NCBI GenBank assembly: GCA_038279365.1
Contig: JAYODI010000059.1
Coordinates: 1 to 37,760, forward strand
DNA: 37,760 nucleotides
Direction: 5' to 3'
Origin: Candidatus Latescibacterota bacterium
GTDB lineage: Bacteria > Latescibacterota > UBA2968
Positions within the stretch are counted from its first letter, which is position 1; each line of letters starts with the position of its first letter. Positions 1-37,760 of the stretch are shown piece by piece. Made by a program: the position numbers and the translations under genes. The notes under the pieces were generated by a model. The model was given only the letters and a program-made list of their open reading frames with translations. It did no database searches and was not told the origin of the DNA.

Positions 1-1469
1 CGGTCTTCGAGGGCTTTTTTTTCGTCTTCGGTGTAGACCTCATCGGTTATTGTGTCTGATGAGGGTGTGTGCGCCGTTTCACTCGATGCGGTTGTGCCAA
101 GGGCTGAGTGACCTTGCATATCGGTTGGAATGGGTATGTTTAAACTGGCCAGAACGGTGGGTGCTACATCGCGAATGTCTAAATGTGATGGGTTGCCTTG
201 GTGTATGCCATCATTTAAGATGAAGATACCGTGTTGGGCATGGTTGGCATCGTCTGGACCAATGTCATTTTCGAGGGTATGAATAGCATGATGGCCTACC
301 GAACCGATAGAGCGCCAGAGGAGGTCACCAAAATAAACAATGAGGTCTGGCGGAATGTTGTTGACGGTGTGATAAATATCTCCTGGCCTGAAGACTTGTG
401 TTGGAATGGGGTTACCTGCGATATCGGGAATTTGTTTGAGTTGTTCTGTTAGGGTGTTGAGACAGGTGTCGTATTCTGAGGGATCTACAAAGCCTTCGGG
501 TTCACGGCCCTTTACGTTTAGGAAGATACGTGCATAATACCCACCCGCACCCCAAGCGGTGGTTTTTGACCAATCGATATCTAAATTTTCAAAGGGTGTT
601 ATGGTCTCTGGCGTGGTTTTGAGTGTTAAATAACCGTTTTGGATCAGCCATTCGTTGATGCAAATGCCACCGTCGATGCGTTTGGCTCCATGATCGGAAA
701 CAATGAGAACGGTCGTGTCCTCGCCAGCCAATTTGATGAGGGATGCAATTTCGCCATCGAGGTATTTGTAATAGTCGCGAATGGCATGGATGAACTCGGA
801 ATTTGGATCGTATTTGCGGTGGGTGTCGTCGAGAAACCGCCAAAAGCCGTGGTGGATGCGGTCGGTGCCCATTTCGACATGCATACAAAAATCCCATTCG
901 CGGGTTTGCATGAGGTGGCGGGTGACGGTAAACCGTTTTTGGGTCATGTCGTAAATTTGTTGCAAAAGGCGCGGTTTGTCGTCGGTGCGAAAGTTGCGAA
1001 CGTCGATCATATAACCGTCTGCTACACGCTCAACTTCTTCTTTTAGGGCTATGGGATAGGTATAGGCACTGTCGTTGCTTGGGGTGAGAAATGAAGAAAT
1101 GAGACAGCCATTGACGGGGCGTGGGGGATAGGTTTGAGGCACCCCCACTAAGATGACTTTTTTGTCGTGGGCAGAGAGTATATCCCAAAGGGTATCGTCT
1201 TTAACCAAGCGGGCATTGGCGATATCCATTTGATCGTAGGAATAATTGGCGCGATTGCGCAGGCCATAAAAGCCCAATGTCCCAGGGTCTTTGCTGGTGA
1301 CCATGCTCATCCAGGCGGGCACGGTAATGGCTGGGATGGTGCTTTTGAGAGGCCCGTAAAGACCATTTTCGACGAGTGACCGGATGGTGGGCAGGTCGTT
1401 TTTAAATCGGTCAAAAATGAGTTCGGGGGGGGCGCAATCTAACCCAATGACTAACACACGACGGCTCAC
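1..1469 (-). CDS. Alkaline-phosphatase-superfamily phosphodiesterase / nucleotide pyrophosphatase (3' end runs off the window)
   Basis: Not in the ORF track; translated by hand from GTG at 1469 (AGGGAG RBS upstream). Sequence MSRRVLVIGLDCAPPELIF...STIPAITVPAWMSMVTSKDPG...GTDRIHHGFW...IVSDHG...DDANHAQHGIF...IRDVAPTVL...EDEKKALEDR contains AlkP metal-binding motifs; frame is open to position 1. Confidence 0.9.
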   Translation of the reverse strand, partial: MSRRVLVIGLDCAPPELIFDRFKNDLPTIRSLVENGLYGPLKSTIPAITVPAWMSMVTSKDPGTLGFYGLRNRANYSYDQMDIANARLVKDDTLWDILSAHDKKVILVGVPQTYPPRPVNGCLISSFLTPSNDSAYTYPIALKEEVERVADGYMIDVRNFRTDDKPRLLQQIYDMTQKRFTVTRHLMQTREWDFCMHVEMGTDRIHHGFWRFLDDTHRKYDPNSEFIHAIRDYYKYLDGEIASLIKLAGEDTTVLIVSDHGAKRIDGGICINEWLIQNGYLTLKTTPETITPFENLDIDWSKTTAWGAGGYYARIFLNVKGREPEGFVDPSEYDTCLNTLTEQLKQIPDIAGNPIPTQVFRPGDIYHTVNNIPPDLIVYFGDLLWRSIGSVGHHAIHTLENDIGPDDANHAQHGIFILNDGIHQGNPSHLDIRDVAPTVLASLNIPIPTDMQGHSALGTTASSETAHTPSSDTITDEVYTEDEKKALED

Positions 1470-1528
1470 GAATTCTCCCTACTGCTTTAAGACTTTGTAT
1501 AACAAAAATGAAACGGTTAATGTGTGAC

Positions 1529-2470
1529 TTATTGTTTTTTGCGTATGGCGCGATACCATTCAACGCTTAAACGCAGGCCCACTTCAGCGGAAACGAGCGG
1601 ATTGTAGTTGAGGATATCGCGTGCTTTTTGAATGTCGGCTTGAGAGTGTTTGACATCGCCAGAGCGTGATGGACCATAAATCACTTCGGTATCATTTTCT
1701 GTAAAGGTGCGGATATGATTGAGCATTTGATTGAGCGTCATGCGTGCACCACAGGCAATGTTGAAAACTTCTCCAGCGGCTTTGGGCGCGGTTGCGGCGA
1801 GAATATTGGCCTGTACAACATTGTCTATAAATGTAAAATCGCGCGATTGTTCGCCGTCTCCATTGACAGTGATTTGTGAGCCGTCTAAAAATGCTGAAAT
1901 AAAGAGAGGTACCACGGCGGCATATTGCGATTGTGGATCTTGTCCACAGCCAAAAACATTAAAATAACGCAAACTCACGGTTTCCAAACCATAGGTGCGG
2001 GTAAATACTTGACAGTATTTTTCGCCCGCCAATTTGGCAACGGCATAAGGTGATATGGGTTGGGGTGTCATCTCTTCTTGTTTGGGCAGGGCAGGGTTTT
2101 CGCCATAGATTGAAGAGGATGATGCATAGGTGACTCTGCGGACACCTGTGTCACGTGCGGCGTTGAGAATGTTGAGTGTGCCTTCTACATTGACCTGGTT
2201 AGAGGTAATGGGGTCGTGAATAGAGCGGGGAACGGAAGGCAATGCGCCTTGATGGAAGATCACTTCGATATCGCGGGCGGCTTCGTGGACAATGTGATAA
2301 CTGCGAATATCGCCTTCAATGAGATCAATTCGGTCTTGAAATGGGCCGAGGTTTTCGCGTTTGCCAGTAGAAAAATTATCGAGCACCCGTACGGCGTGGC
2401 CTTGGTCGAGGAGGGTTTTGACCAGATTAGAACCAATGAATCCGGCACCACCTGTGACGAGACAGTTCAT
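1529..2470 (-). CDS. NAD-dependent nucleotide-sugar epimerase (extended SDR; UDP-Glc/GlcNAc 4-epimerase-like)
   Basis: TGGAGFIGS Rossmann motif, ASSSSIYG, YAVAK (YxxxK), LRYFNVFG, GDGEQSRDF. Confidence 0.93.
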   Translation of the reverse strand: MNCLVTGGAGFIGSNLVKTLLDQGHAVRVLDNFSTGKRENLGPFQDRIDLIEGDIRSYHIVHEAARDIEVIFHQGALPSVPRSIHDPITSNQVNVEGTLNILNAARDTGVRRVTYASSSSIYGENPALPKQEEMTPQPISPYAVAKLAGEKYCQVFTRTYGLETVSLRYFNVFGCGQDPQSQYAAVVPLFISAFLDGSQITVNGDGEQSRDFTFIDNVVQANILAATAPKAAGEVFNIACGARMTLNQMLNHIRTFTENDTEVIYGPSRSGDVKHSQADIQKARDILNYNPLVSAEVGLRLSVEWYRAIRKKQ

Positions 2471-2551
2471 GAGAGATCCTTTTGTGGATGATGTTTGTTT
2501 TATTTCGTCTAAATAAGGAACTTGGTCAATGATAAAATCAGCAGGAAGAGG

Positions 2552-2806
2552 TTATGCACTTGTGAGTACGGCATCACTTTTGGAAGCATAACTGGGTACT
2601 GTTTTGGGGCGGGGTGTCACTTTGGGAATGGCTGTAGTGGTTTTGGCTATGGGTTTTGGCACCACAGGCACGTGGGATGGGGGGGCCTGGGGTGAAAGAG
2701 GTTGTTGCCAGCGTTTGGTGCGTTGGTTTTGATATTCTAAAACAACGAGACAGAGTACGCCCAATACAAAGATTGAGAAAAGCACAAATGCTAAGAAGAT
2801 TTCCAT
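2552..2806 (-). CDS. Small single-pass membrane protein with Pro/Thr/Lys-rich tail
   Basis: N-terminal hydrophobic helix; GAAGGA RBS upstream of the ATG. Confidence 0.7.
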   Translation of the reverse strand: MEIFLAFVLFSIFVLGVLCLVVLEYQNQRTKRWQQPLSPQAPPSHVPVVPKPIAKTTTAIPKVTPRPKTVPSYASKSDAVLTSA

Positions 2807-2871
2807 GTCTGTTCCTTCTTTAAATCGGACACTTGGGGGAGAACTTAAGTGTTTTGTTGTCTTTGATTTAA

Positions 2872-2887
2872 AGCAAGGATGATGCCG
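2872..2887 (-). promoter_or_regulatory. Candidate sigma-54 (-24/-12) promoter
   Basis: Minus strand CGGCATCATCCTTGCT = GG-N10-GC with GGCA and TTGC, ~65 nt upstream of the 2806 start; AT-rich tract further upstream. Confidence 0.55.
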
Positions 2888-3006
2888 ACGCGTGATATGT
2901 TTGCATATGTGTTTTATTTATAAATATTTATAAATTTAGAATTGCTTTTGGAAATGAAATTGAATGGGTATTAATTTCCGCTTTGCAAGCAAGCCTGGGC
3001 CATAAA

Positions 3007-3052
3007 AATAAAAAAATCTGCCAATGAATGTGTATTGGCAGATTTTTTTATT
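3007..3052 (-). terminator. Intrinsic terminator (potentially bidirectional)
   Basis: Perfect inverted repeat aataaaaaaatctgccaat / attggcagatttttttatt downstream of the DSD1-family gene. Confidence 0.8.
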
Positions 3053-3084
3053 GGATAAATAATGTAACAATTGCTGGGGTTTGT

Positions 3085-4182
3085 TTATTGTTTTTTATCG
3101 CGGGCAAGAATATCCCATACGGTTTCGACAACATTGTTGCGAATGCCATAGATGCGGTCGTGTAAAAAAACGGTCATATCGCTGTAACCAGAGATCAGTT
3201 CGAGTGTGTCTCCAATTTTGATGGCAGGCGATGGGTTGTCCAGTTTTAAGGTGGCATGTTCTGCGGATAAACCTGTGACGGTGATGCCTGAATGGCCTTT
3301 GACTTCTGGCATCGAAAATTGGCTGCTGGTGGTTTTTCTGCCGGCATCGGTTATGGCTCGGTGCGGGGCTGGATGGCTAAGAACGGTGGTAAGAATGGTT
3401 AAGGCTTGGCCCAAACCAGTTACATGGAGGTCGTTTTTATAGAAAGTGTCCATGAAAATGCCTCCACCGGCTTGTATTTCCGTAATGCCAGCTTGATCGG
3501 GCGTAAAGGCCAGTGTGCCTGTGCCCCCTGCACTCACAATGTCTACTTTGAGGCCTTCTTTTTCGATAAGGGTTTTTGTTTGGGCAAGATGTGCAATGGC
3601 TTCGCGGCAGGATTTTTCCTTTTCGAGATCGGGTAGAGCCATGGCATGGCCTTCATAGCCCATGATGCCAGCAAATGCAACACCTGGTGCAGCATCGGCT
3701 TGTTGGGCCAATGCAAGAGCGGGTTTGCCAGGGGCAACACCACAACGGTCCATGCCAATATTGACCTCAACCAGAATGGGCACTGTGGTATTGGCTTTTT
3801 GAGCGGCATCAGAGATGGATTGAATATGGAAGGGGTCATCAACGGCCACCATCACATGGGCTTGGCGTTGGAGGTGGGCAAGGCGGGTAACTTTTTGGTG
3901 TCCAACGACTTGATTGGCCACGAGAATGTCTCGAATGCCTGAGGCGGCCATAATTTCGGCTTCGCCAAGTTTGGCACAAGTGATGCCCAATGCGCCTGCC
4001 TGGATTTGTTTGTGTGCAATGGCAGGGGTTTTGTGCCCTTTGCTGTGAGGGCGCCATTCCAGACCGTTTTTTTTGCAACGTTCTGCCATAAGGCGCATGT
4101 TGTTTTCCATCATATCGAGATCAACGAGCAAGGCTGGGGTATCGAGATCCCATTTTGAGATGCCGATGGGTGAGTAGGACAT
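3085..4182 (-). CDS. DSD1-family PLP-dependent enzyme (D-threonine aldolase / D-serine dehydratase-like, alanine racemase fold)
   Basis: LDTPALLVD, WRPHSKGHK (PLP lysine), GMDRCGV, MGYEGH, SAGGTGT, DAGRK, LSAEH; start moved to MSYSPIG on a GGAG RBS. Confidence 0.9.
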   Translation of the reverse strand: MSYSPIGISKWDLDTPALLVDLDMMENNMRLMAERCKKNGLEWRPHSKGHKTPAIAHKQIQAGALGITCAKLGEAEIMAASGIRDILVANQVVGHQKVTRLAHLQRQAHVMVAVDDPFHIQSISDAAQKANTTVPILVEVNIGMDRCGVAPGKPALALAQQADAAPGVAFAGIMGYEGHAMALPDLEKEKSCREAIAHLAQTKTLIEKEGLKVDIVSAGGTGTLAFTPDQAGITEIQAGGGIFMDTFYKNDLHVTGLGQALTILTTVLSHPAPHRAITDAGRKTTSSQFSMPEVKGHSGITVTGLSAEHATLKLDNPSPAIKIGDTLELISGYSDMTVFLHDRIYGIRNNVVETVWDILARDKKQ

Positions 4183-4296
4183 GGTGGCTCCATAAAAGCA
4201 AATAAATACGATCGGATTGTGAAGGTTCGGCTGAATATCATAAAAGGGGTTGGCGCAGGAAAGCGTCAACCCCTTTTTGCTTTAAATCAAAATGGT

Positions 4297-5307
4297 TTAT
4301 ACCAAATGTGGGTTGCTGGCGCCCCATTCGGAAAGTGGAGGAAGGATGCCGGCTTCGATAACGGCCTCGCGCAGTGCCACAACGTGTTTGTAGGACTCTT
4401 TGAGGGCATTGATATCGTCTTCTGTGCCTTCGGGCATGGTGTAGGTAACACCCTTGCTGGATAACGTGGCGGGCATACCCATCATGATGTGGTTCATGCC
4501 GTGGCTGTTGACGTAGGCACCGCTTGGCCACTCGTAAGATTCTCCCAAAACACCACGCAACATAAACACACTTTGTTGAGCAGGTGATTGGAATGAGGAG
4601 CGACCGCGCAGCTCGATAATGCGTGCGCCACCTCCTCGCACGTGGGCTTGTACATTTGCCCATTCTTCGGCGCTCATGCCAATGCCATTGGCTGTTTTGC
4701 CGTTGAGCACATCTTCGAGGGAAACACCATCAATTTTGATGCCACCTTTAAAGACCGCCATTTGTTCACCATGACCACCATAAGTGCGACACCCAGTCAC
4801 TTTGCTTTGTAAGACGTTGAAGTGTTGGGCAAGTTTGGTTTGTAGGCGCGTGCTGTCGAGGGCGGCAAGTGTTGAAATGCGGCTGGGTTCGAGGCCTGAG
4901 TGCACCAATGTGGTGAGGCCTGTAATATCGGCAGGATTAAAGATGATGATCCCAAACTTAAGCTCGGGGCAATATTTTTTGATATCGAGGCCCAATTGTT
5001 TGGCTATTTGGGCATTGTCGCGTAACAAATCTTCGCGTGTCATGCCCTCTTTGCGAGGGGCCCCCCCTGAACTGATAATGTAAGACGCACCGCTGAGGGC
5101 TTCGCCAATATCGGTTGAGTAGGTGATGTTGGCATTTGGAAAACCACAATGAAACAATTCTTCTGCGGTGCCTTCGAGTCCTTTGGCAAATGGATCATAC
5201 ATGCCAACGGTGGAGGTGGTACCTGAGGCCAACAGGGTTTGTGCGAGATTTGAGCCAATAGCACCTGCTGCGCCCAAGACAACTACTTTTTCGTCGGTAA
5301 GATACAT
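4297..5307 (-). CDS. mdh: Malate dehydrogenase
   Basis: GAAGAIG, GAPRKEGMTREDLL substrate loop (Arg = MDH specificity), FNPAD, LDSTR, GGHGE. Confidence 0.9.
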   Translation of the reverse strand: MYLTDEKVVVLGAAGAIGSNLAQTLLASGTTSTVGMYDPFAKGLEGTAEELFHCGFPNANITYSTDIGEALSGASYIISSGGAPRKEGMTREDLLRDNAQIAKQLGLDIKKYCPELKFGIIIFNPADITGLTTLVHSGLEPSRISTLAALDSTRLQTKLAQHFNVLQSKVTGCRTYGGHGEQMAVFKGGIKIDGVSLEDVLNGKTANGIGMSAEEWANVQAHVRGGGARIIELRGRSSFQSPAQQSVFMLRGVLGESYEWPSGAYVNSHGMNHIMMGMPATLSSKGVTYTMPEGTEDDINALKESYKHVVALREAVIEAGILPPLSEWGASNPHLV

Positions 5308-5347
5308 ACCAGTTCCTCGGCTATATTAATGTTAAACACATGTTGAC

Positions 5348-5375
5348 GGGGCGAATCTTTACGATTCGCCCCTAC
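5348..5375 (-). repeat. GTAG-type REP-like palindrome / terminator-like hairpin
   Basis: Minus strand GTAGGGGCGAATC-gtaaa-GATTCGCCCC: 10-bp perfect stem preceded by GTA(G). Confidence 0.5.
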
Positions 5376-5407
5376 GGTTAAGGCCAGATTAGAATAGGTT
5401 GGATTTG

Positions 5408-6619
5408 TTATTGGTCACCTTGCTGTTTCTTGAGTTCTTCAAACATTTGATAGGCTTCGGTCGCTTTTTTAACTGCGTCGGAGGCCTCTTTGCCTGTGGC
5501 ACTTTCAGATTTTTTTGCATAGGCTCGAGAAAGTGCACCCCAGGCACGAAAATTGGCAGGTTGCAATTCTGTTACTTTGACATAGGCTGAAATGGCGTTG
5601 TCGTAATTTTCGAGTTTGGTATGTACATCGCCCAGTTGATACCAAGCATCGCCATCGTTGGGGTTGGCATCGACACTTTTTTGATAAAGTGCAACGGCCT
5701 TGTCGGGTTTGCCCATTTTGTTATATGCAATGGCCAAGTTAAAAGCGGCATTTTCATCTTCTGGGTTGAGTTCGAGAACTTTTTCTAATATTTCAGCAGA
5801 CTTTTCAAAATTTTGAGCTGTTAAGAAAATTTGTGCGGCAATGTTGAGCACGGTTGGGTTTTTGGGATCGACAGCCAAGGCTTTTTCGGCGGCTTCGCCA
5901 GCAGCGGCATTATCGCCTTGTCGATTGGATAGCAGGGCCATTTGTTGCAAAATTTGCAGGTCTTTGGGTTCAATTTCGTGACCCTTTTTGAGCAAATCGA
6001 GTGCTTCTTTTTGGCTTTCTAAGGTGCCTTGGTTGGTGAGGGCCACGCTGAGATTGTAATAAGACTGTGCCTTTTTGGGGTTTCTTTTGATGGCTTCGCG
6101 ATAGGCTTGAATACCTTCTTCTGCCATATCTGTTTGTAAATAGGCAATGCCCAGACCTTCGTAGGCATCGGCTTCTTTGGCGTTCACTTTGATGGCGGTG
6201 TTAAATTGCTCAATGGCAAATTCGTTTTTTTGTGCATTGAGTGCTTGCACGCCAATGTTATAGTGTTGCCGCCAAAGTTCGATGCGCTCGGCTTCGACTT
6301 GTTTGAGCCATTTTTTGGCTTTGGGGCTGTTTTCGATGACCTCAAAATGCTTGTTCATTTCATCGTATTTTTCTTTGCGGCTGTAAATGGAGCCAATGTT
6401 ATAATGTGACTCATAATCGTCTGGGCGGCCTTCTACGGCAATGAGTAATTGATCTAAGGCTTTGTCATATTGCCGTGATTGCAAATAGACTTTGGCCGAG
6501 CGTTTGGCGATTGAGGCTTCACCTTTTGAAACGGCTTGTGCTGGTACAACTGCGATGGAACTGGTGAGACCAAACAGGATGGAACACATCCAGATTGTTT
6601 TTCTGATGGTCTTTTTCAT
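5408..6619 (-). CDS. Exported tetratricopeptide-repeat protein
   Basis: Signal peptide MKKTIRK...AQA, multiple TPR motifs (AYEGLGIAY, SYYNLSVAL, AAFNLAIAY, AWYQLGDVH); AAGGAG RBS supports start at 6619. Confidence 0.88.
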   Translation of the reverse strand: MKKTIRKTIWMCSILFGLTSSIAVVPAQAVSKGEASIAKRSAKVYLQSRQYDKALDQLLIAVEGRPDDYESHYNIGSIYSRKEKYDEMNKHFEVIENSPKAKKWLKQVEAERIELWRQHYNIGVQALNAQKNEFAIEQFNTAIKVNAKEADAYEGLGIAYLQTDMAEEGIQAYREAIKRNPKKAQSYYNLSVALTNQGTLESQKEALDLLKKGHEIEPKDLQILQQMALLSNRQGDNAAAGEAAEKALAVDPKNPTVLNIAAQIFLTAQNFEKSAEILEKVLELNPEDENAAFNLAIAYNKMGKPDKAVALYQKSVDANPNDGDAWYQLGDVHTKLENYDNAISAYVKVTELQPANFRAWGALSRAYAKKSESATGKEASDAVKKATEAYQMFEELKKQQGDQ

Positions 6620-6697
6620 GCAGCGACTCCTTTCGAAGGCACTACCGGATATTCTCCCGGCGGCGTAATTGTTTAGGCACTTAAAATATGAGGATTC

Positions 6698-6726
6698 AAT
6701 ATAGGGGTCTGATATTCTCCTGTCAA
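6698..6726 (-). promoter_or_regulatory. Sigma-70 promoter of the TPR gene
   Basis: TTGACA-N17-TATATT. Confidence 0.65.
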
Positions 6727-6921
6727 GTGTCAACCGGTTGTTATGTTTTTGAACGGAGGCACGTTCAAAAATGTTCCGACTTTTTTTTTGTGCTATTTTA
6801 TAACATTCAAATAATTATTGGTTTATGTGCAAATGTAAAGGGTTTGGGGGGTGAGGTATGTCTGAGATGGTGTATGGGAAAGGTTTGGTTTGTTGGGAAT
6901 GAACCGAAGTGGTAAGGATAG

Positions 6922-6950
6922 AAAAAGGGGTGCCTCTTGGCCACCCCTTT
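6922..6950 (-). terminator. Intrinsic terminator
   Basis: aaaggggtg / caccccttt stem with U-tract on the minus strand, just after the tautomerase gene. Confidence 0.7.
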
Positions 6951-6973
6951 GGATTTGAGAACGTGAATAGATT

Positions 6974-7159
6974 TTATTGTTCGGAAAGAAACTTTCCACC
7001 ACGGGCCCAGTGGTCGCGAGGGATATCTTCAACAACAACCATGGTAGAGTCGGGGTTGGCTTTACATATGTCAACCAAAGCGTTTGTGATGGCTTCGACG
7101 AGTTGTTTTTTTTGCTCGTGTGTGCGTCCTTCGAGCATTTTGACATTAACAAAAGGCAT
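6974..7159 (-). CDS. 4-oxalocrotonate tautomerase family protein
   Basis: 61 aa, catalytic Pro after Met, EGRTHEQKKQL, HWARGG; AGGAG RBS. Confidence 0.92.
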   Translation of the reverse strand: MPFVNVKMLEGRTHEQKKQLVEAITNALVDICKANPDSTMVVVEDIPRDHWARGGKFLSEQ

Positions 7160-7187
7160 GCAAAACTCCTGATCTTTTTAGGTGCTA

Positions 7188-8495
7188 TTAGAATGAAAAG
7201 GAAATGGGTGGTAACTGAGGGATGGCAGGTTTGTTTGCACCAAATGTAAAGGCTACAGGCAGATTAAGCCCGCGAATGCTGCCAAGTGCTTGGTTGCTCA
7301 CAAGATCAACGATGAAAACCTGAAGGTTACCGGTGGCTTGATCGGATAACAATTCTACACCCGCGACATAAGCCGTTTTGCCGTCTGGGGTAACGCCCAT
7401 GTTGGCAACCAACTCGCCCGCTTTAATTTCGGCGACTTGTGTGAAGGTTTGTGTGTCGATAACAACAATGCCCCCCCAAGATATGTTTACGGGGGCACCC
7501 GTGGGATCAAACCCTGTGGATAGACGCCAAACAGCGGCATATAAACGATTGCCGTCTGGAGACAGGCTGATATCGTAAACCCGGACCAACAAATCTCCTG
7601 CTTGACCGACTTGGATACTTTTTTCAATGGTTTTGGTTTGGGTGTTGAGCGCTTGAATCAGGTTTCCACCCGTGTTGTTGAGATAAAGCTGGTTGCCATT
7701 ACTGGATATGGCAAGGCGTGTAATACTTGTATTTACGGGAATGGTTTCTAAGAGGGTACGGTTTTGGGTATCTAAGACAGTGATGTTTCTTGTGCCATCG
7801 CCATGGGCCACATAAGCACGGGTGCCATCTGGGGAAAGCACAATACCACTGGGGGTTAGACCTACGGGGATTTGCGTGATGGTTGTACCTTTTGCCACAT
7901 CAAAAACTTCGACCCAACTGGCTCCTTCTTCTGTGACATAGGCTGTGTTTTGATCACTGGAAAGCGCCACGCGAAAACCACCACGGCTTTCGAGGCCTCC
8001 ACTGGGGAGAAAGGTGGGGTCTAAAGGAATGGTGAATGCTCTTGTGTTGTTTGTTTTGTTAAAGGCATAAAATGTGTCGATGGCAGATATATAAATGCGA
8101 CTGCTTGAGAGCGCAATGCCACGAGGTTGGGATACGAGGAGGGTGCGTGAAGGATCGAGCAAGTTGGTGGCGGTATTGACAACTTCGACACGCCCACCTG
8201 TGACATCGGCAATGTAGAGCAATACCTCTTGGGGATCGTTGGGAGATTTGCCAAAGCTTTGGGCAAAAACGAGAAAGTCGGGAAAGTCGATGGTGCCGTT
8301 GCCTGAAAAGTCTAAACGGGCATCGAACCCGACATCGCTTGTTGATTTGCCAAACCCGCCTGCAAAAATGAGAAAGTCGGGAAAGTCAACCCGACCACTG
8401 CCGTCAAAGTCGGCGGCTTCGATGTTGGTTTGCTGAGCATATGTTATATGGGCACTGGCAAGGAGCATACACAACGCGATCACAACTTTATTCAT
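7188..8495 (-). CDS. Secreted protein: N-terminal EF-hand/dockerin-like pair plus YVTN/YncE-type beta-propeller
   Basis: Signal peptide; DFDGSGRVDFPDFLIFAGGFG and DFSGNGTIDFPDFLVFAQSFG; repeats such as IPVGLTPSGIVLSPDGTRAYV. Confidence 0.85.
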   Translation of the reverse strand: MNKVVIALCMLLASAHITYAQQTNIEAADFDGSGRVDFPDFLIFAGGFGKSTSDVGFDARLDFSGNGTIDFPDFLVFAQSFGKSPNDPQEVLLYIADVTGGRVEVVNTATNLLDPSRTLLVSQPRGIALSSSRIYISAIDTFYAFNKTNNTRAFTIPLDPTFLPSGGLESRGGFRVALSSDQNTAYVTEEGASWVEVFDVAKGTTITQIPVGLTPSGIVLSPDGTRAYVAHGDGTRNITVLDTQNRTLLETIPVNTSITRLAISSNGNQLYLNNTGGNLIQALNTQTKTIEKSIQVGQAGDLLVRVYDISLSPDGNRLYAAVWRLSTGFDPTGAPVNISWGGIVVIDTQTFTQVAEIKAGELVANMGVTPDGKTAYVAGVELLSDQATGNLQVFIVDLVSNQALGSIRGLNLPVAFTFGANKPAIPQLPPISFSF

Positions 8496-8566
8496 GCACT
8501 TCCCTCCAAATCAAGTGGTCTGCGTGTGGCAGTTGGTTTTGATCTGCTTTGATCTCACGGTTTGTT

Positions 8567-8595
8567 ATGATACGTCTCACATTTGACCGTGTCAA
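8567..8595 (-). promoter_or_regulatory. Sigma-70 promoter of the propeller gene
   Basis: TTGACA-N17-TATCAT. Confidence 0.65.
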
Positions 8596-8749
8596 TGTCA
8601 TTTCAAAACGAGAAGACTGCCGATTGGTTATAAAACGCGCGGATAAAAAAACGGTTCCTTATTCGAAAATTTAGGATGGCTAAAATAAAATAAAAGTGAT
8701 ATGTTAGAGCGTTCTGTTTTGTATTTTAAATCATGTTTGGAGAGTAAAA

Positions 8750-9532
8750 ATGATTCCTGATTACCCCATGTATTTTTGGATGATTGCAAGTGTTGCAGTG
8801 GTTTTTGTAGGTATTGCGAAGGCAGGTTTTGGTGGTGGGGTGGGCATTGTGGCTACGCCACTGTTGGCTTTGGTGATTTCTGTATCTGATGCGGCGGCTA
8901 TTTTGTTGCCGTTGTTGATTGTGTGCGATGTCTTTGCAGTGTGGCATTATCGCACAGGTTTTCATCGGCGCAGTATCAAGTTGATGTTGCCGGGGGCCAT
9001 TTTGGGCATTGGTGTTGGTGCTTTTTTCTTTGGCTATTTTAGCCAAAATGAGCGTGTGTTGCAGATGGGATTGGGCGTGTTGTGTTTGGTGTTTGTGTTG
9101 TTTCAGGCCACGCGGGCTATGATTATGGGCGTGTTGACCAAGCGTCATCCTCATGGTGCTGAAGGTGTGTTGATGGGGGCAGTGGCAGGGTTTACCTCAA
9201 CATTGGCACACGCGGGTGGTCCACCTGCTACCATATATTTGTTGCCACAACAATTGGAGCGGCGTTTGTTTGTGGGAACTACGGTGATCTTTTTTGCGGC
9301 GATTAATCAAATTAAACTGATTCCGTATTTGGGTTTGCACATTTTGGGTATGGAACATTTGGTAACGATTGCCATTTTGTCTCCTCTGAGTTTTTTGGGA
9401 GTGAAGTTGGGCATTTTTTTAAATCAGCGATTCACAGATTTGTGGTTTAATCGGGTGGTTTATGGGATTTTATTTGTTTCGGGAATTCAGCTGATTATCG
9501 GGAAAAGTTTGCTTTTGTGGCTGGTGGGATAA
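8750..9532 (+). CDS. TauE/SafE (sulfite exporter) family membrane protein
   Basis: GIAKAGFGGG, GFTSTLAHAGGPP, FFAAINQIKLIPY; multiple TM helices. Confidence 0.88.
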   Translation: MIPDYPMYFWMIASVAVVFVGIAKAGFGGGVGIVATPLLALVISVSDAAAILLPLLIVCDVFAVWHYRTGFHRRSIKLMLPGAILGIGVGAFFFGYFSQNERVLQMGLGVLCLVFVLFQATRAMIMGVLTKRHPHGAEGVLMGAVAGFTSTLAHAGGPPATIYLLPQQLERRLFVGTTVIFFAAINQIKLIPYLGLHILGMEHLVTIAILSPLSFLGVKLGIFLNQRFTDLWFNRVVYGILFVSGIQLIIGKSLLLWLVG

Positions 9533-9616
9533 AGGGCATTTCGCGGATACTGAGAATGCCAGATGGGATAAGTTGGGGTATAAGCGTGCGCATTTTATTA
9601 GAGATGAAGGTACTTT

Positions 9617-11590
9617 ATGGCATTGTTAGCAGATGAATATTTGGATGTAGATGGCGAAACTTCTCGGCGTGATTTGACTGTGCGGTCGATGGTGTTGGGT
9701 GCATTTATGGTCGTTTTTGTGAATGTGGGCGCACCTTATGCCAAGTATATTTTGCACTCATCACTTATGGCGTGTGATTATTTGCCGTTTGGTGTGATGC
9801 TGCCTTTTATTTTGGCGGTGTTGGTGCTCAATACCATTTTAAAAACAATTCGTGCCAATGCAGGGTTGACACCTGGTGAATTGGCGGTGGCCTTTGTGAT
9901 GGGGCTTGTTGGCTCTACCATTCCAACGTTTGGTTTGACGGGGTATTTGATTTCGACTATTGCATCGCCTTATTACAATGCCACAACGGAAAATGGATGG
10001 GGTGAGTATATTCAGCCCAATTTGCCCAATTGGTTGATTCCTTCTAATGAAACAGGGGCGATGAATTGGTTTTTTGAAGGGTTGCCAGAGGATCAATCTA
10101 TTCCGTGGAATGTTTGGATTCCACCTTTGTTTTGGTGGCTCGGTTTTTTTGCCGCATTGATGACCGTGTGTTTTTGTACGGTGGCGATTTTGCGACGACA
10201 ATGGATTGATAATGAGCGCATTGTTTTTCCTTTGGCACAGGTGCCATTGACCATGGTGGCTGGTTCTGATGAACCTGGGCGGATGCCTGTGTTTATGAAA
10301 AGCCCACTGTTTTGGATGGGTTTTACTTTGCCACTGGTGATTATTTTGTGGAATATTATTGGATATTTTATTCCCACATTCCCAAGTATTTCTTTAGAAA
10401 ATCAGATCAGTTTGTTGCGTGATGCGCCCGCAATGCGATTGAACATCTATTTTCCATTGATTGGGTTTGCCTATTTGATCAATTTGGACGTGGCATTTAG
10501 CATTTGGTTTTTTCATTTGTTGGGGCTTGCCCAACTGGCGGTGACCAATCGATTTGGTTTTGAGGTGGGCAACGGCGACAATTATTGTTCGTCGTCTCCT
10601 GTGATGGCTTGGCAAGGTTTTGGTGGGTTTGTGGTGTTGGTGGGATGGGGGCTTTGGATGGCACGTGCACATTTGAAGGATGTCTTTGGCAAAGCGTTTG
10701 GGCGTGCGCCTCATGTGGATGATCGGGGAGAGTTGCTGTCGTATCGGGTGTCGGTGATTGGGTTGATTGTGGGCTTGCTGTATGTGGTGGCCTTTTTAAT
10801 TGCTTCGGGTATGTCTCCTTTGGTGGTCATTGCGTTTTTGTTTGCTGTGTTTGTGTTGTATTTGGGGGTGACACGCATTGTGATTGAAGGGGGCTTGGTG
10901 TTTTTGCGTGGGCCTATGATAGCACAACACTTTACGGTCTATACATTGGGTGTCACATCCATTTCGCCTGTGAGCATGGCGGCGTTGTCTGTGTCGTATG
11001 CGTGGTTTTGTGATGTGAAGTCGTTTTTTATGCCGGCTGCAGCACATGCGGCGAAATTGAGTGATGTGTTGAAGCTGCGCAGAAGCACTGTGATCACGGC
11101 GGTGGTTTCGGCACTCGTTTTAGGGGTGATCACCTCTATGATGTATACGCTGAGTATGGGGTATTCACACGGGGCGTATAATTATGGAGACTGGATTTTT
11201 AGAGGTGGCAGTTTGGTGCCTTACGACGCCATGGTGAGCAAGATGCGCAACCCTTTTGATGTGGGATGGAATAAATTGGGTGTGATGCTTGGGGGCATGA
11301 TTGCAATGGCTGGGGTTACTTTTATGCGGTATCGATTTAATTGGTGGCCTTTGCACCCATTGGGTTTTCCCGTGGCCTTTACATTGCCTGTTCGGTTGTC
11401 TTTTTTCTCTATTTTTATTGCTTGGGCGGCCAAATCGATCATTTTGCGCTTGGGCGGCATTGCTCTCTATCGCAAAGCAGAGCCCTTTTTCTTTGGCATT
11501 ATTGTTGGTTTTTTTATTGGAACGGGTATTTCATTTGTGGTCGATATGATTTGGTTTCCTGGGCAAGGCCATCGGGTGTATGGCTGGTAG
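9617..11590 (+). CDS. Polytopic membrane protein, DUF6785/DUF6784-like (putative peptide transporter)
   Basis: 657 aa with many TM helices; motifs W..PLFWW, ILRRQWIDNERIVFPLAQ, RFNWWPLHPLG, AWAAKSIILRLGG recalled for this family. Confidence 0.75.
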   Translation: MALLADEYLDVDGETSRRDLTVRSMVLGAFMVVFVNVGAPYAKYILHSSLMACDYLPFGVMLPFILAVLVLNTILKTIRANAGLTPGELAVAFVMGLVGSTIPTFGLTGYLISTIASPYYNATTENGWGEYIQPNLPNWLIPSNETGAMNWFFEGLPEDQSIPWNVWIPPLFWWLGFFAALMTVCFCTVAILRRQWIDNERIVFPLAQVPLTMVAGSDEPGRMPVFMKSPLFWMGFTLPLVIILWNIIGYFIPTFPSISLENQISLLRDAPAMRLNIYFPLIGFAYLINLDVAFSIWFFHLLGLAQLAVTNRFGFEVGNGDNYCSSSPVMAWQGFGGFVVLVGWGLWMARAHLKDVFGKAFGRAPHVDDRGELLSYRVSVIGLIVGLLYVVAFLIASGMSPLVVIAFLFAVFVLYLGVTRIVIEGGLVFLRGPMIAQHFTVYTLGVTSISPVSMAALSVSYAWFCDVKSFFMPAAAHAAKLSDVLKLRRSTVITAVVSALVLGVITSMMYTLSMGYSHGAYNYGDWIFRGGSLVPYDAMVSKMRNPFDVGWNKLGVMLGGMIAMAGVTFMRYRFNWWPLHPLGFPVAFTLPVRLSFFSIFIAWAAKSIILRLGGIALYRKAEPFFFGIIVGFFIGTGISFVVDMIWFPGQGHRVYGW

Positions 11591-11771
11591 GCAATTGTTT
11601 GAACCATTCTGCGATCCAAATGCAGAAATCTGAGCACGGAACATAAGGAAAATTGGGGCTGTCTAAAAAACGAGTGGTTTGTGAAATGGTTTTGGTGGGA
11701 TTGTTTTGAGGATGGTTTTTGGGTAATCTTTGGGTAGTGATAATGCTTCGAACTTTACGAAGGAGGTGATC

Positions 11772-12401
11772 ATGATGACTTTATACGCACGCGTGATATC
11801 CATTTGCCTTATTGCATTCGTTGCAAGTGGATGTTATACACAGATTCGATCACCTTTGGATCATACGACGGTTTCATCGTCGGCTCAGGCGTCTGATACG
11901 GTGGTACAGCGGTTTGAGTATTACCATTATTATGGCAGAGACCGTATTTATGACCCTTATGATTTTCGAAATATTGATTTTTACGAATCCAATATGCAGT
12001 GGATTTACACGCGCAGAACGCCCCATTGGTATCGGCACGATTTGATTTGGGATCAGGCATGTTGGGTTTCTGTTTATCACCCACAGTGGCGTCGGTATCC
12101 ACCTGCTGTGTTGGTGCCTTATGTGGTGTATCACTCACCAATTTTGAATGATCAGCCCCCCAAAACGGTGGAACGACAGCGCCCACAAGTGCGCCAAACG
12201 GGTTTTGAGGGCACACCTGCTTCGGGTGAAATGATTCGTGTCAATCATGCAAATACGCGCCCACAGACAGAGGCGTCTACAAGTGCAAACACAGATTCGT
12301 CGAGCAAACAGGCCACAACAGAAAAGAAAAAAGAAGAAGAAAAAGAAGAGAAGCGGACTGAAAAGCGGGATGAACGCAAAAAAAGAGGGGGGATGCGATG
12401 A
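11772..12401 (+). CDS. Putative lipoprotein with Tyr/Trp-rich middle and charged low-complexity tail
   Basis: AAGGAGGTGA RBS (start 11772 or 11775); lipobox-like VASGC; stop overlaps next start (ATGA). Confidence 0.75.
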   Translation: MMTLYARVISICLIAFVASGCYTQIRSPLDHTTVSSSAQASDTVVQRFEYYHYYGRDRIYDPYDFRNIDFYESNMQWIYTRRTPHWYRHDLIWDQACWVSVYHPQWRRYPPAVLVPYVVYHSPILNDQPPKTVERQRPQVRQTGFEGTPASGEMIRVNHANTRPQTEASTSANTDSSSKQATTEKKKEEEKEEKRTEKRDERKKRGGMR

Positions 12402-13675
12402 GGTGGTTGCGCCTATGCAGCCTGTTTTTGCTGGTTTTGAGCGGACAGGCGGTGTTTGCCCAGGAGATTGTGTTGGATGGTTTTGCGGGCATTGGCAGTC
12501 GTGCAATGGGGATGGGGGGCGCATTTGTATCTGTTGGTGATGATTATTCCAGTGCATTTTGGAACCCAGCGGGTTTGGCACGGGCAAGTCGGGGAACGGT
12601 TTATTGGGAAGCCACGCATGGGCGGTTTGAGAATGAGTCGCGGTTTTTTGGATCACCAGCAGAATATGCTTTGAGCAGTACGCGTATTGGTGCAATAGGC
12701 GTGGTAATACCTTATCCTGTGCATCAGGGCAGTTTGGTCTTTGCTGGAGGGTTTGGACGCAACAAAAATTTTGATAATGGGTTGGAAATATCTGGGTATG
12801 ACACGGCAGTTGATTATGATAAAAAAGGATTTTCGGAAGACCGTGGGGCTTTGGGTGCTTGGACGCTTAGTGGTGCTGTGGATATGGCTCCCAATTTGTC
12901 TGTGGGGCTTTCTCTTTATCGATGGCGTGGCTCCAACCAATTTGACCAAGAATTGACGTTGACAGATGTGCAAAACGCACACCCCGATACAGTGCGGTTT
13001 TATCAGCGCTATGCCTCTAAAGATCGTTATTCGGCTTGGGGCATTCAAGGGGGTTTGTTGTATTGGCATCGGTCGGGGTTTCGGATGGGCTTAACGGTGG
13101 CGGCCACAACCCCTTTGCGTGTGGCTTCTCAATTGGAAGACGAATTTGAAGATGAATATGATAATGGCACAGATGTGTATCCAACAGAGCGTTATAGTGA
13201 CCAATATAAGATAGAACATCCACTCACATTTGCATTGGGCATGGGGTTTGTGCGTGGGCCCTGGACAGTGGCAGGCGATGTGCATTATGGCGATTTACAA
13301 GCGGTAACCTATGACCAATTGCCCCAAGTGCTTGCGCCCAATGTGGATGATTTTAGACGCCAATATCGCGATGCATTGCGTTTGCATTTGGGTGGGGAAT
13401 ATGCATTTCGCAATCTGGCGTTTCGGGCAGGTTATTATCGCGATCCTGTGCGCTATGTGGGGGGCGGAAACGTGCCTAATATTGCAATTGAGAACGATCG
13501 CAATGCGTGGACATTGGGCGTGGGGGGGAAGTTGGAAAATACGGTGGGGTTGGATGTGGCGGCTGTGTTGGGTGGGTATCGGGTTGTAGAGGGTAACCGA
13601 GCAGATCGTGTGAAAACTGTTCGGGTGTTTGCTTCGGCAACATTTTGGTTTGATATGAATGATGATGGGATGTAA
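12398..13675 (+). CDS. Outer-membrane beta-barrel, OmpP1/FadL/TodX family
   Basis: Signal peptide; GSRAMGMGGAFVSVGDDYSSAFWNPAGLA hatch motif; amphipathic strands; aromatic residues near the C-terminus. Confidence 0.85.
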   Translation: MRWLRLCSLFLLVLSGQAVFAQEIVLDGFAGIGSRAMGMGGAFVSVGDDYSSAFWNPAGLARASRGTVYWEATHGRFENESRFFGSPAEYALSSTRIGAIGVVIPYPVHQGSLVFAGGFGRNKNFDNGLEISGYDTAVDYDKKGFSEDRGALGAWTLSGAVDMAPNLSVGLSLYRWRGSNQFDQELTLTDVQNAHPDTVRFYQRYASKDRYSAWGIQGGLLYWHRSGFRMGLTVAATTPLRVASQLEDEFEDEYDNGTDVYPTERYSDQYKIEHPLTFALGMGFVRGPWTVAGDVHYGDLQAVTYDQLPQVLAPNVDDFRRQYRDALRLHLGGEYAFRNLAFRAGYYRDPVRYVGGGNVPNIAIENDRNAWTLGVGGKLENTVGLDVAAVLGGYRVVEGNRADRVKTVRVFASATFWFDMNDDGM

Positions 13676-13698
13676 GGATTGGGGACTTGAAGGATTTT

Positions 13699-13724
13699 TC
13701 AGCGGTCAGCTATCAGCTATCAGT
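13699..13724 (+). repeat. Short tandem heptamer repeat
   Basis: tcagcgg-tcagcta-tcagcta-tcagt. Confidence 0.55.
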
Positions 13725-13791
13725 TTAAGGCGATGATTCAACAGAAATGGATGGGGTGGGAAGAGGTTGTTTGATTGTCTCATAAAAACAG

Positions 13792-13832
13792 AAAAGCCGT
13801 CGATGTGTGTGATCACATCGACGGCTTTTTTT
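13792..13832. terminator. Bidirectional intrinsic terminator between the barrel gene and folD
   Basis: 16-bp perfect inverted repeat aaaagccgtcgatgtg / cacatcgacggctttt. Confidence 0.85.
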
Positions 13833-14719
13833 TAAGCGATGTTGTTGGTGCGTTTGGCAGACCAAATGGTGTTGTAGAGTAACATCGTGATGGTCATGGG
13901 GCCCACGCCGCCTGGAACGGGGGTGATGGCCGAGGCCACTTCTTTGACATGTTCATAATCGACATCACCAATGAGGCGGAAGCCATTTTTCTTAGACTTG
14001 TCTTCGATGCGGTTGACACCCACGTCGATCACCACGGTGCCTTCTTTGACCATGTCGGCGGTGACGGTGTTGGGATATCCGGTTACGACAATGAGGATGT
14101 CGGCTTGGCGCGTAAAATGCCCCAAATCTTTGGTGCCCGTGTGACAGATGGTAACGGTGGCGTTGGCGTCTTCGCCTTTTTGGGAGAGGATATTGGCCAA
14201 GGGTCTGCCCACAAGGGTGCTTCGACCGACAATGACAATGTGTTTGCCTTGGGTGTCAAAATTACCACGTTTGAGAATGTGTTGCACGCCGTGAGGGGTG
14301 CAGGGCAAAAAACCTTCTTCGCCGCGCATCAATCGACCCAAATTGACCGGATGAAGTCCATCGACATCTTTTTCGGGAGAGATGGCGTTGAGGGCTTTTT
14401 GTTCGTTGAAGCCTTTGGGCAGGGGCAATTGCACGAGGATGCCGTGAATGGTTGGGTCATTGTTGAGTTTTTGGATGAGATTGAGCAGGTCTTCTTCTGG
14501 TTGGTCGGCTGTGAGGTTGTACTCAACAGAATGCAGACCAATGTCGCTACAGGCTTTGCGTTTGCCTTTGATATAAGAAAGGGAGGCGGGGTCATCACCC
14601 ACCAATACAACGGCAAGGCCTGGGGTGAGGTTGTGCTTGGCTTTGAGCTGGGCAACATCATTGGCCATTTCGGCACGCATGGTTTTGGACAGCGTGGTGC
14701 CACTGAGAATTTGAGCCAT
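13832..14719 (-). CDS. folD: Bifunctional methylenetetrahydrofolate dehydrogenase / methenyltetrahydrofolate cyclohydrolase
   Basis: PGLAVVLVGDDPASLSYIKGK, GILVQLPLP, KDVDGLHP, PCTPHG, TPVPGGVGPMT; AAGGAG RBS supports start at 14719. Confidence 0.97.
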   Translation of the reverse strand: MAQILSGTTLSKTMRAEMANDVAQLKAKHNLTPGLAVVLVGDDPASLSYIKGKRKACSDIGLHSVEYNLTADQPEEDLLNLIQKLNNDPTIHGILVQLPLPKGFNEQKALNAISPEKDVDGLHPVNLGRLMRGEEGFLPCTPHGVQHILKRGNFDTQGKHIVIVGRSTLVGRPLANILSQKGEDANATVTICHTGTKDLGHFTRQADILIVVTGYPNTVTADMVKEGTVVIDVGVNRIEDKSKKNGFRLIGDVDYEHVKEVASAITPVPGGVGPMTITMLLYNTIWSAKRTNNIA

Positions 14720-14751
14720 GGGCAGGTCTCCTTTTGGGTATCTGACCCGAC

Positions 14752-14792
14752 ATAAAAATACGCCTGGGCCATTGTGTGTGGGCGCCCAGGCG
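14752..14792 (-). terminator. Riboswitch expression-platform terminator
   Basis: CGCCTGGGC-loop-GCCCAGGCG-TATTTTT; the 5' arm is the riboswitch pseudoknot/P3 strand. Confidence 0.8.
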
Positions 14793-14888
14793 GTCGGCAA
14801 GTTGCAAAAGTAAATAGCGTTTACGCTTTACTTTTAAGTCCAACGCTCCCTCGTGGTTGTTTCCACGTTTCCGCCAGTTACGTTGGGG
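14783..14888 (-). promoter_or_regulatory. ZTP/ZMP (pfl motif) riboswitch
   Basis: Minus strand CCAACG-TAACTGGCG-GAAAC-GTGG-AAACAA-CCAC-GAGGGAG-CGTTGG...TGCCGACCGCCTGGGCG matches the pfl consensus (ACUGGCG / GGGAGC / GCCGNCCGCCUGGGC); lies upstream of folD. Confidence 0.93.
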
Positions 14889-14903
14889 GTATCTGTTTTA
14901 ATA

Positions 14904-14931
14904 AAGGTAAGGGATTTTGAGGGGGCGTCAA
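14904..14931 (-). promoter_or_regulatory. Sigma-70 promoter for the riboswitch-folD transcript
   Basis: TTGACG-N16-TACCTT, ~16 nt before the aptamer. Confidence 0.5.
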
Positions 14932-15072
14932 ATAAAAAATTGAGGACAGGGTTTTACTTGGGGTGATTTGGGGGGAATTGATTTGGGATGAGGAAATTTT
15001 GTTGTTTGCACATTATGCCTTCGGCGGAAAATGTTCAAATTATTCGCATCTTCATACTTTTTTTCAACAGCT

Positions 15073-15129
15073 AAAAAAAGTAGGCAAAATCAGCCGCTCC
15101 TCACGTGCCGGGGAGGCTGATTTTCCGCC
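15073..15129 (-). terminator. Intrinsic terminator downstream of the beta-helix gene
   Basis: AAAATCAGCC...GGCTGATTTT stem followed by GCCTACTTTTTTT. Confidence 0.6.
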
Positions 15130-15246
15130 AATACCCTTAGTGGATGTAGAATGGGCAGTGGCCTAAAATTTTTTGAGGTTTTAGGAAATGAATAGCTGGA
15201 CGGAATGGTGCGGAAAATCATGAATGTTTTGGGTAATTGTTTGACG

Positions 15247-16650
15247 TTAGTTAGGGGGGGATGTGGTGTGGTGATGGGGGCGAGATGAGTCTGGGTATAA
15301 GCCGATTTGATCAAATGGGATGGGTTTGATGCCAATTTCGTAGGCGGGGGAGTCTTCGTGGAGTTTGTAGTTGTCGTTTGTTACGTCGATGAAATGGGGG
15401 TCTTCGTCGATGAGGTTGTTTTGGAGGGCGACGATTTTGGGCGTGGCGTTCCAATGGATTTTGTGCCAGGTGCTTTGATAGGAGATGTTGCGCAAGATGA
15501 GATTGCCTTCGGGGGGGATGCCGTCTTTGGCTTGGTAATATCTGGCTACTTCGTGGAGTTCGGGGTAATAATTGCTGTAGGGTGGTTCGAGTGGGTTAAG
15601 GGCTTCAAAGCGGGGTTTCAGGGTGGTGTAGATCAGGTTGTGCCACTCGGGGTGTTTGTCGAGGCCACGTCCGTCAATGTGTAGGGCGGGTTCACATTGG
15701 ACGAAGATGTTGTTGTCAACGCGATGGTTGCGACCGCCGCCGATGAAGACGGCGTTTGGGCAACGGACAAACACATTGCCGATGATGATGGCACCACTGG
15801 CGCAGTCGTCTAAGCAAATGCCCTTAGATTCGTGGTCACCTACATCGTGGAAATAGTTGTATTGGATGCGAATGCCGCGCTCTGTCCAATCGCGGCCCAT
15901 ATAAAATGCACCTCCGTCGGTTGTTTCGAGGCATACGTGATGTATGTGGTTGTACTCGATGAGGTGTTCGTTGCCTGTGAGTAAGATCGCGCTGTGTGGG
16001 CAATTGTGAATGTGATTGTGTGACACGCGTATGCCTACGCCTGAAATTTGAATACTCGGTTCAGGGGTGTTTGCCCTTTGGGCAATGTTGTTGATGTTGC
16101 AGTTGTCTATGCTGTGTTCGGCACGGGTGAGGGTTTGGCGATTGCCCCCACTGACAGAGATGCCAACTCCGTCTGTGTGAGAGACGTTGCAACTTTGCAC
16201 ACGGTGATGTGTGCCACCGTTTATGAGAATGCCCGTGTTGCCGATGTTGCAGAGGGTGCATCCTGCAATTTGAATGTGTGTGCCACCTTCTATGACAATG
16301 CCATTGCTGGGTGTGTTTTCGAAGGTGATGTTTTGAAATGTGATGTGTTGTGCGTGGGTGAATGTGAGTAGGGCAGATGGTGTGAGGGTTTGCGCACCGA
16401 TGATGCGTACGTGTTCTTGTTGGTAAGCGCAATAAACAATGGGGGCGGGGTCGGTGCCACTGTCTTGTTCGGTGAGGGAGAACGTTTCGTCAAGCACATA
16501 GGTACCTGCGTGTAGGTAAATGGTAATGGGGGCTTTGCCCGCGTATTGGCGTGTTGCTTGTTGAGCGCGTGTGAGTGTGGCAAAGGCTTGTTCTGGTGTG
16601 GTGCCTGAGGCTTGGTCGTTGCCCGAAGGTGAAATAAAGTATGTGATCAT
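15247..16650 (-). CDS. Right-handed parallel beta-helix repeat protein
   Basis: YFISPSGNDQASGTTPEQAFATLTRA start, PbH1 repeats, DGGAFYMGRDW, GICLDD. Confidence 0.85.
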   Translation of the reverse strand: MITYFISPSGNDQASGTTPEQAFATLTRAQQATRQYAGKAPITIYLHAGTYVLDETFSLTEQDSGTDPAPIVYCAYQQEHVRIIGAQTLTPSALLTFTHAQHITFQNITFENTPSNGIVIEGGTHIQIAGCTLCNIGNTGILINGGTHHRVQSCNVSHTDGVGISVSGGNRQTLTRAEHSIDNCNINNIAQRANTPEPSIQISGVGIRVSHNHIHNCPHSAILLTGNEHLIEYNHIHHVCLETTDGGAFYMGRDWTERGIRIQYNYFHDVGDHESKGICLDDCASGAIIIGNVFVRCPNAVFIGGGRNHRVDNNIFVQCEPALHIDGRGLDKHPEWHNLIYTTLKPRFEALNPLEPPYSNYYPELHEVARYYQAKDGIPPEGNLILRNISYQSTWHKIHWNATPKIVALQNNLIDEDPHFIDVTNDNYKLHEDSPAYEIGIKPIPFDQIGLYPDSSRPHHHTTSPPN

Positions 16651-16651
16651 T

Positions 16652-18361
16652 TTAGGCCAGTATGGTGGTGTCTTTGTCGAGTGGGCGGTTATATGCGGTA
16701 TCTATTTCAATGGTGACTTTGGCAATGCGTTTTGAAAAATAATATACGCGCTTGAGATATTCAACAATTTCTGATTCTAAACGAAATACAGCCAAGCGCT
16801 CAGGTTCTTCGGCTGTGAGTCTGAGGGCAAGGTGGCGTTCGGCCTTGTCTGCAAGGCGATTGATTTCGTCTTTTGCATTTTCAACTTCTTCTGCGGTTGC
16901 GCGATCTGCTGATACGAGTGCTTCAATTGATTTTTCGACTGCCCAAGTGATTTTTTGGGTAAGTGGGCGCAAGACATCTTGGGTGGATGTGCTGATTTGA
17001 ATATTGTGGCGCAAACGTTCTTGCCCCACATCTACCAAGTTGGTTTCGATGACGTCGCCAATGTTTTCAATGTAGTTTGCTGCAGACATATAGTCGTGCA
17101 GGCGTTCGGATTGTTGTTGGGTGAGGCTTTCTTGCGATAGGCGTCCCAAATAAGTGACTAAGGCACCGTGTAGCATATCGACATCGTTATCCATTTGTTT
17201 GAGGTGTTCTAAGTCTTTGGATTGCCCATTGATAACGGTGTTGTGCACTTCTTGCACCATCCGAACCACGGCGCCACCTTGACGGCCTAATTCCATTCTG
17301 ACCAAGTCAAAGGCCAAGTCGGGTGTTTGCAGGAGAATGGGGTTGAGATATGTTGTGCTGGAGATCGGTTTTTCTTTGGTGTCGGGAACAAGGCGTTGAA
17401 CCAACTTTGCCATGGGGGTGATGAAACCGATAAAGAGCAGTGTGTTGATAACATTGAATAGGGTGTGTGCATTGGCAATTTGGCGTGGGGTTTCTGCGGC
17501 CAAACGGTTAATGCCTTCTAAATCTGGCACTTGTGGAGATAAGATACGCACAACTTCGGCAAAGTGGGGAATAAAGAAAAACCAAAGTCCTACCCCAATG
17601 ATTTTGAATAAAACGTGAACAAGGCCTGCACGCACGGCTTCTTTGGGTTTGCCAATGGATGCCAGAATGGCTGTGACACAGGTGCCAATGTTGGCTCCAA
17701 ATGTGAGGGCAATGCCCGCATCTAAAGAAATAAACCCTTGGCTTGCTAAGACAATGATGACGCCAATGGCTGCGGAGGAGCTTTGAATAAGGGCTGTAAA
17801 TAGGGTGCCGAGTAAGATGCCTGAAAAGGGGTTGGACATGCTTTGCATGAGGTGAATAAAGGGAGCATAGGTGCGTAAGGGGTTTGTTGCCGTACTCATG
17901 AGGTCCATGCCGAAAAAAACCAAACCGAGCCCCATGATCATTGTGCCATATAATTTTACTTTTTCAACTTTTACCGTAAATAACATGGCAAAACCAATGG
18001 CAATTAAAACAAGCGCATAATGTGTGATTTTAAATGCGATGATTTGTGCGGTAATGGTGGTGCCGATGTCGGCACCTAAGATGATGCCAATGCCTTGGGT
18101 GAGGTTCATTAAGCCTGCAGAAATAAAGCCGACCACCAAAACAGTGGTGACCGATGACGATTGAATGATGGCGGTGATACCTGCCCCTGCCAAAACGGCT
18201 TTGAACCGATTGGTGGTCATGCGGGCAAGCATGGTTTGTAAACTGTGTCCGGCAACAGATTTGAGTGCATCTGTCATTTGCTCCATTCCAAAAAGGAAAA
18301 GGGCCAACCCGCCTACAAGGCCCATGATAATGGGGCCAATTTCTAAAATCTCTGTTTGCAT
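16652..18361 (-). CDS. Na/Pi cotransporter family protein with PhoU-like C-terminal domains
   Basis: GGLALFLFGM, two QSSS motifs, GADIGTT / GANIGT, helical PhoU-like tail. Confidence 0.92.
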   Translation of the reverse strand: MQTEILEIGPIIMGLVGGLALFLFGMEQMTDALKSVAGHSLQTMLARMTTNRFKAVLAGAGITAIIQSSSVTTVLVVGFISAGLMNLTQGIGIILGADIGTTITAQIIAFKITHYALVLIAIGFAMLFTVKVEKVKLYGTMIMGLGLVFFGMDLMSTATNPLRTYAPFIHLMQSMSNPFSGILLGTLFTALIQSSSAAIGVIIVLASQGFISLDAGIALTFGANIGTCVTAILASIGKPKEAVRAGLVHVLFKIIGVGLWFFFIPHFAEVVRILSPQVPDLEGINRLAAETPRQIANAHTLFNVINTLLFIGFITPMAKLVQRLVPDTKEKPISSTTYLNPILLQTPDLAFDLVRMELGRQGGAVVRMVQEVHNTVINGQSKDLEHLKQMDNDVDMLHGALVTYLGRLSQESLTQQQSERLHDYMSAANYIENIGDVIETNLVDVGQERLRHNIQISTSTQDVLRPLTQKITWAVEKSIEALVSADRATAEEVENAKDEINRLADKAERHLALRLTAEEPERLAVFRLESEIVEYLKRVYYFSKRIAKVTIEIDTAYNRPLDKDTTILA

Positions 18362-18502
18362 GAAAACATACTCCGCGACGGAAAAGCGTATTGGCTGAAG
18401 GAACTATGAGTTGGAGTGGATCAACGATGGTTCAGGATGTGTTATTTGTTTATATTGGGGAAGGTAGGATAGAACATAAACTGAGGCAAGCGAGGATTGG
18501 GT

Positions 18503-18940
18503 ATGCTGGAGCGTGAGATTTCAGGTGGGCAATATGTGTTGATTTATATGTGCTGGGTGTTGGCGATGGTTTTGGGTTTTTTGGCGTTGGTATCTGGGCG
18601 CGAGTTGTTGCTAACTGTGTTGGCTGTGCAACAGGTAGACCTAAAAGTGGTTGGGTTGATTGATAAGCTTGTGTTTTTTGTGATGGGTGTGATTGGGCTG
18701 TGTATTGTTGTTTTGTCTGAAGGATATTTGCGTACGGGCGCAAAAAAGGGGCAAATTGCAGGGCGAATCGGTTTGGTTTTTGGCGTGGAGCTCTTGGCTC
18801 TTTTTGTGTTTGATTTGGGGCGGTTGTTGGTGCCCGATGTTGCCGATGCTGCACGACCTGATGTGACACAGACGGTGATGAGTTTGGTGATTGGTGGTTT
18901 GGGTTTGTGGGTGTATTGGAAGAGGCGTATAAAAAAATAG
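18503..18940 (+). CDS. Hypothetical membrane protein (about 4 TM helices)
   Basis: Hydrophobic ORF filling the gap; GAGGA upstream of the ATG at 18503. Confidence 0.7.
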   Translation: MLEREISGGQYVLIYMCWVLAMVLGFLALVSGRELLLTVLAVQQVDLKVVGLIDKLVFFVMGVIGLCIVVLSEGYLRTGAKKGQIAGRIGLVFGVELLALFVFDLGRLLVPDVADAARPDVTQTVMSLVIGGLGLWVYWKRRIKK

Positions 18941-18941
18941 T

Positions 18942-19931
18942 TTATGCTTTGGGGTGAAGAATTGCCGCCAGTTTTTCGGCGTCTATGCTGCCACCGCTAA
19001 GCACACAAACCGAAAGGCCACGTTGGGACTTGGGGAGTTGCAATGCTGCTGCCAATGCGAGGGCGCCAGAACCTTCCGCGATGAGTTTGTTTTTGAGGGC
19101 CAGTTGGCGAATGGCCTGTTTGACTGCGTCGTCTGATACGGTGACAACCTCGTCGAGTACGTTTTTGAGTAGGGGATACATTTCGTCTACAATAATGGGC
19201 ACGGCGGTACCGTCACAAATGGAAGGTTTGGCCTCGATCCACCCACCGGCATCGCGTTTGAAGCAGGCAGATAGTGTGGCACAGTTTTCAGATTGGACGG
19301 CAATGATTTTGGCTTTGGATTGTGCGGCTTTGATGGCACTGCCCACACCCGCAATGAGTCCACCCCCGCCAACGGGCACAAAGATGGATGTGACTTGGGG
19401 CATGTCGTTTAGCACTTCAAGGCCAAGTGTGCCGTGACCTGAAACCAGGTGGGGTTCACCCCACGGATTGAGGTAGGCATAGGGTTCGTTGCGCCAGTGT
19501 TCTTCGAGCATAAAGGCCAATAAATCGGGAAAGGGCAGTTTGATCGGCTCGACGCCATAAGATGTGATGGCGTCGAGTTTGTTTTGGGGGATTGTATCTG
19601 GCAATAGGGTGCGGGCAGGCACATCAAAAAGACGGGCCACATAACCCAGTGCCTGAGCGGTGTTGCCTGCACTGGTGGTGCTTAGACCTTTGGCACGCTC
19701 TTGGGGTGACAATGACGCGGCCCAGTTGAGCACGCCACGTAATTTGAATGAGCCAATGGGTTGGAGAACTTCGGGCTTGAGAAAGATGTTTGTTTTGGCT
19801 TTGTAACTGTGCAGAGGCACAAGCGGGGTACGCACAACGTGTTTGGCAATGCGTGTGGCGGCCTGTTGAATGTTTGCAAGTGTGGGTTGGGCAACGGGGG
19901 CACCGCCCCAACCTGTGGGTCTGTGTGTCAT
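18942..19931 (-). CDS. Fold-type II PLP enzyme, serine/threonine dehydratase family (no regulatory domain)
   Basis: RTPL, KPEVLQPIGSFKLRG, SAGN, PVGGGGL, VLSGG. Confidence 0.88.
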   Translation of the reverse strand: MTHRPTGWGGAPVAQPTLANIQQAATRIAKHVVRTPLVPLHSYKAKTNIFLKPEVLQPIGSFKLRGVLNWAASLSPQERAKGLSTTSAGNTAQALGYVARLFDVPARTLLPDTIPQNKLDAITSYGVEPIKLPFPDLLAFMLEEHWRNEPYAYLNPWGEPHLVSGHGTLGLEVLNDMPQVTSIFVPVGGGGLIAGVGSAIKAAQSKAKIIAVQSENCATLSACFKRDAGGWIEAKPSICDGTAVPIIVDEMYPLLKNVLDEVVTVSDDAVKQAIRQLALKNKLIAEGSGALALAAALQLPKSQRGLSVCVLSGGSIDAEKLAAILHPKA

Positions 19932-20110
19932 GTGATTAATCCATATGTTGAATAGGAAAAATAGAGATCGAACGGAGATGGACAATATACGCGCTCAAAA
20001 AAGCATTGTCAGTGAAATTTTTAGAATCGGTCTCTTAACTGGATACATTTGGCTCATTTGGTGAGAGACCTAAAAGCCGGAAATCTTTTGTAATCATTGT
20101 GAATGACAAG

Positions 20111-20151
20111 AAAAAAAGCCCCTTATCTTAGATGATGATAAAGGGGCTTTT
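20111..20151 (-). terminator. Intrinsic terminator
   Basis: aaaagcccctt / aaggggctttt stem with U-tract. Confidence 0.75.
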
Positions 20152-20173
20152 GGTTTGAGAAACATTGTTGTTT

Positions 20174-21064
20174 TTATTTTAAATGTTTATTGAAGAAAGC
20201 AATGGTGCGTTCCCACGCGAGTTTGGCATTGGCTTCGTCGTAGCGGGGTGTGGTGTCGTTGTGGAAGCCGTGGTTGCAGTTTTCATACATATATTGGGTA
20301 TAGTCGATTTTTGCCTTTTTAAGGGCTTCTTCATAGGCGGGCCAACCTTCATTGATGCGGGTGTCTAAACCTGCGTTTTGAACCAAAATGGCGGCTTTGA
20401 TTTTGGGCACATCTTCTGAGGCTGGTTGGCGACCATAAAAGGGAACGGCAGCCTTAATGACATCGGGAATTTCAACGGCAAGGGTGTTGGCCATGCCCCC
20501 ACCAAAACAGAACCCCACCACACCCACTTTGCCATTGCTTTTGGGATGTGACTTGAGGTATTGTGCGGCGGCAATGAAGTCTTGGGTGACTTTGTTGCGG
20601 TCTAATTCACGTTGCATCGTACGGCCTTCGTCATCTGTACCGGGGTAGCCTCCCAATGGTGCAAGTGCGTCTGGACCCAAGGCTAAGAATCCTGCAACGG
20701 CTGTGCGCCGAACAACGTCTTCAACATAAGGATTAAGGCCACGGTTTTCGTGAATAACGAGCACTGCGGGCAATTTGCCTTCGGCTTTGGCGGGTTGGGC
20801 CAATAAGCCTTTTGTTTTTTCGTGACCTTTTGGAGAGGGGTATGATGTGTATTCGGTTTTGATGCGTTTGTCGTCTTTGGCCACTTGAGACGCAAATGCG
20901 TAATTGGGCATAAGGCTTTCAATTAAGGCGGTGGCAGTCATACCACCGACAGCGAATTTGGCGGCTTTTTCAAAAAAGGTACGGCGGTCCATTTGACCGT
21001 GTACGTAGCCATCAAAGAGACTGAGCAATTCGGGGTCATAATCGGCAGCGGTTCGGCGTTCCAT
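20174..21064 (-). CDS. Dienelactone hydrolase family protein (YghX-like)
   Basis: [15 protein letters not shown] nucleophile elbow, [11 protein letters not shown]; Tat-like DRRTFF; GAGG RBS supports start at 21064. Confidence 0.92.
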
Positions 21065-21260
21065 ATGGTTTCCTCTCATGTATCTTCCGGCAAGCGGAAA
21101 GAGCGACAATGATAGAATGCCCCGGTGCATTCCCTGTTATTTGCCCGCGCAATGTACAAAATTTAATCAAAAGAACGAGTGTTTTTAATTGGGGTGACCC
21201 ATTGATCCATTTTTTTATTTATGCGGAAAGATAATGTTAACAAAGACATATTTTTATAAA

Positions 21261-21322
21261 AATAAAATACCTTTTTATTTTAGTATAAAATGAACTTTAA
21301 AAGTAAAAAAAGGTATTTTATT
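21261..21322 (-). terminator. AT-rich inverted repeat after clpP (probable terminator)
   Basis: 16-bp perfect inverted repeat aataaaataccttttt / aaaaaggtattttatt with a 30-nt spacer. Confidence 0.5.
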
Positions 21323-21328
21323 GGTTTG

Positions 21329-21916
21329 TTATTTGGGCAGGTCGTTGTAACTGCTGATGATGTGACTGATGAGTCCATATTCGACTGCTTCTTCGGGGGT
21401 GAACCAACGGTCGCGGTCGGTATCTTGAGCAATTTCTTCTACGGGTCGCCCTGTTTCTTTGGCGTAGAGTTCGTTGATTTTGGCGCGCAATTTGATGATT
21501 TGCTCAGCCCATCGTTTGATGTTTTCGGCGCTTGTGCCGGGGATGTTGCCCAAGGGTTGGTGAATCATAATGCGTGCATTGGGCAAGGCATAACGGTGTT
21601 CTTTGGGTGCGCCCAACATAATGACCGTGGCCGCGCTTGCAGATAAGCCGACATTAATGGTGCGCACAGGCGCTCGCACAAAGCGCAAAGCATCGTAAAT
21701 GGCAAAGCCATCGTCGGCACTGCCACCGGGTGAGTTGATGAGCACGTTAATGGGCTTTTGAGGATCTTCTTGATCCATTAAGAGCAAACTGGCCATGACG
21801 CGTTGGGTGAGTTTGCTGTCTACTTGCTGAGAGATGAGAATGGTGCGACTTTGATGCAACCCTTCTACGAGGAATTCACTGCTTGTTTTGGTTTCATCTT
21901 TTTCATCGGCTTTCAT
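21329..21916 (-). CDS. clpP: ATP-dependent Clp protease proteolytic subunit (divergent paralogue)
   Basis: INSPGGS, GLSASAA (Ser), MIHQP (His), DRDRWF (Asp); AGGAGG RBS. Confidence 0.92.
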   Translation of the reverse strand: MKADEKDETKTSSEFLVEGLHQSRTILISQQVDSKLTQRVMASLLLMDQEDPQKPINVLINSPGGSADDGFAIYDALRFVRAPVRTINVGLSASAATVIMLGAPKEHRYALPNARIMIHQPLGNIPGTSAENIKRWAEQIIKLRAKINELYAKETGRPVEEIAQDTDRDRWFTPEEAVEYGLISHIISSYNDLPK

Positions 21917-22026
21917 ACGTCCTCCTGTATGGCTTATGCCTTTTATCGTTTGTTTTTATTTGGTAAGGGGTTGATGGGTGACAAAATGGCCCATAAAACG
22001 CGTGCCACCCAAAATCAAAATATGCA

Positions 22027-22632
22027 TTAGGCGGTCTCTTCAAGTGTGGTTGAAGCAGGTTTTAACACTTCGTCAATGAGGCCATATTCTAAGGCTTCGT
22101 CGGCAGACAAAAAGAAGTCGCGGTCGGCATCTTTGGCAACGCGCTCAAGTGGTTGTCCGGTCCGTTCGGCCAAAATTTTGGTAAGCCGTTCTCTGTGTAA
22201 AAGAATTTCATGCGCGTGGCGTTCAATGTCTGAGGCTTGCCCACCGGCACCGCCGATGGGTTGGTGCAATAAAATACGAGAGTTGGGCAATGCACGGCGT
22301 TGGCCTTTGGTGCCCCCTGCCAAAAGAACGGCACCCATCGAAAAGGCTTGGCCCACACAAACGGTTTCAACATCGTTGGGAATGTATTGCATGGTGTCGT
22401 AAATGGCCATTCCTGCCGTGATGCTGCCACCGGGGGAGTTGATGTAGAGGCGAATGGGCTTTTCGGGGGTTTCGGAGGTGCAAAAGAGCATTTGTGCAAT
22501 GACGAGGTTGGCAATTTCGTCATATATGGGGGTGCCAATAAAGATGATGTTGTCTCGCAAAAGACGTGAAAATATATCGTAGGCACGTTCGCCACGTCCG
22601 GTTTGTTCAAGTACGGTGGGCACCAAAGCCAT
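22027..22632 (-). CDS. clpP: ATP-dependent Clp protease proteolytic subunit (canonical)
   Basis: [48 protein letters not shown]. Confidence 0.95.
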
Positions 22633-22891
22633 AATGTAATTCCTTTTTGATTGTTTGATGTAAGATGGGAAGTTGTTCGCTAAAAACAAAGTTTGCACAA
22701 CTTTCGCAATGATAAATGCGAGTGTATTGCCGTTTGTGCATTTGGGCGTGTTTTCGCCACGTTTTTCGCCCTGCGACATTGCATACTTTTTGGCAAGTGG
22801 GGCAATAGGCTACCAAATAGCGCATTAAAAATAACCCTCGACTCTGATCCAGACAAGCTGTAAATGGCTTGTTTGGGTGATTTTGGCTGGA

Positions 22892-23650
22892 TTAATAATG
22901 GGGTACGGAGACAATGGCGCCCGATATTTGGGGAATGGAAATGTATGGACGTGTTTGGGTGTCACTTTGAAAGATTGGGGAGATATAGGCTTCAAGGCGT
23001 GTGATCTCCAATGCGCTTGTGAGCATATTGGTCGCTTGATCAGGACGCACAGCGGTTGGCAAGATGGGTGTTGGCGATATGGTTTCCATGTTTTCATCAA
23101 GCATTGGTTGGAGCCAGTTGTGCAATCTTTGTCGGGCAGAGTAGAGGCGGCTCTTGATGGTTTTGATGGGTAAGTGGGTTATTGTGGAGATTTCGCGTTG
23201 GGTGTGGCCTTTGATGTAGTATAAGTCTACCACCTGGTGCTCGTGTTTGGGCAGTTGATCGATGGCTTGGCGCACTTGATTGCGAAGATGTTTCCACTCA
23301 AATTGGATGTCGGGCTGTTCACCTAAGTGGCTTGCCAGTTCAAGGTTGTCAATGGAAATGCTTTCTATTTGTGTTCGGCGTGTGATGCGATTGCATTGGG
23401 TGTGCAAAATACTTTTAAGCCAGGTGGGAAAGGCACGTGGGTGTTGCAATTGATCGAGGTGTAACCACGCCGATAAAAAGGTTTCTTGAACGGTGTCGGG
23501 TATGAGGTTTGTATCGTTGAGTTTAGAGGCGGCTTGCCGAATGATAAAACTTTGAAAGCGATCTACCAGTTCGGCAAAAGCATCTTGGCGTTGTTCCAGT
23601 GGCAAAATGCTTGATTGAGCACGCAAGACAAGGGTCTCAAAGGATACCAT
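22892..23650 (-). CDS. ECF-type sigma-70 factor with C-terminal extension
   Basis: Region 2 AFAELV...DTVQETFLSAW...AFPTWL; region 4 AIDQLP...LYYIKGHTQREIS...TIKSRLYSARQRL; GGAG RBS before 23650. Confidence 0.9.
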   Translation of the reverse strand: MVSFETLVLRAQSSILPLEQRQDAFAELVDRFQSFIIRQAASKLNDTNLIPDTVQETFLSAWLHLDQLQHPRAFPTWLKSILHTQCNRITRRTQIESISIDNLELASHLGEQPDIQFEWKHLRNQVRQAIDQLPKHEHQVVDLYYIKGHTQREISTITHLPIKTIKSRLYSARQRLHNWLQPMLDENMETISPTPILPTAVRPDQATNMLTSALEITRLEAYISPIFQSDTQTRPYISIPQISGAIVSVPHY

Positions 23651-23811
23651 AATCATCTCCAGAGAATATGTTTTTAAAAGTGCTTCTAAATAGTAAAGAG
23701 CCAAAGCTGTAAAAAAGGTTGGTGGAAAAGCTTATTGAAATGTAGGGGATTTAGAAAAAAAATAAAGGGCTGGGTTTGTTGGGATTGGTTTCCGTTTCAC
23801 TATTGACAAAC

Positions 23812-23848
23812 AAAAAGGCCGTACATTTTTAAAATGTACGGCCTTTTT
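23812..23848 (-). terminator. Intrinsic terminator
   Basis: Perfect inverted repeat aaaaaggccgtacatttt / aaaatgtacggccttttt. Confidence 0.85.
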
Positions 23849-23866
23849 ATGGGAGGCTATGTGTGA

Positions 23867-25858
23867 TTAGACAAGTTCTGCAACAGGTGCTGTCACGGGC
23901 GTGTTGTCTTTTAATGCCAAGATATTTTGCACCACGGTTTGATAGTGGGCGCCCACAATGCACAGTTCAAATGCTTTGACCAGATGTTGTCCTGGAAATT
24001 GTGCCATTTCTTTTTTGGCTTCTAAGTAGTGGCGGGTCTTGTCATAAAGTTCACGTGCGTGATCTAAAGTAATGCTTCCTGTTTTTACGACTTGATGGGT
24101 TTTTTCTACAAATTCTTGCACTTCTTCTAAGGGCTTGTCTGTGCTATAACGCACCATCATTTCATGGGCAGAATGGGTCATTTGATGAAATTGTCTGATG
24201 CTTTGTTCATCCAATTCAATCACTTGGTTTTTGGTATTGGCCAGGGCTTTTTTCCAAAAAAGGTTTAGCTCTTTGGTTTCGAGGTGCAGGGCGTGGCGCA
24301 CTTTTTGATCGAGGCGATAGGCGTATTTGAGAAGTCCGAAATATTCGCGATCTAAAAAGCCATCGCGCCCTTTGAGGCCTTGGTCTATGAGAAAGCGAAT
24401 CACGCCTAATTTTTCGTCGGTACCAACTGATTTACCTCGAAAAATGTGCATGTCCACGCGGTCTAAAACGCTTTGCGCACGTTTGTAAAGGGCTTTGCGA
24501 TTAAAGAGCTCACTCAAGATATGACGAAACCCATCTTGCAAATGATCGTGCCCCATGACGGGTGTAAATTGAAGGCTTTCGTCAATGTTGTTGGTTGGGT
24601 CATGGCCTTCAATAAGACGCCCAGCTTCTTTGAGTTCGACATACAACGGCGTATGTGGCATGGGCGTGAGTTTGCCTGTCATAGAAGAGAAGATGCCATT
24701 GTCTTTAACAAAGTCTACAATCAGATCTGCGGTTTGGCGTGTATCACCATCGGTGCCATAAATAAACCCTGCAAAAACCTCAATGCCGTGTTTTTGCAAT
24801 CTTTCAACGGTGACTTGTGGATCGGTTTTGATGTTTTGGGTTTTGTTCATGCCTTTTAACGTGGCTGGGTCTGGGCTTTCGATGCCCAAAAAGACAGAGG
24901 TGAAACCCGCTTGGCGCATCAGCCCCATGAGGTGTGCCAAAGAATCTTTGCCCAAGTCGATGCTGGCTTGAGTAAAAAACGTAAAAGGATAGTTGTTGTT
25001 GCGCTGAAACTTAATCATGCCTTGCAAGATTTCTTGCATCGCAATGGGCTCAGAAACAAAGTTGTCATCTACGGTAAAGATGCCACCGCGAAAACCCGTG
25101 TCGTAAATGGCTTGCAACTCTTGTTCTACTGCAGACTGATTTTTGGCGCGTGCAAACCCGCCATTAAATTGAACGATGTCGCAAAATGTACACCGAAAGC
25201 GACAACCTGCGGTGGTTTGAATCATGAGTGCGCGATAATCTTTGACATTGAGCAAATCCCATCGGGGCAAGGGCAGGTTATCAAGGGGTTTAAAAATTGT
25301 TTTGTCGCGCAAATAATCGCGAGAACCCGAAGGTTCTTCAAGAACGCGCTCAGGAATAAAGAGCTTGGGTTCTGCTTCACTGTGAGTGGGATGGTCTTCT
25401 AAGGCCTGAAGCAGATGAGGAATCCACGGTTGTGATTCGCCCCATACAAGAATGTCGAGGCCTTTGTATAAGACGTGATCGGATTCTGTTTGTGGGTCTA
25501 AGATGGTGTCGCGATAAGTTGAGGCCATAGGGCCACCGAGTACCCAAGGGGTGTCCGTTCCTTGGGCGGGGCCTGCAAGCAACTCGACCAGAGAGTCGCG
25601 TTGGATATTCATGCCACTGGCAAATACGGCATCGGCATCTTGTATTTTTTGATGAAGTATTTCTGCTGGTAATTTTTCAACGTTGAGATCGACCAGTTCG
25701 AGATCCCACTCGTCTTTTGGCAGTTGGGCTGCAAAGGTGAGCAACCCAAGGGGGGGGAATGTGGCTTTTCTTTTGACATAATGGACAATGTGTTTGTAAC
25801 TCCAAAAAGAATCGGCCGGAAACTCTGGTGCAATCAGTAAGCCTTTTTTTGTTGGCAT
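23867..25858 (-). CDS. Cobalamin-binding radical SAM protein (DUF4070-type C-terminus)
   Basis: SFWS...PPLGLLT B12-binding domain, GGP, GCRFRCTFC (CxxxCxxC), VDDNF, VFLGIESP. Confidence 0.9.
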   Translation of the reverse strand: MPTKKGLLIAPEFPADSFWSYKHIVHYVKRKATFPPLGLLTFAAQLPKDEWDLELVDLNVEKLPAEILHQKIQDADAVFASGMNIQRDSLVELLAGPAQGTDTPWVLGGPMASTYRDTILDPQTESDHVLYKGLDILVWGESQPWIPHLLQALEDHPTHSEAEPKLFIPERVLEEPSGSRDYLRDKTIFKPLDNLPLPRWDLLNVKDYRALMIQTTAGCRFRCTFCDIVQFNGGFARAKNQSAVEQELQAIYDTGFRGGIFTVDDNFVSEPIAMQEILQGMIKFQRNNNYPFTFFTQASIDLGKDSLAHLMGLMRQAGFTSVFLGIESPDPATLKGMNKTQNIKTDPQVTVERLQKHGIEVFAGFIYGTDGDTRQTADLIVDFVKDNGIFSSMTGKLTPMPHTPLYVELKEAGRLIEGHDPTNNIDESLQFTPVMGHDHLQDGFRHILSELFNRKALYKRAQSVLDRVDMHIFRGKSVGTDEKLGVIRFLIDQGLKGRDGFLDREYFGLLKYAYRLDQKVRHALHLETKELNLFWKKALANTKNQVIELDEQSIRQFHQMTHSAHEMMVRYSTDKPLEEVQEFVEKTHQVVKTGSITLDHARELYDKTRHYLEAKKEMAQFPGQHLVKAFELCIVGAHYQTVVQNILALKDNTPVTAPVAELV

Positions 25859-26009
25859 TTTACGGTACCTCTTTTATTTGTCGTCGAGAACGAACCTGTT
25901 CAAGACGCATAACTTTACAATCTACCAAGCGTTCACGATATAACGAAAATGAGACAATGATTGAATATAAGACAGGGATGGGCATTAGGATATGAAAATC
26001 TGGCAAGGT

Positions 26010-27986
26010 TTAGTTCACAATAAGAATAGGATACGGTGTCGTGAGGGATAAGGATGGAGGCTTTTGTTCGCCATTTATTAGGTTATAGACTTGTGTGTTT
26101 TTGTTTACCATATTTTGAGGTATGGATAAGGTGTCATTTGTAGGGATGATAAGGGTCAGCTTGCGCGTGGATGATTCTAATTGATAGGCGTGATTAAGAG
26201 AATTTAGAGACACATCTGTGCGGTAATAATCTTGATGGTGTTGGGGGCTAAATAGGAGCGTGTTGAGGCAACGCAAGGTGTGAAAGGCCGGGCGAGGGTT
26301 GCAAAGTGGGTCAAGAAGGCCATAAATGGCATCCATTGTGCGATCTAAGTCGTTAAGTGGGGCAATGAACAACTTGGATTTGGGCATTTGTGCAATGGCA
26401 AAGCAGGCTTCGGCTATGCGGATGGCATTTGCCACATCGTCTTGGGTGGTCAGTTCGACAGATAAGTCGATGTGAGAAATGTGTGAATGCTTTTGGAGGG
26501 CTGGGAGGCTGTCACAAGGTGATTCATTGGGTGGAATCCGACACAATACGCGGTGAAGGTGAACGTTTTGCGCTTGAAGGGCGCTGTTGAGCGATGTGAG
26601 TTCATCTGTTGTGTAGCCCATACGTGTACGCAAATGCTGTTTTCCGGGTACGCGTTCATTTGAAATGATGGGGCAAAGGGATATTTCTGCCTGTTCCATA
26701 CAGAGCTTGAGTGTGTGAAACATATCGGGTGACGGAATCGAAACGCCAGGCAGTTGCACTTCCCAGGTTTGAACCATGTCCGTATGGGTTTGTATGAATT
26801 CGGGCAATGCGTTTATGCGCGGCTCTAAGAAGGTTGCTGTAAGTGTTATGCCTTCCGATTTGAGCATTTGGAGGCGGGTGCGCAAAAAAGGGTTGAGCAA
26901 ATCGCGCCAAGGAAAGCGCACCGATGTGGCACCCAATTCAATGGCCGATAAAAAGAGAAGGTCATTGCGCACGGGGGTGCGCACTGCAGATGGATAGGCG
27001 AGAGGTACTTCACCTGTGGGTGTAATGGGGTGGTTTAAGGTGAGGCCAATGGGGGATGTGGGTAAGCTTGCCGATGTGCAACTGATGAAGCGGTTGTGTG
27101 GCGATTGGGTTTCTGCGCCATGTGTGCGAATGAAATGGGCATCTGTACGGTCTTTAAAGACCCGCATCAAATAAAACCCCAGTTTGTTTGTGTCGTCTCG
27201 CCCGCGTTCGGGTGGGGGGGCACTGGCAAAGAGGTGACCAAAGCCTGGGCGTGTAAAGGCTGGTGATGGCGCAATGAGATAACGCGATGTACCAATGTGA
27301 TCATAAAAGGGGTAGTGCACATGGCCTGAAAAAACGAGTTCCATGTTGTTTTCTACAATGTGTGTATACAGGCGATCTCTGTCGGGTGGGTTGATGTTGT
27401 CGTAGTGGCCTAAGCCGGGTTCGTTGATGTTATTGAGATATAAGGGAAGGTGAAAGAAAAGGTATTTGCGCTTGTTTTTGTGCGCGTGTAAGTCTTGTTC
27501 AAACCATTCCCATTGGGTTTGTGTTTCGGGCAAGTTGGCGTTGAATATTTGTGAGTTGAGCACGATAAAATGACAATCTTGGTGATCAAAGCTGTACCAC
27601 GATGGGCCAAATTGTTCGTGATAAAAGGCAAGCGATTGGGCATTTGTGGGGTGTGTGGGCATGGTGGCATCGGTTTTGTCTCCGACATCGTGATTGCCCG
27701 CAACATGGTGGGGAAACACACCACAGCGCTTGAGTTGGGCTTGGGCTTCTTGGATGGCTGGCGTGAAGTTTGGCGTTTCTGGGTATTCTTGTACCAGATC
27801 GCCTAAGTGTATGACAAAGGCAGGGTTGAGGGCCGATATCTGTTGGAGAGTGATTTCTGCGCGCTGTGTTTGTTTGCGCCGCGACTCAAATTCGAGGGGC
27901 TGGTCACCCACGTCGCGCATGTAGTGTGTGTCGGAAAGGACCACAAATTCGAATTGGGCAGGTGGCAGGTGAGATTTGTCAAACAT
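26010..27986 (-). CDS. Calcineurin-like metallophosphoesterase with large C-terminal domain
   Basis: SDTH, HLGD, AGNHD, FFH, SGHVH motifs in the first ~290 aa. Confidence 0.85.
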   Translation of the reverse strand: MFDKSHLPPAQFEFVVLSDTHYMRDVGDQPLEFESRRKQTQRAEITLQQISALNPAFVIHLGDLVQEYPETPNFTPAIQEAQAQLKRCGVFPHHVAGNHDVGDKTDATMPTHPTNAQSLAFYHEQFGPSWYSFDHQDCHFIVLNSQIFNANLPETQTQWEWFEQDLHAHKNKRKYLFFHLPLYLNNINEPGLGHYDNINPPDRDRLYTHIVENNMELVFSGHVHYPFYDHIGTSRYLIAPSPAFTRPGFGHLFASAPPPERGRDDTNKLGFYLMRVFKDRTDAHFIRTHGAETQSPHNRFISCTSASLPTSPIGLTLNHPITPTGEVPLAYPSAVRTPVRNDLLFLSAIELGATSVRFPWRDLLNPFLRTRLQMLKSEGITLTATFLEPRINALPEFIQTHTDMVQTWEVQLPGVSIPSPDMFHTLKLCMEQAEISLCPIISNERVPGKQHLRTRMGYTTDELTSLNSALQAQNVHLHRVLCRIPPNESPCDSLPALQKHSHISHIDLSVELTTQDDVANAIRIAEACFAIAQMPKSKLFIAPLNDLDRTMDAIYGLLDPLCNPRPAFHTLRCLNTLLFSPQHHQDYYRTDVSLNSLNHAYQLESSTRKLTLIIPTNDTLSIPQNMVNKNTQVYNLINGEQKPPSLSLTTPYPILIVN

Positions 27987-28165
27987 AAAAGATTTCCGTC
28001 ACGTCGTGTCAGCAAAACAATAGCCCTGATTTTTCAGGGCTATTTTCAGGTGCAGTTGTTTGGGTGTGATGATTTAGGATCTGTGATAAAATAACTTCTG
28101 AAGTTGAGAAAAAGAGAAAAGGGAGAAGAGAACGTGTGATGGTTTTTTTGTCTTTTTTCTTCTTC

Positions 28166-28606
28166 CTATTGGTTGGCACCTTCTTCTTTTTCTTTTTTCC
28201 ATTCGGCAATTTTTTCATCTGCTTTATGGCGCAGTTCACGGCCCTTGTCGGGGGTTGGATCTTTGACAATGCCGTAAATTTGTCGGCCTTCGTGATCTTC
28301 GGGCAAATATTCTGTAATGGGATTACCATCAGGGGCCACAAAAAGAAGACAGTGACAATACTTAAATATTTTCATTTCATCGCAGGCACATACCCATTCG
28401 CGGCTGCGTTCGAGTTCGGCGGCTTTGTCGGGATAAAAGTTGCAGGGGCACAACGGGCGACCCACTTCGTCGATGTGTTGTGCCAAACCATTGATCACGG
28501 TTGTTGTAACGTCTTTGATGGGGTGGGGCGATGTGCCTGTTTTTTCCCAATATTTTTCGGTGTAAATTTGCATCCTGTTTAAACTTTTTTCCGATGGTTC
28601 GCTCAT
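28166..28606 (-). CDS. Ferredoxin-thioredoxin reductase catalytic subunit
   Basis: GRPLCPC, WVCAC, YCHCLLF cysteine motifs; GGAGGTGA RBS supports start MSEPSEK at 28606. Confidence 0.9.
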   Translation of the reverse strand: MSEPSEKSLNRMQIYTEKYWEKTGTSPHPIKDVTTTVINGLAQHIDEVGRPLCPCNFYPDKAAELERSREWVCACDEMKIFKYCHCLLFVAPDGNPITEYLPEDHEGRQIYGIVKDPTPDKGRELRHKADEKIAEWKKEKEEGANQ

Positions 28607-28656
28607 GTAAACTTCACCTCCAGCCATACAATTCAAGGGTTGATCTGTTGATTAAC

Positions 28657-28684
28657 ATGGTAATCAAAGTGGTGGGTTTGTCAA
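28657..28684 (-). promoter_or_regulatory. Sigma-70 promoter of the FTR gene
   Basis: TTGACA-N16-TACCAT. Confidence 0.55.
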
Positions 28685-28694
28685 CCCCATATAT

Positions 28695-28726
28695 AAAGCG
28701 CCCCAACCAAGAGGCTGGGGCGCTTT
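28695..28726 (-). terminator. Intrinsic terminator
   Basis: aaagcgcccca / tggggcgcttt. Confidence 0.7.
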
Positions 28727-28752
28727 GTTATTTTTAAATCTGCAGGTGTTTT

Positions 28753-29103
28753 TTACATCAAGTAGATACGGGCAGCGGCATCGAGGCAATCTTCAATGGT
28801 GCCTTCTTGTAGGTCGGGGCAAGGCCCATATTTTTCCGTTTCGTATTTGTAAATGAGAAATTTCCATTTGTTGGGGCCCAAATATTCCAAGCGGGCGAGT
28901 CGTCCAACACCGCGCACCTCACCCATCCCAAACATGCGTCCTATGAGCCCACTTTTGGCTTCTTTGACAACCTGAAGAAACAAGTGGTTCCCTTTGATGA
29001 TGCCCCGAATCTCTTTAATACCCCGTTTGCCCACATATTTTTTGGCATGGTTTTGGAGGCGAGTCAGTGCACCTTGTTGAACTTTGGGTGGTGGTAAAAG
29101 CAT
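28753..29103 (-). CDS. Hypothetical basic protein (possibly DUF3024-like)
   Basis: GAGGGG RBS; LARLEYLGPNKWKF...Y...E.Y pattern; terminator follows. Confidence 0.7.
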   Translation of the reverse strand: MLLPPPKVQQGALTRLQNHAKKYVGKRGIKEIRGIIKGNHLFLQVVKEAKSGLIGRMFGMGEVRGVGRLARLEYLGPNKWKFLIYKYETEKYGPCPDLQEGTIEDCLDAAARIYLM

Positions 29104-29232
29104 AGGCCCCTCTGTTTAAGGTTGAAAGGATCTCATTTGGGGTGCAATTTCAATAAAATAATGGGCTTTGCCGAGAAAGACAACCTAAAAAATTGCGTTA
29201 AGGTTTTAAAAAAGATGGTGAACGCTACAAAT

Positions 29233-32145
29233 TTATGCCGGTTTGCCAAAGGCTGCCGCAAAGGTTAAGAAGTCGGAAAATCCCACGCTGCCATCTTGGT
29301 CTAAGTCAAATTTGCTGTTAAAAGATGGGGTGACTGTGCGACTGCCAAATGCGCCTGCAAAGGCCAAAAAGTCAGAAAAACCCACTGTTCCATTGCCATC
29401 AAAGTCTGGGGTTAAGGCCACGGTTGTGGTAGCCGTTGCAGACCCTGTTAGGGAGACTATTTGGGTGCCTCGGTCTGGGTCATTGCTCAATATTTGAAGG
29501 GTGCCTGTGTGTTTGCCGCCCGATGTGGGCGCAAAAATCACATTGGCTGTTGCTGTTGCACCTGCATCAATAGAGAGCGTTTTTTCAGAAACCGAAAATG
29601 GGGCTTGGGTGACAAAGCTGGTGATGGTGAGTGTTTGGCTGCCGTTGTTGGTGATGTTTAGGGTTTGTGTTTGTGTTTTACCCGTAGAGACATCCGACCA
29701 CGTTAACGATGTGTTAGCCAGTGTGATCACTGGGCGTGCAGTAACAACATAGATGGGGCCAAACCTGCCCAAAAAAGGTAGGCTTTGTCCTTTTGTGCCA
29801 CCAAATATGATCATTTCATATTGGCCAACTTGTGCGTTGGTAAATTGAATATCATTTGCGCTAAATTGTCCGTTGGTCACATCTAGAAAGTTGTCAATGT
29901 CGGTACCGCCAGCTGTGGGTGAAAAGCTGATGGCAATTTGGGTGATGTTGTTGGATACTGTGCCAGAAATTTGGCGGGATTGTCCGGCCACAAATGTGGT
30001 GTTTAATGGCGCACTCAAAACCACATTGTCAAAAAGGTCTACGGGCAAGTTGATGGTTTCATTGCCAGTGGTGGTCACCACAATGGGCGAAAAAACACCT
30101 CGGTGGGGTACTGAGCCACCTGAAGGGCCTCCAAACAAGTTGAGTTCGTATGTGCCTGCTTGCTCTGGTGTAAAGACAAAACCTTTTCGAAATGTGCCGT
30201 TGGTGACGTTGGTTTGGATGCGAATATCGGCACCACCTGCTTTGGGTGTAAACACCAAGAGGAGCACTTCAATGGTGTTGTCGGTTACTTGCCCAACAAA
30301 CGATGCCCCTTGCCCTGCCTGATATTGTCCGGGAAGCGGGGTGCTTAGTGTTATGCCATTGAAGAAGTCGGTGGGCAAATTGACGGTGCCACTGCCAGCT
30401 GAAACAAGGGCACCGGAAAAACGACCCACTTGGGGCAACAGCGCTCCTTGCTGACCGGCATAAACGGCCAAGGTATATTCACCAGCCTGAGAGGGGGCAA
30501 AGATCACGCTTTGGCTAAAACGCCCTGCTGAAACATCCAGTGAAAATTGAATTTCTTCTCCAGATGCATCACGGGGTTCATAGGAGAGTAAGATGCGTGA
30601 AATGGAGGCATCACTCACACTGCCAGAAAAAGTAATGCTTTCACCTGCGGTATAAACGGCCGAAAACGGCGCATCGAGGGTGAGCTTTTGAAAGAAGTCT
30701 GTGGGAAGTGACAAGTCGGGAACAAAGTTTTTGGGAAGGGGAATGTAAATGGCACGAAAGCTGCCTGCCACATCGGTTTGGATTTGTATGTTTTGTGATC
30801 CGGTGCCTGTTAGGCGAATAAATGCGCTGGCTGCTGGGCGAACCGAGCCCGATACTGTGGTGGTGGTGGTGTTTATTTTTTGTTCTTTTGGCAACGGAAA
30901 ACTGCGTTTTTTGCTTTGGGATTCGGTAAAGTATTGAAAGCTATAATTGAGGGATGTGTCTGTATTGATGTTGTTGCCACTTAAAAAAAGACGGGATATA
31001 AAAGTGCGATAGACCGTGTCAAAGGATTGACCCGAAATGTTTTCAATATTGGCAATGTTGACCTTATTGGTTTTTACCAGTTTACCTGGTACATCTTGGC
31101 CAAAGGATTCCAAGAGACCGCGTACAAACAGATAAGCCGCCCCGCGAATGCCCAAATTGAGCGATGCATCTCCTGTAAGGGCATAACGTTCGGGGTTGTT
31201 CATAAATTCTGAGACCAGGTCTGTGTTGCCCCCTGCGATGTGCCCACCCACAAGATCTTCGGCCACATGAGACAAGCCCTCATTTAACCAAGTTTCTTCA
31301 GCATCACCATTTTGGATGAGAACGTGTTGGTTAAAGTTGATAAGGTGTTGAAATTCATGAGCCAAAAGTGCATCATAAGAGGCCAATTCTTGCGTGGGGC
31401 TAATAAACATCATGTCGGCCACATTGCCATCACCGCCCTGGTTGGTCGAAAAGAGAGAACTGGACGCATAAAAACCTGCAACCCCGCCTACGCGGTCAAC
31501 AAGGTGTGTATATAAAAAGATGACTTTGCCGTCGTTGTCTACATCCGATGGTGCCCCGTACATGTTGGTAATGGTGGCAAATGTGCTGTTGCTAAATGTA
31601 TTGAGCATGGCTTCAATTTGCGCGGTGGTGATGTTTTTATCTGAAGCGGCAAGAGCATTGTCAAGATAGGCAACGGCGCGGGTGTTGGTGGCAACCAATG
31701 TGGCTGTAACCGTTTGGTTGGATGTGACACCCCCAAATTTTCCAAATGTGAATGATCGTGTGCTGCCTAATTGTTGAGATTGAACAATTTTTTGACGAGG
31801 TGGAACCCATCCAGTTTGTTGGATGCGTTTTGCAAAATCTTGTTCTTTTTGACGCAATACATGTTCAAAACGGTCGCGTGGGGATGTATGAGACGAAAAT
31901 ATAGAAGGATTAAGAAGCGCAGATGCAACACCTGTAGATACGGTGTAATTGTATGTGCGGGTGGTATCGGTGGCATTGGTTTGCCCTGAGTAGAGCATGA
32001 GTTCGTAGTCGTTGTTGGTAAAATCTAAGCTGAGCGAACCAGATCCATTGGAGAGCGTGACGGTGGTGGGGGTGCCTATCGTTTGGGCATGCAATGGAAG
32101 GGCGTGGACAAAAAGCAAAATAGACAGGATGATGGTGCGGTTCAT
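29233..32145 (-). CDS. Large secreted zinc metallopeptidase (HExxH...NEG) with three Ig-like repeats, ASH/choice-of-anchor-D domain and C-terminal EF-hand/dockerin-like pair
   Basis: Signal peptide MNRTIIL...LHA; DVDNDGKVIFL, LAHEFQHLINF, WLNEGLS; ITNNGSQTLTI...SNDPD; DFDGNGTVGFSDFLAFAGAFG and DLDQDGSVGFSDFLTFAAAFG. Confidence 0.85.
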   Translation of the reverse strand: MNRTIILSILLFVHALPLHAQTIGTPTTVTLSNGSGSLSLDFTNNDYELMLYSGQTNATDTTRTYNYTVSTGVASALLNPSIFSSHTSPRDRFEHVLRQKEQDFAKRIQQTGWVPPRQKIVQSQQLGSTRSFTFGKFGGVTSNQTVTATLVATNTRAVAYLDNALAASDKNITTAQIEAMLNTFSNSTFATITNMYGAPSDVDNDGKVIFLYTHLVDRVGGVAGFYASSSLFSTNQGGDGNVADMMFISPTQELASYDALLAHEFQHLINFNQHVLIQNGDAEETWLNEGLSHVAEDLVGGHIAGGNTDLVSEFMNNPERYALTGDASLNLGIRGAAYLFVRGLLESFGQDVPGKLVKTNKVNIANIENISGQSFDTVYRTFISRLFLSGNNINTDTSLNYSFQYFTESQSKKRSFPLPKEQKINTTTTTVSGSVRPAASAFIRLTGTGSQNIQIQTDVAGSFRAIYIPLPKNFVPDLSLPTDFFQKLTLDAPFSAVYTAGESITFSGSVSDASISRILLSYEPRDASGEEIQFSLDVSAGRFSQSVIFAPSQAGEYTLAVYAGQQGALLPQVGRFSGALVSAGSGTVNLPTDFFNGITLSTPLPGQYQAGQGASFVGQVTDNTIEVLLLVFTPKAGGADIRIQTNVTNGTFRKGFVFTPEQAGTYELNLFGGPSGGSVPHRGVFSPIVVTTTGNETINLPVDLFDNVVLSAPLNTTFVAGQSRQISGTVSNNITQIAISFSPTAGGTDIDNFLDVTNGQFSANDIQFTNAQVGQYEMIIFGGTKGQSLPFLGRFGPIYVVTARPVITLANTSLTWSDVSTGKTQTQTLNITNNGSQTLTITSFVTQAPFSVSEKTLSIDAGATATANVIFAPTSGGKHTGTLQILSNDPDRGTQIVSLTGSATATTTVALTPDFDGNGTVGFSDFLAFAGAFGSRTVTPSFNSKFDLDQDGSVGFSDFLTFAAAFGKPA
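29740..30714 (-). repeat. Three tandem ~110-aa (330-nt) intragenic domain repeats
   Basis: LSLPTDFF (30714), VNLPTDFF (30384), INLPVDLF (30054); each ends AG.Y.L..(F/Y).G..G...P..G.F. Confidence 0.85.
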
Positions 32146-32187
32146 AGACATACCCTTGTAGATGGTAATGATTGTAAATAAAGGATA

Positions 32188-32286
32188 TAAAAAATAAGGG
32201 CCATCAGCACTCGGCGCTGCCAAGTGTCGCTGATGGCCAAAAGCACCCGGTGTGTTCGTCGGGGGGCGAACACACACCAGATACCT
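32188..32286 (-). ncRNA. Candidate structured leader / small RNA (two hairpins plus U-tract), unassigned family
   Basis: Hairpin 1 at 32285-32242 with CCCCCCGA loop and several G-U pairs; hairpin 2 at 32238-32199 followed by CUUAUUUUUU; promoter directly upstream. Confidence 0.6.
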
Positions 32287-32291
32287 CGGGC

Positions 32292-32320
32292 AGTATAGGT
32301 TTTAAGAATTTAAAAGTCAA
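32292..32320 (-). promoter_or_regulatory. Near-consensus sigma-70 promoter overlapping the WYL gene stop codon
   Basis: TTGACT-N17-TATACT. Confidence 0.75.
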
Positions 32321-34902
32321 GTTGAACTCATTCGTTTAAAATATTCACCCGTAAGGCGTGCAAAGTGAATTCGATCTGTGCGAAAAACGCGATCCCCTTT
32401 GCGTTCACGACAAAAGGCATAGAGCATTGTCGGGTCTTCAGAAAAGGGTTCAATGAGCCGTTTGGGCGCGTTGGTATCGTTGCCATAGGCAATTTCGACA
32501 CACAATTGGTGATCTATGGCATAGGCAATAATGGCACGCATTTCACTGGGCTGTGTAGATGGGTTTGCACCAGTAAAACGAAGCAGTTCTTCAAGGCCAT
32601 CTTTGGGGCTTTTGGTGGGTTGTAACAGGGTTTGTAACAGGGCACTGTATCGGTCAGACGCTTCCTTGCGTGGGGTATCTGGGCTTTGGCGCAAGGCACG
32701 TTTAAAACGCCTGATGAGATGGTGCACGGTTTCAAGGTGTTCATTTGACTTTGCTTCAATGGCTTCGCGTGTTGTTTCTAAAAATGCAACCAAATCGGAT
32801 AATTCATTGGTGCTAAAGACCACTTGATGTCGGTTTTCGTGGTTGGGTGATTGTGTTTGCAAAAGATTGGGCATATACCCTTGGCGATGTAAAATTTGTA
32901 AGAGGGCTTCGGGGCGGTTGCTTTGATTGAGTGCCGCAATGGTCGGAGACAGACGTTGATCCAATGCTTGGGCAATGGTTTTTTGGGCATAGAGTTCATC
33001 CAATAATGCAGGTGTTTCAACCTTAAGAAAGCCCACTGCTGGGAAGAGCTCAATTTCGCCAAACTTACTTTCGCACTCTGTAATAAGTGCATTGACAATT
33101 TCTGGTAAGCCTGTGGCACTGTGTGTTTTAAAAAAGGTGCGAATGCTTTCGCCCGTTTCCCCTCTGTTGAGTGCTTGTTGTATGGCATCTCCAGTGATGC
33201 CAAAGGTGGTCATCACATCTTGGTTTTGGAGATCAGCCAACCCACAAAGGGTTATGTAAACAGAAGGCATGATGTCGGGTGGTGCGAGGACTTCAAAGTT
33301 GGGTTGTACGACAATACGTGAATTGGGGTTTTGTGGGGGAATGTTTTCCTTTAAAGCTTCCGTATTTTTGTGATGCAACAGTGCCAGTCCTGCTGGTGTG
33401 AGTTGAAATGTGGCTTGTTCACTGCGGTGAAGGGGCTGGGCAAAGGCGGCTGGTGGACCCGTGCGTAAAATTCCCATCCAAGAAAGTGCACCACTGAGTA
33501 TGCGGCGTAAGAGTTCGTCGGCAGTGGTGCCTCCAGCAGCAAGATTGCGCCCAGTGGATGGGGTTTCTGAGATATGTCGGAACGTATCGGATAAACGTAT
33601 CAAATATTGGTAAAATGACGGATACGTAATCCATTGGTTGGGCTCTAATTGTGTGAGTGCTTGTCCGATGGCCTGGCGCACACCTTTGAGGTCCATCATT
33701 TTGTTGCTGTTGGCGGTGTTTCTGTCGGTGGCCCATTCGTTCCAGCGGTCTGTTTGTTGCCAAAAGGCGAAGAGGGCTTGGCGTGTTTCAGCAATATCAG
33801 ACAGACGTTGTCCACTTTCTGGTGCTGTCCGCCAAATGTCTCCTTGGGGTTTGACCAGGCCTGCTGTTTCCACAAAAAGCATTAAAAATTCGATATAACC
33901 TGGGTCTGTTTCTCCTTGGCAAAAACGTGCCGATTCACGCAAATCGCTTTTGGGAATGCCACCGTGTTTAAGGCGACGTGGCAAGCGGCGTTCGATCAGG
34001 CCAAGGAGCGTTGCCAAATCGGAAAAAAGATAGGGTGTGTTGTCGTGTGGGGATGCGGGAGGGCTTAAGGGGCTGACCAGCAAGTCGTCTACTTGGCTTT
34101 CCAGTTGACCGCCTTGTTTTTTTGCTATTTTTTGTAAAACGAGGCGCAAATCGGTGGCCAAAGAGATGGGGGCATCTTTGTCTTTTGGATCGGCTGTGGG
34201 GCTATAACACAATGGTGTTTTCCACAGCAAATCTTCTAACTCTCTTTGTGCATTTTCACCTAATTTTTCTTCTACTTCTTGGCGTGTTGCCGTTTGATTT
34301 ACAAGCAAAAAATCGAGCACGGCACGACGCTCTTCGGTTTGATTTTGCAAATATGTTTTGAGCGTATCTGGGGTCAATAAGGCGTGATGAATGGCTCGAA
34401 TGAGCAAGGGGCGGCGGGTATCGGAAATGGAGAGTTGGAGTTCTTGAGCCACATTGCGCAAAATGCCCACAGAGACTTCTTTAAGAACAAAGCGCAATCT
34501 GCCACGATTTTTGGCAGACAGTGGAATCGATTTTAACAAGGCATCGGGAATGCCAATAAGGGGATAATCTGGCATTTCATTGTCTCGAAAGACCAATCCC
34601 ACAGCCGTGAGTTCATCAATTTGGGCCCGAAGACGGTGTTCAAAGCCGTTGGCCAGTTCTTCAATGGCATCTTCTTCAAGCAACTCCCCACCTTCTGCAA
34701 TGATATCTTGAATCAGTTTTTGTTGCGGTTTTGTGAGGGCTTCTACTGTGGTTGCTATCTGTTCGGGGTCGGGCAAGTATTGACATAACTGGTCAATCAA
34801 GACCGTTTTGTTGACTTGTGTGTCTAAGGCTTGGCCCAGTGTTTGGGCAAGCTTTTTTAATTCTGGGGTGGGGTATTGGCTAAGAACCGTACGCAGTTTC
34901 AT
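32317..34902 (-). CDS. XPB/Ssl2-associated (Helicase_C_3) domain protein with C-terminal WYL domain
   Basis: RIVVQPNFEVLAPP...ITGDAIQQALNRGETGESIRTFFKTHSATGLP (Helicase_C_3); AIDHQLCVEIAY...RLIEPF...LYAFCRERKGDRVFRTDRI (WYL); no Walker A motif seen. Confidence 0.85.
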   Translation of the reverse strand: MKLRTVLSQYPTPELKKLAQTLGQALDTQVNKTVLIDQLCQYLPDPEQIATTVEALTKPQQKLIQDIIAEGGELLEEDAIEELANGFEHRLRAQIDELTAVGLVFRDNEMPDYPLIGIPDALLKSIPLSAKNRGRLRFVLKEVSVGILRNVAQELQLSISDTRRPLLIRAIHHALLTPDTLKTYLQNQTEERRAVLDFLLVNQTATRQEVEEKLGENAQRELEDLLWKTPLCYSPTADPKDKDAPISLATDLRLVLQKIAKKQGGQLESQVDDLLVSPLSPPASPHDNTPYLFSDLATLLGLIERRLPRRLKHGGIPKSDLRESARFCQGETDPGYIEFLMLFVETAGLVKPQGDIWRTAPESGQRLSDIAETRQALFAFWQQTDRWNEWATDRNTANSNKMMDLKGVRQAIGQALTQLEPNQWITYPSFYQYLIRLSDTFRHISETPSTGRNLAAGGTTADELLRRILSGALSWMGILRTGPPAAFAQPLHRSEQATFQLTPAGLALLHHKNTEALKENIPPQNPNSRIVVQPNFEVLAPPDIMPSVYITLCGLADLQNQDVMTTFGITGDAIQQALNRGETGESIRTFFKTHSATGLPEIVNALITECESKFGEIELFPAVGFLKVETPALLDELYAQKTIAQALDQRLSPTIAALNQSNRPEALLQILHRQGYMPNLLQTQSPNHENRHQVVFSTNELSDLVAFLETTREAIEAKSNEHLETVHHLIRRFKRALRQSPDTPRKEASDRYSALLQTLLQPTKSPKDGLEELLRFTGANPSTQPSEMRAIIAYAIDHQLCVEIAYGNDTNAPKRLIEPFSEDPTMLYAFCRERKGDRVFRTDRIHFARLTGEYFKRMSST

Positions 34903-34919
34903 AAGTGGCTGTTGGGGGG

Positions 34920-35390
34920 TTATTGTACAATGAATTTGACAAAGTAAATTTGTAGGATTTCTTCACCTTTTTTGAGGTGCTCATTGAGTGCAAACCGAAG
35001 CTCGTCTTTGATGACTTCACGGTCTTCGGGTGCATCCATTTCCCCAAGTTTTTTTGCCGAAAGAACCCGAATGACCGTGTCGCGCAGTTGTGGATTTGTT
35101 TGAGCGAGTTTGTCATGCACATGGGCGGGTGTGACACCCAATGTGATTTCGGTTTGAATAAAACGAAAACCTTGTTTGTCTACCGAGTCGGCTGGGTTAA
35201 TTAAAAACTCACCCATGTCGCGGTAGATGCGTTTGGGTTCGCTGCTGACTGCAACATCTACTTCAACTTCTTGCAGGGCTTCGGGAGGAGGACCAGACAA
35301 GCGGTGAATCACCACGTTGTTGATCAGAAGATAGGCCAAAATGGTTTGTCCAAGCACAACGAGGATCACCAAGGGCATGTATTTGTTCAT
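34920..35390 (-). CDS. fliL: Flagellar basal-body-associated FliL family protein
   Basis: N-terminal TM helix; GEFLINPAD, RFIQTEITL, PQLRDTVIRVLSAK, IYFVKFIVQ C-terminus. Confidence 0.88.
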   Translation of the reverse strand: MNKYMPLVILVVLGQTILAYLLINNVVIHRLSGPPPEALQEVEVDVAVSSEPKRIYRDMGEFLINPADSVDKQGFRFIQTEITLGVTPAHVHDKLAQTNPQLRDTVIRVLSAKKLGEMDAPEDREVIKDELRFALNEHLKKGEEILQIYFVKFIVQ

Positions 35391-35424
35391 GGTGTGTCAA
35401 TTTTCACTAAGTGCTTGATTGATT

Positions 35425-35469
35425 TGTGGATAACTATGCCAAGATAGCGTAATATATGCGTCTTGTCAA
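35425..35469 (-). promoter_or_regulatory. Sigma-70 promoter of fliL with adjacent DnaA-box-like 9-mer
   Basis: TTGACA-N17-TATCTT (35469-35441); TTATCCACA at 35433-35425. Confidence 0.55.
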
Positions 35470-35484
35470 GCTGCTCTATACATT

Positions 35485-35519
35485 AAAAGACCGCAGATAA
35501 CAAGGTTATCTGCGGTCTT
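35485..35519 (-). terminator. Intrinsic terminator of the flagellin gene
   Basis: 15-bp perfect inverted repeat aagaccgcagataac / gttatctgcggtctt, followed by U residues on the minus strand. Confidence 0.85.
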
Positions 35520-35598
35520 CTCGGGTAACAACAACCCACCTAACGGTTGGGCGGTCGGTGGCGGTGGGATTTCACCGGGCCCGTTTAAAATTTTTAGC

Positions 35599-36795
35599 TT
35601 ACTGGAGAAGCGTGAGTGCGTTTTGTGGAATGGCGTTGGCTTGTGCCAACAAGGACGTACTTGCTTGAACCAGTATTTGTGCGCGTGTAAATTGAGAGAC
35701 TTCGTCGGCCATATCGGCATCGCGGATGGTCGATTCGGAGGCTTGAACGTTTTCAATGGTGTTTTCAAGCGACCTTACTGTAAATCCTAAGCGATTTTGA
35801 ACGGCACCTAAGTCACCCCGTTGTTGTGCCACTGTCTCAATGGCCAAGTCTACGGTGTCCATGAGTGCACGTGCTGATGTGATGGTGCTTACCGATGAGC
35901 CTGCAAGGTTGAGAGAGGCGCCAGTGGCACGCATATCTTTGATGCTGACTTCAAATCGGTCTACGGCCGTGTTGTCTGCACCAATTTGGAAGGATCCACC
36001 GGTGCCGGCATCTACTTGAATGACCAACCCATCTAAGTCGCCATCGCGATAGCCATTGCTTGCAGGTGTAAATTGGTTGGCACCCCGTGCACCTGTGAGG
36101 GTCAGTTGAATACCCAAGCGGTCAAAGTTGGCCACAATGCTGCTGTTGGTGGCCACCACAGCGCCTGCTGCTGCATCGGTGTCGAGGGCTGTGCCAATGT
36201 CAATGGTTTGGGTGGTGACGCCATTGCCCAATGTGAGTTGATTGTCTGTGGCAACGTTATCTATAAATGTATATGTTCCTGCAGTTGCGCCAGTAATAGA
36301 GGCATCTACAACACCCGTTGTACCCGAGACCAGTGCGGTCGACACGGTGAGGTCTTTTGAGACCGTATTGCCAAAGCCTGTTAATAGGGTGGTGTTGTTG
36401 TAGCTTGTGGCACTGGCGATTCGATCCACTTCAGCGACCAACTGAACCACTTCGGCATTGAGCGCCGTTCGGTTGTTGTCGTTGAGTGTCGATGAAGCAG
36501 CTTGCACCGAAAGTTCGCGCATTCTAATGAGAATGGCACTGACTTCATTGAGTGCACCTTCTGCGGTTTGGATTAGGTTTGTACCGTGTTCTGCATTTCT
36601 GACGGCTTGTTTAAGGCCGACCAGTTCTGCTCGCATTCCCTCAGAAACTGAGAGCCCGGCAGCGTCGTCTGCTGCACGATTGATACGCAGCCCGGACGAG
36701 AGGCGTTCAATCCGCTGGGACAATTCCCGATTGTTAATCAGGAGTTGCCGCCGAGTGTTGAGAGCGGTTATGTTATTGTTTACCCGAAGTGGCAT
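35599..36795 (-). CDS. fliC: Flagellin
   Basis: ERLSSGLRINRAADDAAGL, QTAEGALNEV, RGDLGAVQNRL, ESTIRDADMADE, LAQAN; AAGGAGG RBS. Confidence 0.97.
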   Translation of the reverse strand: MPLRVNNNITALNTRRQLLINNRELSQRIERLSSGLRINRAADDAAGLSVSEGMRAELVGLKQAVRNAEHGTNLIQTAEGALNEVSAILIRMRELSVQAASSTLNDNNRTALNAEVVQLVAEVDRIASATSYNNTTLLTGFGNTVSKDLTVSTALVSGTTGVVDASITGATAGTYTFIDNVATDNQLTLGNGVTTQTIDIGTALDTDAAAGAVVATNSSIVANFDRLGIQLTLTGARGANQFTPASNGYRDGDLDGLVIQVDAGTGGSFQIGADNTAVDRFEVSIKDMRATGASLNLAGSSVSTITSARALMDTVDLAIETVAQQRGDLGAVQNRLGFTVRSLENTIENVQASESTIRDADMADEVSQFTRAQILVQASTSLLAQANAIPQNALTLLQ

Positions 36796-36827
36796 TGCTA
36801 AACCTCCTTGTTGTTCCCGTGAAGCGT

Positions 36828-36841
36828 AGGCATCCTTGCCT
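36828..36841 (-). promoter_or_regulatory. CsrA/RsmA-type binding hairpin in the flagellin leader
   Basis: AGGC-AAGGAU-GCCU (ANGGA in the loop); further GGA motifs in CACGGGAAC and in the SD ACAAGGAGG. Confidence 0.65.
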
Positions 36842-36982
36842 GGTTGTGCCAGTTGTTTAGGCCGGCTGGGGTGGGCGCTTCTGTTTTCAAGCTTTGCACT
36901 GTGTCCGAAGAATCGAAAAATGACGACCCTGAGTGTTTGTCTCGAAAGCCTACTTGGTATATCTTCGTATCATATGGTATAA

Positions 36983-37010
36983 TTATCGACTGTTATGAAA
37001 TACCCTTTAG
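36983..37010 (-). promoter_or_regulatory. Sigma-28 (FliA) promoter of flagellin
   Basis: CTAAA-N15-GTCGATAA versus consensus TAAA-N15-GCCGATAA. Confidence 0.85.
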
Positions 37011-37153
37011 TGTTTTTTTTATCTTTTTTGAGGATGATATTTTATGGACATATATATATATTGAGCTAATCCATCATGTTATTTGGGGCAATTGGGGGGA
37101 TTTTGTTTTATGAGAGCTAGACTTTATAGGGTTATTATCCAAAGGTTGTAGAT

Positions 37154-37618
37154 ATGTTAGAGGCTTTTAAAAATATATTGGCCAAATTGCCGATCCTGGG
37201 TTCACGATCGAAGGTCTTACAGGTATCTCAAAAAACGTCTCAGGCATTGCGCCAGCTCATCCGACGCTATCAACGCCAAAAACGGTTGTGGATTTATATT
37301 ATTTTATCTTCTGTGTCCTTGATGGTTCTGTATACATTATTTAGTTTGTTATGGGTTGAGTTGTGGGATGGAGGGGGCGTGGTGCCTGTGGTTTGGATTA
37401 TTTTAGCGGGTGTAGGAATTGCCATTTATCAAGTGCGGCGATGCAATGATGTGATTCAAACTTTAAGACAGGCCTATACGGTGCAAGTGCAAATCGAAAA
37501 AGCAGAGGAAGAAAAGGCAGAAGAGGAAGAATCTCAAGAGAACCAAGGAGAGCCCAAAAAACGACCTATGCCAAGTCGCCCGTCAAGCAATGGGTCTCAA
37601 CGGTCATCGAATGAATGA
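37154..37618 (+). CDS. Hypothetical membrane protein (2 TM helices, charged tail)
   Basis: 154-aa ORF with two hydrophobic segments; AAGG upstream. Confidence 0.7.
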   Translation: MLEAFKNILAKLPILGSRSKVLQVSQKTSQALRQLIRRYQRQKRLWIYIILSSVSLMVLYTLFSLLWVELWDGGGVVPVVWIILAGVGIAIYQVRRCNDVIQTLRQAYTVQVQIEKAEEEKAEEEESQENQGEPKKRPMPSRPSSNGSQRSSNE

Positions 37619-37760
37619 TGTTTTTGTTTTGGGTTTTTGTTGTAAAAATTTGTTTTTATAAGTTTTAGGTGTTTTTGGGGCGTTGTAGATTTAAGTGCAA
37701 TGGGTGAAGGTCAAGTCCAAAAAGTTCTGTAAAAGTGTAGCCCCATGATAGGGGTTAGTT

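Follow-up and report, generated by a model that had tools for sequence, protein, structure and literature searches.

A candidate family of structured, terminator-bearing RNAs upstream of a secreted peptidase gene in Latescibacterota

Between a helicase gene and the gene for a secreted, metallopeptidase-like protein lies a short stretch of Latescibacterota DNA that resembles a promoter followed by two hairpins. Does this stretch encode an RNA, and does such an RNA serve as a leader of the peptidase gene, as an independent small RNA or as the 3′-end of the upstream message? The locus is part of a 37,760-nucleotide stretch of contig JAYODI010000059.1, hereafter the window. To our knowledge Latescibacterota have no cultured members, and a full-text search revealed no paper describing regulatory RNAs in this phylum, the matches being unrelated as judged by title.

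Structure and conservation of the RNA

A preliminary description made from the sequence had placed a promoter, two hairpins and a terminator-like end on the minus strand. All sequences quoted in it were found on the minus strand of the window, and strand and anatomy are borne out by the coordinates, the fold energy and the conservation among homologues. The locus comprises the following features, in the order of transcription:

32317..34902, minus strand: upstream gene, 861 aa, with a Helicase_C_3 domain (open reading frame and domain search)
32319-32317, minus strand: stop codon TGA of the upstream gene, inside the -35 hexamer
32320-32315, minus strand: predicted -35 hexamer TTGACT (promoter scan and homologue alignment)
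32297-32292, minus strand: predicted -10 hexamer TATACT, with a spacer of 17 to the -35 hexamer and 10 of 12 consensus matches
32287-32240, minus strand: hairpin 1, with an outer helix (about 10 bp, covarying) and the inner helix GUUYG/CRAAC, separated by an internal loop or bulge
32189..32285, minus strand: predicted RNA of about 97 nt, its ends deduced from promoter and terminator (covariance model R1)
32266-32259, minus strand: apical loop of hairpin 1, CCCCCCGA, 8 nt, conserved in the alignment of homologues
32238-32199, minus strand: hairpin 2, the predicted intrinsic-terminator stem, with 9 invariant outer bp (GGCCAUCAG/CUGRUGGCC), then a GAC bulge and a variable inner helix
32238-32217, minus strand: 5′ strand of hairpin 2, GGCCAUCAGCGACRCUUGRCAG, 22 nt, nearly invariant in the homologue alignment
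32198-32189, minus strand: U-run after hairpin 2, CUUAUUUUUU (window sequence)
29233..32151, minus strand: downstream peptidase gene, about 970 aa (open reading frame and domain search)

The predicted RNA would start about 7 nt past the -10 hexamer and end within the U-run, and the covariance model R1, built from the window and 11 homologues, matches the window at 32189-32291 with 108 bits. A single unpaired base separates the two hairpins, and the ATG of the peptidase gene is located at 32151 or 32145, 37-43 nt past the U-run.

The homologues were obtained by BLAST of a 141-nt stretch against 60 related Latescibacterota genomes, which yielded one match each in 11 genomes representing seven genera, two families and one order. 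Because the feature is conserved in these 11 other genomes, we consider it to be beyond chance. The 106-nt stretch of the window has a predicted minimum free energy of -53.6 kcal/mol, compared with -30.0 +/- 3.2 kcal/mol for shuffled sequences (z -7.34), and none of 200 shuffles folded as well. When folded alone, each of the 12 homologous sequences gave the same two-hairpin shape. Moreover, the predicted fold is stronger on the sense than on the antisense strand in 10 of the 12 (mean -48.2 versus -44.3 kcal/mol), which lends modest support to the orientation.

The preliminary description had called for a check of conservation and covariation, and hairpin 1 displays both. Its inner helix and the 8-nt loop are conserved across homologues, with ACCCCCGA, UCCCCCGA and CCCGCCGA as loop variants, and its outer helix differs wholly in sequence between genera and nevertheless retains pairing. 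On a MAFFT alignment, which was not fitted to the structure, and with the structure of both hairpins given by hand, 85.8% of the cells pair and two-sided changes are seen in 10 of 24 pairs, a number that 1 of 500 shuffles attains; when the partner is shifted by 1-3 columns, pairing falls to 32-49%. With the model-fitted alignment, which is biased in favour of the structure, these values rise to 94.7% of cells and 13 of 24 pairs (attained by 0 of 500 shuffles), and all 13 two-sided changes fall within the 15 pairs of hairpin 1. An alignment-free check gave a consistent picture: duplexes of the hairpin 1 5′ arm with its own 3′ arm have a mean energy of -15.6 kcal/mol, those with 3′ arms from other genera -8.3 kcal/mol (sd 3.4), and the own arm beats every foreign arm in 9 of 12 sequences. 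The weak case is genome G051, in which 5 of 10 foreign arms are equally good. Thus, hairpin 1 is supported by compensatory change.

Hairpin 2 behaves differently. In the model-fitted alignment it lacks covariation, as 8 of its 9 outer pairs never vary, and the evidence for it consists only of thermodynamics and conservation. Its 5′ strand GGCCAUCAGCGACGCUUGGCAG is invariant except for a single A each in the window and in genome G011. The outer 3′ strand CUGRUGGCC is invariant as well, and the inner 3′ strand is variable, using at least three pairing registers with the invariant strand, mostly with GAC bulged. Since the 5′ strand is invariant and its partner is not, pairing alone is insufficient to explain the constraint. 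The stem has the hallmarks of an intrinsic terminator: a GGCC/GGCC stem base followed by a U-run is present in all 12 sequences, each with at least six U in the 10 nt past the stem (counted by eye), so that termination is predicted here. A simple terminator scan of the window region did not list hairpin 2, presumably because the bulge interrupts the stem.

Promoter, distribution and gene context

A promoter scan listed 6 promoter-like sites in 2.5 kb where 3.1 were expected, and the match in the window alone is therefore not significant. Conservation provides the stronger argument. The -35 hexamer reads TTGAC in 9 of the 12 sequences and TTGC in the other three, and the -10 hexamer is TATATT in all 11 homologues and TATACT in the window, hence TATAYT throughout at fixed spacing. 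With both hexamers conserved at fixed spacing in front of the RNA, a sigma-70-type promoter is predicted. In the window's own genome TTGAC-N17-19-TATAHT occurs 136 times, about threefold enriched over shuffled sequence (37-45), and 105 of the 136 copies lie outside long open reading frames, one of them preceding a tRNA gene. This distribution suggests that the promoter of the element is of the organism's ordinary type. Within hairpin 2 itself two further promoter candidates were considered and dropped. A sigma-70 promoter with the -35-like TTGGCA has no usable -10 spacing by eye, a sigma-54 promoter with the -24-like TGGCAG has a GG-to-GC spacing one base too long, and the 3′ part is unconserved.

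The element starts immediately at the stop codon that closes the upstream gene, which has no other terminator, and together with the insignificant single-genome scan this could mean that it simply provides the Helicase_C_3 gene with its 3′ untranslated end and its terminator, the promoter-like sequence being due to chance. We regard this as highly improbable. Both hexamers are kept at fixed spacing across two families, and the stretch between stop codon and -35 hexamer is not conserved among the homologues. Furthermore, helicase orthologues are present in all five sampled genomes that lack the RNA, and the element is absent beside each of them. Finally, a mere terminator would not preserve an invariant 22-nt strand together with an invariant loop. 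Two genomes of genus g7 (L054 and L055) carry neither RNA nor peptidase gene after the helicase gene; here a promoter of similar form, CTTGACA-N17-CTATATTGCGC, is located about 75-110 nt past the helicase stop and is followed after about 120 nt by a different protein gene, whose product begins MPLKYSIRENMAPGN. As separate observations on the upstream region, the Helicase_C_3 orthologues of three loci in genus g5 (L056-L058) can be aligned with the 861-aa window protein over residues 1-685 only and lack its C-terminal approximately 175 aa, and in the window the Helicase_C_3 gene is closely preceded by genes for flagellin (35599-36795) and FliL (34920-35390), which share the minus strand with the RNA.

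The preliminary description had named many dispersed genomic copies as a sign of a repeat element. The element is single-copy in the window's genome (6.03 Mb in 199 contigs) and therefore not a repeat. BLAST did not detect it in genus g5 (0 of 21 genomes) or genus g7 (0 of 15). An exact 21-mer of the hairpin 2 5′ strand occurs at 14 loci in public species genomes, and 11 of these belong to the same 11 genomes; the remaining three (L022, L029 and L031) are unrelated stretches without hairpins or promoter, that is, chance or coding matches. A search of 151 genomes of the phylum with R1 returned 10 genomes at E <= 0.01, including nine known members. The tenth, G125 (E 0.006), was rejected, as the matched stretch is a terminator that follows a tRNA gene and a tandem repeat and has no flanking homologues. 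The repeat in G125 (L043:700-800) consists of CTGCACGTATG-like units between the tRNA gene and the terminator. In metagenome contigs the 21-mer was found at 12 loci, nine of which are matched by R1; L089, L090 and L092 have no R1 match and were dropped as chance or coding matches. Four of the nine are identical to known members across the central 80 nt, and the other five represent three new variants (L096 = L097, L091 = L093, and L094, which is cut by the contig end).

The preliminary description had seen no match to known riboswitch consensus sequences, and cmscan against Rfam 15 agrees with this. At gathering thresholds no family was assigned to the element in the window; at E <= 10 the region 32100-32400 gave nothing but two chance matches to the opposite strand, and at E <= 1 the 12 homologous loci gave one unrelated match elsewhere. 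Across the window the gathering thresholds are passed by one RNA only, a ZMP/ZTP riboswitch (RF01750) at 14777-14891 on the minus strand, with 53.1 bits against a gathering threshold of 39; directly downstream lies a FolD-like gene (13832-14800) with THF dehydrogenase/cyclohydrolase domains, an ordinary pairing. Taken together, these data describe a structured RNA of about 95-110 nt that is clade-specific, is absent from Rfam and occurs at one type of locus in seven Latescibacterota genera. Four public metatranscriptome runs share 8-12% of the sampled words of a 1.2-kb query, and their contigs cover the flanking genes at 31700-31986 and 32671-32840, with a depth of 2-3, and none covers the element.

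In all 12 genome loci the element is located between a Helicase_C_3 homologue (39-83% identity) and a peptidase homologue, of which L012 retains just 35 aa before the contig ends. As far as the metagenome contigs reach, the helicase gene is present at eight and the peptidase gene at all nine loci. Asked whether homologues stay upstream of the same gene class, the answer is thus that the same peptidase gene follows in all loci. Since synteny is kept on both flanks, it cannot separate a role in cis from an independent small RNA gene. Peptidase homologues are encoded in 27 of 61 genomes, and the helicase gene adjoins the peptidase gene in only 10 of 30 loci examined, all of which carry the RNA. 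At the other 18 peptidase loci, an R1 search with its filters off detected nothing credible (best E 0.27).

The peptidase has a signal-peptide-like N-terminus, an HEFQH motif, an Ig-like choice-of-anchor-D/DUF1573 domain and a dockerin/EF-hand-like tail; its matches to HExxH protease families are below threshold only (DUF2268, E 0.007; MXAN_6640, E 0.0014). Four peptidase paralogues in genus g7 (L074, L075, L076 and L078) have a different shared leader about 250 nt upstream, namely a promoter-like box GGCTTGACA and, behind it, some 150-170 nt (by eye) that begin with GGTCGGCAGGA in L074, L076 and L078 and continue with GGTCGGCAGGACGGTCCCTTGCGCCTTC in L074 and L076. This may be another leader RNA or may reflect only close kinship.

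With start codons placed by eye at signal-peptide-like N-termini, the distance from the end of hairpin 2 to the peptidase start is 52, 56 and 58 nt in genus g1, 68 nt in G052 and 30-37 nt in G050, G011, G004, G051, G008 and G042; the outliers are G007 with 148 nt and G003 with about 4 nt. Given this gap of 30-68 nt in 10 of 12 genomes, a separate peptidase promoter cannot fit in most of them, and the peptidase message would thus have to start upstream of hairpin 2 and pass through it.

This geometry bears on the possibility that the element is a standalone small RNA, in which case the terminated transcript of about 100 nt would be the functional product and read-through into the peptidase gene incidental. 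Such an RNA might act in trans by pairing of its C-rich loop, perhaps also of the invariant hairpin 2 stretch, with G-rich ribosome-binding sites, or by binding a protein. Its own near-consensus promoter, the 5′ hairpin, the conserved unpaired loop and the conserved intrinsic terminator would all suit this function, and so would the occurrence of one copy per genome. Moreover, the RNA is intact in G003 although the peptidase gene is broken. In this genome (L088, G003:C1:762500-768200) the peptidase orthologue is interrupted at approximately 3080-4340 by about 1.26 kb of an IS630-like insertion with HTH and DDE_3 pieces in three frames, and the peptidase matches occur in several frames. The combination of an intact RNA and a broken peptidase gene fits a gene-independent function or a recent disruption, and it counts against a leader. 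Assembly errors are a possible cause of the frame changes.

Against a function in trans stands, besides the missing room for a peptidase promoter in most genomes, that the RNA was never seen away from one peptidase orthologue. Target searches were confined to the own genome and gave nothing above chance, their output being noisy without comparative data. GGGGGG located 3-12 nt before start codons yielded 63 rows, several of them repeating one site, which would favour pairing with the loop. However, the complement of the loop 10-mer occurs five times elsewhere, compared with a rough chance estimate of about 10, and the best off-locus match to the complement of the invariant 18-mer has 3 of 18 mismatches. 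In addition, no Hfq gene was found, as a search of the own, 98.5%-complete genome with PF17209 gave no match, which does not favour an Hfq-dependent small RNA. Taken together, we consider a standalone small RNA a serious rival reading and the main one, though rather unlikely.

Comparison with RNA switches and known RNA families

The preliminary description had noted that the 3′ arm of hairpin 1 is a near copy of the terminator 3′ arm. An alternative pairing of the former with the terminator 5′ arm would create a riboswitch or attenuator of the 1:2 / 2:3 / 3:4 type operated by the RNA alone. The near copy itself is present in the window, where 13 of 16 letters are alike by eye, and does not extend to the homologues, and the layout of promoter, leader, terminator and gene would suit attenuation. 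We compared the pairing of the hairpin 1 3′ half plus linker with the hairpin 2 5′ arm to 300 shuffles per sequence. In the window this pairing amounts to -9.7 kcal/mol versus a shuffle mean of -9.6 kcal/mol, with a fraction of 0.44 of the shuffles being at least as stable; for the other 11 sequences the fractions are 0.77, 0.32, 0.87, 0.05, 0.68, 0.80, 0.82, 0.01, 0.18, 0.42 and 0.22. Only in G004 and G007 is the pairing stronger than at least 95% of the shuffles, so that in 10 of 12 cases, the window included, the proposed antiterminator does not surpass shuffled sequence. Upon removal of the terminator 3′ arm hairpin 1 still forms in 11 of 12 predicted folds, the exception being G051, and no conserved antiterminator helix exclusive with the terminator was found in the 12 sequences. 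The arm of hairpin 1 varies freely, in contrast to its supposed partner, which is invariant. Moreover, the RNA consists of two plain hairpins without multi-stem junction or conserved pocket, has no Rfam riboswitch match and occurs once per genome in front of one gene only. As anticipated, a conserved leader peptide is likewise absent: in 13 sequences the leader reading frames share no frame, start or stop, and they differ in length, which argues against a leader-peptide attenuator. In view of these results, a switch operated by the RNA alone appears very unlikely.

We then compared the element with known systems. The 6C RNA of Actinobacteria, which we take to be Rfam RF01066, had been invoked as a partial resemblance. 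Both are small RNAs with an apical loop of six C, but the element has one C-rich loop and 6C RNA two, and the phylum is another one. Neither the window (E <= 10) nor the 12 homologous loci (E <= 1) gave a 6C match, and the resemblance does not hold beyond the single loop.

Riboswitch-derived SreA and EutX are promoter-proximal terminated leaders that double as small RNAs. The element shares with them a short terminated transcript predicted to arise from the promoter of the downstream gene; it differs in having neither an aptamer nor a known ligand class, and a role in trans would be putative.

BglG/SacY-RAT systems are leaders with a protein-gated terminator, in which the conserved sequence lies on the terminator 5′ strand and the 3′ strand only has to pair. 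The element has the same order of promoter, short leader, intrinsic terminator and gene, and the same combination of a conserved terminator 5′ strand with a 3′ strand that only pairs. It differs from them in several respects, as the own genome encodes no BglG-type CAT_RBD protein (PF03123), its gene is that of a secreted peptidase instead of a sugar operon, and it has no demonstrable conserved alternative hairpin. The one small alternative hairpin seen by eye within the invariant strand (GCCA..UGGC) was rejected, since two natural variants, the A of the window and GA in G011, weaken or break its pairing without compensation.

T-box leaders, presumably Rfam RF00230, likewise have conserved sequence overlapping the terminator 5′ strand. 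The loop of the element ends with GAC (GAU in G051) followed by a purine, and GAC and GAU are Asp codons. In addition, UGGC in the invariant strand is complementary to the GCCA 3′ end of the single tRNA-Asp of the own genome, which has the anticodon GUC. Accordingly, the RNA could be a miniature T-box-like sensor gated by uncharged tRNA-Asp. However, with about 100 nt it has no Stem I architecture, cmscan gave no T-box match in the window or the homologous loci, and UGGC forms part of the terminator hairpin instead of lying in an antiterminator bulge. It is moreover replaced by UGAC in G011 and in metagenome contig L098, and the regulated gene is not amino-acid-specific. We therefore hold gating by uncharged tRNA-Asp to be extremely unlikely.

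A proposed leader with a putatively gated terminator

Given that no conserved alternative fold was found and that the conservation exceeds what pairing needs, read-through is most likely set by a trans-acting factor. We thus favour, with about an even chance of being correct, the reading that the element is a promoter-proximal leader of the HExxH peptidase gene with a terminator gated in trans. The RNA would be transcribed from its own housekeeping-type promoter and form the 5′ leader of the secreted peptidase gene. Hairpin 2 and the U-run would stop the majority of transcripts some 30-70 nt short of the start codon, so that the main product would be a short terminated RNA of about 100 nt and the peptidase would be made only via read-through. 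The level of read-through would in turn depend on a factor acting in trans, whose recognition sites would be the CCCCCCGA loop, the GAC bulge and the terminator 5′ strand.

The more specific proposal that the loop, the GAC bulge and the terminator 5′ strand together form the docking surface of an undescribed factor deciding on read-through is itself unlikely, if clearly worth considering. Among the candidate factors, CsrA is encoded in the own genome. Conserved loop GGA motifs that would indicate CsrA binding are absent from the homologues, since GGA was seen by eye only in the variable 3′ strand of three of them. Because neither a BglG-type protein nor Hfq was found, the gating factor could be a new RNA-binding antiterminator.

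It is well supported that the element represents a candidate new RNA family of a known general kind, that is, a terminator-bearing leader or a small RNA. The family is narrow, being confined to seven genera and one locus type, and lineage-specific leaders or small RNAs of similar general kind are common. It combines a conserved promoter, a covarying helix, an invariant loop and a conserved terminator, and it is tied to a secreted metallopeptidase-like protein. The terminator strand, which is conserved beyond the need for pairing, offers a concrete handle for pull-down or mutational work. If uncharged tRNA-Asp were the signal, amino-acid supply would be linked to extracellular proteolysis, and if the conserved parts dock a factor, the element would represent a new class of factor-gated attenuator, here acting on a secreted protease of an uncultured phylum. 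Gating of the terminator, if real, would show how degraders among the Latescibacterota control extracellular proteolysis and would point to an RNA-binding factor.
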